Positions 1 through 61,798 of a stretch of DNA of 61,798 nt are shown here, piece after piece. Each line of letters begins with the position of its first letter. Within the stretch, counting starts at the first letter, position 1. Both the position numbers and the translations under genes were made by a program. The stretch is from a virus (Duplodnaviria; Caudoviricetes): IMG/VR virus record IMGVR_UViG_3300049982_000075, positions 1-61,798 of that record. One strand, written 5' to 3'. The notes beneath the pieces are model-generated. The model had not been told where the DNA came from and searched no databases. It saw only the letters and a list, made by a program, of their open reading frames with translations.

Positions 1-127
1 CCGCCGCACTGGCCAAGGAGATCCTGGAAAAAGGTCTCCCGAAGTCTAGACCTGAGGGCAATGGTGTGTGTAAAGTCTGCACAATCAAGAACGGGCACGC
101 GGGTTGGTGCCCTCGAGTTTCCTAGGA
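1..127. repeat. 127-bp terminal direct repeat (circular assembly overlap), copy 1
   Basis: 1-127 is identical to 61672-61798; 127 is a common assembler k-mer; ORF 61626-61796 runs through the repeat. Confidence 0.95.
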
Positions 128-135
128 GGCACTAC

Positions 136-1092
136 ATGAGCGAGCTGATCATCACCCGGGGATTGCCGGGCTCAGGCAAGACGACCTACGCCAAGCGCTG
201 GGTGGCCGGAGACGCCACGCGCCGCTCCCGGGTCAATCGGGATGACCTGCGCGAGCTCCTGCACGGCGGTCCGCACGACTACGATCGGGCGCTCGAGCAG
301 GCGGTCACCTGGGCCCATCAGGGCGCCGTTCGCACGCTGCTGATGTCCGGCCGCGACGTCATCTGCGACGACATGAACCTGCAGAACCGGCAGGTCAAGG
401 AGTGGATGAAGCTGGCGGCCGAGGTCGGCGCCGACTTCTCCGTGGTCGACTTCACCAACGTCTCGCCGGACGAGTGTGTTCGTCGAGACCGGGACCGTCG
501 CGACGCCGGCGGCCGGTACGTCGGAGCGTCCTACATCTACGAGAAGTACGACCGGTTCATCAAGGGCCGGAAGTATCCACTTCCGTTACCAGAGGCCCCT
601 GCGCGACAGCACGTCGAACCGTATGTCGCTCCGGAAGGCCAGCCGAAGGCCATCCTGATCGACATCGACGGTACGGTGGCGCTGATGAACGGCCGAGGCC
701 CGTATGACTGGCACCGAGTCGGCGAGGACAAGCCGAATCCGGCGGTGGCTCAGCTGGTCACCTGGTTATTCGAGTACAGGGACACCGCTAACGACGTCTA
801 CGCTGTCGCGGCGGGTGATGAGTTCCAGATCGTCTTCATGTCTGGCCGCGACGCGTCCTGCGCCAACGAGACGCGGGACTGGCTGAAGCAGCAGGGATGG
901 AAGGGTTTCGACCTCTTCATGCGGCCTGAGGGCGACATGCGCAAGGATTCGATCGTCAAGCTCGAGCTCTTCGACGAGCATATCCGCCACTACTACGATG
1001 TCCAGTTCGTGCTCGACGACCGGCAGCAGGTCGTCGACATGTGGCGCTCGCTCGGCCTAACCTGCCTGCAGGTCGCTCCGGGCGACTTCTGA
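136..1092 (+). CDS. pseT: Polynucleotide 5'-kinase/3'-phosphatase (T4 PseT/PNK-like)
   Basis: N-terminal P-loop GLPGSGKTT plus RDDLR; C-terminal HAD DIDGT, SGR, K, DDR motifs; AGGAGG RBS before ATG 136. Confidence 0.95.
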   Translation: MSELIITRGLPGSGKTTYAKRWVAGDATRRSRVNRDDLRELLHGGPHDYDRALEQAVTWAHQGAVRTLLMSGRDVICDDMNLQNRQVKEWMKLAAEVGADFSVVDFTNVSPDECVRRDRDRRDAGGRYVGASYIYEKYDRFIKGRKYPLPLPEAPARQHVEPYVAPEGQPKAILIDIDGTVALMNGRGPYDWHRVGEDKPNPAVAQLVTWLFEYRDTANDVYAVAAGDEFQIVFMSGRDASCANETRDWLKQQGWKGFDLFMRPEGDMRKDSIVKLELFDEHIRHYYDVQFVLDDRQQVVDMWRSLGLTCLQVAPGDF

Positions 1093-1146
1093 CAACCTGG
1101 ACTACCAGCCGGTACTAATCCAGGTTACGATTACGAGGAGGTAACA

Positions 1147-1356
1147 GTGGCAGACAACGAGATGGAGCGCCGTCGCAAGCAGCGCGCTCGCGAAGAGGCG
1201 GCCATCAAGAAGCTCCGACAGAAGGCAGCCAAAGAGAAAGCGGCCAAGGAGAAGAAGCAGCGCCGGGAAGTCATGAAGGCATACAGGGCCGGCCAGAAGG
1301 CCGAGAAGGAGCGCCGAGAGAAGGCAGCGAAGCTTCGCCGGAACCAGGGCAAGTAG
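1147..1356 (+). CDS. Small basic coiled-coil hypothetical protein
   Basis: GAGGAGG RBS, GTG start, K/R/E-rich. Confidence 0.7.
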   Translation: MADNEMERRRKQRAREEAAIKKLRQKAAKEKAAKEKKQRREVMKAYRAGQKAEKERREKAAKLRRNQGK

Positions 1357-1367
1357 CTCAACATGTG

Positions 1368-1395
1368 GACGGGGTCTTCCCAGGAAGGCCCCGTC
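1368..1395 (+). terminator. GC-rich hairpin, possible terminator
   Basis: GACGGGGTCTTCC / GGAAGGCCCCGTC inverted repeat. Confidence 0.5.
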
Positions 1396-1437
1396 TGCTG
1401 TACGTTTAAACGCATCCACCTACGAGAGGAGACCCAG

Positions 1438-2127
1438 ATGTCGAAAACCCGCGAGGACTGGCTGAACGAGGCCGTCAACCACATCGGCCTGCTGTACGCC
1501 AAGACCAAGGAGAACGGCGAGCCCGTCTCGGTGCCGGACGTCCGGATCAGCGTCGGCTTCGGATCGCATGGAGCACGCTCGGCCGTCGGCTGGTGCTTCC
1601 CGAGCAAGGCGTCCGAGGACGGCATCCACCAGATCTACATCAGCCCGGTCCGGGGGCCGCGCGACGTGATCCCGATCCTGTGCACGATCATCCACGAGCT
1701 CGCCCACGCGATCGACGACTGCGAATCGAAGCACGCCGGCCGGTTCCGGAAGCTGGTCAGCCAGATGGGCCTCCAGGCTCCGTACACCAAGTCGAACCCG
1801 AGCGACGGCCTGATCGAGATCCTGAAGCCGATCGCTGACCAGCTCGGCCCGTACCCGCACTCCGAGATCATGATGACGGAGACGAAGAAGAAGCAGACCA
1901 CGCGGATGCTGAAGCTGGACTGCAAGGCGATCGTCGGCAGGTCCGACGTGCTGGATGGTGTAGATCCGGCGATCGAAGAGGAGTTCGCCGGACGTGTCGG
2001 CGAGACCTGCGGCTACCAGGTCCGCACCTCGAAGAAGTGGATCTCGGTCGGCCTGCCCAACTGCCCGGTCCACGGCGTCGAGCTCGTCTCCGAGGACACG
2101 GTGGATGACGAGGTGAAGGAAACATGA
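1438..2127 (+). CDS. SprT-like zinc metalloprotease domain protein
   Basis: IIHELAHAID (HExxH) followed by H-x-G-x-F, C-terminal Cys cluster (CGY..., CPVH); GAGGAG RBS. Confidence 0.75.
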   Translation: MSKTREDWLNEAVNHIGLLYAKTKENGEPVSVPDVRISVGFGSHGARSAVGWCFPSKASEDGIHQIYISPVRGPRDVIPILCTIIHELAHAIDDCESKHAGRFRKLVSQMGLQAPYTKSNPSDGLIEILKPIADQLGPYPHSEIMMTETKKKQTTRMLKLDCKAIVGRSDVLDGVDPAIEEEFAGRVGETCGYQVRTSKKWISVGLPNCPVHGVELVSEDTVDDEVKET

Positions 2128-2333
2128 TCGCGCAACAGGTTGTCGCCGTGATCACCGACCTGCTTGCATTCTGGCCCGCCGCCGCGCTACTGGCAGCCGG
2201 CTGGTTTGCACGCGACGCACTGTGCCGCTACCGTGAGTACCAGCAGAACCGGAGGTATAGCCATGGTCATTCAGGTCTTCTTCGCCAAGCGCGGCCGCGA
2301 AAGACGCGCTCGAACGTTCGACGTCATCGCTGA
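2124..2333 (+). CDS. Small membrane protein
   Basis: N-terminal hydrophobic helix; ATGA overlap with upstream gene. Confidence 0.5.
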   Translation: MIAQQVVAVITDLLAFWPAAALLAAGWFARDALCRYREYQQNRRYSHGHSGLLRQARPRKTRSNVRRHR

Positions 2334-2505
2334 AAACTGCGACCGGATCACCGACATGTACCGAATGCTCTTGAGCGGATACGCAAATGGCAATCCGGTC
2401 AGCGCGGAACACTGGGAGCGAACGGAGGCTCGATACGACGAGGTGTTCGTCGCTGGCCAGAAGGCCTGCCTGACAGCCGCGAGGATCCGCAGTGGCTTGG
2501 AGTGA
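2263..2505 (+). CDS. Hypothetical protein
   Basis: GGAGG RBS before ATG 2263. Confidence 0.55.
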   Translation: MVIQVFFAKRGRERRARTFDVIAENCDRITDMYRMLLSGYANGNPVSAEHWERTEARYDEVFVAGQKACLTAARIRSGLE

Positions 2506-2815
2506 TGGAGAAGGTCGCCAGCTCCCGCCAGACTGGTTCAAGACCGTCTCGATCGTCAAGGCGAGGGCCAAGAAGTCCTCGCCGCTCGGCATCCAGCAGT
2601 GCGAGAAACGGTTGCCGAGCGGGAAGCGATGCCCTCGATACGGCACCGATGTCGACCACAAGTACGACCGCGACGACCACCGGCCGTATCGGCTCCAGTT
2701 GCTCTGTCCGGACCATCACAAGGCCAAGACGGCACAGGAAGCCCGCCAGGGGCGCGCACGGCCGAAGAAGCGGATCGACCCGAGAGACGAGCACCCAGGC
2801 CATCGCTTGGGGTAG
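2492..2815 (+). CDS. HNH endonuclease
   Basis: LPPDW...CE...RC...DVDH...DDH...LQLLCPDHHKAKT, typical actinophage packaging-associated HNH. Confidence 0.88.
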   Translation: MAWSDGEGRQLPPDWFKTVSIVKARAKKSSPLGIQQCEKRLPSGKRCPRYGTDVDHKYDRDDHRPYRLQLLCPDHHKAKTAQEARQGRARPKKRIDPRDEHPGHRLG

Positions 2816-2859
2816 CCTGGGAGGGACATGTACCCCTCTCTGTTCCAAGGAGGCCGCTC

Positions 2860-3396
2860 GTGGCCATCGTTCTGACTCAAGAGGTCAACGGCCAGGCCGT
2901 CGGCGCCACCTACAACGGCGACGCTGCGCTGGTCCCCTGGCTGATCGCCGAAGGCTACGCACTGGACACCTCCAACGTGCGTGACCACACCGACGACACT
3001 GCCGTGACCCCCGCCCAGGACCCGCTACTGGCCAGCAACCGAGAAGAGCCGAACGGCACTCAGGGCTGGGCGGCCGCCAACGGAGTGCAGGGCGACAGCC
3101 GGACCTTCCAGTTCGGTGCGGACGGGACCGTGCAGAAGCCGCAGGTCTACCAGATCACCCCCAACAAGGGCGTCGCGGCCGGCGGTACGGCGCTCGTCAT
3201 CAAGGGCGACAACTTCACTGGCGTGACTGCTGTCACGATCGGCGCCGTCGCGACCACGGCCTTCTCGGTCGTGAACGACAAGGAGATCCACTGCACCACC
3301 GGGGCTCACGCTGCCGGACCGGTGAACGTGGTGCTCGACAAGACCGGCACCGCGAACGACGTCACGGTGACCAACGGCTTCACCTACACGGCCTGA
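2860..3396 (+). CDS. IPT/TIG (Ig-like) domain protein, possible virion decoration
   Basis: C-terminal ITPNKGVAAGGTALVIKGDNFTGVTAVTIG...FTY IPT signature; AGGAGG RBS. Confidence 0.8.
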   Translation: MAIVLTQEVNGQAVGATYNGDAALVPWLIAEGYALDTSNVRDHTDDTAVTPAQDPLLASNREEPNGTQGWAAANGVQGDSRTFQFGADGTVQKPQVYQITPNKGVAAGGTALVIKGDNFTGVTAVTIGAVATTAFSVVNDKEIHCTTGAHAAGPVNVVLDKTGTANDVTVTNGFTYTA

Positions 3397-3426
3397 TCCG
3401 GCCACCGAGACCAAGGAGAAACAATC

Positions 3427-3861
3427 GTGGCTGACACCCCCTACACCCGTCCCGCTCAGGTAGCGCGTACCTACGGCCCCTCGCCGTCCCTGTCCAAGCA
3501 GGCGACGCCCGGCGACGCCGACTTCGTCGACCCCTACCGGAGCTCGAACTCCGTCCTGGGTCGCAACGAGGCTGGCCCGAGCACCCGCCCGGCCGACTAC
3601 GCCCCGCTTCCCCGCGTGGACAAGGTGACCCCGAGCACCGGGCTGGCTGCGGCCGGCTCGACCGTCGTGGTCCTGCAGGGCCGCTTCCTCACCGGAGCGA
3701 CCAGCGTGACCTTCGGCGGCACGGCGGGCACCGCGCTCACCGTGATCGACGACACGACCATCCGGGTCACCACTCCGGCCAAGGCCGCTGGCACCTACCC
3801 GGTGGCCGTCGTGACCCCGAACGGCACCTCCACGACCACGAAGAACGCTACGTTCGTGTGA
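3427..3861 (+). CDS. IPT/TIG (Ig-like) domain protein
   Basis: VTPSTGLAAAGSTVVVLQGRFLTGATSVTFGG...VTTPAKAAGTYPVAVVTPNGTS. Confidence 0.82.
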   Translation: MADTPYTRPAQVARTYGPSPSLSKQATPGDADFVDPYRSSNSVLGRNEAGPSTRPADYAPLPRVDKVTPSTGLAAAGSTVVVLQGRFLTGATSVTFGGTAGTALTVIDDTTIRVTTPAKAAGTYPVAVVTPNGTSTTTKNATFV

Positions 3862-3890
3862 TCCCCCGCTGACCGCTCTGGTCAGCTCCG

Positions 3891-3924
3891 GCGCCCCCTC
3901 CGCTCCAGGAGGGGGCGCTTCTTT
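3891..3924 (+). terminator. Intrinsic terminator
   Basis: GCGCCCCCTCC/GGAGGGGGCGC stem followed by TTCTTT. Confidence 0.8.
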
Positions 3925-3934
3925 GCGCAGCGGG

Positions 3935-3980
3935 ATGTCGTCGTACGACAACATTTGTAAATGTGTTCGAACGACAACAT
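3935..3980. promoter_or_regulatory. Two tandem 20-bp imperfect palindromes (putative operators)
   Basis: ATGTCGTCGTACGACAACAT (3935-3954) and ATGTGTTCGAACGACAACAT (3961-3980). Confidence 0.6.
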
Positions 3981-4001
3981 GTCCACCAGATGAGACGGGG
4001 T

Positions 4002-4031
4002 TTGACGTAGTAGCCGGACAAGGCATAGTCT
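4002..4031 (+). promoter_or_regulatory. SigA-like promoter
   Basis: TTGACG-N18-TAGTCT. Confidence 0.65.
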
Positions 4032-4070
4032 CTTCCTCGTGAGCAAGACCCACTGACGAGAGGAGACCCG

Positions 4071-4286
4071 ATGGCGGTCACCACCCTTCCGAGTTGCTGC
4101 TCGTTCCGCAAGATCAAGGCTGGCCAGGCATGGGGTGAGTACAAGGACTACGTCCGGCGACTCTCCAAGCACCAGACGCTGACTTCCGAACAGCAGAAGC
4201 GGATGACGTCGCTGAAGGAGATCGCCCGCACCGAGCGAGAGGCCTTCCGCGAACACTGCGCCGACGAGAGCCTGGAGCACAGGTGA
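4071..4286 (+). CDS. Hypothetical protein
   Basis: GAGGAG RBS; first gene after promoter. Confidence 0.7.
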   Translation: MAVTTLPSCCSFRKIKAGQAWGEYKDYVRRLSKHQTLTSEQQKRMTSLKEIARTEREAFREHCADESLEHR

Positions 4287-4513
4287 CGAAGTTCCCGTCG
4301 ACCTGGGAGGACGTCCAGCCCGGGTACTACATCGAGGATAAGACCGGCCGGCTCTGGCGGGTCACCGAGTTCGAGCCGGACGCCGTCCACATGGTCAGCG
4401 GTGAGAAGATCGGGAAGATCCCGCTCCCGCCCGCCCTGACCTCCGTCACCATCGTCGTACTGAGCACCGAGGAGCTTCTACAGCAGGAGCTCGAAGCCAA
4501 GGAGGTCAAATGA
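4283..4513 (+). CDS. Hypothetical protein
   Basis: GTGA translational coupling. Confidence 0.7.
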   Translation: MTKFPSTWEDVQPGYYIEDKTGRLWRVTEFEPDAVHMVSGEKIGKIPLPPALTSVTIVVLSTEELLQQELEAKEVK

Positions 4514-4845
4514 CCGAAAAACAGGAACCCGAGAAGCCGCTGACGCCGGAGCAGGAGGCCATGGTGGGCCAGTTCGTCCACCAGCTGAACGCCGAGACCG
4601 GAGAGGTCGTCAAGATGGTTATTACACCGGTCGGCCCGGTCCGGATCACGGCCGAGGACGATGCCAAGATCCGCGCGGCTGCTGTCGACAAGACGATCGA
4701 ACTGATCCGGCAAGAGGAGAAGCCCAAGCCGTCGCTGACCAGTAGAGTCGTTTCGGTCATCGGAGGCATCTCCTTCGGGGTCGTGGTACTGTCCAGCGCT
4801 GTGTACTTCGTCTACAAGGTCATCGAAGCGATCAGCGGCCACTGA
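4510..4845 (+). CDS. Membrane protein (C-terminal TM helix)
   Basis: GGAGG RBS; hydrophobic C-terminus. Confidence 0.7.
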   Translation: MTEKQEPEKPLTPEQEAMVGQFVHQLNAETGEVVKMVITPVGPVRITAEDDAKIRAAAVDKTIELIRQEEKPKPSLTSRVVSVIGGISFGVVVLSSAVYFVYKVIEAISGH

Positions 4846-4902
4846 CCTGGGCTTCATAAGCCCCGACTTACATACCCAGTTCAACCATCTGGAGGTAACA
4901 CC

Positions 4903-5475
4903 GTGTTCAACATTTTCGACAAGCTGACCGGCACCGAGGACATCCCGGCGCCCGGGACCGAACCGACATACGACGAGAACGGCATCATGACCGACCCGGG
5001 CAACCCCTGGATCGGCTGGCCGGACCCGAGCAACCCGCGCCGTACCATCCCGGCGAGCGGGGCCCAGCGTCGCCGGGTCACCCGTGCGGAGGGTCGTCGT
5101 CAGGCTGCCCAGCAGCGAGTCGGCCAGCGCGCCTACGACCGGGGAGCGGCCGCGATTCAGCGCAATGAGGCCCAGGCTCGTCAGCGTCGCCGGATCCTGA
5201 CCGGTGAGCTGCAGGTCTCGCCCGGCCTGCTGGCCAACGTCGTCGTCGACCAGACCCGCCGGAACAAGCTCGGTGACCCCGAGATCGCGGCCGCCCGCGC
5301 CGACGACCACCGCGAGGACCTCCACGAGGCGCGGCTCGACCGCGCCGAGGAGCGCCGGATCCGCCGCTTCAAGGACGGCCGCCCGCGCGGCAAGGACCTC
5401 CGCGAGGCCACCTTCAAGCAGTTCAGCCACTACCTGCCAGCGTCGTACTGGCAGAACGGAGCGCAGTCCAAGTGA
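4903..5475 (+). CDS. Arg-rich hypothetical protein
   Basis: GGAGG RBS, GTG start. Confidence 0.7.
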   Translation: MFNIFDKLTGTEDIPAPGTEPTYDENGIMTDPGNPWIGWPDPSNPRRTIPASGAQRRRVTRAEGRRQAAQQRVGQRAYDRGAAAIQRNEAQARQRRRILTGELQVSPGLLANVVVDQTRRNKLGDPEIAAARADDHREDLHEARLDRAEERRIRRFKDGRPRGKDLREATFKQFSHYLPASYWQNGAQSK

Positions 5476-5654
5476 TCAACTGGCTCGACAACCTGACCAT
5501 CCTGCAGTTCATCGTCTTCGTCGTGGTGAGCTTCCTCTGGCTGATCCAGCTAGCCCTCCTGGGACGCCTGGTCACCAAGGGTGCCCCCGCCAGTTTGATC
5601 ACCGGGATCCTGGCAGCGGTCGGCACAATCGTACTCTTCGCCTGGACGCGCTAG
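5472..5654 (+). CDS. Two-TM small membrane protein
   Basis: two hydrophobic helices; coupled start. Confidence 0.65.
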   Translation: MINWLDNLTILQFIVFVVVSFLWLIQLALLGRLVTKGAPASLITGILAAVGTIVLFAWTR

Positions 5655-5732
5655 TCCAGATCGTGGACACCCCCTGGTCACGGGGCCAGGGGGTGTCCTA
5701 ATGTTGGGGACATCGAGACAGAGGAGGTAGGC

Positions 5733-6212
5733 ATGGGTTACGAGTATGTTCCGACCACGATCATGGTGCGCCAAGAGATCACTCTCCCGACGATCGGTCG
5801 CTGCACCGGTGGTTGCGGTCGACGGATCGTCCCGGCCAGTCAGTGGCGAGGGATCCACAAGTCCGTCCGCGCCCAGATCAAGAAGGAGTTCACTTCCGAG
5901 AGGAGCCGGGGTGCCTGTGCTAGCTGTTACTCCAAACTGAACAAAGCCGGCGACCACATTGACCTGCCTAGCCGGAAAATCTCCGACGAGATCTTCGCCG
6001 AGGAGTACAACCTACTGCGCCAGCAGGCAATGACGGACTACAACATCCGGATCTCACTCGGCATGACAGGGGCCGCATTCGAGAAGGCGATCCAGCGCGG
6101 CAAGGCTGCTGGCCGGATCGAAGTCGGCCGATCCAAGGCTTCGCCCGGCCTTATGATCGCTGGCCACTACCACGGCGGGAAACTGCAATCGACACGAGGA
6201 GTTAACGGGTGA
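5733..6212 (+). CDS. Putative Zn-finger/HTH DNA-binding protein
   Basis: CTGGC and CASC motifs, C-terminal HTH-like segment; GAGGAGG RBS. Confidence 0.5.
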   Translation: MGYEYVPTTIMVRQEITLPTIGRCTGGCGRRIVPASQWRGIHKSVRAQIKKEFTSERSRGACASCYSKLNKAGDHIDLPSRKISDEIFAEEYNLLRQQAMTDYNIRISLGMTGAAFEKAIQRGKAAGRIEVGRSKASPGLMIAGHYHGGKLQSTRGVNG

Positions 6213-7255
6213 CCACAGGATTCTTCGAGGAAGCCCTCGCCGAAGAGGGCATTCTCGAGCGCGACAAGCAGGACCGCCCGCTCATCAAGCAGGAGCAGGG
6301 CGGCATCAAGGCCTACTCCAGAGCCAGCCAGCTCGGCGATTACCTGACCGACCAGGCGTTCCTCGAGGAGTGGCATATGTGCAACCTCGCGGTCGCGCTC
6401 GGCCGCCGCCGGGATCTCGCCGACCTCTGTGCCGTCGAGCCGTACACCACCGGCTTCAACGAGCCGGCCGCTCCGATCAAGTCGGCGTCCAAGAAGCGGC
6501 TCCTGGGCTACATCGAGCGCGCTCTGGACCACGTGGCGATCGACGAGCGGGCCGACCGAGGCACCGTCGTGCACCACGTCACCGAGATGGGCTACGAGGG
6601 TTACGTTCCTCACACCGTGATCCGGGAGCGCGCCGCCTTCGCTGCCTGCCTGGCCAAGAACAGAATCGTCCGGCTGGGCTCCGAGATGTTCACCTGCAAC
6701 GACGAGCTGCGCGTGGCCGGGACCTTCGACCATCTGATGTGGTCCGAAAAGCTCGGCATCTTCATCGGAGACACCAAGAACGGCCGGAACAGCAACAACC
6801 TGGGCTTCTCGATCCAGTTCGCCAACTACGCCAACAGCGTCCTGTACTGGCCGAACGGCGCCCGAATGAGCCTGGAGGACTACGTCGCCAGCCGGTTCCC
6901 GGAGATCTGGGCCAAGACCGGCAAGATCAACCGCGACGTCGCGATCCTGTTCTCAGTCAAGGACGGCGAGTGCAAGACCAAGGACGTCGACATCGCCTGG
7001 GGCTACGAGATGGCCAAGCTGGCAGCCTCCGTCCGGGACGCGCGCGACGCCGAGTCCGGCCGGGTCAAGATGAGCAAGACCGTGCTCAAGGTCGCGGGCA
7101 AGGAGGCCGAGAAGACTATAGAGCCAGCTCTGCTGGAGTGGATCTCGACCTGCAACTCGGTCGAGATGCTCCGCGTCCTGTGGCGCGAGTACAAGGACTA
7201 CTGGACCCCGCAGCTGACCAACGCTGCGACCGAGCGAGCGGAGGAGCTGAAGTGA
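6209..7255 (+). CDS. PD-(D/E)XK (Cas4/RecB-like) exonuclease-family protein
   Basis: RGTVVH...E...AGTFDH...IGDTKNG...Q...YA motif series. Confidence 0.75.
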   Translation: MTTGFFEEALAEEGILERDKQDRPLIKQEQGGIKAYSRASQLGDYLTDQAFLEEWHMCNLAVALGRRRDLADLCAVEPYTTGFNEPAAPIKSASKKRLLGYIERALDHVAIDERADRGTVVHHVTEMGYEGYVPHTVIRERAAFAACLAKNRIVRLGSEMFTCNDELRVAGTFDHLMWSEKLGIFIGDTKNGRNSNNLGFSIQFANYANSVLYWPNGARMSLEDYVASRFPEIWAKTGKINRDVAILFSVKDGECKTKDVDIAWGYEMAKLAASVRDARDAESGRVKMSKTVLKVAGKEAEKTIEPALLEWISTCNSVEMLRVLWREYKDYWTPQLTNAATERAEELK

Positions 7256-7416
7256 GCGACAACTACCAAAAAGTAGCCGAACGGATACTCCGCGAGGCGA
7301 TCGAGAACATCGAGTACCTGACCATCGTCGAGAACGCCGACGACGGTATGGACGAGGACGAGCTTGAGCAGCTGGTCCGAGGAGCGAACATCCAGATCTC
7401 CTGGGGGTCATCGTGA
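7252..7416 (+). CDS. Small acidic hypothetical protein
   Basis: GGAG RBS, GTGA overlaps at both ends. Confidence 0.6.
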   Translation: MSDNYQKVAERILREAIENIEYLTIVENADDGMDEDELEQLVRGANIQISWGSS

Positions 7417-8024
7417 AGACGTTCAAGGTCGGCTTCGACATCGACGACGTCCTGTTTCCCTGGTACGCCCGCGCTCACGAGGCCTGCGTCGAGGCCGGCA
7501 TCACCAACGGGGTGACGCCGGTCAGCTGGCGCCCGTACGAGGAGTACGGCTGCACCAAGGAGGACTGGCTGGAGGCGCTCGACGTAGTTACGCTGAAGGG
7601 GAACCTCTACCTGAAGCATGGACCTGACGAGGATGCCCTACGGGCGCTTCGGTCGCTGCTGTTCGACGGGCACGAGATCCACCTGATCACAGCGCGCGGC
7701 TTCATCGGCCACAGCCGGCTCATCAGCGGCCACACCGTGCGCTGGCTGGAGCAGTACGCCGTGCCGTACAAGACCTTGTCGTTTACACGCCAGAAGGGAC
7801 TCCGAGCCAAGCAGCTCGGCCTCAACTTTTTCCTGGACGACAACGGCGACAACTTTCGTGACGTCGCCCGGGTCCTGCGGCCGGATTTGAGCACGGGCGA
7901 GTATCGCTCGTTCCTTCTCGATCGACCGTGGAACCAGGATGTTGCCACATTCCCCCAGGAGCGAGTAAGCTCCGTCCAGCAGTACGTCGACTACATCAAG
8001 GAGGCAGTCAACCATGACAGCTGA
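7413..8024 (+). CDS. HAD-family 5'(3')-deoxyribonucleotidase-like protein
   Basis: GFDIDDVL, ITAR, K, LDDN, DRPWN motifs. Confidence 0.82.
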   Translation: MKTFKVGFDIDDVLFPWYARAHEACVEAGITNGVTPVSWRPYEEYGCTKEDWLEALDVVTLKGNLYLKHGPDEDALRALRSLLFDGHEIHLITARGFIGHSRLISGHTVRWLEQYAVPYKTLSFTRQKGLRAKQLGLNFFLDDNGDNFRDVARVLRPDLSTGEYRSFLLDRPWNQDVATFPQERVSSVQQYVDYIKEAVNHDS

Positions 8025-8382
8025 ACGACCGATCGACGTCATCATCGAGGAAGCCACGGTGACCAACTTCGAGGTCTCACCGGACGACCACGGGACCATC
8101 ACGCAGAACGGCGACACCTACACCGCCGAAGCCGCCGTCGAGCTCGAGATCCTCGAGGACGACCGGACGCGGACCACGGTGAAGCTCGGCGACGCCGAGC
8201 TCTCGCTCACCTACGACCGCGAGGACGAGGAGTCGGCCGAGCGTGCCGCAGTGCTCCTGGCCAGCGCCGGCTCGATCATCACGCAGGCCGAGGAGGCGTT
8301 CGACTCCCTGCCCGAAAACCAGGACGGCGACCCGTCGGCCGACTCCGAAGGCTGGGCCGCAGCCGAGGCGGCCGGAGCATGA
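8014..8382 (+). CDS. Highly acidic hypothetical protein
   Basis: GGAGG RBS; D/E-rich. Confidence 0.7.
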   Translation: MTAERPIDVIIEEATVTNFEVSPDDHGTITQNGDTYTAEAAVELEILEDDRTRTTVKLGDAELSLTYDREDEESAERAAVLLASAGSIITQAEEAFDSLPENQDGDPSADSEGWAAAEAAGA

Positions 8383-8621
8383 CCAAGATCTGGCAGCAGA
8401 AGTCGGAGATCGGGCGAGGTTGGTGGGCTGCCGCTGGCCGACCCGTGAACTGGAGGACCCTCCCCTGGCTGTTCCGGAAGCGGGGACAGTTCGTTGAGGT
8501 CAGCTTTCTCCGGCTATTCGGAGTCGGCGTCGACTGGGGCTCCGGCCTCTTCGTCTCCGTCGGAGCACCTGGAATTGGACATGCTGGATTCGGATGGCAC
8601 AGGGGGTACGGAGATGTCTGA
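8379..8621 (+). CDS. Hypothetical protein
   Basis: coupled ORF filling the operon gap. Confidence 0.55.
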   Translation: MTKIWQQKSEIGRGWWAAAGRPVNWRTLPWLFRKRGQFVEVSFLRLFGVGVDWGSGLFVSVGAPGIGHAGFGWHRGYGDV

Positions 8622-9498
8622 GTTCACCACCAAGGACAGCGGCGAGCACGCTCAGTACGACAGCGGAATGCGCCGCGACACCGAGGCTGGCAAGCCGCGC
8701 TTCGACCTGATCCGGACCAAGCTCCAGCCGTACGAGGAGCAGATGATCTACCGGTACGCCATGCTGCTCGCCCGGGGCGCCGAGAAGTACGACGCCCGCA
8801 ACTGGGAGGACGGCGACTCCGAAGTCGAGCTGGATCGGGCCAAGAGCTCGCTGCTGCGCCACACCGAGCAACTCGTGGCCGGAGAGGACGACGAAGACCA
8901 CGCGGCCGCCGTCTGGTTCAACACCCAGGCGATTGAGTACTTCCGCTGGCGGATCGCCCAGAAGACCGAGCGCATCGACGGTATCCGCCAGGAGCTCTAC
9001 TTCCCCGTGCTGGAGTGCCACATGGAGAACGTGGACCCGGAGGTGATCGCGACGATCACCGGCCTGGCGACGGCGAGCCCCTGGGTCTCACACGGCATCA
9101 TGGGCCTGGCCCCAGCCGTCTCGGCCAAGGAGCGGGACGACGAGGACGGCTTCACGATCGCTCGCGAACAGCACCGAGCCCTACTGGACGACTGGCACGG
9201 TCAGGACGACCAGGGCACGGTCCAGCTGCGCGTCACCGGTGAGGTGCAGTCCGTCTCGGCCACGATCGACGGCACCGAGAAGCGTCGGGTCGACGACTGG
9301 CTCCAGGAGTTCAACATGGACCTGGTCGCCGGCGACCTGGGCGACCCGCACGTTCTGATCTCCCGCGAGGAGTTCTCGGACCGCGTCAAGAACACGGACG
9401 GAGTCCGCTGGCGGGCGAAGGGCGATAACGCGACGACTCTTTCCAAGCTCCGCGCCGCCTCAAAATCAGGGGTTGCCCAGACGGTCTCGGTCCGCTAG
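8614..9498 (+). CDS. dATP/dGTP diphosphohydrolase-domain (DUF5664-like) protein with C-terminal extension
   Basis: TKDSG...SGMRRD...GKPRFDLI...GAEKYDARNWE...SLLRH...EDHAAAV. Confidence 0.8.
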   Translation: MSEFTTKDSGEHAQYDSGMRRDTEAGKPRFDLIRTKLQPYEEQMIYRYAMLLARGAEKYDARNWEDGDSEVELDRAKSSLLRHTEQLVAGEDDEDHAAAVWFNTQAIEYFRWRIAQKTERIDGIRQELYFPVLECHMENVDPEVIATITGLATASPWVSHGIMGLAPAVSAKERDDEDGFTIAREQHRALLDDWHGQDDQGTVQLRVTGEVQSVSATIDGTEKRRVDDWLQEFNMDLVAGDLGDPHVLISREEFSDRVKNTDGVRWRAKGDNATTLSKLRAASKSGVAQTVSVR

Positions 9499-9587
9499 TC
9501 TTGACCTTGTCACCCCGGTGATCAGGAATGGACACCGGGTAACCTGCCAGGAATTGTCAGGTAATCAACACCCCCAGGAGGGTAACA

Positions 9588-10217
9588 GTGACGGACAACA
9601 GCAACAACAGCGGTGGCTTCTTCGACGACGCGATGCGTGAGGGTGCTCCCTCAGCACTGCTGAAGAACCCGAAGGACTTCGTGATGGGCGAGATCATCGC
9701 CATCAACAAGGTCGCGAAGACCAAGTTCGGCTCCAACGACCCGGAGCTCGAAGAGGACGGCGTCACTCCCAAGATGCAGCTGGTGGTCATCCTCCAGACC
9801 GCGTCGCGGAACTGGGACAAGGTCGCCAAGGCTCCGCAGGGCGAGGACGGCTCCCCCAAGGACCCGTCGCTCGACGAGGGCAAGCGCGCCGTCTACTTCC
9901 CGAAGTACACCAACATCTTCGGCGCGATGGGCAAGGGCCTCAAGGCGGCCGGTGTCGCGGACATCGAGCTCGGCGGCACGCTCGGCGTCAAGGTGACCGA
10001 GCTGCAGGACACCGGCAAGGGCAACCCGCTCAAGATCCACGAGGTCGTCTACAAGGCGCCGGTGGCGAAGGACGAGTCGGACGGCTTCTTCTCGGACCAG
10101 GCGGGTGACGCGACGGAGACCCCGGCCGCCGAGCCCAAGGCCGAGGCGAAGCAGGACAAGCCTGCCGCGAAGCCGGAGCCGGCCAAGGCGGCCGAGGTCG
10201 AAGAGCCGCCGTTCTGA
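9588..10217 (+). CDS. Single-stranded DNA-binding protein (phage type)
   Basis: OB-like core, acidic/Pro tail ending EEPPF; promoter-like TTGCCC-N18-TAGTCT upstream. Confidence 0.65.
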   Translation: MTDNSNNSGGFFDDAMREGAPSALLKNPKDFVMGEIIAINKVAKTKFGSNDPELEEDGVTPKMQLVVILQTASRNWDKVAKAPQGEDGSPKDPSLDEGKRAVYFPKYTNIFGAMGKGLKAAGVADIELGGTLGVKVTELQDTGKGNPLKIHEVVYKAPVAKDESDGFFSDQAGDATETPAAEPKAEAKQDKPAAKPEPAKAAEVEEPPF

Positions 10218-10241
10218 TCCTCCGCTGAAGCGGAGCGTAGA

Positions 10242-10275
10242 GAGCCCCTGCCCCACCACCTCGGGGCAGGGGCTC
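10242..10275 (+). terminator. Hairpin/terminator
   Basis: GAGCCCCTGCCCC/GGGGCAGGGGCTC. Confidence 0.65.
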
Positions 10276-10298
10276 GCCCCTTTGAGAGGAGAACTGAG

Positions 10299-10793
10299 TT
10301 GACCACCAAATCCGAAATCCTGCACGAGGTCCGTGACGCGATGGTCGCCGCTGAGCGCAAGCATGGTGACCAGATGGATGTCCCGCTGGGATGCCACAAG
10401 AGCTACGCCCCCGCCGCCGAGGCCGCCAAGCGATCGACCGACAACGCCTTCCTGTTTGGTACCGGCACCTGGATGCACATCGCGTACGAAGAGGCGATGG
10501 AGTGCTTCGCTGAGGAGGATCTGGAGAAGATCCGCGCCGAGGCACTGCAGGCCGCTGCCATGTTCGCCCAGATCGCCCGCGTGTGCGACCACCTGAAGGA
10601 GAAGGAGGCGCCGCTGAAGGCCACCGACCGCGTCTACTCGCCGGACTACGGATGGGGAACCGTCCGCAACGTTGTGCCGAACGGCGAGATTGCCTGGATT
10701 CTCTGGGACGGCGAAAACGGAATCCTCGCCTCCAAGAAGCTCGGCACGATGTACAGCCTGAGCTGGGCTCGCCGGCTGGACCGTGCGAAGTGA
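10299..10793 (+). CDS. MazG-like nucleotide pyrophosphohydrolase with C-terminal SH3-like domain
   Basis: ERKHGDQ...TWMHIAYEEAMEC...RAEALQAAAM helical EExxE...E pattern. Confidence 0.6.
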   Translation: MTTKSEILHEVRDAMVAAERKHGDQMDVPLGCHKSYAPAAEAAKRSTDNAFLFGTGTWMHIAYEEAMECFAEEDLEKIRAEALQAAAMFAQIARVCDHLKEKEAPLKATDRVYSPDYGWGTVRNVVPNGEIAWILWDGENGILASKKLGTMYSLSWARRLDRAK

Positions 10794-11092
10794 ACATCAT
10801 CCTGGCGCTCAGTGAGAGTCATGGACGTTGGGCTCGCTACGAACTAGCCCAACAGGGAGTAGAGATCCTGGCGCGTGATGTTTACACCATGCAAGGTGCT
10901 AGATTCGAAGGGATGAGGCCGGAGGCGATCTACATTTACGCCCCCATCTCCCCCGGAGAAGGGGCCTACATGATCGAGATGTTTCGCCGAACGATGGCCT
11001 GGGTGCGACACGCTGGACACAAGAATCCAGGCATGAAGGTCTTCAAGATGGACACCAAGGGGAACGTCAGTGAGTGGCCCGAAGCCCTGTAA
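10790..11092 (+). CDS. Hypothetical protein
   Basis: GTGA coupling. Confidence 0.55.
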   Translation: MNIILALSESHGRWARYELAQQGVEILARDVYTMQGARFEGMRPEAIYIYAPISPGEGAYMIEMFRRTMAWVRHAGHKNPGMKVFKMDTKGNVSEWPEAL

Positions 11093-11960
11093 GACGCTGG
11101 GGTGCGGCGGCAAGAAGGACCTCCCCTCGCACTTCTGCTACTGGCACCGGGTCGACCGGCTGTTCATCGACGACCAGATCGCCGAGGCGATCGACCGCCG
11201 GAAGCTGAGCCTGAAGACCCACGAGGTCCGGGCCAGCATGCCGAGCTCGCTCTGGCCGGATGGGCGACGGTTCTGCTCAGGCTGCCAGTTCATGGTGCCG
11301 ATCTGGTACACCCAAGGCTCGCGCTGCAAGGCCTGCACCAGCCACGCTAACTACGCCCGGCACATCGCCGAGACGTACAAGATCTCGTACGACTTCTACC
11401 TGGCGCTGTACCAGTTCCAGGGCGGCCGCTGCTACATCTGCCGGAAGGCTCCCAAGACTCGGCGCCTGGCCGTGGACCACGACCACGAGACCGACGAGGT
11501 GCGTGGCCTGCTCTGCTCCGGTGAGCGCTCCTGTAACCACGACGTGCTCGGCAACATCAAGAGCATCGACGCGGCCCGCCGGATCGTGCTCTATCTCGAG
11601 GACCCGCCCGCTCGCGCGATGAAGGAAGGCCGAGCCCTGCCGGAGGCGGTGGCGACGGCCAGCGGCGCCGTAATGGCCGGCCGGTCACGCACTATCCAGC
11701 CTAATGGCGGCTCTGGTAGCCATTACGGCACGGTGGAGACGATGGCCAAGATGGTCGAGGAGTCGATCGAGAGTCGAGCTCGGCGGGCCGTGGAGCGCCA
11801 CTACAGCGACGGCGACTTCTGGCGCTTCCCCGAGGGAACTGTCGTGTTCGACATCTTTCACGCCGTACCCGACAAACTCGACCCGAAGGTGTGGTCGAAG
11901 CGTCTGGAGCTAGCTCAGGAGAGACTGGACCGCATCGCTGCCCAGAAGCAGACTGGCTGA
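11070..11960 (+). CDS. Recombination endonuclease VII-family protein
   Basis: QGGRCYIC...LAVDHDH...VRGLLC...CN...LG plus N-terminal Cys clusters. Confidence 0.88.
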   Translation: MSGPKPCKTLGCGGKKDLPSHFCYWHRVDRLFIDDQIAEAIDRRKLSLKTHEVRASMPSSLWPDGRRFCSGCQFMVPIWYTQGSRCKACTSHANYARHIAETYKISYDFYLALYQFQGGRCYICRKAPKTRRLAVDHDHETDEVRGLLCSGERSCNHDVLGNIKSIDAARRIVLYLEDPPARAMKEGRALPEAVATASGAVMAGRSRTIQPNGGSGSHYGTVETMAKMVEESIESRARRAVERHYSDGDFWRFPEGTVVFDIFHAVPDKLDPKVWSKRLELAQERLDRIAAQKQTG

Positions 11961-11980
11961 GCGCCTCCTTGACGAACTCG

Positions 11981-12013
11981 GCCCCCGAGGACCTGGTGGT
12001 CCTCGGGGGCTTT
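11981..12013. terminator. Terminator at convergence of the two arms
   Basis: GCCCCCGAGGACC/GGTCCTCGGGGGC followed by TTT. Confidence 0.75.
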
Positions 12014-12040
12014 CGACGTCTCAGATCGGCGCTGAGAGCT

Positions 12041-12232
12041 TCAGACGTCTCTGCCGTTGCTCTGCATCAACCACGACCCCTTCTTGCTGGGCCGACCCTG
12101 CCGATCAACTCGCTCGGATACGACGTACTTGAACCGGGCTCCGCAGACTCCGCAGACCCAGATCTTCCCGGCCACCTTCCCAGTGAATACCGGCGTTCGA
12201 CAGAAGTGCGCTGACTTATTGAACTTGGCCAT
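12041..12232 (-). CDS. Small Zn-ribbon-like protein, probably leaderless
   Basis: HFC...WVCGVC; TTGACT-N17-TACGGT promoter directly upstream of ATG. Confidence 0.6.
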   Translation of the reverse strand: MAKFNKSAHFCRTPVFTGKVAGKIWVCGVCGARFKYVVSERVDRQGRPSKKGSWLMQSNGRDV

Positions 12233-12300
12233 CTACCCACCGTACAAAAGCGAACACCCCCAGTCAAGACCAGGGGTGTTCAGTATTGCTGAATGGTCGA

Positions 12301-12804
12301 TCAGACTGAACGACTCACGTCGTCCGGCTCGCCAGAGAAGACGGTCGCCGGGTCAGCCGACGGACCCTCGTCCTCGTCCAGATCCTCGTCGGACGGATCG
12401 TAGGGCTCGTACTCGGGGTAGTTGACCTCGATCGCCTGGGGCTCGGTCGGCGAGCCGGCCTTGGGATCCGCCTGGGTGCGCAGGAACAGGCCGAGTCCGG
12501 TCACCAGGATGGAAGTCAGCAGGCCGGTCAGTTCCGGAGTCAGGAAGTCGAGACCGAAGCCGACGCCGATGGCCACGAGAGCCTGGAACGCGGCGACGAT
12601 CGCGGGGAGCAGGTTCTGCTTGACCGCGAAGGCGACGTAGGCGCCGAAGACGGCCGCGCCACCAGCGGTGATGAGGCCGACGGTCTCGGTGCTCAGACCC
12701 GGGACGATCCCGAGGCCGAGGAGCAGGGCCAGGACGGCCGACAGGAACGCGCCGACGAGGGCGGGCTCGCGGCCGAAGAGCTTGACGGAGGTGGTACCTT
12801 CCAC
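12301..12804 (-). CDS. Holin (multi-TM)
   Basis: LFGREPAL N-terminus, four TM helices, directly after the endolysin. Confidence 0.8.
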   Translation of the reverse strand: MEGTTSVKLFGREPALVGAFLSAVLALLLGLGIVPGLSTETVGLITAGGAAVFGAYVAFAVKQNLLPAIVAAFQALVAIGVGFGLDFLTPELTGLLTSILVTGLGLFLRTQADPKAGSPTEPQAIEVNYPEYEPYDPSDEDLDEDEGPSADPATVFSGEPDDVSRSV

Positions 12805-12834
12805 GGTGATTCTCCTTGGAGTCTTTGTTCCCGA

Positions 12835-13689
12835 TCAGGGAACGACGTTGTAGTTGTCGTGGGCCAGCACGGCGCCGGTCTTGGGACCGACGATACCGTC
12901 TGCGGTCAGGCCGTACAAGCCCTGGACCTTCCGGACGATGCCCTTGAACTGGGCGCCGGCCTTCTGCCAGGCTTCCATCTCGGCCTTGACGGTCTTGGCC
13001 TGGTGCGCCTGCTCACAGAACGCCTTCCAGACACGGACGTCACGCTCGAACTGTACCTGGACGACTCCGCCACGGGCGCGGCCGCGACGCAGGTACCAGC
13101 CCAGGAAGATCAGGACCTCACCGAGGGCCTTGGCCTGCCCGGAGTGGAAGTATCCACCGTTCGCGGCGTAGTTCAGCGCGCTGAGGTGGATCGTCGCTCC
13201 GATCGGCCGGTTCGCGACCGGCGGCGGGGTAACCTGGCCACGCAGCTTCTTCGCCACGGCGGTAACGCGCGCCTTCGAGGCGTTGATCTCGAAGTGCATC
13301 TCGTCCTTGCGGCCGTTGTAGTCGCCACCCCAGCGAATGACACCGTCGTACTCCTTGAGCTTGGCCCGGATCTTGGCGGCCTGAGCCTTGCTGAAGGTGT
13401 TGACGACGGCCAGTGGGTGGCGGGTGGCGTTCAGGTCCTCGGCGGTGCCCGACGCATGGTTGCTGAGAGTGGTCGTGGAACCACGGATCGGCCGCTCGGC
13501 GTAGCCCCAGTCGTCGAGCTCGCCGGTGTCGATGATCTCGATGTTGGCGTCGAACCAGGCGGCGAAGTGCACGAGGACGTAGCCAGCGTCGCCAGACTCC
13601 AGGCGAATGGCTCGCGTGGTGCCGGGGATCTTCCAGCTCTTGGTCAGGTTCCTGTCGTTGGCTGGCCAGCCGTTCTGTGAGGTAGCCAC
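12835..13689 (-). CDS. Endolysin, M15-family peptidase with C-terminal peptidoglycan-binding repeat
   Basis: SQNGW, DDWGY-R, SNHASGTAEDLN, WGGDY...DEMHFEI; GLTADGIVGPKT. Confidence 0.92.
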   Translation of the reverse strand: MATSQNGWPANDRNLTKSWKIPGTTRAIRLESGDAGYVLVHFAAWFDANIEIIDTGELDDWGYAERPIRGSTTTLSNHASGTAEDLNATRHPLAVVNTFSKAQAAKIRAKLKEYDGVIRWGGDYNGRKDEMHFEINASKARVTAVAKKLRGQVTPPPVANRPIGATIHLSALNYAANGGYFHSGQAKALGEVLIFLGWYLRRGRARGGVVQVQFERDVRVWKAFCEQAHQAKTVKAEMEAWQKAGAQFKGIVRKVQGLYGLTADGIVGPKTGAVLAHDNYNVVP

Positions 13690-13772
13690 AATGATGTCCT
13701 TCGGTTAGCGGGCTGGGTTGGTCAAACTCCAGCGTAACTCGACGACACGCCGAATGCCTCTCGCTCAGACGG

Positions 13773-14159
13773 TTAGCGCGACTTCAGCTCCTCGAGCCGG
13801 CTATACAGGGTGTCGAGCTCGCCCATCAGCTTCTGGATCTGCCCCTGCATCTCGGAGATCGTCCGATCCTTCTCGGTGATCGTCTCGATCAGACTGGTGT
13901 TGATCGAGTGGACCCGCTGATTCTCCACCTGAAGAGCCTCGATGTTCCGGAGCATGACTGCGTTCACCGTTGCGGCGTCGTTGACCGCAGACGACGTCGC
14001 GGTGACGGACTGACCAACTTCGGCGAGCTCCTGGTCCTTCCGTCGGCCGAGCCAGGAGATGATCTCCCGCAGCACCCAGCCGATCGCAACGAAGATACCG
14101 CTGGCCCCTCCGACGGTCGGAAAGTCCAGCGTGATGAATGGAACTAGTAGGGTCATCAT
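13773..14159 (-). CDS. Membrane-anchored coiled-coil protein (lysis cassette)
   Basis: N-terminal TM plus heptad repeats. Confidence 0.65.
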   Translation of the reverse strand: MMTLLVPFITLDFPTVGGASGIFVAIGWVLREIISWLGRRKDQELAEVGQSVTATSSAVNDAATVNAVMLRNIEALQVENQRVHSINTSLIETITEKDRTISEMQGQIQKLMGELDTLYSRLEELKSR

Positions 14160-14767
14160 CAGGGGGCGTCTCCGTCGCGCTCTTCTTGGAGGATCTGAAC
14201 CGCCACCCTATGGGCCTTCTTGTCCAGGGCGATGACTCGGATCCGAACGATACAGCCCGTCAGCAGTGCCAGGTACGCCCCCGAGGCAAAGGCACCGTTC
14301 AAGCCGTTGATGTAGGTCACAGTTGCTGCATAGGTGAAGAACGCTGAAGCCAGCAGCGCCAGGCCAGAGCTCTCCACGGGGAATCGCTGGAAGTAGCGGC
14401 CGACCAGAGCGATCGTTCCGCCAACGGCGAAGCAGCCTGCCCAGAGGTAGATCAGCCAGAGTGGAAGCGTGGCGACGATGCTGCCAGGGGTGACCTGGAT
14501 ACCGGCGCCGAGCACCCACCAGCCGAGGAATGCGAAGTACGTCACGATCGGCACCTCGAACGGCGCCGTCGCCGACATCACCCAGATCGGATTGGGCTCA
14601 CCACGGTAGGAACGCTTGAACCGAGCAATAGGGTTCATGCGCTTGAACCATCCGCGCTTGTGCGTGTGAGACATCGAAAGGGCCCGATCCGTAGGTGGCT
14701 GGCGAGCTCCGTCACTTCTGAGGAGGTCGTTGTCACCCATGGTACCGGGCCCTCTTGCCTGGAGCAT
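14159..14767 (-). CDS. Multi-TM membrane protein (lysis cassette); start uncertain
   Basis: four or more hydrophobic helices. Confidence 0.65.
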   Translation of the reverse strand: MLQARGPGTMGDNDLLRSDGARQPPTDRALSMSHTHKRGWFKRMNPIARFKRSYRGEPNPIWVMSATAPFEVPIVTYFAFLGWWVLGAGIQVTPGSIVATLPLWLIYLWAGCFAVGGTIALVGRYFQRFPVESSGLALLASAFFTYAATVTYINGLNGAFASGAYLALLTGCIVRIRVIALDKKAHRVAVQILQEERDGDAP

Positions 14768-14798
14768 CCTTACGATCGGATGTTGCTGGATCCGATCG

Positions 14799-15665
14799 TT
14801 ACTGGTGCATCAAGCATTGGATATTGACCCCGGTCCCGAAGCAGTCTGCCCACTGATCGGGAACCGAGTGGCCACCCACGCCGTATACCCCGTCGGCCGG
14901 CGACCAGGCGCTGAACGGCTTGATGACGCGGTTGCGCATGATGTTCGAGAGCTCGGTGTACGTCCCCGCGACGCAGCTGGCCGAGTTGTACCACGCCAGC
15001 GTACTGACCGTGGAGCCCGGCGGAGTCGAAGCCGCCAGGATGGCCGGCGGGTAGGCGTTGTTGTTGTTCTCCTTCCAGTACAGCTTGGAGACGAAGAACC
15101 GCGAGTTGATCAGCTCGGGGCCGAGGTCGGCCGAGGCGCGCATGGCCTTCAAGGCCCGGCCACACGCCGCATGGTCCGGATGGGCGTCGCCTTCCGAGGT
15201 CGTGTAGAGAAACGAGTTCGGATAGCGCGTGTAAACGTCGCGCATGATCGCCTCGGCCATGTCCGCCGCGTCCGGCAGGTTGCCGAAGCTGTCCGGCAGG
15301 CCGGCGGTCTCGTAGGCCACCGCGCCCGGAGTCACGCCCGAGATGGTCGGGATCGTTGCGATCGCACCCAGAGCGCTGACAGACTCCTTCAGGCGAGAGT
15401 CCCGGATCTCGTCGAGCTCGAGCACTGGAGCGCCGTCGTAGAACTCGATGTCAGGGTTGTGGGTGTAGCCATGCACGGGGCAACCCGAGTACGGCGGAGT
15501 CGAGTTGACACCGTTGAGCTTGGCCCGTGCGCCGGTGTTGCCGGAGAGGTTCATGAAGACGACGAGGATGTTCTCGCCGCGCTTCCGCATGTCGGCCATG
15601 TGGAAGCCCATGGTGAGCTGTTCGTCGTCGCAGTGAGGTGCGAAGTAGATCCGCCAGTGTGCCAT
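14799..15665 (-). CDS. PIG-L/LmbE-family N-acetylglucosaminyl deacetylase
   Basis: FAPHCDDEQL, R..E, HPDH motifs. Confidence 0.85.
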   Translation of the reverse strand: MAHWRIYFAPHCDDEQLTMGFHMADMRKRGENILVVFMNLSGNTGARAKLNGVNSTPPYSGCPVHGYTHNPDIEFYDGAPVLELDEIRDSRLKESVSALGAIATIPTISGVTPGAVAYETAGLPDSFGNLPDAADMAEAIMRDVYTRYPNSFLYTTSEGDAHPDHAACGRALKAMRASADLGPELINSRFFVSKLYWKENNNNAYPPAILAASTPPGSTVSTLAWYNSASCVAGTYTELSNIMRNRVIKPFSAWSPADGVYGVGGHSVPDQWADCFGTGVNIQCLMHQ

Positions 15666-15681
15666 CAGGCCAGTATAACGG

Positions 15682-18666
15682 TCAGGACCGGATCCGGTCG
15701 ATGTTGATGTAGCTGTACCGGCCAGCAGTGCCGGCAGTGCCATCGCCCTTGAGGGAGACTACGTTTCCGACTCCCGCGTTCTGGAAGCAGATCACTCGGA
15801 AAGTTCCTCCAGCCTGGAGATAAATCTTCCGGTTGATGAAATTGACCGGGTTGATCGTCGTACTTCCGCCAACCGAATGCCAGAGCGCCTGACTACCGCC
15901 GGAAGTGCCACGGTAGATATAAGCTTCGCGAACTCCTGCGGCGAACTCTAGATTCCAGTAGAGCCCCAGATTGATGTTGTACCAGCCAGCATCAGTGACC
16001 GTGAAGACGCCAGAGGCAAAGGAAATGTTGTAGTTCGTTTCCTCGCCGGTCTCGTTGGGATCACCAACGGTGAAGCCGGTGATATTCGTGTTGGTGTTGT
16101 GGCTGATGTTCGACGTCGCGGCCGCCATGTGGCCATACCAGAACGCATCTTCGCGCTGGATCTTGCGCGCAGTGCCGCCAGCCGGACCGATGGTGGCGGT
16201 GACGAAGCGCGCCGAGCCATCGCCCTTGATGTACAGGCTGGAGTCGTCGTTCTTGATCTGTGCCGGGTTGGACGACGGGAAGCCGTTGACGGTCGGCGGG
16301 TTCGAGCCGACCACCGTCAGGGTGTCCAGGGTCGTCGGACCGAGGCCGGTGTAGTGCAGCCAGAAGTTGCTGTTGGTCGGCTTGGTCGCTCCCCGGCCGA
16401 TGTAGAACCGATAGCGATCCGGATCGTCCAGACCACCGTTGTCCGGAGGAGGACTGGACATGCTGACCTTGAACCGGGAGCGGCGCTTCCAGGTGTAGGC
16501 AACCGCAGGGCCGGGCGTAGTCTCGTGCAGGCCGGTGCCAAGAGGGTCGCCATCGTACTGAGTGGCCTGGGCCCAGATCTTACTGGAGACGAAGTTCGGG
16601 TTCCAGTAGGTGTTGGTGTGCTTGTAAAGGTAGCCGTCCGAGCCGTAGGTCCAGAAGTTGGTACCGTCGTACGCCGTGCCGCGTCGCTGAACGCCGGGAG
16701 CCTCAAAGGACTCCGAGTCCTTGTCGGCTGACGCCCAGTTGTCCGACGAGCCACCCGGGTAGAGAATCTGGCTTCCACCGGCCGAGCCATTGACCAGCAG
16801 GTTGGCTAGGGCGTCGTACCGCTGCGTCACGTAGTAGCGAGCCGCGCCCGTACCGTAGCCGCCCGCCCGAAACTGTACGGCGGTGAGCTGAATGCTGGAA
16901 CCGTAGCAGCTCGCCGGAGTACTGCGAACCGAGAAGGCCGTCGGCACGTCGAGGAGGCCGAGCGGCCGGACGAAGTTGCACTGTAGCGAACCGTTGGCCA
17001 GGACCTCGGAGATGAAGATGTCGTCGGCGTTGCAGCCGAGCACCGGCGTCTGGGTAGCGTTGCGCAGGCTGTACCGGGCGATACCGTTGGTGGGTCCCAT
17101 GTGGAGGTACCAGATTCCGTCCACGGTCCAGCGGAACATGGTGTAAACGCCATCGCGAGCAGGCACCGAGGAGCCTGACAGCGTAACCGTGGAGTATATC
17201 TGCCACTCCGCGTGGTCGTTGAAGTACAGTCCGCCAACCGTGGTCGGGTTGCCGGACAGGTCGAAGAACCAGGACCGAGTGCCGTTGGAGCGGACCTGGT
17301 GAATGACCCAGTAGGTACCCTTGTACTCGATCTGGCTGACCTCGCTGGCCACCAGGTCGAAGGCACCCATGCTGGTGGTCTTTGTGGCCATTGCGATGCT
17401 CGCCGTACTCGGGAGGATCTTCTCGTAGTCGTCCACGATGTTCGGGGATGCTGACGGGGCGACGATGCCGCGCATAAGCGTGACCGCGCCGTCGGCCGTG
17501 ACCTCGTTCTGGGCATTCTGGATCGAAAGTCCACCGGTGACGGTAGCGCCACGGATGACCATCTCGGCATCGAGGAACGCGTTGGAGCCGTCGGTCGGCA
17601 TCCGGAAGATCGGAGAGTCGTCCGAACGGTAGGCGAAAAAGCCCTGGGGGGTGAAGCCGGCGCGCTGACCAGACAGTGCCGTCCAGAAGGCTGAGGAGAT
17701 CGACAGAGTCGAGGCGAAGAGGTCACCAGTGATCTCGCCACCGATAATGTGGTTGCCCCGAATGGTGTCGACCGCGATATTGTCGCCCGTCACCTGAAAG
17801 ATCGTCCCGGAAGCCTGCGCGCCTGGGGCGGCCGCACCATCGGCGTCCTGCGCCACGATCCGAACGTAGTACGTCGTGTCGTACTGGATCTCTCGCGGAT
17901 CCGGATCACCAGGATTGACCGGCGGTAGGCCTGGCAGCGCCTTGATGGTCAGCTGCGTGGCGGCCGTGGTGGCGACCAGGGTCGTAGAATCCGGCGTGAA
18001 GCCGGACGCCGTACTGATGTGGACCTGATAGGTGACCGGATCGGCGTTGGCGATCGGAGCCCACTTGGCGAGGATGACCTCGAGGCCACCCTTGAACTCG
18101 GCGGCCGGAGAGCTGGCCGGAGCGAATCCGTCCGTGGAGACCTCGACGGGCCAGGAGTCGCCGCTCACCGGGTCGCTGGGTGCGCTGACCTTGCCAGCCA
18201 GGGTCCAGCAGACCAGCTTGACGTAGTAGGTCCCGTACGGCAGTGTCACGCTCAGGCTGCCGCCCTGGGGCGAGACGAAGCTGGCCACGCGGTTGGTGTG
18301 GTCCGGGATGAAGGTGTCGGCCGCGCCGACGTGCGCGTCGACCCGCAGGAAGTTCATCGGAGCTGGCACGAGGCCGCCCATGAACGTACCATCCCAGGCG
18401 ACCACCAGACCCTCGGTCGCGTCGGTGACGGACAACCCGGAAGGGGTCGGGGGAGTCGGGCCGTTCAGCGCGTTCGGGGCGTAGGTGCCGTCCCACTGCT
18501 TGCCGATCTGCAGAACCTGCGAGCCGTCGCGATCGTACGCCTGGACGGCGCCGTCCTCGACCGAGGAGTGAGCGAGCTGGCCGCCGGATCCAATAGCCCG
18601 AACGCGCCGGTCAAGCGCGTTCAGCGCACGAGCGAGCTCACGGAGTTCCCGAGACTGGTTGGCCAT
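15682..18666 (-). CDS. Large minor tail protein/tail fibre (FN3-like repeats, C-terminal C1q-like receptor-binding domain)
   Basis: position, PPTPSGLSV...VVAWDG FN3-like motifs, FTVTDAGWYNINL C-terminal motif. Confidence 0.8.
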   Translation of the reverse strand: MANQSRELRELARALNALDRRVRAIGSGGQLAHSSVEDGAVQAYDRDGSQVLQIGKQWDGTYAPNALNGPTPPTPSGLSVTDATEGLVVAWDGTFMGGLVPAPMNFLRVDAHVGAADTFIPDHTNRVASFVSPQGGSLSVTLPYGTYYVKLVCWTLAGKVSAPSDPVSGDSWPVEVSTDGFAPASSPAAEFKGGLEVILAKWAPIANADPVTYQVHISTASGFTPDSTTLVATTAATQLTIKALPGLPPVNPGDPDPREIQYDTTYYVRIVAQDADGAAAPGAQASGTIFQVTGDNIAVDTIRGNHIIGGEITGDLFASTLSISSAFWTALSGQRAGFTPQGFFAYRSDDSPIFRMPTDGSNAFLDAEMVIRGATVTGGLSIQNAQNEVTADGAVTLMRGIVAPSASPNIVDDYEKILPSTASIAMATKTTSMGAFDLVASEVSQIEYKGTYWVIHQVRSNGTRSWFFDLSGNPTTVGGLYFNDHAEWQIYSTVTLSGSSVPARDGVYTMFRWTVDGIWYLHMGPTNGIARYSLRNATQTPVLGCNADDIFISEVLANGSLQCNFVRPLGLLDVPTAFSVRSTPASCYGSSIQLTAVQFRAGGYGTGAARYYVTQRYDALANLLVNGSAGGSQILYPGGSSDNWASADKDSESFEAPGVQRRGTAYDGTNFWTYGSDGYLYKHTNTYWNPNFVSSKIWAQATQYDGDPLGTGLHETTPGPAVAYTWKRRSRFKVSMSSPPPDNGGLDDPDRYRFYIGRGATKPTNSNFWLHYTGLGPTTLDTLTVVGSNPPTVNGFPSSNPAQIKNDDSSLYIKGDGSARFVTATIGPAGGTARKIQREDAFWYGHMAAATSNISHNTNTNITGFTVGDPNETGEETNYNISFASGVFTVTDAGWYNINLGLYWNLEFAAGVREAYIYRGTSGGSQALWHSVGGSTTINPVNFINRKIYLQAGGTFRVICFQNAGVGNVVSLKGDGTAGTAGRYSYINIDRIRS

Positions 18667-18671
18667 AACGC

Positions 18672-19793
18672 CTAGCTTACCTTGTCGGAACGTACGACGC
18701 TGAGGGACGCGTTGTTCCCCTGGTCGGGTGAGTAGGTGATACTGTCGACGCGGACCCAGTAGCTCTCACCCTCCTGCCAGTCGTAGTCCAGGAAGAGCTT
18801 GATCTCGTCACCGGCGTGGAAGCTGCCCAGCGGTGCATGCGGGTGATCGGTGACGGTGACGGAGGTCAGATCGCCGGATTCGACTCGGGCCTTGAGTAGG
18901 TTGGCCGCGCGGTTGGAGGCGACCCGGACGTCCTTGATCGTCTTGTCTTCGACGACCGCGACACGCCGGAGCCGGCTCCCACGAGGAAGTGAGGCCGAGC
19001 CCTGGATCATCGTCCGGCCTTCGCCCGCGCCGAGCAGAAGGAGCTCGCTGGCCCACTCGTCGCCTGCGTGCGCGACCGACGGTGAGACCAGGATGTTCTC
19101 GCCGACAGCGAAGCGCAGGTCGGTACGGCGAGCATTGAACCGGGGGTAGGCCAGCTCGATGCGAGTCTCGACCAGATCACCGGTGGAGTTCCAGTTGTTG
19201 ATCTCCCGGAACTCGAACGGCGTGTCGTTGGCCAGGTCGTCGATGTTCTTGCCCAGGTCGTGAGTGTCGTACCAGTTCAGCTTGTACGGGCCGGACTCGT
19301 AGCTGATCGGGCCGTTCTGCGTGTCGAACTCACCCTGCTCCAGCTCGACGCCGATCTTCAGGCCAGTCAGCAGAGGGTCCACGGTCAGCCCGAGATTCCC
19401 GCCGGGCTTGCCCTGCAGGTAGGTCCAGATGTGCCGGTAGATGTTGAGCGGGTCCTCTTCGACGAAGAAGATCGAGTCGGCGCGGTCCGGGCCGTACGGC
19501 ATGCCGTAGGCGTAGCCGTGCAGGCCCATGATCTCGAGGTCCATCTGATTGCCGGACGTCTCGGTGTGGACCAGGATCCCACCACCACGGATCTTGCCTG
19601 CCGACTCCGCCCAGACCAGAGTCCCCCAGCTGAGCAGTTGCTCGGCCAGGCCACGAACGGGAGGGGTGATCGATCCGGTCATCTCGTTGGTGGCGTTCAC
19701 CGACTCGGTGATCGAGACACCAGTCAGCGGGAGATCCGGGTGGAGGATGTCGCCGTCGATGTTCTGCAGGATGAACCGCCAGTCGGCGGCCAT
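18672..19793 (-). CDS. Minor tail protein (Tal/hub-like)
   Basis: synteny; GKIRGGGI and GAGEG motifs common in actinophage minor tail proteins. Confidence 0.8.
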   Translation of the reverse strand: MAADWRFILQNIDGDILHPDLPLTGVSITESVNATNEMTGSITPPVRGLAEQLLSWGTLVWAESAGKIRGGGILVHTETSGNQMDLEIMGLHGYAYGMPYGPDRADSIFFVEEDPLNIYRHIWTYLQGKPGGNLGLTVDPLLTGLKIGVELEQGEFDTQNGPISYESGPYKLNWYDTHDLGKNIDDLANDTPFEFREINNWNSTGDLVETRIELAYPRFNARRTDLRFAVGENILVSPSVAHAGDEWASELLLLGAGEGRTMIQGSASLPRGSRLRRVAVVEDKTIKDVRVASNRAANLLKARVESGDLTSVTVTDHPHAPLGSFHAGDEIKLFLDYDWQEGESYWVRVDSITYSPDQGNNASLSVVRSDKVS

Positions 19794-19794
19794 A

Positions 19795-20841
19795 TCAGAC
19801 AGCCTCTTCGACGAACCTCAGGCTGACCATCACCGACGTGCCGATGTCGCACTTGATGTTGTTGTTCATCGCCGTGTGATCGACCAGGGTGGCCTCGGTG
19901 AGGAAGGTGCGAGTCGTACCGCGATCGGCCGAGGGGATGTCCATCGGGTCGCCGATGAGAGTCGTCCAGCGGGTGTTGGCCTGTCCGGGAGCCGGGTTGT
20001 AGAACTTGACCGCAGCTCCATTGAACTTCCGGGTAGCCCCGTTGAAGGCGGCCACGCGCATGCGCGCATCGGTGAGGATGTTGGCGCCCTTGAAGAAGTT
20101 GTGGATCCAGGCGGTCACGTAGACGCGGGTCGCCCACGGCGGGATGTAGATATCCTTCACCGAGTTGTCCGGCCAGGTCTCGTACTGCAGGTCGACGGGG
20201 ACGGTGAGCAGGTCGTCGCTGGCGATCGCCACGTTCCACTGGACGTTCTGCGATCGGGGGTTGACCACCTGGCGGAGGTCCTTGATCATGCCCGAGGTGA
20301 TCGATCCTGAGCCGTTCGGGACCTCCAGGCGAGCCAGGGCGTACACGGGGTAGCCGGGCGGGGAGATGAGGTCCTCGACGCGCGCAGTGCCGAGCGGGAC
20401 GTCCTTGATGACCCAGGCGCGGACGTACTGGAAATCGAGGGCGGTTTCGGGCGAGGCCTCGAGGTCGTCCTGCATGGCGGTGGTCATCCACGGGTGGCCG
20501 GCGACCGAGTAGTTCGGGTCACCGATGCTGACGCAGATCAGGTGATGCTTGGTCGTCCCCTGGCCGATGATGCCGGAGAAGTTCTGGCTGGCGCCGAGGA
20601 TCTCTTCCGCCGTCGCCTCGACCACGTAGGACTGGCCAGACGTCGCGGTGTATCGGTTCTCGAGCACGGCGCCACCGACGCTGATCCGGACGCCATCGCC
20701 CGGCGTGCTCAGCGGGAGCACCTTCATGTCTCCGGGGTTGATGATTCCGGACTGCTTGACGGCCGCGCGCGTGGCCAGGCGGGCCAGGCTCGCAGGCGAG
20801 CGGGCGCCATCAAGTGCCCACGGTGCGGCAGTGAGGGTCAC
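19795..20841 (-). CDS. Minor tail protein
   Basis: synteny; PWALDGA...ARLA, DMKV..TPGDGVRI motifs. Confidence 0.75.
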   Translation of the reverse strand: MTLTAAPWALDGARSPASLARLATRAAVKQSGIINPGDMKVLPLSTPGDGVRISVGGAVLENRYTATSGQSYVVEATAEEILGASQNFSGIIGQGTTKHHLICVSIGDPNYSVAGHPWMTTAMQDDLEASPETALDFQYVRAWVIKDVPLGTARVEDLISPPGYPVYALARLEVPNGSGSITSGMIKDLRQVVNPRSQNVQWNVAIASDDLLTVPVDLQYETWPDNSVKDIYIPPWATRVYVTAWIHNFFKGANILTDARMRVAAFNGATRKFNGAAVKFYNPAPGQANTRWTTLIGDPMDIPSADRGTTRTFLTEATLVDHTAMNNNIKCDIGTSVMVSLRFVEEAV

Positions 20842-20851
20842 AGTTCCTCCA

Positions 20852-21751
20852 TCAGAGTGAAGCGAAAGCTGGGTACCAGCTAATGGTACAGGTCGCAGTG
20901 CCCTCGCCGGAAATGCCCCGGAAGCCGAAACTCTGGCTGCCAGGATTCAGGTAGAGCTGACGAAGACTAGTCTGGGCGCTGAGAAGACCAGGGACCGAAC
21001 CGCCGGAGCTGTTCACGATCGTCTTCTTCCACGGCCGCGTGTCGATCTCGATCCAATCGCCCTCGGCGATGGTGGCGTTTAAACGCAGGTTCCAGTTGTC
21101 CGCCTGGACCTCCGGATTGATGATCGGACCGTTGATCCGGATCACCGGGTAGGTACGGCGGCGGCCGGTAACCACAGCCTGGCCAGGCGTGAATCCACCG
21201 GGCGCGGTCATGACCGGGAAAGTCACGGGGAAGACAAAGCCTCCAGCGGAGGTATAGGCCACGCCCAGCGTGACGCTCTCGACGCTGTCGCCGTAGTAGA
21301 GCGCGTCGACCAGCTTGAAGTCCGCCGTGACCGGTACGAAGCCGCCCAGGATTCGGTTGTCCGGCGGGGCCGCGAACCGGCGGGGCCGGCCGTAGACGCG
21401 CCGTACTCGTCCGCCGACCTTGTACCGCAGGATCGACACCGAGCCGGGCGTGTTGGACTCCTCCGGGGCCCAGGCCTCGGCCAGGGTCTCGAGCGCTTCG
21501 AGAGCGCCCTCCTCGTCCTCCATGTTGACGTGTAGCGCCCAGGTCCACGTCGGACCCTTGCGCACGTCGCGGCCAACTCGGGTCGCGCCGCTGAAGGGGT
21601 CGTCCTGGTCCTGGACCAGCCAGTCGTTGGCGCCAGGATCGAATCCGTCAGCGTTGCAGGACACGGCTAGGCCGATGCCGAATGCGGCACCCTCCGAGAA
21701 GTCCTCGGAGGCGAGCAGTTCGAACTGGTGATCTTCGAGCGCAGTGGCCAC
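20852..21751 (-). CDS. Distal tail (Dit-like) protein
   Basis: immediately after tape measure; RRVYGRPR, IRINGPIINP, IDTRPW. Confidence 0.8.
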   Translation of the reverse strand: MATALEDHQFELLASEDFSEGAAFGIGLAVSCNADGFDPGANDWLVQDQDDPFSGATRVGRDVRKGPTWTWALHVNMEDEEGALEALETLAEAWAPEESNTPGSVSILRYKVGGRVRRVYGRPRRFAAPPDNRILGGFVPVTADFKLVDALYYGDSVESVTLGVAYTSAGGFVFPVTFPVMTAPGGFTPGQAVVTGRRRTYPVIRINGPIINPEVQADNWNLRLNATIAEGDWIEIDTRPWKKTIVNSSGGSVPGLLSAQTSLRQLYLNPGSQSFGFRGISGEGTATCTISWYPAFASL

Positions 21752-21752
21752 G

Positions 21753-24700
21753 TCAGCTTCCCCTCTTGAGTCGCCGGGTCTCGAAGCGGAAGTCGTCCAT
21801 CACGTCGTCCGCAGTCAGGTCGGAGTTGTAGAAGTGCGGCTCGTAGTGCAGACCGCCAGCCTGGCCACCACTGCCCCGCATGCCCTCGAACTGGGCTGCG
21901 GTGAAGACGGGCTCCGGCTTTCCGGTCAGGTTCACCACGGTAGTCACACCCGGTGGCAAGTAGCCACCGTTGTCGTACATCATCGTACCGTTGTCCGGCA
22001 CCGACTGCGCACCGGGGACTACGCCGCCGTCGGAGTACCAGCCGTGAGCCTCCCAGAAGCTCTTGGCCTTCACCGGGTCGCCGTAGCGGTCGGAGATGTA
22101 CTGCATCAGCTGCTGGCCCTGAACGCCCGGATCACTGGACTGGCCGCCGTATGCCGCCGCTGTGCCCTTTAGGAGCTGGCCGAGGCCGAAGGCGGACGAG
22201 TTCGGGTTCTTCGCCATCGGGTTCCAGCCGGACTCCTTGCCAACGATCCAGTCAATGGCGTTCCACTGGTCGCCGTCGCCCCAGCCGAAGTTCGCTGCGA
22301 TGCGCTGGACGATGGACTTCACGCCACCACTGGTGTCACCGCCGAAGCCTGCCAGGCCCTGGATGATCGAGGTCATGCCCTCGATGAGCTTCTTCGGGAT
22401 ACCGGTGATGATCTGGGTGAAAGTGTTGTCGCCCCACTCCTTGGTGATCTTCTCGAGCTGCGAGCTGACCTTGCCCAGAAGCCATTCGGCCGGGTTGGAC
22501 AGCGCATCGCCGATCACGCCGAGAACGTTGCCGCCCGCCTCCTTGAGGCGGTCAAGCAGACCCTTGTCCTTGACGCTCGGTCCGTCGTCCCGGCCGCCGA
22601 GACCGTTGCCACCGTTGAAGTAGTCCTGGACCTGGTTCTTCGCCGCAGGACTTGCGGTTGGGTCACCAATGGCAATGGCGTGGATGTGGTCGTTCCACGG
22701 CCCCTGGCTCGGGTTGCGGTGCCAGGCAGCGAAGCCAGCCATGCGCAGCGAGAGCACGTCGGCCACGCGGCCGATCCAGCCCAGGTCCAGCGCACCGCCC
22801 CCTGCGTGCGTCGAGCCCGACGCGGCCACGGCAGTCGAGTAGGACCCCTGCGTGACGGTGAAGGCGTGGCCGGCCAGGCGCTCAGCCGCCTGAAGCAGGC
22901 GAACGGTGTAGTAGTCCATCCGCTTGCCGTGGTACGACGTGCGATCCCAGTCTCCGATACCCAGACGGTTGCTGCCACCGGAGTCCGGGTAGACGCCACC
23001 GCTCTTGAAGCCCTGCAGGAAGCGCATTGCCCCCTGGATGCCGCCGTTGCGAGCGCGCTTGTTCGCCGCGTGCACCCAGTTGGAGCCGAGTGCAGCGGTG
23101 AGCTCGGGGCGAAGGATGGCCTCGCCGCCGCCGACCGCGATGATCTGGTTGTCTCGACCCGGCATATAGCCCGGCCGGACGCCGTAAGTCGAGTCCGGGA
23201 TACCACCGGAAGCGAAGCCGGGCGGCGGCCACGGAATCGGGGTCAGCGCCTTGACGCCCGGCAGGCTGCCGACCAGCGAGTTGAATCCGGCGATCAGACC
23301 CTTGTTGATGACGGTGCCGATGACGAAGTCGATCGGCCCCTTGGCCATTTGCTTCAGGCCGTCCCAGATCGTGCCGATGATCCCGAAGGCGGTCTTGAAG
23401 ACGCCGACCAGGCCGCCGCCGTTCTCCTTCATGTTGTCGTCGAGGCCGAGGGCCCGAGCGATGGCAGAGAAGAGCGGCTTGCCAGTGTGATCCCAGACCC
23501 AGACGAATCCGGACCAGAGCGCCTTGAAGACCTCTCCGAGTCCGACCAGGACGGGCTTCACGGCGATCTCGAAGATGTTGTAGATGATCTGGCCGATCAG
23601 CTTCAGGACAGGCCAGAGGATGTGCTCCCAGGCCCAGACGACGTCACGGAAGATCTTGCCGACGAGCTGTCCGAAGGCGTTCAGGATCGGCCAGGCCGTG
23701 TTCTTCCAGAAGCTGGCGAGGGCGCCGCCGAAGGCCTGCAGGAACGGCCAGATCCACTTGTCCCAGGCGTACTTGATCTGGGTCGCGAGCCAGATGATCG
23801 CGGCCGCGATGATGTCGATGTACTGCTTCCAGATCGGGAAGGCCCACTGAACCAGGGCCACCAGGGCGTGCCAGACGGTGTCCAGGATCTTCTTGACGTT
23901 CTCGTTGGTGTTGTAGAAGTACACCAGCGCGGCGACGACGGCGAAGATCGCCAGGACGATCGGGCCCAGCGTGGAGCCGGCGATCACGGACAGTAGGGAG
24001 ATGATACCGGCCAGGCCCTGGAAGGCGGTGACCAGGCCGAGAAGACCGACCAGCAGTGTGCCGAGGGTCTCCGGGTCCATGCCTGCCAGCCAGTCGAGGA
24101 AGCCGGTCAGGAAGCGCAGCAGCATGTCGCCGTACGGTGCCAGGGCGCGCACGATTGCCACGAAGGCGCCCGCAAGGGCGAGCAGGAACTTCGCGACATC
24201 CGGCCCGACCTCCTTGAGGTAGGCGAGGAAGTCGGCGATCGCCTTCTGGCCAGCCTTGCTCTTCATCCACTTCAGGATCGACTGCGAGATGTCGAGGATG
24301 AACTGCGAGATCTGCACCGCCATGGGCGCGAAGATTACTGCGACGTTGGCGAAGATCTCCAGCCACGTCACGAACGTCTTGAAGAAGATCTCGATGACCT
24401 TCGGGGTCATCGCGGCCAGAACCTCGAACAGACGCTTGAAGGCGGGCCCGGTGAACAGCTTAGCCAGATCAACGGCGAGGCGGCCGAACAGTTGTGCGAT
24501 GGTGCCGACGAACTCCTTGAAGCCCGGACCGTAGGTGTCGATGACGAGCTTCATGCCCTCCAGCAGGCCAGGCAGGAAGCCCTCCTGGACAATAGCGCGG
24601 AGGTCGTAGAAATCGTCACGGAGGCTGTGGATGAACAGGGCGAATTCACGACCGGCAGGCGACAGCTTGCCCATCGCGTCCTGGACCTTGTTGAACGATT

Positions 24701-26654
24701 CCCGGCCAGTCACCGAAGTGTCGATCAGGGCCAGGCGGTAGTCCTCCTGCGCCTCCTTCAGGTTCCGGGTGGCGTCCGCCAGCCGCTGCTGGTTGTCGAC
24801 GCCGGTACGACGCTGCGCCTCCAGGGCATCCTGGATCGACCGAGCGTTGTCCAGCCGGGTCCGAGTGAGATCCTTGTCGGCGTCAGCCAGGTCCTGCTGG
24901 GCCTGCTTCTGCGCCTCCAGGGCGGCGGTGACGCGGTCCTGCGCGGTCTTGACCTTGTCGGATCCGTCGACACCCTGCTTCTGCTGGTCCTGGAGCTCCT
25001 TGCCCTGCTCGCGGATCTGCTTCAGGCGGAGCTGGGCGTCGCCCAGGTTGATGGCCGCCTGCTCCTTGTCCAGGTTGGTCGCGCCCGGGTCTTGGCGGGC
25101 GGCGGTGTCGGCGACGGTCGCGTTGAACAGGTCGATGACGGCCTGTCGCTCGTCGAGCGCGTTCCGCTTCCGCTGGTTATCCAGGTCCTGAAGATCCTTG
25201 GCAGCATCCTTGCGCGCCTGGACCAGGTCCTTCTGCGCCTGGATCGAGCTCTGGACGGTCTCGTTGTAGCGCTGCTGCGCGTCCTGCTGGCGACGCAGCG
25301 AGGTCTCCATGGCACGAGCGGCCTGCTCCTCAGCGTCAGCGACAGCCTGAGCAGCGTCGCGCGCAGCCAGAGCGGAGTCCTCGCGGGCACGCTTCAGCGA
25401 CCGCTCGGCGTCGGCAACCTGGCGAGCCGCGCTGGTCATGCGCTTGGCGTTCGCCTGGGCATCCTTGGCCGCATTGTCTTGCTGGTCGTTCAGAGCTCCG
25501 ACGGCATTGCCGAGCCCCGAGAAGGCCGCAGCCAGAATGGCGCCACCGATGACCAGCCCTCCCAGTGCGACGCCGAGCGCAATGAAGGCGCCGCTCAGGG
25601 CCAGGACGATCGGAATCAGGGCCGCGCCGGCACCAGCCGCAGCCAGGGCAGCGAAGCTGAAGAAGCGGAACGAGTTCGCCACGTCGCGGCCGTCCACGCC
25701 CAGCTTGCCGAGCAGGCGATCGAGCAGGCTGAGCTGGCTCTGTGCCCGCTCGGTGCCCTTGATCTTGACGTCCGGGCTGACGTTCTTGCCGTCGACCTTG
25801 GTCAGCTCGCGCTCGAAAGCCTTCAGCTCGGCTGAGGCCTTCTTCGCGTCAAGGTGGACCTGGACGTTCGGATCGGTCGCCGAGAGCAGTTCCAGCCAGT
25901 GTTGGAGGTCCTTGGCGTCGCGAATCGCGTCATCGGCAGAGATGTCGATGCCGATCCGCTTGTCGCGGAGCTGGTTCATCTGCAGCTTGATCTTGTCGAG
26001 CTGCTCGCTCACGCCGTCGCCGAGCGCCTCAGTGGCGCGGCCGAGCTTCTCGCGGAGCGTCTTCTCGAGGTAGCCGACCTTGCGCTCGAAGGTCTGGGTG
26101 TTGATGTCGGGCTCGATGACCGCAGCCTTCTGGAGCTTGGTCAGAGCCGCGTCGAGTCGATCGATCGATCCAGTGGCCGCCGAGATGTCCATCTTGACGC
26201 GAACGTCAGCGTCGTCGTCGATCCGCTTCAGCAGAGCGCGCACGAAGGCCGCGCGGGCCTCGATCTCACTGGTGTCCATGCCCGGCTTGATCTTGATCTT
26301 CGACAGCGCCTTGGCTTCAGCCTTGGCCTGCTCGAACGCCGAGATGAGCTCGTGGTTGTCGGTCCGGAGCTGGATGGGCTCCATCTCGCGCGAGAGATTC
26401 TTGAGCGAGTTGCCGAGCTCGGTCCGGAACTTGCCCGCGTACTTCTCCGCGTGCTCCTGGCCGGACTTCTCCATGCCGTTGCCCAGCACGTCGTCGATGT
26501 TCTTCTTGGCCTTGGCGGCGCCGGACTTCGTGCCCTTGTCCAGCCCGGAGTCGAGCGCGTCCGCGATGTCCTGCGCCTGCTGCTTGTTGGCCTCTTGGAA
26601 ACCGACATACGAGGGGATGACCTGGAGGATGACGGTACCCGCAGAGTACGGCAC
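21753..26654 (-). CDS. Tape measure protein with C-terminal peptidase-like and lytic transglycosylase domains
   Basis: 1633 aa, coiled-coil and W/F-periodic repeats; QGSYS...STHAGGGALD...HIH; KESGWNPMAKNPNSSAFGLGQ. Confidence 0.95.
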   Translation of the reverse strand: MPYSAGTVILQVIPSYVGFQEANKQQAQDIADALDSGLDKGTKSGAAKAKKNIDDVLGNGMEKSGQEHAEKYAGKFRTELGNSLKNLSREMEPIQLRTDNHELISAFEQAKAEAKALSKIKIKPGMDTSEIEARAAFVRALLKRIDDDADVRVKMDISAATGSIDRLDAALTKLQKAAVIEPDINTQTFERKVGYLEKTLREKLGRATEALGDGVSEQLDKIKLQMNQLRDKRIGIDISADDAIRDAKDLQHWLELLSATDPNVQVHLDAKKASAELKAFERELTKVDGKNVSPDVKIKGTERAQSQLSLLDRLLGKLGVDGRDVANSFRFFSFAALAAAGAGAALIPIVLALSGAFIALGVALGGLVIGGAILAAAFSGLGNAVGALNDQQDNAAKDAQANAKRMTSAARQVADAERSLKRAREDSALAARDAAQAVADAEEQAARAMETSLRRQQDAQQRYNETVQSSIQAQKDLVQARKDAAKDLQDLDNQRKRNALDERQAVIDLFNATVADTAARQDPGATNLDKEQAAINLGDAQLRLKQIREQGKELQDQQKQGVDGSDKVKTAQDRVTAALEAQKQAQQDLADADKDLTRTRLDNARSIQDALEAQRRTGVDNQQRLADATRNLKEAQEDYRLALIDTSVTGRESFNKVQDAMGKLSPAGREFALFIHSLRDDFYDLRAIVQEGFLPGLLEGMKLVIDTYGPGFKEFVGTIAQLFGRLAVDLAKLFTGPAFKRLFEVLAAMTPKVIEIFFKTFVTWLEIFANVAVIFAPMAVQISQFILDISQSILKWMKSKAGQKAIADFLAYLKEVGPDVAKFLLALAGAFVAIVRALAPYGDMLLRFLTGFLDWLAGMDPETLGTLLVGLLGLVTAFQGLAGIISLLSVIAGSTLGPIVLAIFAVVAALVYFYNTNENVKKILDTVWHALVALVQWAFPIWKQYIDIIAAAIIWLATQIKYAWDKWIWPFLQAFGGALASFWKNTAWPILNAFGQLVGKIFRDVVWAWEHILWPVLKLIGQIIYNIFEIAVKPVLVGLGEVFKALWSGFVWVWDHTGKPLFSAIARALGLDDNMKENGGGLVGVFKTAFGIIGTIWDGLKQMAKGPIDFVIGTVINKGLIAGFNSLVGSLPGVKALTPIPWPPPGFASGGIPDSTYGVRPGYMPGRDNQIIAVGGGEAILRPELTAALGSNWVHAANKRARNGGIQGAMRFLQGFKSGGVYPDSGGSNRLGIGDWDRTSYHGKRMDYYTVRLLQAAERLAGHAFTVTQGSYSTAVAASGSTHAGGGALDLGWIGRVADVLSLRMAGFAAWHRNPSQGPWNDHIHAIAIGDPTASPAAKNQVQDYFNGGNGLGGRDDGPSVKDKGLLDRLKEAGGNVLGVIGDALSNPAEWLLGKVSSQLEKITKEWGDNTFTQIITGIPKKLIEGMTSIIQGLAGFGGDTSGGVKSIVQRIAANFGWGDGDQWNAIDWIVGKESGWNPMAKNPNSSAFGLGQLLKGTAAAYGGQSSDPGVQGQQLMQYISDRYGDPVKAKSFWEAHGWYSDGGVVPGAQSVPDNGTMMYDNGGYLPPGVTTVVNLTGKPEPVFTAAQFEGMRGSGGQAGGLHYEPHFYNSDLTADDVMDDFRFETRRLKRGS

Positions 26655-26699
26655 GTGATCCTCCAGGTCGGATGGCAGGCTGAGCTGGATCCCAGTCTA

Positions 26700-27182
26700 T
26701 CAGAGCCGTTTACGGCCAGCGATGAAGCGACTGGCCAGCTTCTTGTGCGAGTCAGAGCGCACGTCGGCGGCCGCCTTGTCGATCTTGGTCTCGGGTCGTT
26801 GAGACGGCTTGAACTCGCCAGGCTTACCGCCGAACGCACCGACGATCGTCTGCCCGAGACCGCGCACGGCATCCTCGACCCGAGCCAGTCCTTCGCGCTC
26901 GTTCGACCAGGTCTCCCACCGTGGAGGAGCCGGCTTGTCGCCCTTGTCGGCCTTCTCCTTCTCCCGGATCTTCGCGATCTGCTTCGCATACTCGTCGTCC
27001 TGCATCAGCGACTGGTAGTAGTGCGTGTTCTGCGGGAGGTGATCGATCAGGTTCAGCAGCTTGCGCCACTGCCGACTCTGCCACAGTTCCCGGATGTCTT
27101 CGTTCGGGTAGTAGTGGCAGAAGTCGGCCTCGAGCTCGTTGAAGAAGTGGCCTACAAGATAGACGAGGCGGCGGCTTTTCCC
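26700..27182 (-). CDS. Tail assembly chaperone, frameshifted C-terminal part (gpGT-like)
   Basis: the -1 frame after GGGAAAA is open: SRRLVYLVGHFFNELEADF...LIDHLP...MQDDEY... Confidence 0.85.
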   Translation of the reverse strand, partial: GKSRRLVYLVGHFFNELEADFCHYYPNEDIRELWQSRQWRKLLNLIDHLPQNTHYYQSLMQDDEYAKQIAKIREKEKADKGDKPAPPRWETWSNEREGLARVEDAVRGLGQTIVGAFGGKPGEFKPSQRPETKIDKAAADVRSDSHKKLASRFIAGRKRL

Positions 27183-27487
27183 TGCGCGAGGTTGAAGCCG
27201 TAGTGCGAGAAGAACTTCTCCATCAGGAGGTTGAACTTCTCGGCGTCGATCGGGTTGTCGCGCAGGAACGCCTTATCCTCTTCGGACAAGACCTCGCGCA
27301 GCAGCTCAATCGGCTTCTCCATCTCGAGGATGGTCTTCCAGTCGATCTTGTGCGGGTCGCTCATCCGGATCCGGCGGACAGTGCCGTCCTTGCCGCTCAT
27401 CGAGAAGTGGAAAGGCTTCCGCTTCTCGGTCTCGACGGTGTCGAGGTTGAAGTCGACGTGCGAGTTGATGTCGGTGACGTCAGTCAC
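27152..27487 (-). CDS. Tail assembly chaperone (gpG-like)
   Basis: between major tail and tape measure; slippery site near its end. Confidence 0.85.
   Translation of the reverse strand: MTDVTDINSHVDFNLDTVETEKRKPFHFSMSGKDGTVRRIRMSDPHKIDWKTILEMEKPIELLREVLSEEDKAFLRDNPIDAEKFNLLMEKFFSHYGFNLAQGKAAASSIL
27176..27182 (-). other. Programmed -1 frameshift slippery site G GGA AAA
   Basis: CAG GGA AAA GCC in frame of the chaperone gene. Confidence 0.88.
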
Positions 27488-27531
27488 GATGGTGCTCCTT
27501 CAGGTCGGCGGGCTTGGCGGGCGTGTAAACG

Positions 27532-27807
27532 TCAGGCCTGAGGGGCCTGGGGCTTCGGCTTGGCCTTCTCGACGTCGGCCTTGGCGGCAGCGGCCTTCTC
27601 GGCGTCCGACGGAGCGGAGGCCAGATCGGTCGGGTCACTGCCATCCTTGCGCAGGAGCTTCGACTCTTCCTTGGCCTCGGTCGCCGGAGCGTCCTCGGTC
27701 TTAACGTGCTTGAAGCCGTCCCAGATGTACTCGACGGCTTGGGCGCGCGTGCGTGCGGTGCGATCCGGCTTGCCCGGCTTCCGGTAGGTTCCCAATTCAT
27801 GTGCCAT
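27532..27807 (-). CDS. Small hypothetical protein, probably leaderless
   Basis: TACCAT -10 element 7 nt before ATG; A/K/E-rich. Confidence 0.6.
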   Translation of the reverse strand: MAHELGTYRKPGKPDRTARTRAQAVEYIWDGFKHVKTEDAPATEAKEESKLLRKDGSDPTDLASAPSDAEKAAAAKADVEKAKPKPQAPQA

Positions 27808-27880
27808 GGGTCCGATGGTAGCAGAGCACTCCGATGCTGCAAAAGTACCCATATGCGGATACTTTTGCGGTAGACATGCG

Positions 27881-27920
27881 AAGACCCCCTCTCCAGCCCG
27901 CCAGGGGAGAGGGGGTCTTG
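27881..27920 (-). terminator. Hairpin/terminator after major tail gene
   Basis: AAGACCCCCTCTCC/GGAGAGGGGGTCTT. Confidence 0.7.
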
Positions 27921-27927
27921 CGTTCGA

Positions 27928-28920
27928 TCAGGCCTCGGCGCGCGGGATGCCCATCTCGTCCAGCAGCGCGTTCCAGCCCGGGCCACCGAACAGCCAGCGC
28001 TCGGAGTAGCCGAGGTCGGGGTCGGTCTCACCGGTCAGGGTGACACCCCACGAGATCGGGTCGTCCGACTGGCCGTAGTTCTGCTCGGTGTAGTTGGTCA
28101 CCTTCGCGCGCGGCAGGAAGCGGCCGATGTAGATCTCGCCGCCGTCGCCCAGGTCGACCGCGAGGGTCATGACCCGCCAGTACTTGCCACGGGGGCGAGT
28201 CGGCTTGGCGATGGAGACCTCACCGGTGTCGATGTCCGCCACGATGGTGGACGGGTCGACACCGCTGGCCAGGCCGACGGTCAGGAGCTTGGTCTCCTGC
28301 GCCACGACCGCGACGGCCGTGGTGTCCGACGTGATGTCGGTCCGGGTCGGCGTAACCGAGCCCCACGAGGTGACGTCCGAGCTCGAGACGTCGCGCGAGT
28401 GCGAGGCGCCGTCGGTGGTCAGCCAGCCGAGGTCGTCCCACAGGTTCGGGAGTTGCCGCAGCGAGATGCCGGAGTCCTTGCCGTAGGCAGCCTGGCCAGC
28501 GGTCAGGCCGAGGTTCGCCAGGACGGTACCGGTGCCGGACACGACCTCGATGGCCACGTTCTCGCCGGTGCCGGTCGAGACGATGTTCAGCTTGCCGCTG
28601 ACGATCGCCGAGGTGCCGCTCGTGACGGCAGTGTCGATCTTCGTCGCAGCCTGGGCCGGAGTGTCGGCGGTCGCGAGCGCAACCGTGAACGTGGTGCCGG
28701 CGACCTTGACGACCAGGTTTCCACCCGACGCGATGGCCACTGCATCCGGACCGCCGACGAGGGTGGCCACGACTGCGGTGGCGTTGTACTCCGTCAGCGA
28801 GTCGATGGGGTCGGTGGGGGTTCCGTTGGCCAGCGAGTACGGCGACACGAAGGCCGAGCCGTCCAGCGCCTTGCGGATCAGGTCGTTCTGCTTGTTCTTC
28901 AGGGTGTCGTACGAGGGCAC
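27928..28920 (-). CDS. Major tail protein
   Basis: LIRKALDGS, WDDLGWLTTDG, SWGSVTPTRTDIT, FGGPGW motifs. Confidence 0.88.
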   Translation of the reverse strand: MPSYDTLKNKQNDLIRKALDGSAFVSPYSLANGTPTDPIDSLTEYNATAVVATLVGGPDAVAIASGGNLVVKVAGTTFTVALATADTPAQAATKIDTAVTSGTSAIVSGKLNIVSTGTGENVAIEVVSGTGTVLANLGLTAGQAAYGKDSGISLRQLPNLWDDLGWLTTDGASHSRDVSSSDVTSWGSVTPTRTDITSDTTAVAVVAQETKLLTVGLASGVDPSTIVADIDTGEVSIAKPTRPRGKYWRVMTLAVDLGDGGEIYIGRFLPRAKVTNYTEQNYGQSDDPISWGVTLTGETDPDLGYSERWLFGGPGWNALLDEMGIPRAEA

Positions 28921-28936
28921 GCTGTCACCTTCCAGG

Positions 28937-29332
28937 TCAGTCCCGGCGCCGGAGCGTCAGGGAATAAGTCGCTGCGAGCCGCCGCCCCGGGCCGTCCCAC
29001 GGGAGTTCCGTTGGGCTGCGAGTTACGATGGCCGAATCGAGCACAACGACGCCGGATGGTGTCGCTATGCTATGAGGGTAGCTGAGAAGCCAGCTGTCGA
29101 TCGACTCGATCAGGGCACTTGCCTCCCCGTACGTCGGCGCGACAACCTCAATATCGACCAGCGGGTAGTCCCGCAGCTTCTCGCGGGGGCCCCCGAGCTT
29201 GTCCACCCGGACGAAAGTCGTCGGGTGTTCAGGGTAGACGTTCCCCAGCTGGGTGTCGTCCAGCTCAAACTCCGCCGCGATGGCGATGAAGAGCGTCTTG
29301 TGGATGTTCGGGAACGGCTTCAGGGTGGTCAC
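28937..29332 (-). CDS. Tail terminator protein
   Basis: FVRVDKLGG...PLVDIEV; synteny. Confidence 0.75.
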   Translation of the reverse strand: MTTLKPFPNIHKTLFIAIAAEFELDDTQLGNVYPEHPTTFVRVDKLGGPREKLRDYPLVDIEVVAPTYGEASALIESIDSWLLSYPHSIATPSGVVVLDSAIVTRSPTELPWDGPGRRLAATYSLTLRRRD

Positions 29333-29685
29333 TTCGGAGCCGCCTTCGCTACGTGGTACTTGGCGCCCGCCTTGCCGAGCCAGCGGCGGGCCTTGTTCCG
29401 CGCTCCACCTCGGCCGCCGAACTCCTCCGGAGCCGCGCCAGGATGGTCGGAGTAGACCGCCGCGCCAACGCGTGGGTTGCCGTCGAATGAGATCGGCTCG
29501 GCGTGCTCATCGACCTTGTAGGAGTCGGCGAGGTGATCACCAGATCGGGTCGACCGCTTCACGGTCAGCTTCAGGTCCTCGACGATCTGCTTGGCGACGG
29601 CGATCGGGGCTTGGCGAGCCTCCTCGGACAGCATGTACTTCCCGAACTCCTTGTTGTTCGGCTTGTACTTCGCCTTGACCGGCAT
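29329..29685 (-). CDS. Tail completion/HK97 gp10-like protein
   Basis: synteny; EFGG...RWLGKA motif. Confidence 0.65.
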   Translation of the reverse strand: MPVKAKYKPNNKEFGKYMLSEEARQAPIAVAKQIVEDLKLTVKRSTRSGDHLADSYKVDEHAEPISFDGNPRVGAAVYSDHPGAAPEEFGGRGGARNKARRWLGKAGAKYHVAKAAPK

Positions 29686-30002
29686 CAGGCACCTGCCTTC
29701 GCCAGGACCAGGATCGTGCCCTTGTCCTCGTTGTATCGGTAGCGGCCCGGAACGCCCTTGACCTCGTACCGTACGCCGTGCAGGGTGATCTCGTCGCGCG
29801 GGCCCGGGAGGTTGTCCTCCGGCTCGCCAGGTGGGATGAAGACGTTCCAACCGTCGGTGATATAGCCGCCCGCCTCGATCTCGGCCGAGGTGGCCGGCCA
29901 GGCGATGCAGGACTTGATCGTGCGGTCGTCGCCCCACTGCTCGTCGCCCATCTGGTCGCGCTCGAGGAACGGGTGGACGATGATCTCCTCGTCTCCGGTC
30001 AC
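29685..30002 (-). CDS. Head-to-tail stopper
   Basis: synteny; RDEITLHGVRYEVKGVP. Confidence 0.75.
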   Translation of the reverse strand: MTGDEEIIVHPFLERDQMGDEQWGDDRTIKSCIAWPATSAEIEAGGYITDGWNVFIPPGEPEDNLPGPRDEITLHGVRYEVKGVPGRYRYNEDKGTILVLAKAGA

Positions 30003-30760
30003 GGTAGCGCCTCCCAGGTTCCTGGACTCGTCTCAGACTTTACGACCAGGGGGTCGCCAGTCTCGGTCTTCAGAGGGATCGAGGTCCAGACTCCCGGTGA
30101 CGACTCGTACTTGAGTCTACCGGGCGTTCCGAACGTCGGCACCTGATCCGCTGGCAGTACTCGCCAAGCATCGATCTCCTCCTGGGTCAGGGCGCCATTG
30201 AACATCCGGAAGTCATCGATCACCGTGGTGGAATCAGAGCCGTCCAGGAGTCGGAGCGCGGTGGCGGTCCAGAAGTTCGGTAGCGACACCGAGTTGACCA
30301 GCACGCCATCGACATAGGCTCGCAGCGTGGTCCCGTCATACGTGGCGCAGATGTTCCGGAACGAGCCATGGGAGACCGGGATGGTGATCTCGTAGGGCGT
30401 TCCGGAAGTGTCCTTGACGCGGAAACGGAGAGTTCCGAAGAGGTATAGCAGGCCGGTCACCCCGGTGTCGTCGGTGCCGCCCCGATAGAACTCGCCGACC
30501 CAACCAGTGAATTCCGCTGAGGTCTTCAGGTTCAGCATCCAGGTCCACTGCGGAGTCCGGATCGTAGTCGGATCAACACTGGATGCGACGAAGGCCTCGG
30601 CGCCGAGCTGCGTGAGTCCGCGCGTACCGAAGGCTCCACCGCCGGCAGGGGTCCGGGTAGTCGCTCCGGTCAGCGGAAAGTTGTGACCGTTCGAACTGTG
30701 GTCAACGACATCGCCGCTGACCTCGTCGAAGGCCAGGGCGATCGTCGGCACGCCGGGCAT
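29999..30760 (-). CDS. LamG/concanavalin-like domain protein
   Basis: FDEVSG..VDHSSNG, CATYDGTTLRAYVDG, IDDFRMFNGALTQEEI. Confidence 0.85.
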   Translation of the reverse strand: MPGVPTIALAFDEVSGDVVDHSSNGHNFPLTGATTRTPAGGGAFGTRGLTQLGAEAFVASSVDPTTIRTPQWTWMLNLKTSAEFTGWVGEFYRGGTDDTGVTGLLYLFGTLRFRVKDTSGTPYEITIPVSHGSFRNICATYDGTTLRAYVDGVLVNSVSLPNFWTATALRLLDGSDSTTVIDDFRMFNGALTQEEIDAWRVLPADQVPTFGTPGRLKYESSPGVWTSIPLKTETGDPLVVKSETSPGTWEALP

Positions 30761-31659
30761 TAGTCCGGATCCGTGTCAGCCCACAGCTCGCCGGAGCCAC
30801 TGACGGGAGGAGTGTCGCCGAGGTGAATCTGCGGACCGAGGTCAGCGGTATCCGCCTTGTTGGGCAGCTCGGCCTCGACCGCGTCGAGTCGGGCATCCAG
30901 GGCATTGTCGACCGCTGTCACGTCGGACGTGTTGGCCTTGACCGCGAGCCCTGCGGTGAGATCGCTCTGTTCCGCCTTGGTCGCGACCGAGGCCGTCGAC
31001 GCCTTGCCAGCCAGCTGCGTGTCGACGTACGTCTTGTCGGCCTTGGGCGTGACCGTGCTGACGTCGGCCTTGGTGCTCGTCAGGCCGGTCACCAGCGCCT
31101 GCAGAGACAGGAACTGAGCCATGCTGGGGCCGTCTCCGGAGCCGCCGCCGCCCGGGTCCGGCGGCGGGGTGGTCTCGTCCCACTCGGTGCCGACGTCGCC
31201 GTTGGCGAAGTAGGGGATCCACCAGTCGGTCGGAGAGCTGTCCGGCAGGAACTGAGTGTCCATGACAGACTCTGGCCCGCCAGTGGTCGACAGGACCCAC
31301 AGGCCGCCGAGCCCGTTCTCTTCGCCGATGGCCTCGAGCTCTTCGCGCTCGGCATCCGTGAGCTGCATGGCGGCCGCCATTTGGGCCAGGATCGACTCGC
31401 TGATGGGCCCGACGCCGCTGTTGATCACGGAGCGGGGGTTGTTGTACGTCCGGAAGGCAACGAACAGGCAGATGGTCCGGACGCGTCCGGGCGCGAGCGT
31501 GGGATCGGCCTCCCAGTCCGGTGCCGGAATGCCAGCAGTGGAGATGCAGAGCTCCGTCGCCTTCTCCATGATGAGCTGAGCAAACGGGTCGGCCTCAACG
31601 ATTGCCGGGTCCTTCTTGGACAGGATCGCGAGGTGCTCAAGGGTCTCCAGGTACGCCAT
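30760..31659 (-). CDS. Head-to-tail adaptor with C-terminal fibre-like extension
   Basis: follows capsid; RTYNNPR..GP adaptor motif; KADKTYVDTQLAGKA-type repeats. Confidence 0.75.
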   Translation of the reverse strand: MAYLETLEHLAILSKKDPAIVEADPFAQLIMEKATELCISTAGIPAPDWEADPTLAPGRVRTICLFVAFRTYNNPRSVINSGVGPISESILAQMAAAMQLTDAEREELEAIGEENGLGGLWVLSTTGGPESVMDTQFLPDSSPTDWWIPYFANGDVGTEWDETTPPPDPGGGGSGDGPSMAQFLSLQALVTGLTSTKADVSTVTPKADKTYVDTQLAGKASTASVATKAEQSDLTAGLAVKANTSDVTAVDNALDARLDAVEAELPNKADTADLGPQIHLGDTPPVSGSGELWADTDPD

Positions 31660-31682
31660 GGCTCAATCCTCTCATGTACGGG

Positions 31683-31720
31683 AAAACCCCCGCCTCCGCT
31701 GTCAGCGGAAAGCGGGGGTT
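31683..31720 (-). terminator. Terminator after capsid gene
   Basis: AACCCCCGC/GCGGGGGTT stem with T-tract on the minus strand. Confidence 0.75.
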
Positions 31721-31736
31721 CTCGGAACGTTCAGGA

Positions 31737-32759
31737 TCAGTCGAGGACCGAACCGGTGCCGGTGAACTGCATCTTCACCGCGCGGACGTTCTTGCGGGTG
31801 CCGACCGGGTTGAAGACGGTACCCTGGGGGGCGTCGTCCTCGTCCATGTCGCCGACCTCGTAGATCCAGGAGCCGTCGGCGTTGCGCTCGTCGCGGACGT
31901 CGACCAGGCCGAGGAACGAGCTCACGATGGAGCGGTCCCGCAGGTAGTTCGGGTCGTAGTCGGCGATCCAGCGCATCGCGAACCCACCCTGCGAGAAGGT
32001 GGAGCCCGTGGTGGCGCCGGCCGGAACCTCGGGAGCGAGGTTGGCCAGGATCAGGGCCGTGGTGGAGGCCAGGTAGCCCTCCTTCGGGTCCAGACCCTCG
32101 TGCTCGATGATCACGGTGTTCGCGACCTTACCGATCACCGCGTCACGCAGCGCCGGGGTGCCGGTCTCACCGGTCGAGTCGTACCGCGACAGGCGGTCGG
32201 ACGCGAGGAACGCGGCCGCGACGTCGGAGCCGACGATCGCGAAGCGGCCCTGCTTCGGGGCAACCTTGCGCGCGGTCAGGACCCGGTTCGCCTCCAGGAG
32301 GTAGAGGTACGGGTCGACATCGCCGAGGTCCACCGACGGCAGGATCAGGTCGGACGCCAGGGACATGGTCCGCCAGCCAGCCACGACCTTGGCCTCGTAG
32401 TCGGCCGCGAGGGCCTTGCCCTGCGGGGTGACGACTTCGCCCGCCAGCTGCACGGTGTCCATCTTCATGTGCTCGTCCGTGAGGGACGTGGCGCTGTAGA
32501 TGTGCTTGTTCAGCTTGACCGGCATCGACGCGCCGCCCTGGATGTCGTCCAGGACGATCGGGGCGTTTCGGGTCCGCCACTCGTAGTCACGAGCGACGGC
32601 CTTGAGCTCGTCGATCTTCATGTTGACGGTGTCGCCCTTGGCGCCGACGAAGTTCTCGCCTGCGTAGCGGGTCACCAGATACGGAGCGACCAGCGTCCGC
32701 GCCATCACGGGGAGGGCGTACTGGACGACCTTCTTCTCCTTGACCTTCAGTACAGCCAC
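31737..32759 (-). CDS. Major capsid protein
   Basis: after scaffold, 340 aa, FVGAKGDTVN...ARDYEWR, DYDPNYLRDRSIV. Confidence 0.9.
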   Translation of the reverse strand: MAVLKVKEKKVVQYALPVMARTLVAPYLVTRYAGENFVGAKGDTVNMKIDELKAVARDYEWRTRNAPIVLDDIQGGASMPVKLNKHIYSATSLTDEHMKMDTVQLAGEVVTPQGKALAADYEAKVVAGWRTMSLASDLILPSVDLGDVDPYLYLLEANRVLTARKVAPKQGRFAIVGSDVAAAFLASDRLSRYDSTGETGTPALRDAVIGKVANTVIIEHEGLDPKEGYLASTTALILANLAPEVPAGATTGSTFSQGGFAMRWIADYDPNYLRDRSIVSSFLGLVDVRDERNADGSWIYEVGDMDEDDAPQGTVFNPVGTRKNVRAVKMQFTGTGSVLD

Positions 32760-32826
32760 GGGAGACCTCCTAGAGATCGGTATGGCCGCTTAGGTCTCCG
32801 TGGCTGGTGACCTCGCGGGTGCTTAC

Positions 32827-33441
32827 TCAGAGTGGGAACTGTGACGCTCCGTACCGCTTGGCGAAATCGTCGACGGAGATGTCTCCGTCACCTTCTCCGC
32901 CCGGGTTCGGATCGCCGGGGTTCAGTCGGTGCACGGGGGCCGTCTGGAGAGGATTTCCCTCACCGCCGGTTCCCTCGCTGCCACCTGCGCCCGCAGCGGC
33001 CTTCTCGACCAGTCCCAGGGCGACGAGCTGCTCGGCCGAAGCCGTCATCTCTGCCAGGGTCTTGCCGGTCAGTAGAGCGTGCGCCTCGGGCTTGATCTTG
33101 TGCTGAGTCAGGACCGCCAGGCGATCCTTGTCGTGCTCAGCGCTTTCAGCTCGAGTGGTCAGGGCGTTGATGGAGTCCTGGAGCTTCTGAAGCTCCGTCT
33201 TCCCCTCGCTCGCCTTGGCTTCCACCGCCGACTTCAGGGTGTCGCGCTCACTGGTGAGCGTTCCAACCGAGGCCAACGCGGCGTCGCGCGCGGTCTGGGC
33301 CTTCTCCTTGTCGCTCAGAACGTTCCAGAGATGCTTCTTGAGCTGCTCCGGATTGACCTCCTGCTTGTCCGCCTCCACCGGATTGCCGGCTGAGTCGAGC
33401 TCCCAGGGAGCCTTGAAGTCCTCGAACTTGGGGAGTGCCAC
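32827..33441 (-). CDS. Capsid scaffolding protein
   Basis: coiled coil, KTELQK, LTGKT..EM..SAEQL; synteny. Confidence 0.85.
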   Translation of the reverse strand: MALPKFEDFKAPWELDSAGNPVEADKQEVNPEQLKKHLWNVLSDKEKAQTARDAALASVGTLTSERDTLKSAVEAKASEGKTELQKLQDSINALTTRAESAEHDKDRLAVLTQHKIKPEAHALLTGKTLAEMTASAEQLVALGLVEKAAAGAGGSEGTGGEGNPLQTAPVHRLNPGDPNPGGEGDGDISVDDFAKRYGASQFPL

Positions 33442-33546
33442 GGTGTCCTCCTACGGACGTCGGTGAGCAACCGCCTGCGGTCGCCCGATGTGATCAGTCT
33501 AGAGACGGCTATTCATAAGCCGCCACCGAAACAAGGGAAGTGGTGA

Positions 33547-34377
33547 TTACCGCCCGCGTCGAGGCTCGAACTTGCGACCCTCGATAGCGGCCCGGAAAGC
33601 GCGGATCGCCTCCTTGCCGCCTATGCCGAACTCCTGCGTCACCTGGGCCCAGAGCTGACTGAAGTCCTCGCCTCGGCCGGGCAGCGCGGAGCCGCGCTTG
33701 AATGTCGGCTCCATCGTGCACTGGCAGCCATCATGGACCTTGGCCCGACCACCGCCGGTGAACAGGGCGTCGGAGTCCTCAAAGGCGTCGTGGCCGTAGA
33801 CAAACCCGCGACTAGCCAGCATCGCGCAGAAGTAGCAGGGGTTGTCCTGCGTCACCCGGGCCCAGCCGAGCGCCGCCTTATCGGATCCGGCAACGTCGCG
33901 CATGAGGTCTCGGCCGCCGGCCAGGGATTGGCGGACGGCTGCGGCAGCGGTGGTCTTGGCCGCCGAGTCCATGGCATCGTCGAGGAATGCCTTCTCCAGC
34001 TCTGGGGACATCTCAAGGCGCTTCACCTCGGTCAGCTTCTTCTGCAGCGCGATCGGCCCGGTCACGCGGAGCGAGGTGAATACCTGATTGGGGTTCACCT
34101 TCATCTGAGCGGGCAGCTTGTAGGCCGGACCGGAGGGTAACTCCACTCGCCGGAACTCCGGGTAGTACGCCTTGGTCAGCTTGTACGACGTCTCGTGCTC
34201 GCGCTTGATCAGGGCCAGCATGACTTGCATCCAGACCGCCACCGTGCGCTCCAGCTGCTCCGGCTTGATCGTCCGGTTCCACAGGCGGATGCTGGCCGCT
34301 GCGACGAAGGCGGCCCGAGCGGCCTGCTCGGCGCGGTGCGCCTCCGTAAGAGCGGCGCCCTGGATTGTGGTCGCCAT
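33547..34377 (-). CDS. Capsid maturation protease / MuF-like protein (L5 gp15-like)
   Basis: WARV...CYFCAMLASRG...HDGCQC. Confidence 0.8.
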   Translation of the reverse strand: MATTIQGAALTEAHRAEQAARAAFVAAASIRLWNRTIKPEQLERTVAVWMQVMLALIKREHETSYKLTKAYYPEFRRVELPSGPAYKLPAQMKVNPNQVFTSLRVTGPIALQKKLTEVKRLEMSPELEKAFLDDAMDSAAKTTAAAAVRQSLAGGRDLMRDVAGSDKAALGWARVTQDNPCYFCAMLASRGFVYGHDAFEDSDALFTGGGRAKVHDGCQCTMEPTFKRGSALPGRGEDFSQLWAQVTQEFGIGGKEAIRAFRAAIEGRKFEPRRGR

Positions 34378-35876
34378 TACTTGCCCTTGGGGGCGGTCTG
34401 CTGCGGCTGCGGCGGAACGGCGTCGTTCATCTCCTTGGCCGCTTCGGCCTGCAGCTCCGACTCCATCTGCGCGAACAGGCGCTCCATGTTGTCGCCCTGT
34501 ACGAGATCGAGCGCGCGAGTGGAGTCCTGGTCGGTCCAGCCGGGGATTCGCTCCCAGAGCATCTCGACCGGGACCTTCAGGGCGGTCGCAGCGATGCCGA
34601 GAGCGTTCACGGTCTGGACCAGCGAGCGAGACTCGGTGTCACGCCAGCGGACCTGCATATTCCAGGCCTCAGACTCCGTCTTGTCGCCGTTGATGAAGGC
34701 GGCCAGACGCAGGAGCTTCTCGTGCGACTCGCCGACCAGCGTCTTGAAGTCGCCCGCCTTGCGCAGGAGTCCACCCTCGGCCGCCGCGAGCGCCTCAGCC
34801 TGCAGGTTGGAGCTCAGGCCGAGCAGGTGGTGCGGCGGGGTCTGGGTGATCGCGGCCAGGATCCGCAGGTCGTGGTCGGTCGCACCGAGGTAGCCCGCGA
34901 CGTCGGTGGCGTCGAGGGTGCCGAACTTGGTCTCCTTGTCCGGCGAGACCAGCAGATCGGCGACGCGCAGCTTCATCGCCTGCTGTTGTTCTGCCGTCAT
35001 GCTCTTCGGCCGGGCCATGCCGGCGATCCAGCGGACCTTCCACGCGCCGAAGCGGGAGACGATCAGCCGGTCGAAGGTGCCCTGGTCGATCCGGCGGAGC
35101 AGCGGGATGATCGGCTCGATCTCCCCGGTGGCCCGGCCTTCTAGGTCGATCCTGTTGGCGTACCGCACGACGGGCGGGACCGGCAGGTCGTGCTCCTCGT
35201 AGGAGATGTAGGTCCACTCGCCACGATCCTCGCCATTGCCCTTGCAGGTCAGGCGGTGGACAGCGGTCTCGTCGATGAACTGGACGTTCCATCCAGTTTG
35301 AATGGTGCCGATCGTGTCGTTCTTCTCCGCGTACGGCTCGAAGATCATGGCGTGGTGCGGCCACTGGTCGTCCGGCTCGTCGTAGAAGGCGGCCATCTTG
35401 TTGGCGCCGTACGCACGCAGGCGCGCCATCTTCTCGCCGGTCATCGGGTCCTTGCCGGGCAGGGCCATGCCGAACGCCAGACCGTGGCCGATCGTCTGCC
35501 GGTGGAGCGAGATCTGGATCGCGTCCCACTCGTTGCGCTGCCAGGTGTCCCAGACCTTCAGGTTGTCCTTCGAGCCGGGCATCCGGACCCCGTCGACGTA
35601 GACCATCTGCGCGAGCGAAGTCACGACCAGGCCGCCGAAGGAGTTCACGGAGCGTGACTTCAGGTCGTCGTACTCGGCGTCGACTGTGGTGCCAGTGTCG
35701 GTCGGCGTGTAAACGCCGCCCTCCCAGCGGCCCCAGTCCTTGGGCAGATTCTTGAACGTGTCCTGCTCGCCGCGCATCCAGGTCTCCATGACCTGGGTCC
35801 GGAGCTTCTGACGCAGGCAGGACGGGAAGTCCATGTGAGCCTGGTCCAGGACCGTGCTCTTGCTCGTCACTGCCAC
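34377..35876 (-). CDS. Portal protein
   Basis: 499 aa after terminase; PVVRYAN..D..G..GEIEP, TQTPPHHLLG. Confidence 0.92.
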   Translation of the reverse strand: MAVTSKSTVLDQAHMDFPSCLRQKLRTQVMETWMRGEQDTFKNLPKDWGRWEGGVYTPTDTGTTVDAEYDDLKSRSVNSFGGLVVTSLAQMVYVDGVRMPGSKDNLKVWDTWQRNEWDAIQISLHRQTIGHGLAFGMALPGKDPMTGEKMARLRAYGANKMAAFYDEPDDQWPHHAMIFEPYAEKNDTIGTIQTGWNVQFIDETAVHRLTCKGNGEDRGEWTYISYEEHDLPVPPVVRYANRIDLEGRATGEIEPIIPLLRRIDQGTFDRLIVSRFGAWKVRWIAGMARPKSMTAEQQQAMKLRVADLLVSPDKETKFGTLDATDVAGYLGATDHDLRILAAITQTPPHHLLGLSSNLQAEALAAAEGGLLRKAGDFKTLVGESHEKLLRLAAFINGDKTESEAWNMQVRWRDTESRSLVQTVNALGIAATALKVPVEMLWERIPGWTDQDSTRALDLVQGDNMERLFAQMESELQAEAAKEMNDAVPPQPQQTAPKGK

Positions 35877-35916
35877 GTCGTCACTCCTCGTCGATGGTTG
35901 CTGGTGTCCATGGTAC

Positions 35917-37845
35917 TCAGTACCCCCACAGCTCTGCGCCGTCGGCGTACGGGTCGGCCTCGTCTTCGGTGTTCAGGAAGAACTTCCGGAGCAGGCGGGC
36001 GCCAACCAGGCAGACCGCCAGGTCGATCTTGTGCCGGCTCTCCCGGTTCTCCTTCATCAGCGACACGCCCCACTTGTTCGTGGGGTTCTCTCGGGCGTTA
36101 CGGAGGTGCTGGATGAGGGCCGGATGGCCGTCGATCTTGAAGACCGGGTCGTACTCTTCGATATCGTTTAAACGCTCGAAGTCCTCGACGGTCTGCATGG
36201 CCATCAGGACGAAGGCCTTCTGATTGGTCGGGCTGGTCATGTCGAAGCTGACGGCGTGACGACCGAGGCCGGACTTGACCGGCCAGGTCTTCGGGTCGAG
36301 GCGGTCCTTGAACTCACGCATCCACTCGTCGATCGTGTCGTCCCAGTAGCTCGAGCCGTCCTCGTCGTCGGTCGCGTGCGATGGGTCCGCCCAGAAGCCA
36401 ACGACGTTGAAGCGCGCGAAGCAGTCCTGGACGCGCGAGGTGATCGCGCCCCGTGGGGCGAGCCAGGTCTTGGCCCGGTCCTTGTTCTGCGGGCGCTGCC
36501 AGACGCCGAGCGTGAAGCAGTAGCCGTCCTCGACCCGGCAGCCGACCAGGGCCGAGGCGTCGTCGGACTTCGAGCCGTCGAAGAACATCACGATCTGGTC
36601 GGCCGGGCTGACGACGTTCCAGCCAGCTTCCAGGCTGTTCACCTCGGCGAGCTTCCGGGCCGCCTTGACCACGGGGTCGACCGCCAGAGAGACGGCCAGC
36701 GGGTCCACCCACGACTCCTCGGCCGCAATGATCTGGTTGAAGTAGAACCGGCGAGAGTCGGCCACGTCGTTGTTCGTGTCCATGATCTCGTCGAGGATGT
36801 TCTCCAGGTCGAGCCAGGTGGAGTCGCCACGCACCGCCGTAATGACGGCGGTCAGGTAGGCCCGGATCTGCTCCTCGGTCGGCTGCTCGTCGTCCTCGTG
36901 GAGCTTCTTCGGCCGAATCTTAGCGTCCGGCGGCGCCTCCAGTGAGTCGTAGAGCACGCGCGAATCCGGCGCCAGGCCGGCCAGGAACTCCTCGTACGAC
37001 TCGCGACGCTTCTGGGCGACGCTGTTCTCGCTCGGCTTATAGGCATTGGTGATCGCCAGGGTGCGCGCCTGGCCGCCCTTGATCTTGGTGACGTTGCGGC
37101 CAATGACCTTGGCCATCTCGTGACCGTCGTTGTTCTCCAGCCAGTGGTGGGTCTCGTTCATGATGACGAACGTCGGACGCCCGCCCTCGAGCGCGCGCGG
37201 GGAGCTGGTGACGCACTCGATCCGGCGCTGTCCGCCGTAGGCGTAGATGATCTCCTTGCCGGGATCCAGGTCGTACTTCTGCTTCCCGTAGTCCTTGTCC
37301 ATCAGGGCCGGGAAGAGCGCGGAGGTGTTCCGGGTCTGGTCCTTCGAGACGGCGGCGATCTGGACCCAGGCAACCGGGTTGTCGACACCGACCGGGTCTC
37401 CAGCCAGCAGGCCGTCCTCCGGCATGTCCTCGATCGCCCAGCCAGCGAACCGGCAGGGCCCGAGCAGCTCGACGTAGGCCAGTACGGCGACCAACGGGTC
37501 CTTGCCGTGGCCCTTCAGGCGCTGGAAGACGCCGGTGCGGAACTTGAATCGACCGGTCAGGTCGATCGCGTACCACCAGAGGATGAACCGGGCCTGCTCC
37601 GGCGTCGGCGTCCAGGGGAGCCGGTTACCGTCGAGGTCGACCTCGGAGCTGAGAAGGTTCTCGTTGACCCACTTCAGGACCTGCCAGCCGAGGGTCAGTT
37701 CGGGCAGGACGTACTCCTGCCCTTCACTCTCGCCATCCCAGTCCGGATTCTTCTTCCAGGTTGGCCCGAGGAGCTTCGGAGTGACATGCCACTTCTGCTC
37801 GGCTTCGAGCCAGTAGGTGCCCGGCTCGTCGAGGGTGGCGGTCAT
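35917..37845 (-). CDS. terL: Terminase large subunit (L5/cluster-A-like)
   Basis: QRLKGHGKDP Walker A, IMNETHHW Walker B, FFDGSKSDD and KIDLAV nuclease motifs. Confidence 0.95.
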   Translation of the reverse strand: MTATLDEPGTYWLEAEQKWHVTPKLLGPTWKKNPDWDGESEGQEYVLPELTLGWQVLKWVNENLLSSEVDLDGNRLPWTPTPEQARFILWWYAIDLTGRFKFRTGVFQRLKGHGKDPLVAVLAYVELLGPCRFAGWAIEDMPEDGLLAGDPVGVDNPVAWVQIAAVSKDQTRNTSALFPALMDKDYGKQKYDLDPGKEIIYAYGGQRRIECVTSSPRALEGGRPTFVIMNETHHWLENNDGHEMAKVIGRNVTKIKGGQARTLAITNAYKPSENSVAQKRRESYEEFLAGLAPDSRVLYDSLEAPPDAKIRPKKLHEDDEQPTEEQIRAYLTAVITAVRGDSTWLDLENILDEIMDTNNDVADSRRFYFNQIIAAEESWVDPLAVSLAVDPVVKAARKLAEVNSLEAGWNVVSPADQIVMFFDGSKSDDASALVGCRVEDGYCFTLGVWQRPQNKDRAKTWLAPRGAITSRVQDCFARFNVVGFWADPSHATDDEDGSSYWDDTIDEWMREFKDRLDPKTWPVKSGLGRHAVSFDMTSPTNQKAFVLMAMQTVEDFERLNDIEEYDPVFKIDGHPALIQHLRNARENPTNKWGVSLMKENRESRHKIDLAVCLVGARLLRKFFLNTEDEADPYADGAELWGY

Positions 37846-37938
37846 CACTTCCTCCGGAACATCAGGTAGACGATCAGTACGACGAACGCCCACTCGGCCG
37901 CCCAGGCGATAACCAGGGCGAGCTCGAGCGGGCTCAAG

Positions 37939-38469
37939 TCAGGCCTTCTTGCCACCCTGGAGCACGGCGAACCGGTCCTGGGTGATCTTCTGCGACCGGC
38001 TCTGAGAGTCAGATCCGTTCTTGACTTGCCCGCGCCGCTTGACCTCGATCTGGAGCCGCCGGCGGTCACCTTCGGTGGCGATCAGGGAGTTGAAGCCCTT
38101 GATCACCGCCTGCAGCTCGGCGCCCGACATCGCGACCTCAGCCTCGACCATGATCGGCTCGCCGTTTCCGTCGATACCGACCTGGATCTTCTTCGGCTTC
38201 ATCGCACGCGAGATCTGCTCGCAGAGGATGTGGGCGAACATCCAGTCCGACGGCTCGTAGATGTGAGCGGTCACCGACTTGGTCAGGCTGTCCCAGGTCG
38301 CCGTAGCGATCGGGTGCCAGTCCTCGTTCGGGGCCGGGACCTCTACTTCATCACTCTGAATCTCGTCGAGGTTCAGAGTGATGGTGTCCACCGGGCGCGC
38401 GTTGCGGCGCCGGGCGTTCGGCTTGGGCGGCGGCCCGGAATGACCGGTCGTCCGCGTCGAGCCAGCCAT
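37939..38469 (-). CDS. terS: Terminase small subunit
   Basis: GPPPKP..RRRN, WHPIA...YEPSDW, TEGDRRRLQIE. Confidence 0.85.
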   Translation of the reverse strand: MAGSTRTTGHSGPPPKPNARRRNARPVDTITLNLDEIQSDEVEVPAPNEDWHPIATATWDSLTKSVTAHIYEPSDWMFAHILCEQISRAMKPKKIQVGIDGNGEPIMVEAEVAMSGAELQAVIKGFNSLIATEGDRRRLQIEVKRRGQVKNGSDSQSRSQKITQDRFAVLQGGKKA

Positions 38470-39284
38470 CAGAAGTCCAGCGCGTCGTCGTCTTCGGCCT
38501 GAGCCTCGACCTCTGCGTCGGACTGCGGCGCAGTCAGCAGCCGCTCATCCTCAGGATGCTTCGCGGCCAGCGCATCACGAGCTTCGATAACGGCCTCGAG
38601 GCTGCCACCGTTACTCTCCCAGTCCGCCAGTGCGGCGTCGTACGCCATCTGTACCTTGGTGCGGCGGGTGCGCTTGGGCTTGCTGTCCTCGGACTCCGGC
38701 TCGGGCTCGGCCGCCGGGGCTTCCTGCTCGGGCTCTGGCTCGGGCTCGACAGTGGGCGTTTCTTCCGACGGCTCTTCGACGGGCTTCTCGATCAGTCCGA
38801 GGAAGTCCTCCAGGGCTTCTGGCGAGTCGATCACATTCGGCTCTTCGGGAGTGCCGTTCTCCTCGACCGGTCCGGATGGCAGGATCTCGGCGATCACTAG
38901 AGTATCGTCGGACTTTGATCCATCGAAGGCCGCTACGGTCGTGTTGCTCTGTGGCTCGTCGTCCTCGTCAGTTAGGTCGACGAACTCCGCACCCATGGCT
39001 TCGGCGGCCTCAGCGAGGTCGTCGCGCGGCATAAGGACGAGAGCGAAGGGCTCGTCGGGGTCAATCTTCTCCACCGCGAGGCCCTTGGAGTGCTTCAGTC
39101 GGGCAAGGATCGCGAAACGGTTACGAGCGCTCGCGAAGCCCGGCAGCTCGACGATCCGGTTCTTGCCGGTCCGAGCGGGGAGCGTCTGTGCGTCGTAGAC
39201 GTGGCGTGCTGTGCGGAGCGGGATGCCTTGCTTCTTCGCCCACTGGGCGGTTTCACGTCGGCTGCCGCTGAGTACGTAGATCAC
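38469..39284 (-). CDS. Acidic hypothetical protein
   Basis: AGGAGG RBS, GTG start, E/P-rich linker, KRTRRTK motif. Confidence 0.65.
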   Translation of the reverse strand: MIYVLSGSRRETAQWAKKQGIPLRTARHVYDAQTLPARTGKNRIVELPGFASARNRFAILARLKHSKGLAVEKIDPDEPFALVLMPRDDLAEAAEAMGAEFVDLTDEDDEPQSNTTVAAFDGSKSDDTLVIAEILPSGPVEENGTPEEPNVIDSPEALEDFLGLIEKPVEEPSEETPTVEPEPEPEQEAPAAEPEPESEDSKPKRTRRTKVQMAYDAALADWESNGGSLEAVIEARDALAAKHPEDERLLTAPQSDAEVEAQAEDDDALDF

Positions 39285-39303
39285 TTGCTCGACCTCCTGG
39301 GGT

Positions 39304-39597
39304 CTATGTCCCGCCACCTCCGGCGGTCTTGGAGCCCAGAATAGCAGACTGGATTGCCGCTCGACGGATCTCGGCCCAGCCCTTGTCGGTCGGCCAGGCG
39401 CATGAGCATGAGACGCCGTAGTCGAGCAGGCCACGATCGGACATCCGCTCGAGCTTGTACATCGCCAACTTGGCCGGGATCCCGTACGACAGGAGTACTT
39501 GCAGAACGCCGACGTCGGAGACGTGCTTCTGCCATCGAGCGGCCGCGATCAGCACGGCCAGCTCGGGGATGTCCTTCGCCTGCATCCGGCCCTTCAT
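39304..39597 (-). CDS. Hypothetical protein (possible winged helix)
   Basis: QAKDIP...RGLLDYGVS...WPTDKG. Confidence 0.6.
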   Translation of the reverse strand: MKGRMQAKDIPELAVLIAAARWQKHVSDVGVLQVLLSYGIPAKLAMYKLERMSDRGLLDYGVSCSCAWPTDKGWAEIRRAAIQSAILGSKTAGGGGT

Positions 39598-39824
39598 GGA
39601 TGCGCCGGTAGTCCGTTGGGCCAGATCTCATCCTGGACTTCGGCCATCGCTCTCGGCGCCACGTCCTTCTTCAGGTCCCAGATCCGGCGTTGGGCCAGGT
39701 CGATGCCTCGGCGGCGTTGAGCGCTGACGCCCTGCGCCCACTTGGCCGAGTAGAGGCGATCCTCTCGACGATACAGCTGACTCAGTTGTTCTCGAGCGTT
39801 CACGACAGTTTCTCCCTCTTCCAT
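39594..39824 (-). CDS. Hypothetical protein
   Basis: coupled ORF after helicase. Confidence 0.55.
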   Translation of the reverse strand: MEEGETVVNAREQLSQLYRREDRLYSAKWAQGVSAQRRRGIDLAQRRIWDLKKDVAPRAMAEVQDEIWPNGLPAHP

Positions 39825-41386
39825 TGGCGCATGTGCGATGTCATCAGGCTGGTGCCGGCCAGGAACTCTTCAGCGCGCGAGTCCGCGATGAAGGCCCGAC
39901 CCTTGTCGGTCTCGGTCCGGATCAAGCGGCCGACGGCCTGAGTCAGGCGCATCAGCATCTGGTCCTTGTACCGAGGATAGAACCGCTTCATCAGCGCCTC
40001 AGTGACCGGGTCCTTTCCGGCGTACGGCAGCTTGAAGGCCACCACGAGACGTAGGGCGTCGCCCGGTACGTCGAACCCGGTCGCGAATGACTCCGAGCCG
40101 AACAGTACGGCGTTCCCGTCGCGTTTAAACGCCTCTGCCAGGTCGGCGTTCGCGACGATCCCATCCTGCTTCAGGACCAGGAGTCCTGCCTGTTTAAACG
40201 CCTGGAAGGTCTCCTCGTACACCGCCTCCAGGTCCTTGAAGCTGGAGAAGAGTAGCAGCGCGCCGCCGCCGGACGCTAGTACCTCGGCCTCCACCTGCTT
40301 CGCCCGCTTCTGGATGTTGGTCCCGAACTTGGCGTACTGGTAGGCGCCGTTGATGTCCGAGATGTCGATCGTCGCCTGTGTAGCGTAGTCGAACGGATGA
40401 CCCACGTCGATCACCTTGACGTCCGGCAGGCCCAGCGAGCTCGGCATGCTCGGCGGGATGGTCGCGCTGACTAGTCCGAATGGGCGGGCGCGCAGAAGCT
40501 CGGCGGCCGCCGAGGACACGTCGATCCAGCTCAGCTTCAGCGCGTCGCCGTCGCACCAGATCAGGGCGTTGTCGCTCGGCTTGTCCAGGCGCGACTTGAT
40601 CTTGGTCAGTGACTCCTGCATCTGCTTGGTGCGGCGCGAGGGGGACACCTCCTCCTCCATCGATTCGAGGATCGCACCGATCAGGCCGGGCAGCTGCTTC
40701 TGGTCCTGGACGGTCTGGGCGTTGTTCTTGAAGCGGCCGATCCACTCGGCGAGGCGACGGCCGTCCGGGGAGTATCGAGCGATCCACTCACCGCGCAGAC
40801 TCCGGTCGGCCCAGTCGCGCAGCTTCGGCTCGAACTGGTGGGACTCGTCGATGAGCAGCGGGCCGTCCGGGTCGAAGAACTCGCCAGGCAGAAGACGGTC
40901 GTTCACGATCAGCAGGTCGGAGTTGGTCACGACGATGTCGGCCTCGCGCGCGGCGCGCTTGGCCGCCCGGTAGTCGCACCGGTACTGCTCCCGGTCGTAG
41001 TTCACCTCCGTGCAGTCGCCATCGCGGCCGAGGCAACCTTCATCCTCAGCACCCATCTCGGCCGACTTGAAGCAGTAGTACCACCGCTTCCCGCGCAGTT
41101 CGCGGACGTCGAGCTTGAAGCACTCGGCGGTCGCTGGCACGTCCTTGGCCATGTACTGGTCCATCAGCACGCGAGTCGGCGTCACGACCAGGACCTGGTG
41201 GTCGTACTTCTTCCGCAGGTGTGCGGCGGCGGCCAGGATGGCGATAGACTTGCCTACGCCCGTACCCGCCTGAGCGATGACGCCGTCGTGGTCCATGGTG
41301 ATCAGGTGCTCATACAGCCGGGTCTGCGGGTCTCGAGAGGAGTACCCGATGTGGTCGAGTAGCATGGTGAGTTCAGTCTTTTCCAT
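39800..41386 (-). CDS. DinG/XPD-family SF2 helicase
   Basis: QAGTGVGKS, Cys residues compatible with an Fe-S site, DESH, SAT, GFDVPGDAL, QAVGRLIRTETD. Confidence 0.92.
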   Translation of the reverse strand: MEKTELTMLLDHIGYSSRDPQTRLYEHLITMDHDGVIAQAGTGVGKSIAILAAAAHLRKKYDHQVLVVTPTRVLMDQYMAKDVPATAECFKLDVRELRGKRWYYCFKSAEMGAEDEGCLGRDGDCTEVNYDREQYRCDYRAAKRAAREADIVVTNSDLLIVNDRLLPGEFFDPDGPLLIDESHQFEPKLRDWADRSLRGEWIARYSPDGRRLAEWIGRFKNNAQTVQDQKQLPGLIGAILESMEEEVSPSRRTKQMQESLTKIKSRLDKPSDNALIWCDGDALKLSWIDVSSAAAELLRARPFGLVSATIPPSMPSSLGLPDVKVIDVGHPFDYATQATIDISDINGAYQYAKFGTNIQKRAKQVEAEVLASGGGALLLFSSFKDLEAVYEETFQAFKQAGLLVLKQDGIVANADLAEAFKRDGNAVLFGSESFATGFDVPGDALRLVVAFKLPYAGKDPVTEALMKRFYPRYKDQMLMRLTQAVGRLIRTETDKGRAFIADSRAEEFLAGTSLMTSHMRQWKREKLS

Positions 41387-41393
41387 GGGTACA

Positions 41394-41457
41394 AAGCTAC
41401 TTCGCGCAAATTCCTATGTCAAGCGGGTGGACATCCGGATAGACAATTCTGTAGAGT
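41394..41457. promoter_or_regulatory. Back-to-back SigA-like promoters, both apparently leaderless
   Basis: minus: TTGACA-N17-TAGCTT then 7 nt to ATG 41386; plus: TGGACA-N18-TAGAGT then 7 nt to ATG 41465. Confidence 0.75.
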
Positions 41458-41464
41458 CTTCCCC

Positions 41465-41677
41465 ATGACAGCTACCAGAACCGTTGACCTCGACAACCTG
41501 CTCGGCCTCGCCGAGATCGCGAGCGAGTTCGACGTCCCGTATTCGACCGCCCTCTCCTGGACCCGATCGCGTGGCTTCCCCGCGCCGGTGAAGGTCTTCA
41601 AGATGGGCTGCGCCTGGCTCAGGTCAGACATCACCGAGTGGCTCAAGACGCCCAACACCCGTAGGAGGGTCCGTTGA
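41465..41677 (+). CDS. AlpA/excisionase-like HTH DNA-binding protein
   Basis: LLGLAEIA...FPAPV...WLRSDITEW. Confidence 0.8.
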   Translation: MTATRTVDLDNLLGLAEIASEFDVPYSTALSWTRSRGFPAPVKVFKMGCAWLRSDITEWLKTPNTRRRVR

Positions 41678-44196
41678 CTGAGATCTACGCAGCGCACGCA
41701 CACGAGTACCGCAAGAAGGGCTACTCGCCGCTGCCGCTGCCCGCAGGCCAGAAGGCCTCGCCGCCCGATGGATGGACTGGGATCGGTGCGCCGATGGCGT
41801 CCGGCCCGGACGTACAGGCTTGGACCGAGACCAACGCCGACGGGAACATCGCGCTCCGCCTGCCCGACGGCGTGATCGGGATCGACATCGACGACTACGG
41901 CACCAAGCCGGGCTGGGCCACCTTCATGGCCGCGTACAAGGCGATCGGTGTGAAGCCGCCCAGCGCTGGGAAGCTCACTTCTCGGGGGACCGAGACGCGC
42001 GCCGGGATCCGCCTGTTCCGCGTGCCGGCGGGGACGAAGCTGGCGGGCAACTTCGCCTCGGCCGGATTCGGGCCGGACGTCGACATCATCCAGAACCATC
42101 ACCGGTACTGCGTCGGGCCCGCGTCTGTGCACCCCGAGGGTGGCACTTACACCTGGTACGAACTGGACGGCTCGGTCGGCGAGCTTCCGGCGGTCGCTGA
42201 ACTGCCCGAGCTCCCGCAGGCGTGGATCGACGCGCTGCAGCCCAAGGCGCGCGAGGACCGGGCTGACATCCCCCACGACGCGTACGACGAGATGGCCAGC
42301 GAGCTCAAGGTCCGCATCGACGGCTACACCGACCGTGCGGTCGACGGAATCCTGGCCGAGCTGACCGAGATGAAGAGCTGGCCGGAGGACTACCGGCACC
42401 CGATCCACGGCTACGGTTGGGAAGAGGGCGTGCTCGCGCTCACCGCCTCGCTGGCGAGCCTGGTCAAGGCCGACTGGAACTCGCTCGACGTCGCCGACGT
42501 ACTGAGCCCGCTCGAGGATGCCCTGCCGACCGGTGGAAAGTTCACTCTCGGTAACGGGATGTCCAAGTTCGCTCGCGGGATCCAAAACGAGCGGGTCGAG
42601 GCCCGGGTCTTCCCGGACGACTTCGACGACTCCTGGTTCGACCGGGCCCTGGAGAAGGCGACTCTGGTGGATTTTCGCCAGGCCGACGGCGGCGAGGCTG
42701 AGCCGTCGGCGCAGGAGCAGGTCGAGATCGAGCTGAACGCGGACGACTGGCCGCGCGAGGCATGGAACGAAGAGGGCCACGTCGAGCGGACCAAGCGCTG
42801 GGCGGTCGGGTCACTGCGGTGGCTGACCAACCAGCACATCTGGGTCCGGTACAACGGCGTGCACTGGGAGCGCGACCCCCGCGCGGGTGCGAAGGCGGCC
42901 CGGCAGGCACTCAAGGTCGCTCGCTGGACCGAGCAGGAGAACTACGACGACACCCCCAAGGTGGACGAGAAGACCGGCCAGGCGAAGCCCGAGAGCTCGG
43001 AGCGGGCGAAGTTCGTCAAGCGTCTGTCCGACGACTCCACTGACCGGATGTTCAACTCGGTGGCGCGCGTTCTGAGCACCGAGCCGGACGTCGAGGCGGA
43101 CTCCTCGGACTTCGACCAGGACGAGTATCTGCTCGGTGTGGCCAACGGGACCGTCGACCTGCGCACCGGTGAGCTCATTCCAGGGACTCCGGAGCAGATG
43201 ATCTCCATGGCGTGCCCGGTCGAGTACGATCCGGCCGCCACGGCGCCGCGATTCCAGGAATACCTGGAGGAGTCGATCCCGAGTAAGGACGTGCGGCTCT
43301 ACCTGCAGCGCGTCGTCGGCTATTCCATCAGCGGATCGACGCTCGAGCAGGCGATGTTCATGCACTACGGCGAGACGACGAACAACGGAAAGTCCGTGCT
43401 GATGTACCTCATCGAGCAAATGCTCGGCGAATACAGCGGCGTCGCCGACCCGAAGGCGCTCATCGAGTCCCGAAATGACCAGCACACGACGCACATTGCC
43501 GGCCTGGACGGTCCTCGCGTGCTGATGATGTCGGAAACGGCTCGCGGAGCGCGCCTGAGCGACGTTCTGGTGAAGCAAATCACCGGCGGTGACCGAATTA
43601 CGGCCCGAAAGATCGCTCAGGACGGCGAGAAGTACCGAATTGTCGGCAAAATCCACATGGCGACGAACCATTTGCCGCACATCGTGGCGTCGAAGTCGAC
43701 GAACCGCCGAATTCACGTCGTTCCGTGGCCGGTCGAGATCGACAACGACAAGATCGACCTCGAGCTGCGCGAGAAGCTGGCTGCGACCGAGCTGCCGGGG
43801 ATCCTGACCTGGGCTGTCGAGGGCGCCAAGGCCTGGTACGCCCAGATGAAGGACTCCCAGACGCTCAAGGACGGCGAGCGCCCATCCGGCCTGGGGATGC
43901 CCGTCGAGGTCCGCCAGGCGACCGACAAGTACCTCGGCGACGAGGATCAGATCGGTCAGTGGATGGACGAGCGGACTCAGGCGTCCGAGGCTCTGGAGAC
44001 GGCCTCCAACCTCTACCGCGACTACAAGTGGTGGACCGAGTCCCGAGGCGAGCGCCCGATGACGCAGACAGCCTTCTCGCTCGACCTCAAGAAGCACGGC
44101 GTCGAACCGAAGAGGACGAGCTCGGCGAACGGGTTCGTCCTCGCTCTACGGCCCCTGCAGCAGAATCCGGCTAGCTCGAACGGATTCTTCAGCTGA
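41674..44196 (+). CDS. Bifunctional primase-polymerase / D5-like SF3 helicase
   Basis: PLP..K.P, GNIALRLPDGVIGIDID, VGPASVHP prim-pol motifs; YGETTNNGKS, KQITGGD, ATNHLP helicase motifs. Confidence 0.92.
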   Translation: MTEIYAAHAHEYRKKGYSPLPLPAGQKASPPDGWTGIGAPMASGPDVQAWTETNADGNIALRLPDGVIGIDIDDYGTKPGWATFMAAYKAIGVKPPSAGKLTSRGTETRAGIRLFRVPAGTKLAGNFASAGFGPDVDIIQNHHRYCVGPASVHPEGGTYTWYELDGSVGELPAVAELPELPQAWIDALQPKAREDRADIPHDAYDEMASELKVRIDGYTDRAVDGILAELTEMKSWPEDYRHPIHGYGWEEGVLALTASLASLVKADWNSLDVADVLSPLEDALPTGGKFTLGNGMSKFARGIQNERVEARVFPDDFDDSWFDRALEKATLVDFRQADGGEAEPSAQEQVEIELNADDWPREAWNEEGHVERTKRWAVGSLRWLTNQHIWVRYNGVHWERDPRAGAKAARQALKVARWTEQENYDDTPKVDEKTGQAKPESSERAKFVKRLSDDSTDRMFNSVARVLSTEPDVEADSSDFDQDEYLLGVANGTVDLRTGELIPGTPEQMISMACPVEYDPAATAPRFQEYLEESIPSKDVRLYLQRVVGYSISGSTLEQAMFMHYGETTNNGKSVLMYLIEQMLGEYSGVADPKALIESRNDQHTTHIAGLDGPRVLMMSETARGARLSDVLVKQITGGDRITARKIAQDGEKYRIVGKIHMATNHLPHIVASKSTNRRIHVVPWPVEIDNDKIDLELREKLAATELPGILTWAVEGAKAWYAQMKDSQTLKDGERPSGLGMPVEVRQATDKYLGDEDQIGQWMDERTQASEALETASNLYRDYKWWTESRGERPMTQTAFSLDLKKHGVEPKRTSSANGFVLALRPLQQNPASSNGFFS

Positions 44197-44210
44197 CCAC
44201 CGTACGCTTA

Positions 44211-44248
44211 GCGGCCCTCACTCTTCGGAGCGGGGGCCGCTTCCGTTT
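44211..44248 (+). terminator. Intrinsic terminator
   Basis: GCGGCCCTC...TTCG...GGGGGCCGC then TTCCGTTT. Confidence 0.75.
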
Positions 44249-44276
44249 GTTGATCACTGCGACGCCGGCCAGTCCC

Positions 44277-44576
44277 GTGGAGGGTTGTGGAGGCATGAGT
44301 GGGGGGTTTTTGGGCATCCCTCCATCGAGAACCTGCAGGTCAGAGCCTACATCTGGCGAAGCGTGGAGGGTATGGAGGTTTCTTGATGCGAATCTCCCCT
44401 ATAGGGCTTTTCTATGGAGGGGCCTCTCTCTTCTATCTCTCTCATGTGTATATGTGTAAAAACCCTCCATACCCTCCACTAGCTAGAACCAGTAGTGCTC
44501 TGACCTGGGGATTCGTTGTTTAAACGGCATGGAGGGTTGGCTTCCAGACTCTCCACAACCCTCCACAACCCTCCAC
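44277..44576. repeat. Putative replication origin: mirror-symmetric TGGAGG iterons around an AT-richer core
   Basis: about 12 TGGAGG/CCTCCA copies; CAGGTCAGAGC/GCTCTGACCTG pair; symmetry axis near 44421. Confidence 0.75.
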
Positions 44577-44640
44577 TGCGCTCGAGGCCGGCCGATGTAA
44601 GGGGTGTCGGACGTTTAACCCGTACAGATTCTGAGCTGCT

Positions 44641-44650
44641 ATGCAGACCG
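44641..44650 (-). other. Putative cos site (3' overhang, about CGGTCTGCAT)
   Basis: minus strand reads CCCCGGGGGAGGGGTCCCC...CGGTCTGCAT-AGCAGCTCAGAATCTGTACGGGTT, resembling recalled L5/cluster A genome-end context. Confidence 0.55.
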
Positions 44651-44696
44651 GTCGGGCCTGCGCGAGGGTAAGGGGACCCCTCCCCCGGGGTCAAGA

Positions 44697-44786
44697 CACA
44701 GCAGTGCCATGACACCGATGTGCCACGAGCGTGGAGGCCGGCCTGAGGGCATATGGCACAACAGTGCCATGACATGAGGTGGCACT
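44697..44786. repeat. 18-bp direct repeats and GTGCCA boxes beside the putative cos
   Basis: CACAGCAGTGCCATGACA (44697) and CACAACAGTGCCATGACA (44757), 60 bp apart, plus three more GTGCCA/TGGCAC. Confidence 0.7.
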
Positions 44787-44959
44787 GATGGGTCAGGTTT
44801 GGCGTAGACAAGGTGAGCTGAGTAGGGCAGAGTTGTCCTCATCAGCACAACAGCAGGGAACGCAGGGCCACAGGACACCGCACCGCTCGCACCCCATACG
44901 GGGAGGGGTAGGACCGCAAAGGCCCTCAAGCCCGCAAGAAACGGTACCCAGCTAGGGTG

Positions 44960-44990
44960 TTGACAGAAGGACCGGGGTAAGGCAAGATCT
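44960..44990 (+). promoter_or_regulatory. Probable strong early promoter (P-left equivalent)
   Basis: TTGACA-N17-CAAGAT upstream of the early arm. Confidence 0.65.
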
Positions 44991-44994
44991 TCCC

Positions 44995-45430
44995 CAACAG
45001 CACAATTCAATAGCTCTTCCGAAGAGCGCGCATTGCATGGGTGACCAATCCGGTTGCGCCCATGGGTAGGCGGTAGGTCTGTAGCACAGGGCCTAGGTAG
45101 CTTTCGCTTCGGGACTGCAAAGAATCGCATGAGAGCACACGCGGTGCCTGCCTAACCATGGTCGGTACCAGAAGTGACCCAAGCTCGCACTCGGCAGAAT
45201 TCCGAGATCCTGAATCTAACCCTCCACACGGGAGAAAGTGTGGGCGCTGCGGGTGACTAAGCTGATTAAGGCGACCTGCCCAGCACCGCTCCGGAGATGC
45301 ACTCAATCCGGGTAAATACCAATACACAAGCTAGGCCGTATGGCTTAGCTGGATCGTGGGCAGACTCTACCGAATGAACGTCTGCCCTCTTTCCTGGGAG
45401 TCCGGAATGTCAACAGGACAGCCGGCTTTT
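44995..45430 (+). ncRNA. Candidate large structured non-coding RNA / leader
   Basis: no credible ORF; dense series of stems, including the long-range CCATGG-GTAGGC / GCCTA-A-CCATGG pairing. Confidence 0.5.
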
Positions 45431-45519
45431 CAGGTTAGGTGATTTCTCATGATTGGTCTGTACGAATGGCTTCACGAAGAGGTCGAGGCCGAGAACGCTG
45501 CGTACCGAGGTGAAGAGCG

Positions 45520-45729
45520 ATGACCCCCGAGCAGCAGCGCCTCATGCTCGGCAGGCGCGTGCAACTCCCACCGTGGGACGGCACGTGGTGGAAGGGTGAC
45601 CGCTACGGCAAGGTCACCGGATTCAGCCGCGACGGCACCAGCTTCTACGTCAAGACGGACCTGGCAGGCGCCACGCGTCGCTACGCCGTCGAGCTCATCG
45701 GCACCGACAACGCTGCGAGCTTCGTGTGA
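45520..45729 (+). CDS. Small SH3-like hypothetical protein
   Basis: GRRVQL...GDRYGKVTG. Confidence 0.65.
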   Translation: MTPEQQRLMLGRRVQLPPWDGTWWKGDRYGKVTGFSRDGTSFYVKTDLAGATRRYAVELIGTDNAASFV

Positions 45730-45944
45730 TTGGCCGCGTAGTGGCCGCTCTGACCGCCGCAGTCGTGATTGCAGTCGGAGCCTGGCACGCTGGCGGAAAA
45801 GAGCTGTACGAAGCACTCACAGGCTATTGAGCCACCCTGAGCGCTCACGGTCCTTGCTACAAGTCGTCCCTTCACGGGGATGCCTGTAGGGACCGTGAGT
45901 CACCAAGGATGCTCAACACCGAGCACCACACACGAGGAGTAGGC

Positions 45945-46409
45945 ATGAACGACACCAAGACGCGGCCGTCCGAGCAACTGGTCCGCAACGCACAGATGAC
46001 GCTGGCCGGACTACTGCGTGCCAGGCTCTACGACTTCGACAATGCAGAGCGTGTCTACCCCGAGTCGATGCCCATGGAAGCCCACCGCTACGGCTGTAGC
46101 GGCGAGTTCATCCGCGACGCTCAGCGCTTCGGTCACTTCTTCGATGAGGCGACCATGCGGAGCTTCCGCACCAAGACGTACGAACTGATCGGCGAGCGCT
46201 TCCTGATCATCTCGGACAAGAGCGACTGGGGTCCGCGTCAGTACCGCGTAGCGTGGGTCTACCAGAACAAGGCGACGTGCAACAACGCCGACCACATCCG
46301 CAAGAGCGTCGAGACCACCGACCTGTCCAAGTCGTTCGCCTCGCTGACTCAGGCGCGGAAGTTCGCCCACAACGTCGCCGAGCTCATCGACCTGATTCAG
46401 AGCGCCTGA
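45945..46409 (+). CDS. Hypothetical protein
   Basis: GAGGAG RBS; GHFFDEATMRSFRT motif. Confidence 0.7.
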   Translation: MNDTKTRPSEQLVRNAQMTLAGLLRARLYDFDNAERVYPESMPMEAHRYGCSGEFIRDAQRFGHFFDEATMRSFRTKTYELIGERFLIISDKSDWGPRQYRVAWVYQNKATCNNADHIRKSVETTDLSKSFASLTQARKFAHNVAELIDLIQSA

Positions 46410-46411
46410 TC

Positions 46412-46723
46412 ATGGACCAGATCACCATGATCGACACGCTCTTCCCGGACACGTCGACCGAGTTCGTGCTGATGCCTTCCGGTGACGCTGAGGTGTTCGT
46501 CGATTGCGGCAACTGCTGCGGTACGGCGTCCGGCCGCATCGATATCAACGACCTCCGCGCGCTCCGCGATTTCCTCAACGAGCACGTCAAGGACCCGAAC
46601 GATGCGGAGATCATGGCGCGGGCTACTGGCTCAATCGGTGCTACGTACGTCGAAGAGCATGTCAGTCTGGACGGGACACGTACAGAGCTCAGCCGTCAGG
46701 AGTACGGCAAGACTCAGGCGTAA
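46412..46723 (+). CDS. Hypothetical protein
   Basis: ORF, codon usage. Confidence 0.6.
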   Translation: MDQITMIDTLFPDTSTEFVLMPSGDAEVFVDCGNCCGTASGRIDINDLRALRDFLNEHVKDPNDAEIMARATGSIGATYVEEHVSLDGTRTELSRQEYGKTQA

Positions 46724-46820
46724 CAAGCGACCGCACGATCCGCTCCCCCTGAGGATCGTGCGGTCTATGAGTCGCCTGGCTCACTCTCCGTATCATTCGA
46801 CTACTCTAAGGAATGCCGGC

Positions 46821-47102
46821 ATGACCAGATGGATCAACGCGGGTGCCACCCACTCAACCGGACAGCGCGTCAAGACCAAGGCGGAGCTCAAGCGCACACT
46901 CAAGGCGACCCCGTCAGCGGTCATCTTCGACACCACGGGCAACTTCCCGAATGCCGAAGAGAAGGTCGTAGCGTCGGATCTCGGCAACCGTCCGCATCAC
47001 GCCGCTGAGGCGTGGCAGGTGGTCGGTCCGGACCCTTTCACTGACCGCAAGTGGTACGCCACGGTCAAGGTGAACCGTCTCGGCAATCTGGTTGTTACCT
47101 GA
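46821..47102 (+). CDS. Hypothetical protein
   Basis: KTKAELK...VVGPDPF..RKWYATV; AAGGA RBS. Confidence 0.7.
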   Translation: MTRWINAGATHSTGQRVKTKAELKRTLKATPSAVIFDTTGNFPNAEEKVVASDLGNRPHHAAEAWQVVGPDPFTDRKWYATVKVNRLGNLVVT

Positions 47103-47239
47103 TCCGGACCCAACAGCCGCACACACGCTCACCGACTCGCTCCCGATTAGGGTATGCGACCGAGCGTGTGTGTCCTGAGTCGCCCGGCTCGAACGAGATG
47201 GAACATCCCGTTCCGCTCACATTGACACTAGGAGTAAGC

Positions 47240-47371
47240 ATGGAAACCACAGAGCGTATGCGTCCCCCGAAGGTCGCTCGCTTTCGCCAGACCACCCACC
47301 ACCGCCCGCGTACGACCCGTCGCGACCGTGTCCAGCACGCCGCCCGCGTCACCGCCGCACTGGAGGGCTGA
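47240..47371 (+). CDS. Small basic hypothetical protein
   Basis: AGGAG RBS. Confidence 0.55.
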   Translation: METTERMRPPKVARFRQTTHHRPRTTRRDRVQHAARVTAALEG

Positions 47372-47374
47372 GCT

Positions 47375-47698
47375 GTGCAGATGAATGAGTACGACATCGA
47401 AGACGCTGTCTTGCGCTGGTCGTACGATCCGGTACTCGGTCCGGCTGCACGCACTCTCCACAACCTTATGGTTGAGGTCAATCGGAGCTCGGACGGCTGG
47501 CCCTACTGGTCACCTCCCAGTCGCGCCTCACGGAAGCTTCAGGAGCTTCTGGGGAGTGTTGATGGCCCGTCGCACGGCAGGACTCGCGAAGAGCTCACAG
47601 CGGCCTACAAGGCTGCCTTGATCCCGATCAAGTCCTTTCGCACTCGGATGGTTCTCAACTTCGAGATCGAGGAGGTCGGCAATGCCGTCACAAGCTGA
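47375..47698 (+). CDS. Hypothetical protein
   Basis: MNEYDI...SDGWPYW..PSRA...AL.PIKSF. Confidence 0.7.
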   Translation: MQMNEYDIEDAVLRWSYDPVLGPAARTLHNLMVEVNRSSDGWPYWSPPSRASRKLQELLGSVDGPSHGRTREELTAAYKAALIPIKSFRTRMVLNFEIEEVGNAVTS

Positions 47699-48041
47699 CT
47701 ACAGCGAGCTTCTGAGCCTTCAGACTGCCGCTCACGCTCTCGACCGCATCAACCAAGCCTTTCGCGACAACGAGATGAACGACGCCGAGCTCGCCGTGTT
47801 CGTCGGTGAGCGACTCCGGGAGTGTGGCTACACCCTGCCGCAGGACGACGTTGCTCTACGCGGCTGGGAGACCTTCCCACTGCCGTTCGGGCAGCCGGGA
47901 CGAGTTCACTACGGCAGTCATTTCTACTCCGCCGAGCGTCGGCATGACGGCGTGGTGATCTACCACACGGGCGCTCGCTGGATGCGAGCATCACGGACTC
48001 TCACGCAGAGCTTCGAGAGCAACACGAGCATGACGCGCTGA
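47682..48041 (+). CDS. Hypothetical protein
   Basis: GAGGAGG RBS. Confidence 0.65.
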   Translation: MPSQADYSELLSLQTAAHALDRINQAFRDNEMNDAELAVFVGERLRECGYTLPQDDVALRGWETFPLPFGQPGRVHYGSHFYSAERRHDGVVIYHTGARWMRASRTLTQSFESNTSMTR

Positions 48042-48157
48042 GCACTTCCAGTGGCCCCTGTCACCCGCTAGGGTAACGGGGGTTGCCGAGCCTGCTCAGG
48101 CTACACACCATCCAGACGGGACAAACCGTCCCGTTCCATCCAAGGAGAGAGACCAAG

Positions 48158-48991
48158 ATGGAATCCACGATTCTCTGCGCTGACCCGTTCCGTCCGACGA
48201 CGGACGAGATCCGGCGCATACTCGCCATGATCGGTGCACTGCGACGCCGTGCCAACGCGGCCGGACATCCGCTCCTGCTCGATCTGTTCTGCTGCGGAGG
48301 CGGCGCGAGTGTTGGCTACCAGATCGCCGGATTCGACGTACTCGGAGTCGATCTGGAGGACAGGTCAGGGTCGTACCCGTTCGCGTTCGTGCAGATGGAC
48401 GCTATCCGCTTCGTGAAGCTGTTCGGCCACCTTTTCGACGTGGTGGTCGGCTCGCCCCCGTGCCAGTCGTCCAGTTCGCTGACCAAGGGCACCAACAAGG
48501 CCAACGGCTGGGGCAAGGGCACTGACGAGGGCGCAGGCGGCTGGATCAACCTGATCCCGGCCACTCGCGCCGAGTTCGCCCGGCTCAACAAGCTGGGCAT
48601 CCCGACCGTGATCGAGAACGTGCAGGGCTCGGATCTCCGACGCGACCTCACGCTCTGCGGCACGATGTTCGGGCTCAAGGTATTCCGTCACCGCTACTTC
48701 GAAGTCGGCGGCACGTACGTTCCGCAGCCCATTCACGAGAAGCCGGGCGGCCGTCGCCGTCACTACGGCTCGCTCAAGGGCTGGAACCACGGCAAGAGCA
48801 ACCCGCTGGGCGAGTACTACCAGGTGTACGGCCAAGGTGGCCAGAAGGGCACCGTAGCCGAGTGGCAGGACGCCATGGGCATTCCCTGGCTCACCAAGCG
48901 CAACGAGCTCGCCGAGGCGATCCCGCCCGCGTACTCCGCATTCATCGGCACCTACCTCATCCAGCACGTCACGACCCGAAAGGCAGCTTGA
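48158..48991 (+). CDS. C5 cytosine DNA methyltransferase
   Basis: LDLFCCGGG (motif I), GSPPCQ (IV), IENV (VI), RHRYFE (VIII), EAIPPAY (X). Confidence 0.9.
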   Translation: MESTILCADPFRPTTDEIRRILAMIGALRRRANAAGHPLLLDLFCCGGGASVGYQIAGFDVLGVDLEDRSGSYPFAFVQMDAIRFVKLFGHLFDVVVGSPPCQSSSSLTKGTNKANGWGKGTDEGAGGWINLIPATRAEFARLNKLGIPTVIENVQGSDLRRDLTLCGTMFGLKVFRHRYFEVGGTYVPQPIHEKPGGRRRHYGSLKGWNHGKSNPLGEYYQVYGQGGQKGTVAEWQDAMGIPWLTKRNELAEAIPPAYSAFIGTYLIQHVTTRKAA

Positions 48992-48993
48992 TC

Positions 48994-49296
48994 ATGCCTA
49001 ACACTGGACAAGCGCGCCAGGCCGCGAGTCGCGCGCTCGCCGAGTACCGCAGTGTTCCTGGCTTCACCGAGGTGGATGCGGCCGAAGCGATTCGAGACCT
49101 GATGACCGATCTGGCCTTCCTGTCCGACACGCTCAAGGGCGATGACGAGCAGTCTGGCCGCTACGCGCTCGAGAAGGCGCTGGAGGTCTACGAGATTGAG
49201 GCGGCACCCGTCGTCCGCACGGTGGTCAATAACCTCCAGATGGACGTCGAAACCGGCGAGATCACCGGAAATGTCATCTCTCGCGAAGTCTGGTAG
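48994..49296 (+). CDS. Hypothetical protein
   Basis: ORF, IRDLMTDL motif. Confidence 0.65.
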   Translation: MPNTGQARQAASRALAEYRSVPGFTEVDAAEAIRDLMTDLAFLSDTLKGDDEQSGRYALEKALEVYEIEAAPVVRTVVNNLQMDVETGEITGNVISREVW

Positions 49297-49306
49297 AACC
49301 GACAAT

Positions 49307-49516
49307 ATGCTCCGCTGTCACCCTTACCGGGGGCGGCGGAGCTCCGTCCGCTGTGGATGCCGGCATGGTCGCATGATGGATGCGTTCGACCTGGCGACCG
49401 AGTTGTGGTGGTCACAATGTGAGACAGCCACTTCCCTCTACCCTGCCGAGATGGCAGAGTATCGAGCAACACATCCCGTACCGCACCTGAGAGACTTTAT
49501 GAAGGAGAACTTCTGA
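49307..49516 (+). CDS. Hypothetical protein
   Basis: fills gap; TGATG overlap with next gene. Confidence 0.5.
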   Translation: MLRCHPYRGRRSSVRCGCRHGRMMDAFDLATELWWSQCETATSLYPAEMAEYRATHPVPHLRDFMKENF

Positions 49517-50250
49517 TGTCGAACATCAACTCCGTCACCAAGCTGGAAGTGCCGACCACGGCCCGCTCGATCCTGAGCGTGTTCCGAGCGAGCACGCTGG
49601 CTGAACGATCGTCCGGCCGCGATTGGTATCACCGTGCCCGCAAGCTGGCCGAGGAGCTGGTCCGCGAGTACGGCACGCACTTCTCGACCGTCGAGAGCCA
49701 CGAGGATGCCGTGAAGCGCGCTGCGGCTGTGATCGCCGTGATCTCGCCGCGCCTGAACTGGAACAAAAACGTCGAACTCGCCCGTTGGGTGTACGCCGAG
49801 TACAGCTCCGCCCAGCTCTCCGCCAAACCATCCTGGTGGGTCCGCGAGAACGGGTCGGCGATCGACCGGTTCCCCGGACTCAAGTCCAACGGCGAGAAGG
49901 CGATCAAGATCATCTGCGGCATGGATCCCGAGGACATCGTCTCGGGCCCGAAGGTGACAGCGTTCTGGCGTACGATCGTGGACCCGTCCGACCCCCGCGC
50001 CGTGGTTGTCGACCGCCACGCGCTGGACGTCGCCAAGGGACAGGTACTCGACGACAGGCAGCGCGGCATCATCCTCGGGCGCAAGGGTGCCTATGAGGAG
50101 CTGAGCGCGTTGTACCGCCGCGCCGCAAAGCAGCTCACCAAGGAGCTGGGCGCCACGTGGACGCCCGCCGAGGTGCAGGCTGTGACCTGGGTCGTCTGGC
50201 GCCGCAACCGCGCCGCACAGTCCGCTGCGGCCCAGCGGGAGGCGCTGTGA
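49516..50250 (+). CDS. Conserved phage protein, probable HhH DNA-glycosylase-like fold (DUF7178-like)
   Basis: G.DWY..A, AVIAVISPR..W..N, GPKVTAF, VVVDRHA, QAVTWV. Confidence 0.55.
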   Translation: MSNINSVTKLEVPTTARSILSVFRASTLAERSSGRDWYHRARKLAEELVREYGTHFSTVESHEDAVKRAAAVIAVISPRLNWNKNVELARWVYAEYSSAQLSAKPSWWVRENGSAIDRFPGLKSNGEKAIKIICGMDPEDIVSGPKVTAFWRTIVDPSDPRAVVVDRHALDVAKGQVLDDRQRGIILGRKGAYEELSALYRRAAKQLTKELGATWTPAEVQAVTWVVWRRNRAAQSAAAQREAL

Positions 50251-50474
50251 GCGAGGTGGGAGAGTTCCGCAGGGGTCAAGTCGTTCAGGTCAACGCTGAC
50301 GGAAGTGCGCTGGTCGAGTGGGAGGACGGTACGACGTCCACGCTCAAAGCGAAGCCGACAAAGCCACGCGACACCTGGGAAGACTCGGTCCGCAAGACAG
50401 GCAAGTGCGGCGATAAGCTGTGCGCCTGCGCAACCCTGAACCTGAACGAAGACAATGAGGAGTCACGAGCATGA
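50247..50474 (+). CDS. Hypothetical protein
   Basis: GGAGG RBS, coupled. Confidence 0.6.
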   Translation: MSEVGEFRRGQVVQVNADGSALVEWEDGTTSTLKAKPTKPRDTWEDSVRKTGKCGDKLCACATLNLNEDNEESRA

Positions 50475-51175
50475 GCAAGCCAACCACCGTAACGTCCGCA
50501 CAGCGCGAGGCCCTGGTCGACGCGCTCCCGTACGGCACCATCTGGAAGGCGGATCGCCGTCTGAGCAACTGGGGCTTTCGCTACCACGGCCTGGTCACTC
50601 TGAAGCGGCTGGAGGAGGCTGGCCTGATCCACTACGCCCGTCAGTCCGAAGACCCGTTGTCCGGCGCCAACGGCTGGCAGCTCACCGACGCGGGCCGCTC
50701 GGTCGCGCTCGGCCTGCCGGACAAGGAGTCCAGCGCGTCGCGTCAGCACTTCATCGACACGGGCCGCTACCTGTCGTACCGTCACCGCGAAGAGCTGAGT
50801 CCGGCCCCGTTCAAGGTCGGCGACACTGTCCGCAGCAAGAATCGAGGGTTCGAGCTGGAGATGGACGTCAAGGGCTACCTGATCGTCGGCATGCAGTTCG
50901 TCTCCGACCTGCCCGGCTGGCTCTACTCGGTCGAGGTGATCGGCGGCGGAGAGCAGAACGGGACGCACCTTGATCAGGTCCACATCAGCCCGAACGTCTA
51001 CGAGCTGGTCCAGCCCGAGGCCGAGCCGTGCGACTGGGAGCTGATGGCTCCCCTCGTGGCGGCCGCCGCCGTGCTGGTCGCGACCGGGCGTGGCGACGAG
51101 GTCGTCGGGGACTACCGCGACGGCACGCCGACCGCTCTGGAGCTACTGACCGAGCTCGTGGAGTCGGCCCGATGA
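50471..51175 (+). CDS. Hypothetical protein with N-terminal winged-helix-like segment
   Basis: TLKRLEEAGLI...WQLTDAGR. Confidence 0.6.
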   Translation: MSKPTTVTSAQREALVDALPYGTIWKADRRLSNWGFRYHGLVTLKRLEEAGLIHYARQSEDPLSGANGWQLTDAGRSVALGLPDKESSASRQHFIDTGRYLSYRHREELSPAPFKVGDTVRSKNRGFELEMDVKGYLIVGMQFVSDLPGWLYSVEVIGGGEQNGTHLDQVHISPNVYELVQPEAEPCDWELMAPLVAAAAVLVATGRGDEVVGDYRDGTPTALELLTELVESAR

Positions 51176-51345
51176 CCGCCGAGGAGTTCCTGGCTGCGAG
51201 CTGCGAGCTCAGGGAAGAGACGAGCGGGAAGTACGTCCCCGGTACGATCGACGCCTTCCTGGTCGGCTACCTGTCCAACAAGCTCAGTCCCGAAGATCGC
51301 GCCATGGCGATCAGGAGCGCTCGAGAGGTGTACATCAATGGCTGA
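51172..51345 (+). CDS. Hypothetical protein
   Basis: GGAG RBS, coupled. Confidence 0.55.
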   Translation: MTAEEFLAASCELREETSGKYVPGTIDAFLVGYLSNKLSPEDRAMAIRSAREVYING

Positions 51346-51646
51346 CCGCTACTCGCCCGTCAAGCTGAGCACGAGCCGTGGCACGTCCGTCCGCTGTGCC
51401 AGCAATCGCAAGTACGCCGCAGCGCAGCTCGTCCCGAAGCCGGGACCGACGTACGCCGGGATCGTCCTGAAGGTTTATGCCCGGTCGGACAGCGCTCAGG
51501 CGCTCGCCGAGCGCATCCGCAAGGAGCCCGGCTGGACGTACGTCTTCGAGCTCAAGGAGGGCCGGCTCCTCTGGGAGAACAGCGCGTCGGAGTGGCTGGC
51601 TGCCGAGAACGTCATCCTCAACTACGCAGCAACTCAGGAGGTCTGA
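51338..51646 (+). CDS. Hypothetical protein
   Basis: GAGGT RBS. Confidence 0.65.
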   Translation: MADRYSPVKLSTSRGTSVRCASNRKYAAAQLVPKPGPTYAGIVLKVYARSDSAQALAERIRKEPGWTYVFELKEGRLLWENSASEWLAAENVILNYAATQEV

Positions 51647-51891
51647 TGTACCGCATGGACAAGATACTCATCGGCAGTCTCGCCGCACTTCTGGTCGTCC
51701 TGGTGATCGGCATCGGCGTCGCGATCGTCATGGCCGAGAAGGGCGCCAAGGAGTACGAGCGCCAGTGCCAGGCGGCTGGCGGCCACGTCGTCAACACGAA
51801 CTCCACCGGTGTCAACCCGGCCAACGGGCAGCCAGTCATCGTCACCAACACCATGTGCCTGTCCTCGGACGGCCGGATTCTGGAGGTATGA
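51646..51891 (+). CDS. Small membrane-anchored protein with two Cys
   Basis: N-terminal TM; CQAAGG...CLSSDGRIL. Confidence 0.7.
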   Translation: MYRMDKILIGSLAALLVVLVIGIGVAIVMAEKGAKEYERQCQAAGGHVVNTNSTGVNPANGQPVIVTNTMCLSSDGRILEV

Positions 51892-52622
51892 GCATGACCC
51901 CCACTGAGCGCCGCGATGCGCGCACCATAGTCGCCCTGCTGCTGGTCGTTGTACTGGGCTTCTTCATCGGGAGCTTCATCCCTCGGCCGAGCGGGATCTA
52001 CCCTGATCGGCGTTCGCCGGTCACCGAACAGCGAACGCCTGACCCACGCATGAAGTCGTCTGGGGCCGAGACGAGTACGGCGTACGTCGAGCGATCCAAC
52101 GACTGTCGCAACCCTGGCGGCACCAACCAGGCTGGCTACTGCTGGTACGAGGGATGGGCGTTTACACGCAAGACGGTCTGTATCGACTCCAGCATCCCCG
52201 GCGCACCACTGGTGACCATCGCCAAGCAGTTCACCGGGCCAGGCGGGATCGCCACAGTGGTCGGCGGTACGAAAGTCGGAGCCTGCGCAGCGAAGGGGTA
52301 CCCGGCCAGTCAGCGAGTCAGCTTCCTGTCGATGAGTAAGGCGACGGCAGCGAGATACGGCTACGGAGTGTGTGGACTCACCAGTGCGGCCAACTACGGC
52401 AATCTGTCCAGCATCAACGTGGCGATCTACCTCACCGGTCCGCAGAGTACGCCGTGCGGGGCCGGCACGGAGTGGGTCGACGTCTGGGCGCACGAGCTCG
52501 GCCACACCTTCGGCCTGTCCCACAACCAGCCCTACGCCTCGTCCATCATGCGAGATGGCCACTGGCCAGACCGCTCGGACCGCGCTAAGCTGGTTCAGAT
52601 CTACGGAGGGAGGCGCGCTTGA
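51888..52622 (+). CDS. Membrane-anchored/secreted metzincin zinc protease
   Basis: N-terminal TM; HELGHTFGLSH (HExxHxxGxxH) and SSIM Met-turn; six Cys. Confidence 0.82.
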   Translation: MSMTPTERRDARTIVALLLVVVLGFFIGSFIPRPSGIYPDRRSPVTEQRTPDPRMKSSGAETSTAYVERSNDCRNPGGTNQAGYCWYEGWAFTRKTVCIDSSIPGAPLVTIAKQFTGPGGIATVVGGTKVGACAAKGYPASQRVSFLSMSKATAARYGYGVCGLTSAANYGNLSSINVAIYLTGPQSTPCGAGTEWVDVWAHELGHTFGLSHNQPYASSIMRDGHWPDRSDRAKLVQIYGGRRA

Positions 52623-52837
52623 TCGAAGCAACTGCACTCAGGTGGCTGATGATCATCGGCGGAATCATCGCGATGACCTTGATCGCACCGCCGGTCGGGA
52701 TCCTTCTGGTCTTCGGCCTCATGGGCTGCGGGATCTTCAGACTCAGCCGGAACTGCGCTCACAAGGCGGCCGTCAAACGAGCCCAGCAGCAGGTCTACTG
52801 GACTCCCGATCGCATCCACCGCACGTACTACTCGTGA
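52619..52837 (+). CDS. Small membrane protein
   Basis: two hydrophobic segments. Confidence 0.6.
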   Translation: MIEATALRWLMIIGGIIAMTLIAPPVGILLVFGLMGCGIFRLSRNCAHKAAVKRAQQQVYWTPDRIHRTYYS

Positions 52838-52873
52838 CCGCCGTCACGAGCCACTACCGGTAAGGAGCTGAGC

Positions 52874-53914
52874 ATGGGGACGTCGGACGATTTCCCGATC
52901 GAGAAGTACGAGGAGCACCTGCCGCGCCTACGTCGCAAGGAGGTGCGGGCGCGTGCCATGACCTTCGGATCCGCTGGTGCTTCGGTGATGGAACTCGGGT
53001 TCTTCGCGGCACTCCCGAATCACCCGATGATGGCGATTATCTGCTCGGGCATCCTCGCCTTCGGGGCCTGGTACTGGTCGATCGTGTTGGGCGACGCCAA
53101 GCGGCAGTCCCGGATGATCAAGGGTGGCAGCCGGCCGAACGGCGTCTGGTTCAAGCTACAAGCCGAGGCACTCAGGCGCGAAATCGCTCAGGCTCCGCAG
53201 AGGACCGAGGGCTTCGCCGACCAGGTCGCCGACATCCAAGCGAAGGCCGAGAAGGCCGCCGAGGTCGAGAAGGACCAATGGTGGCGCCAGCCCGGCTCGC
53301 TGTGGCATCAGACGCAGGAGTTCATCGACTCGGCCGACGAGGTCTTCAAGGCCAAGGCGCAGGAAGAGGAGAACCTTCGGATCCAGCGCAGGCGCGCCGA
53401 GAGAGTCATTGCAGCGGCCGAGGAGAAGAAGAGACTGGTCGAGCTCGAGGTCAGGCAGAAGATCGCCGAGAAGGAGCGCCGTATCGAGGCGACCAAGCGC
53501 TGGATCGCACAGGAGCGCGAGTGGGATGCGTTCGTGGAGGACGCCCAGGTCGATGCTCGCGCCCGCAAGGAGCGCGGCGACTGGCACGAGCCACCGGTGG
53601 GGATCCCCGGCGCTGTGTATGCTGCTCACCGGGACGACGAGCCACTGAGCTACCACCCGGCCATGTCGCCTGAGGTGATCGCGCGGATGCTGATGAGCGG
53701 ACATATGGAAGTCGAGCAAATTCGTGCCTGGGGTCAACCTGAACCGATCTTCACCGAGGCGCCTAACCGATCACGTTGCTCTCGCGGTAAGACGATCTAC
53801 ACGGATTCCCAGGCCAAGGAGGTGCTCGCTAATCTCTCTCTTGTCGGCATCTGGCACCACTACCGATTCGAGCGCTGCCAGCAGCACTATCACCTGATCA
53901 GGAAGGTCCGATGA
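52874..53914 (+). CDS. Membrane-anchored coiled-coil protein
   Basis: AAGGAG RBS; two TM helices then charged coiled coil; C-terminal C/H cluster. Confidence 0.7.
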   Translation: MGTSDDFPIEKYEEHLPRLRRKEVRARAMTFGSAGASVMELGFFAALPNHPMMAIICSGILAFGAWYWSIVLGDAKRQSRMIKGGSRPNGVWFKLQAEALRREIAQAPQRTEGFADQVADIQAKAEKAAEVEKDQWWRQPGSLWHQTQEFIDSADEVFKAKAQEEENLRIQRRRAERVIAAAEEKKRLVELEVRQKIAEKERRIEATKRWIAQEREWDAFVEDAQVDARARKERGDWHEPPVGIPGAVYAAHRDDEPLSYHPAMSPEVIARMLMSGHMEVEQIRAWGQPEPIFTEAPNRSRCSRGKTIYTDSQAKEVLANLSLVGIWHHYRFERCQQHYHLIRKVR

Positions 53915-54507
53915 GGACCTCCGAAGGTTGGTTCGTCCCGACCGGCTACGGCCTGTTCAACCACATCACGCGGCGGAACCGGCGGAACTGGGACCAGATG
54001 GACTCGGTGAGCCGACAGTCTTGGGAGCAGCGCGCTCGGGGCGAGCGGAACTTCATCCCCTCTCCGAACCACCACAACCACGAGGAGGCGCAGACTGTCG
54101 TACTGCCGATGCCAGCTGCGGAGTATCCGATGCGATACCTCCTGCTCGACAGCCCGGAGTTCTACGCGTTGCCGCAGTCTCCGGTCCAGATGCTCAACCG
54201 GTTGGACAAGCACGGCTGGGACTGGACGATCACGGTGTGCACCGGGCCCTGGCCGATGAAGACCGAGACCGTCGAGCTCGAGGACGGCTCGGAGGAGAAG
54301 ACGAAGTATGGACAGGCGCCGTCCGTCGTACTACGCTTCCGACGCAGGGACCAGGTTGGCTTCGCGATGTGGCTGGCCAAGCCCTGGACCAAGGACGGCG
54401 ACAAGCTGAAGTTCCACTCCGCACAGGTGCGCGGCCTGGGGATGATTAGCTCGCCGGACCTGAACAAGTTCGTTACAGCACCCGATCAAGGAGGTAACAG
54501 TGAGTGA
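53911..54507 (+). CDS. Hypothetical protein
   Basis: coupled ORF. Confidence 0.65.
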   Translation: MRTSEGWFVPTGYGLFNHITRRNRRNWDQMDSVSRQSWEQRARGERNFIPSPNHHNHEEAQTVVLPMPAAEYPMRYLLLDSPEFYALPQSPVQMLNRLDKHGWDWTITVCTGPWPMKTETVELEDGSEEKTKYGQAPSVVLRFRRRDQVGFAMWLAKPWTKDGDKLKFHSAQVRGLGMISSPDLNKFVTAPDQGGNSE

Positions 54508-55264
54508 AGGAATTCTTCTCCACACGACCACGAACGCGAGCGGTGAGCTGCCGAAGGTGGTCAAGGCCGAGATCATCCTCACCGACGCGTTCGGCGGAGT
54601 CACCAAGGCAACCGCGACCGGCGACAATCTGATCTCGGAGGTCGTCCTGCCCCGCACCGAAGCGGGTGAGTTTATGTCCACCTCCTGGGGCGACGGCGGC
54701 TTGCTCCGGGGTTATCCGATCGCTGGCAATCTCGGGATCCGTGGCTTCGAGGCCTTCACGGCGACCTACACGGCGCCCGAGCGTCCGGCCAAGCGCTGGG
54801 AAGTCGGACAGATCGTGAAGCTGACCAAGAGCCTGACGCCGCCGAACTTCCCCTACCACAATGCCGGCTTCATCGGCGAGGTTACCGGAGTGACTTGGCT
54901 GGGCCTGGAGAACTGCTGGCAGTACCACATCGAGGACCGATACCGCAAGCACGGCCTCTACCTCAGCGAGTCCAAGGACCTCGACCGCGCCAGAACGCTC
55001 GACCGCTGGCCGTTCCGTGCGGGCGACTTCGTCACCTTCGAGGGATCCGACGGAGACCTCTTCAAGCTGATCGCTCCGTTGAACGACGGCGATCTGACAC
55101 GTCATGGATCCAAGAACCTTCCGGAGGTGAAGATCAACACTGGCGGCAAGAAGGCCTGGCACATCGAAACTGAAGACGGCCTCTGGGCCTGGCTGTTCGA
55201 GGAGCACATGATCCCGGTCGACGACGTCAAGGTCGTCAAGACCGTGAAATGGGAGCGCGGCTGA
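54500..55264 (+). CDS. Hypothetical protein (tandem SH3/KOW-like segments)
   Basis: AGGAGG RBS; WEVGQIV and FRAGDFV repeats. Confidence 0.6.
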   Translation: MSEGILLHTTTNASGELPKVVKAEIILTDAFGGVTKATATGDNLISEVVLPRTEAGEFMSTSWGDGGLLRGYPIAGNLGIRGFEAFTATYTAPERPAKRWEVGQIVKLTKSLTPPNFPYHNAGFIGEVTGVTWLGLENCWQYHIEDRYRKHGLYLSESKDLDRARTLDRWPFRAGDFVTFEGSDGDLFKLIAPLNDGDLTRHGSKNLPEVKINTGGKKAWHIETEDGLWAWLFEEHMIPVDDVKVVKTVKWERG

Positions 55265-55461
55265 TGACCAAGTTGCGAGTGTTCGTGGACGCCCCGATCC
55301 CACGCAACGCCGACGAGCTCGACGACCTCAACCGCGCACTGATCGCTCTCGGTCAGGTGCACGGCGTCGAGCTCGGGAAGATGACCCTGCAGTGGAGTAG
55401 CAGCTCTAAGCAGGTGAGCGTGTTCTACGCGACGAGCGCCGTATTGCCGGTCGCCGACTGA
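55264..55461 (+). CDS. Hypothetical protein
   Basis: TGATG coupling. Confidence 0.55.
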   Translation: MTKLRVFVDAPIPRNADELDDLNRALIALGQVHGVELGKMTLQWSSSSKQVSVFYATSAVLPVAD

Positions 55462-55685
55462 CAAGCGTTTAAACGCAGAGGAACGGTACGTTCCGTAGCC
55501 TTGCGATGTAACCTGGAGTCATCGGTTCCCTCGGGGGCGACGGAGCCGATGACTCTGGGGACACACCGTGACCAACGACGAGATCTTGAGCACGTTCGCG
55601 ACGATTCTTGAGGACTGGCGTACAGACCTCGAGGAATGGGCCATCTCAAACGGATTCTTGACCGATCAGGCTACCGTGAGCGATC

Positions 55686-56144
55686 ATGGGCCTCATGACC
55701 AGCAAACCAACTCCGTGCGAGACGGGTAATCGTTGTAAGGTGCCGAAGTGGCGCGAAGAGCTCAAGCCCTTGCGCGACGATTGGGACTCGAGCCAGTACG
55801 ACGGGATCACGTACGATGACCTCGTCGAGGCCGTGGACGGACTGTGCCGCCACGAGACTCACCCTGACGACTGGTTCGAAGTTCCGGAAGCCGGCTACAA
55901 TACACCGCCGTTCTGGCGCACACAGCGAGCGATGGCGCGCTGCCATTTCGAATGCCCGAAGCGCCTGGAGTGCCTGTTCCTCGGTCTCGAAGAGGATCAT
56001 GGCGTCTGGGGCGGGTACAGTGCCAACCAGCGCGACATCATCAAGACGGAGAGGACCAATATCTCCGCCAAGCGGGCCGCCGCAGCCTCACAGGCGACGG
56101 CCAGACAGGAGGAACCAGATGCCGAGAAGGAACAGGCGTCGTAG
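55686..56144 (+). CDS. whiB: WhiB-family transcription factor
   Basis: LC...DDWF...RCHFECP...ECL...HGVWGG. Confidence 0.82.
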   Translation: MGLMTSKPTPCETGNRCKVPKWREELKPLRDDWDSSQYDGITYDDLVEAVDGLCRHETHPDDWFEVPEAGYNTPPFWRTQRAMARCHFECPKRLECLFLGLEEDHGVWGGYSANQRDIIKTERTNISAKRAAAASQATARQEEPDAEKEQAS

Positions 56145-56517
56145 GCGCATTCAGCTCAGCAAGAAACGAACGGTAATGAGCCGTCGCGGCACTTTCCTCG
56201 GGGGGAAGCAAGTCGCACAGACCGGCGTGAAGCTGGAGCCGCTCGTCAAGGCTGACGGGCGTTGCTACAACGAGCGCACGGACAAGCACAAGATCGCCTT
56301 CAACACGGAGGAGAAGGCGGCCCTGGCCCTCTCGGCCGCGCGGAAGAACCATGAGAAGCTCGGACACACCGAGCGCATCGAGCAGCGGTACTACCAATGC
56401 CCGATCGAGGACCGTGGGGGAGCTGAGCGCGAGCACTTTCACCTCACCCACAAAGAGGAGCGCACGTCTACAGACGTTCGCTTCAAGGAGGAGAGGGTGC
56501 GCGATGACCGTAGCTGA
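56119..56517 (+). CDS. Hypothetical protein (C/H zinc-binding-like)
   Basis: GGAGG RBS; RC...K..F...A..AL...RYYQCP...HFHLT. Confidence 0.65.
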   Translation: MPRRNRRRRRIQLSKKRTVMSRRGTFLGGKQVAQTGVKLEPLVKADGRCYNERTDKHKIAFNTEEKAALALSAARKNHEKLGHTERIEQRYYQCPIEDRGGAEREHFHLTHKEERTSTDVRFKEERVRDDRS

Positions 56518-57805
56518 CAGCAACAAGCGAGGTAGACTCGGTGGCATGACCAAGCCTCGCAAGAACCTCGATGACGCCGTACGCCGCCTGATCGACGGCA
56601 CGCCGTCGCCGCTCGTGCGAGCTCCTGCCCCGAAGGACTTCCAGCCCGGCGTGAAGTACGAAGGCGGCCGGATCTCCGAGATCACCACCGCCGGTGTCGG
56701 CCGGGACCTGCGCGACGACGAAGACTTCTCCGAGCTACTGGCTGAGATGGGCATCGTCGTACCGATCGGATACCGAATCATCCTCGACGAGGCTAGGTTC
56801 GACCCGGCCGCCTGGCATCGCGACGGCCAGGGCGAGGACGCCGTCACGCGCGAGGTGTGGCGCTACCGGTTCAAGGTCGTCCCCGCCGCGCTCACGCCCG
56901 GCCAGGACGAGGATCTGGAGAAGCTCTTCGCAGCCGCGCGCAAGACCCAGCGCGCGCGGCCCCGGCCGACCGAGTTCGACAAGGCCACCATGGTCGTCGT
57001 GCTCGGCGACATTCAGGCTGGCAAGGTCGACCGTCGCGGCGGCACCGTCGAGCTTCTGGAGCGCTTCGAGCACGCCAAGAGCGACGTCATGAAGCGGGCC
57101 CGCAAGATGCGCCCGCAGCAGATCGTCATCGTGGACGCCGGCGATGCCATGGAGAACTTCGAGAGTTCTCCGGGCGCCGATCGGACCAACGACCTGCAGC
57201 TCACCGAGCAGATGCGACTGTGGCGCCGAGTGTTCTGGGACTGGGTGTCCAACCTGGCGTTCCTGGCGCCCGAGATCGACGTCCTGTCGGTGCCGTCCAA
57301 CCACTGCAGCGTTCGACGCGGCAAGCAGAACATGTCCACACCCGGGGACGACTACGGGCTGGAAGTTCTGTCGCAGCTGGCCGACATCGCAGCGGAGAAC
57401 TCGCAGTTCAGCCACATCAACTTCTGGTCGCCTGAGGAGCACGAGGAGGCGCTCGCCCTGACCCTGGTCGGCGGCAAGACCCTCGGACTTGTCCACGGAC
57501 ACCAGAAGAGCCGGCCCGAACTGGCCGCGCAGTACATGGCTGGCCAGGCGCTCGGCCGCACTCCGATCGGTGACGCCGATATCGTCGTCATGGGACATTG
57601 GCACAACCTGCGTGTGCAGACCTTCGGCGACGACCGCTGGCTGTTCATCTGTCCGACGATGGACTCCGGCAGCTCCTGGTACGCCAACACCACCGGCGAG
57701 GAGTCGGCTGCCGGCGTGTTGACCTTCATGGTCGACGAGCGCGGCTGGCGTGACCTGCATATCGCCTGGGCGCGGCCGGGCGTGGACTACGAGGTGATCG
57801 GGTGA
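56504..57805 (+). CDS. Calcineurin-like metallophosphoesterase (Mre11-like nuclease family)
   Basis: GDIQ, GDAME, SNH, HGH, GHWH motifs. Confidence 0.85.
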   Translation: MTVADSNKRGRLGGMTKPRKNLDDAVRRLIDGTPSPLVRAPAPKDFQPGVKYEGGRISEITTAGVGRDLRDDEDFSELLAEMGIVVPIGYRIILDEARFDPAAWHRDGQGEDAVTREVWRYRFKVVPAALTPGQDEDLEKLFAAARKTQRARPRPTEFDKATMVVVLGDIQAGKVDRRGGTVELLERFEHAKSDVMKRARKMRPQQIVIVDAGDAMENFESSPGADRTNDLQLTEQMRLWRRVFWDWVSNLAFLAPEIDVLSVPSNHCSVRRGKQNMSTPGDDYGLEVLSQLADIAAENSQFSHINFWSPEEHEEALALTLVGGKTLGLVHGHQKSRPELAAQYMAGQALGRTPIGDADIVVMGHWHNLRVQTFGDDRWLFICPTMDSGSSWYANTTGEESAAGVLTFMVDERGWRDLHIAWARPGVDYEVIG

Positions 57806-58002
57806 CGACCGTGGCAACCGACGAGAAGCAGCCTCAGCATCCCACCGTGGCCGAGCTCGAGGAGGCCATCACTCACCTGGCCGAGACGTGCCGGCGCTAC
57901 GGCCGGTTCGCCCAGAAGTACGGCGAGTGGCACGAGGAGATCAACCACCTCCTGACGGATCGGGAAACTGCCCTCTTGACGAGGTCCGGCGGAGTCCTGT
58001 AG
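57802..58002 (+). CDS. Hypothetical protein
   Basis: GTGA coupling. Confidence 0.6.
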   Translation: MTTVATDEKQPQHPTVAELEEAITHLAETCRRYGRFAQKYGEWHEEINHLLTDRETALLTRSGGVL

Positions 58003-58005
58003 AGT
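57976..58005 (+). promoter_or_regulatory. SigA-like promoter driving the RNA island
   Basis: TTGACG-N18-TAGAGT. Confidence 0.7.
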
Positions 58006-58314
58006 TTCTCTCAGGTCGAGAGAGCAAGTACCGAGCCTCCAGAGGGATCCCGGGCAAGGTGCGGCCGGCCAGCCAGCGCTCTCGATTTAGCTGAGGACTA
58101 GCGGAAGTCTCGCAAGGCCCGCCAAGCGGGCGGACCGAGACAGTTTTGTATCCCTTTCCACCTAACGGCCGGGTTCGAGCCGGGTTTGGGCTATGCCGAG
58201 CAGGGGCGGATCCTGCCACTCAGCGAATTGAACCTGCAGGAAGCTCTTCCCCGGATGCAAGGGTTGAGTGGGGCGGTATGGGAGTAGCAGACAATTTCCA
58301 TACGCGGTCTCTAA

Positions 58315-58387
58315 CGCGGGGTAGTTCAGTTGGCAGAACGCCGGGCTCATAATCCGGTAGTCATGGGTTCGAGTCCCATCCCCGCCA
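58315..58387 (+). tRNA. tRNA-fMet (CAT)
   Basis: full cloverleaf; C1xC72 mismatch; CCGGG-CTCATAA-TCCGG anticodon arm; TTCGAGT T-loop. Confidence 0.92.
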
Positions 58388-58398
58388 CGAAGCAACAA

Positions 58399-58469
58399 GC
58401 CGGACTTGTGTAATGGCAGCACACCAGGTTCTCAACCTGGAAGCAGGGGATCGATACCCCTGTCCGGTA
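58399..58469 (+). tRNA. tRNA-Glu (CTC), atypical T-loop
   Basis: GCCGGAC/GTCCGGT acceptor; CCAGG-TTCTCAA-CCTGG; T-loop ATCGATA. Confidence 0.8.
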
Positions 58470-58541
58470 CGCCTCCCGACCGGCATCTTGCGGCGCCTAT
58501 AGGGAAATCCCGTGAGTGACGGGGAGATAGTCACTCTGGTA

Positions 58542-58636
58542 GTCCGTTTAGCTCAAAGGTAAGAGCGCCCTCCCAAACGAGGGGTTAGTGCCAACCAGGC
58601 TGGTTGGACGTCCGGGGTCGAGACCCGGAACGGACG
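58542..58636 (+). ncRNA. tRNA-like RNA with long variable arm and 6-nt anticodon loop (Leu-CAA-like)
   Basis: GTCCGTT/AACGGAC acceptor, normal D arm, CCCTC-CCAAAC-GAGGG, CCAACCA/TGGTTGG V arm, CCGGG-GTCGAGA-CCCGG. Confidence 0.7.
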
Positions 58637-58731
58637 CGAGAGAGTCGGTACGATGGCCGGACCGACCGCCGAGGGCTAGCAGAGTGCGGGGATGCCGCGA
58701 CCGAGGCTTGACAGTGGCAAGGTAGGCCTGA

Positions 58732-58799
58732 GCGGAGCGGTCAGGGACCGTCGCTGCCTCCAAAGCAGTGATAGCGGAGATCAATACTTCGGCTCCGTG
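58732..58799 (+). tRNA. Compact tRNA-Trp (CCA) with reduced D arm
   Basis: GCGGAGC/GCTCCGT acceptor, G73, TCGCTGC-CTCCAAA-GCAGTGA, CGGAG-ATCAATA-CTTCG. Confidence 0.7.
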
Positions 58800-58810
58800 C
58801 GAGTCAATTC

Positions 58811-58890
58811 GGGGTTGTAATGGTTTCGATCGTCGGTAAGGCCCCACGTGGGAGACCGGCGGGACCTGGGTTCGATTCCCAGCAACTCCA
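58811..58890 (+). ncRNA. Mini-tmRNA: tRNA-like domain only, no mRNA-like domain
   Basis: GGGGTTG/CAACTCC-A acceptor with G3:U70; stemless D loop TAATGGTTTCGA; short P2; GGAC-CTGGG-TTCGATT-CCCAG T arm. Confidence 0.8.
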
Positions 58891-58903
58891 CGCAGTACTG
58901 CAC

Positions 58904-58978
58904 GGTGACGTAGCAGTCCGGGATAGCGGAAGTGGTGAACCGTCGCAAGGGACGGCGCTGAGCTCCGGGTGCGTCACC
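58904..58978 (+). ncRNA. Orphan long hairpin RNA
   Basis: GGTGACGTA/TGCGTCACC, CCGGG/TCCGG, TAGCG/CGCTG, CCGTC-GCAAGG-GACGG. Confidence 0.5.
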
Positions 58979-58981
58979 TAT

Positions 58982-59068
58982 TCCCTACTAGCTCAATCGG
59001 AAGAGCGGCCGGCTGTTAACCGGCGTCAGCGCGCAAGCGTGGACCAGGATCGAAACCTGGGTGGGGAG
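58982..59068 (+). tRNA. tRNA-Asn (GTT) with long variable arm
   Basis: TCCCTAC/GTGGGGA-G acceptor; GCCGG-CTGTTAA-CCGGC; V arm GCGC-GCAA-GCGT; T-loop ATCGAAA. Confidence 0.85.
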
Positions 59069-59071
59069 CGA

Positions 59072-59160
59072 GGGTGAGGTAGTGGCGTAGTTCAACTGGC
59101 CAGAATCTGTCCGCCAGAGGGCAGGATGCGGGTTCGAATCCCGTCGCCGGTGCCTCACCC
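59072..59160 (+). ncRNA. tRNA mimic with extended acceptor helix and aberrant anticodon loop
   Basis: GGGTGAGGTA/TGCCTCACCC outer stem; D arm GTTC...GAAT; CTGTCC-GCCAGA-GGGCAG; GCGGG-TTCGAAT-CCCGT. Confidence 0.65.
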
Positions 59161-59164
59161 GCTA

Positions 59165-59239
59165 GGGCCTCTAGCTCAGTGGACATAGAGCAGCCGACTC
59201 TTAATCGGCGGGTCGTGGGTTCGAATCCCACGGGGCCTA
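59165..59239 (+). tRNA. tRNA-Lys (CTT)
   Basis: canonical cloverleaf; GCCGA-CTCTTAA-TCGGC; TTCGAAT. Confidence 0.95.
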
Positions 59240-59462
59240 CAAGGCAGCATCGAACCACATCGTCGCGAAGATGACGTGGTCGGCTTGGCCTCGGTGGCGA
59301 CCGAATACGCCGGAGTGGTGACCGACAATCACTCGCCTTGGCGGCGCGTATCCGTCCCCCGTAGCGCAGGGTGATAGGGCAGCGGCGACGGACCGCAAAC
59401 CGTTCGGCCTCCTCGGCCGTGAAGAGGGTGCCTCGCGACAGGCATAGTTGGTCGCAGATGTT

Positions 59463-59510
59463 GGCCCCACCAGGGCTGGTCCACTTGCGGACCACTGGTG
59501 GGGCCTTCGT
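59463..59510 (+). terminator. Long hairpin closing the RNA island
   Basis: GGCCCCACCAG...TGGTCC/GGACCA...CTGGTGGGGCC then TTCGT. Confidence 0.6.
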
Positions 59511-59595
59511 CGTATCACATGCTGGACAGGGTCTTGCACTATTGTGCGGATATCGGCAGGATGGTACCCATCACCAACGGAGGGAGATCGACCAC

Positions 59596-60843
59596 ATGGA
59601 CATCTACGATCTGCTCGATGCCACTGAGCTGTACAAGCTTCGTGAGTTGGGCTACATCTCGAAGCGGGAACACCCGACGGAGCCGCTGTCGATCCTGAAC
59701 TACACGGACAAGGCGCAGCTGGCCGACGCCGACTTCTGGGCGGCGCACCCGGCGCTGTCGCACTGCCGAGGCCTGATCTACAACTCCTACACCAACGAGA
59801 TCGTGGCCCGGCCTTTCCGGAAGTTCTGGAACCACAACCAGCCGGCGGCCGACAAGATCGACCTAAAGGAGCGCGTTTACGCGACGGACAAGGTCGACGG
59901 ATCGCTGGGGATCATGTACCGCGAACCGAGCGGCGACCTGGCCATCGCCACACGGGGCAGCTTCACCTCGGACCAGGCCCTGCACGCCACTCATCTGCTG
60001 CGCACCAAGTACCAGATGAGTCTGGCAGGCCCCCGGGACCCTCGTGAGCGCTACCACGCGGCCGACGACGAGACCTTCCTGTTCGAGATCGTCTACCCCG
60101 AGAACCGGATCGTGCTCGACTACCACGGCGCTGACGAGCTAATCCTGCTCGGGTCCGTCGAGATCGACAGCGGCTACGTCTCGCTCCCGGCGGCGGCTAG
60201 CATCCACCTGGACTGGACCGGTTGGACCGCTCAGACCTTCGGCTATAACACCCTGGGCGACGCCCTGGCGGCCGCGCCACGGCCGAACGCCGAGGGGTTC
60301 GTCATCGCGACGCGCGGCGGCGAGAAGATGGTCAAGATCAAGCAGGAGGACTACGTTCGGCTGCACAAGATCATCTTCGGCCTGACCGAGAAGTCGATCT
60401 GGCGCGCTCTGGTGGCCGGCGATTCGCTGGACAGCCTGCTCGAGCCGCTGCCGGATGAATTCCACGCCTGGGTCCGCGAGGTCTACGGCCGACTCAAGGG
60501 TGCGGCTTCGACGTGGGGCGAAGGCGTCCGCGAGGAGTACCGGCGGATCATCGACGCTGGCGACTGGGAGCCGGTGTCCGACTATCAAGACCATGCTGCC
60601 CGGGCTGAGAACAAGAAGCGGTTTGCCCAGATCGTCAAGGGCGACAGGGACTCGTGGGCGTACTTCCAGCTCTACATCGGCCGTGGTGCGGACATCGAGC
60701 AGACGTACCTGGAGAAGCACCTGGAGCCGGTCGGCGCGACCGGTCCGGCCTCGACCAAGACCGAGGAGGTCTGCCTGGAGTGGAAGGCGGGCAGTCGATG
60801 CCCTGGCTGCATGGGGTGCCCATTCGATCGTGAGGAGGACTGA
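59596..60843 (+). CDS. rnlA: RNA ligase, T4 Rnl1 family
   Basis: LNYT, CRGLI, RPFRKFWN, KVDGSLG (motif I), ATRGSF, FEI, EGFVI, KIK; AGGGAG RBS; TTGCAC-N17-CAGGAT promoter. Confidence 0.93.
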   Translation: MDIYDLLDATELYKLRELGYISKREHPTEPLSILNYTDKAQLADADFWAAHPALSHCRGLIYNSYTNEIVARPFRKFWNHNQPAADKIDLKERVYATDKVDGSLGIMYREPSGDLAIATRGSFTSDQALHATHLLRTKYQMSLAGPRDPRERYHAADDETFLFEIVYPENRIVLDYHGADELILLGSVEIDSGYVSLPAAASIHLDWTGWTAQTFGYNTLGDALAAAPRPNAEGFVIATRGGEKMVKIKQEDYVRLHKIIFGLTEKSIWRALVAGDSLDSLLEPLPDEFHAWVREVYGRLKGAASTWGEGVREEYRRIIDAGDWEPVSDYQDHAARAENKKRFAQIVKGDRDSWAYFQLYIGRGADIEQTYLEKHLEPVGATGPASTKTEEVCLEWKAGSRCPGCMGCPFDREED

Positions 60844-60844
60844 G

Positions 60845-60982
60845 ATGGCGAACCTGACGCTGCTCCGTCTGCGGCTGGCCAAGGCCGTCGCGAACGGTGA
60901 CGAGACGACGATCAAGCGTCTCCAGAACCAGATCAAGGCCGAAGAGAAGAAGCGTGGCAAGAACCCGAGAAGGGGGCTCTGA
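60845..60982 (+). CDS. Small basic hypothetical protein
   Basis: GAGGAGG RBS. Confidence 0.6.
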   Translation: MANLTLLRLRLAKAVANGDETTIKRLQNQIKAEEKKRGKNPRRGL

Positions 60983-60983
60983 A

Positions 60984-61247
60984 GTGGGATCAGGATCCAA
61001 GTGGAACGCGGACATCAAGATCGACAAGGCGCAGCACCGGCGTGATATCCTCGGCTTCCGGACCACGTCCCGGCCGAACCATGAGGTGAAGAAGCCTGTC
61101 GAGGATGCTCGTCGCGCCGATCGCCGGGATCGACGTGCAGCCAAGGCCGCCGAGAGCAGCTCGCTGTGCGCATCAATCCTGATCGCCAGCGCGATCTCGG
61201 CGGCTGGCCTGGCGTCAAACGTCGCCCGAGTGAAGGGCTGGGTCTGA
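60984..61247 (+). CDS. Hypothetical protein with C-terminal hydrophobic helix
   Basis: GTG start after AGGGGG. Confidence 0.55.
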   Translation: MGSGSKWNADIKIDKAQHRRDILGFRTTSRPNHEVKKPVEDARRADRRDRRAAKAAESSSLCASILIASAISAAGLASNVARVKGWV

Positions 61248-61450
61248 TGGCCAAGCAGGAGAAGCCGAAGCGCGGCCGAGGTAACCCGACCAAGCCACTC
61301 ATCGGCCCGCGCCTGCCGGACGCTGGCCGAGGTGATCTGCCGAACCCGAACGCTCCAAAGTGCGGTACGTCGTATCGCGACCGCTACGGACTCGAGAAGA
61401 AGTGCGGCAAGCGAGGCCGGCACCTGAAGCACGGGCCTGGCAACGGGTGA
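61247..61450 (+). CDS. Small basic C/H protein
   Basis: C...C...H..H pattern; TGATG coupling. Confidence 0.6.
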   Translation: MAKQEKPKRGRGNPTKPLIGPRLPDAGRGDLPNPNAPKCGTSYRDRYGLEKKCGKRGRHLKHGPGNG

Positions 61451-61629
61451 AGTGGCTGAGCGTTCCGGTGTCCGATCTGCCGGTAGGGTGGTCGACCCTG
61501 GCCACCTACCGGCCGGACGAGCTGGAGTGTGAAAAGGGCCACAAGATGGGGTCCGAGGCGGACTGCATTCTTCCCGACGACTGGGATTACCACCTGTGTA
61601 AACGATGCGTGGAGGATCTCCAGCAATGA
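61447..61629 (+). CDS. Small Cys-containing hypothetical protein
   Basis: CEKGH...CKRC; coupled. Confidence 0.55.
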   Translation: MKWLSVPVSDLPVGWSTLATYRPDELECEKGHKMGSEADCILPDDWDYHLCKRCVEDLQQ

Positions 61630-61796
61630 AATTCGGCGGAAAGGCGGCCCGCAAGCGCGAAGCTGAGCGGGCCGCCGCACTGGCCAAGGAGATCCTGGAA
61701 AAAGGTCTCCCGAAGTCTAGACCTGAGGGCAATGGTGTGTGTAAAGTCTGCACAATCAAGAACGGGCACGCGGGTTGGTGCCCTCGAGTTTCCTAG
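61626..61796 (+). CDS. Small Zn-finger-like protein, directly upstream of PNK on the circle
   Basis: CKVC...H...C; GGAGG RBS. Confidence 0.6.
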   Translation: MKFGGKAARKREAERAAALAKEILEKGLPKSRPEGNGVCKVCTIKNGHAGWCPRVS

Positions 61797-61798
61797 GA
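61672..61798. repeat. 127-bp terminal direct repeat, copy 2
   Basis: identical to 1-127. Confidence 0.95.

Follow-up and report, generated by a model that had tools for sequence, protein, structure and literature searches.

Phage tRNAs and RNA repair systems

Phage T4 counters the anticodon nuclease PrrC with Rnl1 (gp63) and Pnkp (PseT). The T4 tRNA, Rnl1 and Pnkp genes are dispersed, and the tRNA cluster encodes two extra small stable RNAs. Among the actinophages rich in tRNA genes, mycobacteriophages of clusters C1 and M possess a tmRNA together with RtcB, and large phages of Streptomyces possess Rnl1 and PNK. The hypothesis that phage tRNAs resist or replace the targets of VapC, MazF or PrrC is in print, as is the idea that phage tRNAs and repair act together against host tRNases (excerpted text of PMC10264068). 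Cleavage of tRNAs by toxins, on which an earlier sequence-only reading of the present locus relied, is likewise in print for mycobacterial VapC proteins, the targets given in the excerpt being tRNAs Trp-CCA, Leu-CAG and Gln-CTG (PMC5175351). A 'TLD only' tmRNA has been published for mycobacteriophage DS6A (PMC4131195, Hudson, Lau & Williams 2014; PMC11915505, a 2025 database paper), and the excerpts of these papers state that a molecule like it strongly inhibits tmRNA, perhaps via SmpB titration.

The locus described here resembles that of T4 in having the same two enzyme families with aligned catalytic motifs, phage-encoded tRNAs, and extra small stable RNAs within the cluster, but its ligase gene comes immediately after the tRNA operon, its lysine tRNA has the anticodon CUU instead of UUU, its array includes a mini-tmRNA and long-arm tRNAs, and its host is a high-GC bacterium not known to have a PrrC-like nuclease. 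As in the actinophages named above, one genome combines an array of tRNA genes with a tmRNA-type RNA and an RNA ligase; unlike theirs, this array consists of 8 genes rather than 20-40, and half of it is structurally non-canonical. In comparison with the cluster C1 and M phages, the ligase is Rnl1, not RtcB, and the tmRNA has no tag.

Borders of the island

The window, i.e. the whole 61.8-kb stretch of DNA that was analysed, is the complete high-GC genome of a soil phage; the phage record carries 127-nt terminal repeats at its ends, and these ends are arbitrary. All features of the window given below are on the + strand. A gene-free island of 1.6 kb (58006-59595) has eight tRNA-shaped genes inside it. 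The GC3 bias of real genes is absent from all reading frames between about 58000 and 59560, which bears out the earlier claim of some 1.5 kb with no credible protein gene; the genes flanking the island have GC3 values of 0.82-0.95. None of the RNA runs checked for the island stretch contains it.

A sigma-70-like promoter candidate (TTGACG-18-TAGAGT, 57976-58005), recognized by sequence match and presumed to be functional, overlaps the stop codon of a 66-aa orf (57802-58002). The sequence-only reading had placed one promoter before the island; this is the single site of its kind in the region (57500-61000), where shuffled sequences yield 0.5 +/- 0.7; across both strands of the genome the pattern TTGACN-N16-19-TANNNT has five matches, of which it is one. 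The promoter candidate is followed by a leader of 309 nt (58006-58314) with neither a gene nor significant structure (no GC3 signal, MFE z -0.54).

No excess of folding over dinucleotide shuffles was found before or between the tRNA-shaped genes, the z-scores being -0.54 for the leader and -0.54, +0.24 and -1.49 for the long spacers; the about ten further stem-loops, or orphan hairpins, that had been proposed are thus at the level of chance. The sole non-tRNA stretch to stand out is the 355-nt tail with its terminal hairpin (z -2.93). The long hairpin predicted at the end of the island is real by this measure: it is nested and GC-rich (59463-59505; -34.1 kcal/mol, z -4.85, 0/200 shuffles), corresponds to an inverted repeat (I5) with 11-nt arms that are 100% complementary, and lies 90 nt upstream of the start codon of Rnl1. 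It is not followed by a U-tract and a terminator scan gave 0 sites; the hairpin may act as a terminator or in processing.

The tRNA genes and their 3' ends

The ARAGORN and Rfam scans proposed as a check of the sequence-only reading gave seven ARAGORN tRNA genes in the island, Rfam tRNA matches (58315, 58399, 59081, 59165) and an Rfam tmRNA. The eight elements are three canonical tRNAs, tRNA-Asn(GUU), a clamp-stem RNA, two RNAs found by ARAGORN only and a mini-tmRNA. The earlier count of five tRNAs, two mimics and a mini-tmRNA also comes to eight elements. Two of the tRNAs in it, those at 58542-58636 and 58727-58799, are not confirmed: they depend on ARAGORN and are unlisted by the Rfam tRNA model even at E <= 10.

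The canonical tRNAs are tRNA-Met(CAU) (58315-58387; Rfam 65 bits), tRNA-Glu(CUC) (58399-58469; 56.2 bits) and tRNA-Lys(CUU) (59165-59239; 63.3 bits). The cloverleaf of tRNA-Met has unpaired C/C at positions 1 and 72 and an anticodon stem base of G-C, G-C and G.U, which we take to be features of an initiator. tRNA-Asn(GUU) (58982-59068; 45.3 bits) matches Rfam only under laxer filters, being missed with gathering filters; its anticodon loop is canonical, its discriminator is G, and its extra arm, ~19 nt long, ends in a GCAA loop. The canonical anticodons match the major codons of the phage and not rare ones (GAG is 88% of Glu codons, AAG 98% of Lys codons and AAC 91% of Asn codons), a pattern of predicted codon reading that fits replacement of host tRNAs.

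CCA is encoded by none of the eight elements, and no CCA-adding enzyme was found in the phage genome. The discriminator is followed by C in all eight (P about 4e-5 given the island composition) and by CG in six (P about 1.7e-5); the sequence-only reading had described this C/CG pattern correctly and counted only seven elements. The gaps after the discriminators are, in order, 11, 72, 90, 11, 91, 12 and 12 nt, so that tight groups with 11-12-nt spacing are formed by Met and Glu, by the Trp-like RNA and mini-tmRNA, and by Asn, the clamp-stem RNA and Lys. Since the odd elements have the C/CG trailer and gaps like those of canonical genes, they are laid out like canonical genes.

Structurally aberrant RNAs

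The 95-nt RNA that ARAGORN labels 'Val AAC' (58542-58636) has an extra arm of ~27 nt besides perfect acceptor, D and T arms, and its MFE structure is the cloverleaf with the extra arm; its anticodon loop, CCAAACG, has no U33. The tRNA-Trp(CCA)-like RNA (58727-58799) has a canonical anticodon loop, CUCCAAA, and a T loop of AUCAAUA. Two folds of it compete: the ARAGORN cloverleaf, with two acceptor mismatches, and an MFE fold beginning at 58732, in which the acceptor is perfect, the D hairpin has 4 bp and a loop of 3 nt, and the anticodon stem has 8 bp. A substitution seen in contigs from two other runs, T58769C, converts a G.U pair of the anticodon stem to G-C.

The clamp-stem RNA (59072-59160, core 59081-59152) scores 29.2 bits with Rfam, at the cut-off. 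Its anticodon loop of 8 nt, CGCCAGAG, is read by ARAGORN as the anticodon 'ccag', and pairing of its leader with its trailer lengthens the acceptor helix (inverted repeat I1, 16-nt arms, 81% complementary), giving -47.7 kcal/mol. The anticodon loops of this RNA and of the 95-nt RNA are unfit for normal decoding, and IMG/VR pattern scans found no homologue of the 95-nt RNA and pattern scans none of the clamp-stem RNA. The clamp-stem RNA resembles the bacterial Y-RNA-like YrlA in being a tRNA-like module shut by a long stem, here formed by the sequences on its 5' and 3' sides, but it is not a member of that family (RF02553: 22.4 bits where 69 are required, with boundaries shifted to 59104-59217); no Ro/TROVE protein was found in the phage.

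Relative to shuffles, the z-scores of the odd elements are -4.07 (95-nt RNA), -3.81 (tRNA-Asn), -4.78 (clamp-stem RNA) and -2.70 (Trp-like RNA), the first three being reached by 0/200 shuffles each; those of tRNA-Met, tRNA-Glu and tRNA-Lys are -2.16, -3.25 and -1.91. The high stability of the odd elements argues against their being decayed pseudogenes.

The mini-tmRNA family

The mini-tmRNA (58811-58890) consists of the tRNA-like domain only and is of the DS6A type. It matches RF00023 at 58811-58893 with 56 bits (cut-off 47), 304 positions of the model being reduced to 13 nt, and has a G3.U70 pair and discriminator A. Its P2 stub is 7 bp long and encloses a small hairpin, and a reading frame for a tag is absent; the ARAGORN tmRNA search found none in the island. 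It shares its architecture with the DS6A element, in which G3.U70 likewise lies in the acceptor stem, a D-loop analogue and a T arm accompany a short P2 stub, and the tag frame is missing, and the DS6A element (28478-28557) scores 58.6 bits with a model (R1) built from the window's mini-tmRNA family. The DS6A copy is alone between protein genes, whereas that of the window is within a tRNA operon beside Rnl1; in DS6A, ARAGORN gives only one doubtful tRNA (13981-14071), within the annotated tapemeasure gene, and the RNA ligase is RtcB, 21 kb from the mini-tmRNA.

DS6A is the phage example of a tag-less tmRNA in the excerpts of PMC4131195 and PMC11915505; here, 63 further contigs with a mini-tmRNA were found in IMG/VR. 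Among the 47 distinct sequences of the family, 97% of cells are paired, as against 45-55% with slid partners, and the covariation score is 0.675 as against about 0.09, with 0/500 shuffles reaching 0.675, all of which points to clear structural selection on the family. The 567 kb of sequence flanking the 63 other loci contain no Rnl1, Pnkp or RtcB, and tRNAs are absent from the flanks of 26 of the 42 loci that were examined for them. The phage genome has no SmpB of its own.

The Rnl1-Pnkp cassette

As had been read from the sequence, the island is directly followed by an Rnl1-family RNA ligase of 415 aa (59596-60843; PF09511, 56.7 bits, E 4e-15; phrog_562, E 8e-63). It has its own Shine-Dalgarno sequence and aligns with T4 Rnl1 (2C5U, E 2.4e-14) including the KxDG lysine. 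The PNK that had been assumed was found to be a T4-type Pnkp of 318 aa (136-1092; AAA_33 and HAD_PNKP, E 4e-53; phrog_505, E 2e-95), whose full length is covered by an alignment to T4 Pnkp (1LTQ, E 4.9e-37) that includes the P-loop and DxDGT motifs. Through the 127-nt terminal repeats, this gene continues on from the window's end, ~1 kb past Rnl1. Between the two are a small orf of 50 aa (60830-60982; GC3 0.84) and a small Cys-rich orf of 89 aa with a weaker coding signal (61360-61629; GC3 0.70), for neither of which did family searches give a match. To judge from the motif alignments, the predicted tRNA operon is immediately upstream of a genuine Rnl1 and Pnkp heal-and-seal pair.

Both proteins have counterparts in Streptomyces and Arthrobacter phages, with identities of about 40-46%. 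The pair is a widespread cassette, Pnkp coming after Rnl1 in 21 of the 30 related loci; in the stretches shown for Arthrobacter phages Bauer and Seahorse, the pair is present and tRNA annotations are absent. tRNAs near Rnl1 were found in 1/4 viral loci and 0/19 metagenome loci examined, i.e. among these loci they adjoin Rnl1-Pnkp only in this phage and in one relative (L002), whose Rnl1 is 52% identical. The relative has the same order as the window, namely a tRNA 3' end, a tRNA-Lys(CUU) with 80% identity to that of the window, a hairpin (241-283, 80 nt before Rnl1), Rnl1 and Pnkp, and two A-T pairs of the hairpin have become G-C by compensatory changes. Thus the comparison with related phages suggested by the sequence-only reading does show a recurrent order, and the coupling of tRNAs to RNA repair that it proposed holds for this phage and its relative but is not general, the 63 mini-tmRNA loci included.

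Proposed function of the locus

The locus is best explained, with a probability of about 0.6, as a phage tRNA operon fused ahead of a conserved Rnl1-Pnkp tRNA-repair cassette. The sigma-70-like promoter would drive a transcript of ~1.5 kb, which would be terminated or processed at the strong conserved hairpin and cut into eight tRNA-shaped RNAs ending in the discriminator and C, with CCA to be supplied by the host CCA-adding enzyme. Once charged, the initiator-like Met, Glu-CUC, Lys-CUU and probably Asn-GUU and Trp-CCA-like RNAs would read the commonest codons of the phage, and these decodable tRNAs may supplement or stand in for host tRNAs lost to depletion or cleavage in the infected cell. 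The DS6A-type mini-tmRNA most likely binds host SmpB, so that trans-translation would be blocked or diverted.

The array might instead be an ordinary supply of three to five decodable tRNAs that raise translation capacity for abundant codons, with the aberrant elements as non-functional relics or artefacts of prediction and the adjacency to Rnl1 accidental. The anticodons do suit major codons, the spacers are unstructured, two elements are found by ARAGORN only, two odd elements are without homologues by pattern scan, and tRNAs are missing beside Rnl1 in three of four viral and all 19 metagenome relatives. Yet the stems of the aberrant elements are perfect, no others in the set have better z-scores, and the C/CG trailer and 11-12-nt spacing are common to them and the canonical genes, the mini-tmRNA comes from a family with the marks of clear structural selection, and the order tRNA-Lys, hairpin, Rnl1, Pnkp has been held at 52% protein identity, so this explanation is possible but unlikely.

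More doubtful still is the decoy model of the sequence-only reading, in which the 95-nt long-arm RNA, the clamp-stem RNA and possibly the Trp-like one would act as sponges for host toxins directed at tRNAs, such as VapC or MazF; by binding these toxins or being cut by them they would spare real tRNAs, and Rnl1 and Pnkp would recycle the cut RNAs. Their acceptor and T arms are tRNA-like (as are the D arms of the long-arm and clamp-stem RNAs), the loops are unfit for decoding, the aberrant RNAs are unusually stable and adjoin the repair pair, and the 8-nt loop of the clamp-stem RNA holds CCA and CAG, anticodons of tRNAs cut by mycobacterial VapC proteins according to the excerpt of PMC5175351; but the proposal rests on shape, pattern scans did not find conserved homologues, and the likeness to VapC targets may be coincidental. 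A role in recoding is very improbable, whether by the 8-nt-loop tRNA reading a four-base CUGG to shift frame or by charging of long-arm tRNAs by a different synthetase. The 8-nt loop amid otherwise tRNA-like arms with an Rfam score at the cut-off, and the identity-compatible discriminator G and canonical loop of the long-arm Asn-GUU, would suit it; however, CUG makes up 57% of the Leu codons (605 in a count of 13,194 codons), and four-base reading at CUGG would therefore be widely harmful, and the 16-nt arms of its helix hold the acceptor end of the clamp-stem RNA in a way that would be expected to hinder normal end processing.

Returning to the tRNA operon and repair cassette, the integrated anti-defence module of the sequence-only reading retains its tRNA operon beside a genuine Rnl1-Pnkp pair, is in keeping with the major-codon anticodons as regards its replacement tRNAs, and loses its orphan hairpins to chance. 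An anti-defence reading of the island, already printed as a hypothesis, is plausible, and any link to a host nuclease is presumptive. Phage means of sustaining protein synthesis in a hostile host are known, and this locus is a variant of them.

Organization of the tRNA operon

The locus is a genuine phage tRNA operon, tidy in layout and with unusual members, that adjoins a predicted tRNA-repair cassette of the standard kind. Between about 58000 and 59560, the third-position GC bias of the genome's genes appears in no reading frame (flanking genes reach 0.82-0.95), in agreement with the sequence-only reading that the island contains no credible protein gene. The single promoter proposed to precede the island also stands as a prediction: TTGACG-18-TAGAGT at 57976-58005 is the sole sigma-70-like site in the 3.5-kb region (shuffled sequences contain 0.5 +/- 0.7) and one of five matches to the pattern TTGACN/TANNNT on both strands of the genome. 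ARAGORN predicted seven tRNA genes in the island; at gathering thresholds, Rfam gave four tRNA hits and matched 58811-58893 as a tmRNA. The RF00005 scores of tRNA-Met (65 bits), tRNA-Lys (63.3), tRNA-Glu (56.2), tRNA-Asn(GUU) (45.3, seen under laxer filters only) and an RNA with an 8-nt loop (29.2) all reach the cut-off of 29 bits for a canonical bacterial tRNA. No RF00005 match to 58542-58636 or 58727-58799 was found at E <= 10 in a 2.1-kb search, and these two elements are predicted as tRNA by ARAGORN only. The proposed RNA island is thus upheld as eight tRNA-shaped elements, one of them a mini-tmRNA (a tmRNA reduced to its tRNA-like domain), with the qualification that two are missed by RF00005. 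Four extra ARAGORN candidates at 80% thresholds, two of them on the opposite strand, were rejected for mismatched stems.

In a canonical tRNA the anticodon loop is 7 nt long, position 33 is U and position 37 is a purine; the Met, Glu, Trp-like, Asn and Lys elements conform to this rule. The tRNA-Met (58315-58387, initiator-like with positions 1 and 72 unpaired), tRNA-Glu(CUC) (58399-58469) and tRNA-Lys(CUU) (59165-59239) are canonical throughout. Two elements are unusual and decodable: tRNA-Asn(GUU) (58982-59068) has a normal loop, discriminator G and an extra arm of about 19 nt with a GCAA cap, and the Trp(CCA)-like RNA (58727-58799) has a normal CUCCAAA loop, with mismatches in the acceptor of its ARAGORN fold and, in its MFE fold, a shifted acceptor free of mismatches, a D hairpin that is very small and an anticodon stem of 8 bp. 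The rule is broken by the remaining two, which are not decodable by the usual rules. In the 95-nt long-arm RNA (58542-58636), the acceptor, D and T arms are all perfect and the extra arm is long; its loop, CCAAACG (or C-A-AAC-G-A in ARAGORN's register), lacks U33 in either register. The tRNA-like clamp-stem RNA (59072-59160, core 59081-59152) has the 8-nt loop CGCCAGAG, which can alternatively be read as 6 nt with a sixth pair, and its leader and trailer pair to prolong the acceptor helix into 16-nt arms (inverted repeat I1).

Contigs from four DNA runs of one soil study supplied near-identical fragments of the stretch and one informative variant: in two other runs of the same study, 58769 changes from T to C, turning a G.U of the Trp-like RNA's anticodon stem into a G-C pair and lending that stem weak, consistent support. 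One 371-nt contig is only about 85% identical to 58733-58797, a hint that a related phage has a diverged copy.

Shared 3′ context, folding and hairpins

None of the eight elements encodes CCA, and in all eight the discriminator is followed by C (P about 4e-5 from island composition), in six of them by CG (P about 1.7e-5), extending to every element what had been noticed for seven. Genes are spaced 11-12 nt apart inside each of three groups. With this spacing and the shared 3′ context, the odd elements are arranged exactly like the canonical ones. They also fold best relative to shuffled sequences, with z of -4.07 (long-arm RNA), -3.81 (Asn), -4.78 (clamp-stem RNA) and -2.70 (Trp-like RNA), compared with -2.16 (Met), -3.25 (Glu) and -1.91 (Lys) for the canonical tRNAs.

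About ten further stem-loops had been proposed and are not supported: neither the 309-nt leader nor any of the three long spacers folds better than shuffled sequence (z -0.54, -0.54, +0.24 and -1.49). The only gene-free stretch that does so is the 355-nt tail (z -2.93), because it contains the nested hairpin 59463-59505 (-34.1 kcal/mol, z -4.85); the long hairpin said to end the island is accordingly genuine as a strong fold. A terminator scan of 57500-61000 gave no terminator-like site, since no T run follows this hairpin; actinobacterial terminators may lack U-tracts. Within the tail, the first 100 nt past tRNA-Lys (59241-59340) adopt a closed, cloverleaf-like fold of three hairpins, the z of -2.93 being that of the whole tail. 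A 15-nt direct repeat, CGAGAGAG..GTAC, occurs at 58017-58031, just past the predicted transcription start, and at 58637-58651, immediately preceded by the long-arm RNA's discriminator (copies 80% identical), and CGAG follows three of the odd RNAs. The repeat and CGAG could be a processing signal or could be due to chance.

RNA-repair enzymes and relatives of the locus

The gene at 59596-60843 encodes an Rnl1-family ligase (PF09511, 56.7 bits, cut-off 28.3; phrog_562, E 8e-63). It aligns with T4 Rnl1 (2C5U) at E 2.4e-14 over residues 47-287, with DKVDGS over TKEDGS of T4 and the KxDG lysine aligned; the alignment ends at residue 287 of 415, leaving the C-terminal 128 residues unaligned. The tRNA specificity of Rnl1 comes from its C-terminal domain. 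The PNK that the sequence-only reading presumed is present as a T4-type Pnkp at 136-1092 (AAA_33, E 2e-20; HAD_PNKP, E 4e-53), which aligns in full length with 1LTQ (E 4.9e-37) and places GLPGSGKT and DIDGT over the T4 motifs of the P-loop kinase and the DxDxT phosphatase. Because the record of 61,798 bases has 127-nt direct terminal repeats, its two ends are contiguous, and Pnkp follows Rnl1 at a distance of about 1 kb, on the far side of the terminal repeat. Two small ORFs, one of 50 aa and one of 89 aa, intervene together with a stretch of weak coding signal; this stretch of about 380 nt between the two ORFs (60983-61359) has a best GC3 of 0.70-0.78 and gave no match in Rfam or ARAGORN. By sequence similarity, Rnl1 and Pnkp constitute a standard tRNA-repair cassette. 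A 419-aa metallophosphoesterase encoded upstream of the island was rejected as an additional RNA-repair member, as it belongs to the DNA exonuclease family phrog_284.

The genome, from a soil metagenome, has a GC content of 60-67% and is actinophage-like in possessing a WhiB-like gene, a Prim-Pol/D5 primase-helicase and an endonuclease VII gene. The WhiB-like gene and a GC content of 64% suggest an actinobacterial host. No close cultured relative was found; identity of the primase to Gordonia phage proteins does not exceed 27%, the upstream exonuclease gene had no match as a query for relatives, and DNA searches of the phage collection with the island matched single tRNAs only, chiefly Met, Lys and Glu. 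The repair pair is more widespread. Pnkp is just downstream of Rnl1 in 21 of 30 related loci, with several of the others on cut contigs, and the pair is also present in the Arthrobacter phages Bauer and Seahorse; Rnl1-Pnkp is a conserved cassette. The one relative with tRNAs beside the pair (IMG/VR contig L002, both enzymes about 52% identical) has the order of the window: a tRNA of which the contig edge leaves the 3′ end, tRNA-Lys(CUU), a long GC hairpin that ends 80 nt ahead of Rnl1 and in which two A-T pairs of the window hairpin are G-C, then Rnl1 and Pnkp. This comparison covers tRNA-Lys onward, the record being cut just upstream, within the other tRNA. Between tRNA-Lys and the hairpin there are about 95 nt in L002 and about 220 nt in the window. 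Beside the cassette, tRNAs are rare: they adjoin it in one of four IMG/VR loci (L002) and none of 19 metagenome loci examined.

Pattern scans of IMG/VR with the clamp-stem RNA (8-nt loop) and with the CCAAACG-loop RNA had no hits. A scan for long-arm tRNA-Asn(GUU) returned 18 loci, mostly intron-type insertions or chance extensions. Among these, L106:2244-2309 and L120:2814-2879, on phage contigs of about 140 kb, have a short extra arm with a GUAA cap and are a loose parallel to the long-arm tRNA-Asn of the window. The tRNA-Asn(GUU) genes of L105, L108, L110, L115 and L117 (and L107, L109, L111 and L119) have intron-like insertions of about 11-21 nt directly past the anticodon loop; the L111 contig is labelled a giant-virus MAG.

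A tag-less tmRNA domain

The mini-tmRNA matches RF00023 with 56 bits (cut-off 47) and both model ends (1-374), and it has features of a tRNA-like domain: an acceptor stem with G3.U70, a T arm and the 5′ GGNUUCGA element. Thirteen nucleotides take the place of 304 model positions, and ARAGORN found no tmRNA and no tag peptide in the island. The mRNA-like domain of a full tmRNA, with its resume codon, tag frame, stop codon and pseudoknots, is thus missing, and the element is not a functional tagging tmRNA.

A scan of IMG/VR for tRNA-like domains whose halves lie just 20-50 nt apart found 63 contigs (L012-L074), with 46 distinct sequences of 66-90 nt and GC from 0.29 to 0.65; among 185,579 species genomes, the same pattern found only five contigs (L123-L127), each from a MAG or an unnamed isolate. 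The window mini-tmRNA aligns with 46 other distinct IMG/VR sequences. The invariant columns of the alignment carry no evidence because the scan pattern forces them, but the P2 stub is unforced, and it changes on both sides in seven of seven pairs, which is strong covariation. Throughout the family, 97% of cells are paired (45-55% with slid partners), and the covariation score of 0.675, against about 0.09, was reached by none of 500 shuffles. The inner loop has an A-rich segment and then a CC motif in at least 70% of the sequences.

A covariance model of the family (R1), which gives the window's own copy 82.7 bits by construction, located an element of 58.6 bits at 28478-28557 of mycobacteriophage DS6A. 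Hudson et al. 2014 (PMC4131195, in excerpt) list a tmRNA of "Mycobacterium phage DS6A (TLD only)" and remark, citing Mao 2009, on strong inhibition of tmRNA by a similar molecule that perhaps titrates SmpB; the entry and the remark are repeated in an excerpt of a 2025 database paper (PMC11915505). The window element is of the DS6A type, a tRNA-like domain with a short covarying P2 stub, about 75-90 nt long, in a phage. In DS6A, however, the mini-tmRNA is solitary and an RtcB ligase is 21 kb away, whereas in the window it lies inside a tRNA operon beside Rnl1. A literature search found no use of the term "mini-tmRNA", and "tmRNA-like" with "bacteriophage" returned nothing relevant.

The flanks contain no tRNA in 26 of the 42 mini-tmRNA loci examined, and no Rnl1, Pnkp or RtcB was found in 567 kb of flanks around the other mini-tmRNAs. 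ARAGORN placed a Trp gene nearby in five of 42 loci; tRNA-Trp(CCA) is a few hundred bases from the mini-tmRNA at L027:3266-3336, L046:4470-4540(-), L013:6006-6077(-) and L071:5155-5229(-), and those of L027 and L046 have unusual D arms, their anticodons starting at position 30-31. That odd tRNA-Trp genes go with mini-tmRNAs was not supported: by a crude count, Trp-type loops occur within 600 nt in 11 of 52 loci, approximately as expected by chance (0.27 per locus).

Possible functions of the locus

The current view is that phage tRNAs counter host defences that cut tRNAs; the textbook case is repair of the cut tRNA by Rnl1 and Pnkp. The phage uses GAG for 88% of Glu, AAG for 98% of Lys and AAC for 91% of Asn, and UGG and AUG are also read; the canonical anticodons thus read major codons, which argues that the array is not compensation for rare codons. 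It would instead supply or replace heavily used tRNAs. Together with Rnl1 and Pnkp, and judged from the phage side, the island would match the published view, here from an excerpt, of phage tRNAs and repair enzymes as an answer to host tRNA-cutting enzymes (PMC10264068). In the T4/PrrC paradigm, a host anticodon nuclease cuts a tRNA in the infected cell and the phage's enzymes or tRNAs bring rescue; of such a system, the genome shows the phage side. Since no phage-encoded SmpB or CCA-adding enzyme was found in the genome, the phage must rely on those of its host. The mini-tmRNA would most likely sequester SmpB or enter stalled ribosomes without tagging.

Stable, tRNA-shaped and laid out like real genes, the non-decodable RNAs make attractive candidates for decoys on account of their shape. 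A more ambitious proposal is that the locus was purpose-built for translation protection: the long-arm RNA, the clamp-stem RNA, the Trp-like RNA and the tag-less tmRNA domain would not be failed tRNAs but inhibitors or sponges dedicated to SmpB and to host toxins that cut tRNA, co-transcribed with replacement tRNAs and a recycling Rnl1-Pnkp pair. Mycobacterial VapC toxins cut Trp-CCA, Leu-CAG and Gln-CTG tRNAs (PMC5175351, in excerpt), and the 8-nt loop of the clamp-stem RNA contains both CCA and CAG. We consider this proposal improbable as a whole; if true, it would put three layers of counter-defence into one transcription unit. Four-base decoding by the same 8-nt loop is unlikely because CUG is common in the phage, and identification of the clamp-stem RNA as a YrlA or Y RNA was rejected, with a score of 22.4 bits (cut-off 69) and no TROVE (Ro) match in the genome at E <= 1.

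The kind of every component is already known; new are the way in which they are combined, the non-canonical shapes among the tRNAs and how broad the family of tag-less tmRNAs is. The tRNA operon and its repair cassette unite supply tRNAs, a tag-less tmRNA domain and a repair pair in one compact unit, and the stable, non-decoding tRNA look-alikes offer a convenient test bed for the question of whether phages employ RNA decoys besides replacement tRNAs. Phage interference with ribosome rescue, or hijacking of it, has hardly been studied. The tag-less tmRNA, named from a single phage (DS6A) in the excerpts cited, proved by a simple scan to be common in metagenomes of viruses while bacterial genomes almost lack it, which suggests that such interference or hijacking is a widespread phage strategy.

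What the first reader, a model, noticed from the sequence alone, without database searches (positions are those of the whole stretch)
58811..58890. 80-nt mini-tmRNA with only the tRNA-like domain: candidate SmpB decoy or tag-less ribosome rescuer
Seen in sequence: GGGGTTG-TAATGGTTTCGA-TCGTCGGT-AAGG-CCCCACGTGGG-AG-ACCGGCGG-GAC-CTGGG-TTCGATT-CCCAG-CAACTCC-A. It has the tmRNA hallmarks: a GGGG 5' end, the G3:U70 alanylation determinant, A73, an unpaired D loop ending GGTTTCGA, and the GAC linker before a perfect T arm. Helix P2 is closed after about 8 bp by a tiny hairpin, so the pseudoknots, resume codon and tag ORF are all absent. The acceptor stem stays fully paired (U5-A68, U6-A67), which argues for selection rather than decay. 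Established: SmpB binds the elbow of this domain; known phage tmRNAs are full length; tag-less tmRNAs are known from jakobid mitochondria. Inference: the phage either titrates host SmpB to block trans-translation and tagging of phage proteins, or takes nascent chains from stalled ribosomes without tagging them. Either would be useful when host toxins cleave mRNA or tRNA.
Basis: partly seen in the sequence, partly recalled or inferred. Interest (0 to 1): 0.92.

Follow-up and report, generated by a model that had tools for sequence, protein, structure and literature searches.

The report
Phage mini-tmRNA lacking the tag template
This soil phage carries an 80-base copy of the bacterial ribosome-rescue RNA (tmRNA) that keeps only the tRNA-like end, a kind of gene already reported from one mycobacteriophage that turns out to recur, unannotated, in many phages.

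Summary
Window 58811-58890 (+) matches Rfam tmRNA RF00023 at 56 bits (cut-off 47, E 2.7e-19). Both ends align, but about 304 internal model positions are replaced by 13 nt. There are no pseudoknots, no resume codon and no tag frame.

It is not a one-off deletion. My covariance model found about 80-nt homologues in 81 of 120 pattern-fetched IMG/VR loci, against 1 of 120 cellular loci. It also found them in cultured phages of Mycobacterium (DS6A), Streptomyces, Pontimonas and Stenotrophomonas. Across 88 distinct sequences, 87 keep a fully paired acceptor stem with G1-C72, G2-C71 and G3:U70, and all 88 keep A73. Acceptor pairs 4-7, helix P2 and the outer T stem covary strongly.

DS6A's "TLD only" tmRNA is in print (2009, 2014, 2025), along with the SmpB-titration idea.

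Best reading: a host-processed, alanine-chargeable TLD that engages host SmpB and diverts trans-translation without tagging. The phage encodes no SmpB. Function was not tested here. In the window the gene sits in a tRNA array next to an Rnl1-type RNA ligase and a polynucleotide kinase.

Verdict: a real new member of a known kind. The family appears much larger than the literature I could search records.

The parts
58811..58890 (+). Mini-tmRNA gene (TLD only), G1 to discriminator A73, 80 nt. The trailer CGC at 58891-58893 is not CCA.
   Evidence: Rfam RF00023 at 56 bits, E 2.7e-19. Own model R1 at 92.4 bits. Sequence read.
58811..58817 (+). Acceptor stem, 5' strand GGGGTTG. It pairs with 58883-58889.
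   Evidence: 7 of 7 pairs including G3:U70. The same register holds in 87 of 88 distinct family members.
58818..58829 (+). D-loop analogue TAATGGTTTCGA, with no D stem.
   Evidence: Aligned to the tmRNA consensus GGaUUCGA. Conserved in sequence, not by covariation, across the family. TTCGA was forced by my search pattern; the GG.T before it was not.
58830..58837 (+). Helix P2, 5' strand TCGTCGGT.
   Evidence: 8 pairs with 58855-58862. 7 of the 8 P2 pairs show compensatory changes across the family.
58838..58854 (+). P2 cap: purine bulge AAGG, a 3-bp hairpin with loop ACGT inside CCCCACGTGGG, then AG. It stands where the pseudoknots and the tag template would be.
   Evidence: inner hairpin predicted in 64 of 69 distinct members. 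Related caps (e.g. CCGCACGCGG) occur in DS6A and in Streptomyces phages.
58855..58862 (+). Helix P2, 3' strand ACCGGCGG.
58863..58882 (+). GAC linker plus T arm (CTGGG-TTCGATT-CCCAG).
   Evidence: Matches the tmRNA consensus. The two outer T-stem pairs covary across the family. The GGG/CCC core and the loop were forced by my search pattern.
58883..58890 (+). Acceptor stem, 3' strand CAACTCC, plus discriminator A73.
58315..59240 (+). tRNA array on the same strand that holds the mini-tmRNA. Seven ARAGORN calls: Met, Glu, Val?, Trp?, Asn, an 8-nt-loop tRNA, and Lys.
   Evidence: ARAGORN. Rfam tRNA hits for five of the seven. A 10-nt spacer separates the ARAGORN Trp call (ends 58800) from the mini-tmRNA.
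57976..58005 (+). Promoter-like site upstream of the array (TTGACG-18-TAGAGT).
   Evidence: Consensus scan only, 9 of 12 matches. 1 site found against 0.4 expected. No terminator-like site in 57500-59600. Weak evidence.
59371..60843 (+). Rnl1-type RNA ligase gene immediately downstream of the array.
   Evidence: PF09511 RNA_lig_T4_1 at E 6.3e-15. phrog_562 at E 1.3e-62.
61..1092 (+). Polynucleotide kinase gene. It lies next to the ligase across the terminal repeat in a concatemer or circular map.
   Evidence: phrog_505 polynucleotide kinase at E 2.7e-95. The record has direct terminal repeats.
56351..57805 (+). Exonuclease-like gene upstream of the array. Relatives lie next to the mini-tmRNA in DS6A and three IMG/VR loci.
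   Evidence: phrog_284 exonuclease at E 1.9e-53. Weak Metallophos_2 match. Neighbour cluster.

Best explanation
It is a functional gene for an ~80-nt tmRNA that keeps only the tRNA-like domain. It belongs to a phage-borne family whose published member is mycobacteriophage DS6A.

Inferred mechanism:
1. It is transcribed with the tRNA array.
2. It is cut out by the host's tRNA-processing enzymes and given CCA by the host.
3. It is charged with alanine by host AlaRS through G3:U70 and A73.
4. It is bound by host SmpB, and as Ala-TLD by EF-Tu.
5. It then competes with the host's full-length tmRNA for SmpB and for stalled ribosomes.

Because it has no resume codon, tag frame or stop codon, whatever it engages is not ssrA-tagged. 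The net effect is diversion or inhibition of host trans-translation during infection. In this phage it sits with spare tRNAs and tRNA-repair enzymes, so it probably acts when host nucleases damage the translation apparatus.

Shown here: the identity, the family, and the selection on structure and on the alanine identity elements. Inferred: processing, charging, SmpB binding and the effect on the host.
For: Identity:
- RF00023 hit at 56 bits against a cut-off of 47, with the internal domain deleted.

Family:
- Model R1 finds ~80-nt copies in 81 of 120 IMG/VR loci fetched by a TLD pattern.
- It finds copies in 38 of 48 further loci.
- It finds copies in DS6A, Jojan60, LuckySocke, pSt2308, BRock, phiPsal1 and Riptide.
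- The same pattern on cellular genomes gave 1 of 120.

Selection:
- 96.2% of cells are paired, against 67.2% in shuffles (0 of 500 reach the observed value) and 44-53% when partners are slid.
- 14 of 20 pairs carry compensatory changes.
- RNAalifold predicts the same 20 pairs on its own.

Alanine identity:
- Across 88 distinct sequences, 87 have 7 of 7 acceptor pairs with GGG/UCC (G3:U70), and 88 have A73.
- Pairs 4-6 each take 4 to 6 pair types.
- None of these positions was in my search pattern.

Dependence on the host:
- No SmpB in the window or in 5 other complete phage records.
- Those phages carry no full-length tmRNA either.

Literature:
- PMC4131195 says a DS6A-like TLD molecule strongly inhibits tmRNA, perhaps by titrating SmpB. 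PMC11915505 repeats it. Passages seen.
- A TLD-only RNA accepts peptidyl transfer in vitro (Shimizu and Ueda 2006, as described in the discussion of PMC3895274).

Context:
- The Rnl1-type ligase and the polynucleotide kinase flank the array.
Against: - There is no expression, charging or SmpB-binding data for this or any natural copy. I found no RNA run.
- According to PMC4131195, the E. coli mimic inhibited whether or not it could be charged. Inhibition alone therefore does not explain the invariant G3:U70.
- I could not read Mao et al. 2009 itself.
- Blocking ribosome rescue could hurt the phage. The lambda-immP22 hybrid needs charged tmRNA and ribosome recycling (background of PMC2862035).
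- The link to RNA repair is loose. Only 18 of 87 copies lie within 500 nt of a tRNA. 22 of 87 sit in head-gene modules. 0 of 4 relatives of the ligase gene have a copy nearby. Rnl1 is present in only 2 of 5 other complete genomes.
Confidence: 0.55

Rival explanations
1. Productive tag-less rescuer. Ala-TLD with SmpB enters stalled ribosomes and takes the nascent chain. The peptidyl-TLD is then resolved by host factors (drop-off with Pth, or ArfB-type hydrolysis). Ribosomes are recycled faster and phage proteins escape tagging when host nucleases cut mRNA or tRNA.
For: The alanine identity set is invariant while neighbouring pairs vary. This points to a charged, ribosome-acting molecule rather than a passive sponge. 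A TLD-only RNA undergoes peptidyl transfer in vitro (PMC3895274 discussion). Phage growth in the lambda-immP22 test depends on charging and ribosome recycling more than on tagging (PMC2862035 background). CDS-less tmRNAs persist alongside SmpB in mitochondria and some plastids (PMC11915505). Related phages carry full-length tmRNAs, for example GMA2 with the same acceptor stem. The gene neighbours tRNAs, the RNA ligase and the kinase.
Against: Without a stop codon there is no known release route. PMC11915505 itself notes that CDS-less forms may be unable to release the ribosome. The title of O'Connor 2007, cited in PMC2862035, states that minimal translation of the tag region is required for release; I saw only the title. 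The window encodes no RF-1/ArfB or Pth domain. The published E. coli mimic inhibited rather than complemented.
Confidence: 0.25
2. A tRNA-shaped element with a role outside trans-translation. It could be an RNase P/Z processing signal that punctuates polycistronic phage transcripts. It could also be a decoy for host toxins that attack tRNA acceptor ends.
For: 22 of 87 copies lie on the coding strand between the prohead protease and major capsid genes, about 100-120 nt upstream of the capsid gene. The same arrangement occurs in Pontimonas phage phiPsal1. 66 of 87 fetched loci contain no tRNA at all.
Against: A processing signal or a generic decoy would not need the tmRNA-specific D-loop analogue, the GAC linker or the invariant G3:U70 and A73. 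These features are what separate it from tRNAs in Rfam's clan competition.
Confidence: 0.1
3. A decaying remnant of a full-length phage ssrA, or an attP fragment left by integration into a host tmRNA gene. Either way it would have no function of its own.
For: Phages do integrate into tmRNA genes and carry the 3' part of the gene (PMC10865867 introduction; PMC9004378). The weak cellular hits of 33-38 bits look like such broken copies. Riptide's copy, which sits beside a full-length tmRNA, is degraded in the D-loop and GGAC motifs.
Against: Both halves of the acceptor stem are present and covary in 87 of 88 distinct sequences. An attP core holds only the 3' half. No tyrosine integrase is present in the window. 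DS6A integrates at a tRNA-Lys gene, not at ssrA (PMC10865867 table). The architecture is uniform at 73-81 nt in 86 of 88 members.
Confidence: 0.04
4. An aberrant tRNA-Ala gene.
For: G3:U70, A73 and a canonical T arm. It sits in a tRNA array.
Against: There is no D stem, no 7-nt anticodon loop and no anticodon. ARAGORN does not call it. Rfam's clan competition assigns it to tmRNA.
Confidence: 0.02

Closest known systems
Mycobacteriophage DS6A 'TLD only' tmRNA (tmRNA Website tmID 11587; Phage__Mycobacterium.9)
   Same: About 80 nt. It has the acceptor stem with G3:U70 and A73, the D-loop analogue, a short P2 closed by a purine bulge plus a small G(CNNG)C-type hairpin, and the T arm. It has no tag frame. 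My model hits it at JN698994 28478-28560 with 56.7 bits. Like the window copy, it is not annotated in the GenBank record.
   Different: Different phage and host; DS6A is temperate and has no tRNA array. DS6A's D-loop and T-arm sequences deviate (GGTGGTCGAC and GCGAG...CTCGC), and it falls below Rfam's cut-off at 43.2 bits. The window copy passes the cut-off and lies among tRNAs and RNA-repair genes.
Full-length phage tmRNAs (e.g. Gordonia phage GMA2; Bxz1-like mycobacteriophages; Streptomyces phages with annotated tag peptides)
   Same: Phage-borne ssrA genes, often beside tRNA arrays. GMA2's acceptor stem is identical, GGGGTTG/CAACTCC.
   Different: They are 270-410 nt and carry pseudoknots and a tag reading frame. 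The window RNA has 17 nt in that place.
CDS-less organellar tmRNAs (jakobid and other mitochondria; ~65-bp Mallomonadaceae plastid forms)
   Same: tmRNA reduced to the tRNA-like part, retained together with SmpB (PMC11915505).
   Different: The mitochondrial forms are usually permuted two-piece genes with their own Rfam model. They evolved in reduced organelle genomes, not in a virus that relies on the host's SmpB.
Engineered TLD constructs used in trans-translation biochemistry
   Same: Acceptor/T minihelix, D-loop analogue and a capped P2 stub. They accept peptidyl transfer in vitro (PMC3895274 discussion). A DS6A-like mimic inhibits tmRNA in E. coli (PMC4131195).
   Different: They are artificial. 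The design details of those constructs are recalled, not checked here.
tRNA-Ala
   Same: G3:U70 and A73 identity elements, the T arm, and CCA added after transcription.
   Different: No D stem, no anticodon arm and no anticodon.

Membership tests
tmRNA (Rfam RF00023), tRNA-like domain | Covariance-model score above the curated gathering score | tested here: met
   56.0 bits against 47, E 2.7e-19.
tmRNA (Rfam RF00023), tRNA-like domain | 7-bp acceptor stem with G3:U70 and discriminator A73 | tested here: met
   GGGGTTG/CAACTCC followed by A.
tmRNA (Rfam RF00023), tRNA-like domain | D-loop analogue without a D stem (GGnUUCGA), a GAC linker, and a 5-bp T stem with a 7-nt T loop | tested here: met
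   Aligned to the model consensus; sequence read.
Full tmRNA (able to carry out trans-translation with tagging) | mRNA-like domain with resume codon, tag reading frame and stop codon | tested here: not met
   Only 17 nt lie between the P2 strands, and 304 model positions are deleted.
Full tmRNA (able to carry out trans-translation with tagging) | Pseudoknots PK1-PK4 | tested here: not met
   There is no room for them.
Full tmRNA (able to carry out trans-translation with tagging) | Alanylation by AlaRS and binding by SmpB | not testable with these tools
   The identity elements are present and invariant in the family. No SmpB gene is present in the phage.
Phage TLD-only tmRNA (DS6A type) | About 80 nt, with P2 closed by a short cap in place of the mRNA-like domain | tested here: met
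   80 nt. The family range is 73-81 nt in 86 of 88 distinct members. Cap hairpin shown.
Phage TLD-only tmRNA (DS6A type) | Homology to the DS6A copy | tested here: met
   A model built without DS6A hits it at 56.7 bits, E about 1e-11. The cap motif is shared.
Phage TLD-only tmRNA (DS6A type) | Inhibits endogenous tmRNA when expressed | not testable with these tools
   Reported for a DS6A-like molecule in E. coli, as cited in PMC4131195 and PMC11915505. The primary paper is not held.
Mitochondrial tmRNA (RF02544) | Match to that model | tested here: inconclusive
   It was not listed. However, overlapping lower-scoring matches from the same clan are suppressed in that output.
tRNA (RF00005) / tRNA-Ala | Cloverleaf with a D stem and an anticodon arm bearing an alanine anticodon | tested here: not met
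   Not called by ARAGORN. Rfam assigns the stretch to tmRNA. No anticodon loop is present in the sequence.

The most novel reading that the evidence does not exclude
TLD-only tmRNAs form a widespread, essentially virus-specific RNA family that standard annotation misses. Because the alanine identity set is strictly kept, they may act as charged molecules on stalled ribosomes. That would give tag-free takeover of host ribosome rescue, serving as a phage countermeasure to RNA-cleaving host defences. They would then be more than SmpB sponges.
Probability: 0.3. Interest if true: 0.8.

Novelty: new member of a known kind. Interest (0 to 1): 0.5.

Why it matters
A phage RNA that takes over or blocks the host's main ribosome-rescue pathway would be a compact, RNA-only way to manipulate host translation. 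The published record I could search holds one phage example (DS6A). The 2025 tmRNA database counts only 9 'standard, no CDS' forms and 79 phage sequences in all.

- They occur in phages of at least four host genera.
- They are nearly absent from the cellular sample.
- None of the GenBank records I inspected annotates them.
- ARAGORN missed 85 of 87.

The invariant G3:U70 gives a sharp test, charging against mere SmpB binding, in tractable Streptomyces phage systems.

Tried and rejected
- **Expression:** The look-up of sequencing runs listed no RNA holder, only three DNA runs of one soil-metagenome study, one of which may be the source. I did not lay reads.
- **Mao et al. 2009:** not held. I know it only through two citing papers. 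One title search failed on term length.
- **Literature on a wider phage family:** searches found nothing beyond DS6A in the held library. Subscription journals and supplements were not searched.
- **AcrIIIA1 paper:** it concerns fragments of host tmRNA, not a phage gene, so I set it aside.
- **Protein-anchored search for relatives of this phage:** using the RNA ligase gave 4 loci, none with a mini-tmRNA.
- **BLAST with the head-module type (L011):** no cultured phage found. With L014, only the 3' ends of full-length tmRNAs matched.
- **Phage-encoded release factor:** ArfB/RF-1 and Pth searches were both negative.
- **attP reading:** rejected. There is no tyrosine integrase, and DS6A integrates at a tRNA-Lys gene.
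- **Single-sequence folding:** not informative (z -1.47).

Full report
**What is there**

The window is a complete 61,798-bp virus record with direct terminal repeats. It is about 64% G+C and comes from soil metagenome DNA. Its helicase is only 29% identical to those of Streptomyces phages.

Rfam's tmRNA model RF00023 hits 58811-58893 at 56.0 bits. The gathering score is 47 and the E-value is 2.7e-19. Both ends of the 374-position model align, and 304 internal positions are replaced by 13 nt.

What remains is:
- a 7-bp acceptor stem with G3:U70, followed by A73;
- the stemless D-loop analogue TAATGGTTTCGA;
- an 8-bp P2 helix;
- a 17-nt cap (AAGG, a 3-bp hairpin, AG);
- the GAC linker;
- a canonical T arm.

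There is no room for pseudoknots, a resume codon or a tag frame. ARAGORN finds seven tRNA genes around it (58315-59240) but does not call this one. Folding energy alone is unremarkable (z -1.47).

**Is it a one-off?**

No. BLAST found about 80-nt look-alikes in Stenotrophomonas virus Jojan60 and in Streptomyces phages LuckySocke, GiJojo and pSt2308. Rfam scores three of them at 57-62 bits, again with the interior deleted (GiJojo was not scanned). Gordonia phage GMA2 has a 412-nt full-length tmRNA with the same acceptor stem.

I built covariance model R1 from four of the short copies. I then scanned IMG/VR with a TLD pattern that allows only 25-55 nt between the D-loop motif and the T arm. R1 found a full-length match of at least 45 bits in 81 of the 120 loci, and one more at 39 bits.

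The same pattern on cellular genome contigs was also capped at 120. It gave one such match, on a 1.6-kb contig. The next-best cellular hits, at 33-38 bits, have broken stems.

Two narrower scans were not capped. They returned 29 and 52 loci, of which 28 and 37 are true copies (together). The first scan had picked up about 40% of these loci. The strict pattern therefore probably marks on the order of 200 copies in 2.9 million contigs. The family is rare but recurrent.

BLAST with another member added Pontimonas phage phiPsal1 and Streptomyces phages BRock, Alone3 and Riptide. R1 confirmed phiPsal1, BRock and Riptide.

**Selection**

For alignment A3 I passed on 87 of the 127 sources, namely those with a hit of at least 39 bits. 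It contains 70 distinct rows.
- 96.2% of cells form standard pairs, against 67.2% in shuffles. None of 500 shuffles reaches the observed value.
- With partners slid by 1-3 columns, 44-53% of cells pair.
- 14 of 20 pairs show changes on both sides.
- RNAalifold predicts the same 20 pairs on its own.

Three caveats apply. A3 is fitted to the model. The T-loop, the GGG/CCC core, TTCGA and GGAC were forced by my pattern. Related sequences inflate shuffle tests.

After correcting the 5' register by script and adding the later hits, there are 129 hits and 88 distinct sequences.
- 87 have 7 of 7 acceptor pairs beginning G1-C72, G2-C71, G3:U70.
- The exception, L044, has a 2-nt T-stem deletion.
- All 88 have A73.
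- Pairs 4, 5 and 6 each take four to six pair types.
- None of these acceptor positions was in the pattern.
- Length is 73-81 nt in 86 of the 88, and 95 nt in the other two.
- CCA is encoded in 21 of 88.
- A small inner hairpin is predicted in 64 of 69. It is often G(CNNG)C, for example CCGCACGCGG, and DS6A has the same motif.

**What is already known**

PMC4131195 lists 'Mycobacterium phage DS6A (TLD only)'. It states that a similar molecule, chargeable or not, strongly inhibits tmRNA, perhaps by titrating SmpB, and cites Mao et al. 2009 (passages seen).

PMC11915505 repeats this. It also reports about 65-bp CDS-less plastid forms, notes that mitochondrial tmRNA lacks a tag frame, and counts 79 phage sequences and 9 'standard, no CDS' forms among 97,179 (passages seen). 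I could not read Mao 2009.

R1, which was built without DS6A, hits JN698994 28478-28560 at 56.7 bits. The window RNA is therefore a homologue of the published one. My searches found no paper describing a wider phage family. Supplements and subscription journals were not covered.

**Context**

In the window, the array is preceded by an exonuclease-like gene (56351-57805). It is followed by an Rnl1-type RNA ligase (59371-60843). Across the terminal repeat lies a polynucleotide kinase (61-1092). The ligase and kinase together make the T4-style tRNA repair pair; that function is from established knowledge and was not tested here.

The neighbouring tRNAs also lack an encoded CCA. The window contains no SmpB, no RF-1/ArfB domain, no Pth and no tyrosine integrase.

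Five other complete carrier genomes have no SmpB. The five records searched hold no full-length tmRNA. Riptide has both a 269-nt tmRNA and a degraded mini copy.

Across the family the context varies:
- A tRNA lies within 500 nt in 18 of 87, and 66 of 87 fetched loci hold no tRNA.
- 22 of 87 sit between the prohead protease and the major capsid gene on the coding strand. phiPsal1 has the same arrangement.
- About 8 lie by DnaB-like or PD-(D/E)XK genes.
- Four relatives of the ligase gene carry no copy nearby.
- Rnl1 occurs in 2 of 5 other complete genomes. DS6A instead has an annotated RtcB-like ligase.

**Mechanism**

Shown here: a conserved tmRNA tRNA-like domain, under selection for its helices and for the alanine identity elements, in phages that lack SmpB.

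Inferred: host processing, CCA addition, alanylation, and SmpB and EF-Tu binding.

The published E. coli result favours inhibition of trans-translation. The invariant G3:U70 argues that the natural RNA must be charged and therefore acts on the ribosome. A TLD-only RNA does accept peptidyl transfer in vitro (PMC3895274 discussion).

Whether the peptidyl-TLD is then released (rescue) or stuck (block) is open. PMC11915505 doubts release for CDS-less forms. The background of PMC2862035 shows that at least one phage needs charging and ribosome recycling but hardly needs tagging.

I put 0.55 on a charged competitor that diverts host trans-translation and 0.25 on productive tag-less rescue. The remainder is split among a processing or decoy role, a remnant or attP fragment, and an aberrant tRNA.

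**Verdict**

The feature is real and well conserved. It is a new member of a known kind. The family-level picture goes beyond what I found in print and makes the function testable. That picture comprises the virus bias, the invariant alanine identity, the head-module copies, and the systematic absence from annotation (ARAGORN flagged 2 of 87).

Noticed in passing
window 59081-59154 (+): tRNA-like gene with an 8-nt anticodon loop. ARAGORN reports 'tRNA-???' with the four-base anticodon ccag. Its Rfam tRNA score of 29.2 bits sits exactly at the cut-off. It could be a quadruplet decoder or a decayed copy.
   Followed up: no
window 58542-58637, 58727-58800, 58982-59069 (+): Three odd ARAGORN tRNA calls. 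A 96-nt Val(aac) and a Trp(cca) get no Rfam tRNA hit even at E<=1. An 88-nt Asn(gtt), with roughly 20 extra nt in the variable region, scores 45.3 bits only in the sensitive scan.
   Followed up: partly
window 59371-60843 and 61-1092 (+): An Rnl1-type RNA ligase and a polynucleotide kinase lie on either side of the terminal repeat, next to the tRNA array. This is a T4-like tRNA repair pair.
   Followed up: partly
window 57806-58314 (+): About 500 nt between the exonuclease gene and the first tRNA have no Rfam hit. The stretch contains the only promoter-like site of the region, at 57976-58005.
   Followed up: no
L003 (Gordonia phage GMA2) 3342-3398 and 3057-3166: A Pistol ribozyme hit (56.8 bits, cut-off 34.5) lies directly after tRNA-Trp. 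A sub-threshold YrlA-like hit (43.1 bits, cut-off 69) lies directly after the full-length tmRNA.
   Followed up: no
L260 (Streptomyces phage Riptide) 2477-2556; record 94862-95130: Riptide carries a 269-nt tag-encoding tmRNA (92.9 bits) and also a divergent mini copy whose D-loop and GGAC motifs are degraded (R1 58.8 bits; not reported by Rfam at E<=0.001). A Ro-like RNA-binding protein gene lies upstream.
   Followed up: partly
L261 (Pontimonas phage phiPsal1) 2500-2581, and 22 IMG/VR loci such as L011, L030, L052: The mini-tmRNA sits on the coding strand between the prohead protease and major capsid genes, about 100-120 nt upstream of the capsid gene, in phages with no tRNA nearby.
   Followed up: partly
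L001 (Stenotrophomonas virus Jojan60) 2287-3075: The GenBank record annotates its four tRNAs on the strand opposite to where Rfam finds them. A 'hypothetical protein' CDS overlaps the start of the unannotated mini-tmRNA.
   Followed up: no
L073 11235-11332 and L056 11908-12005: Two 95-nt family members have a longer P2 (12-15 pairs) but still no tag region. They are the only length outliers among 88 distinct sequences.
   Followed up: no
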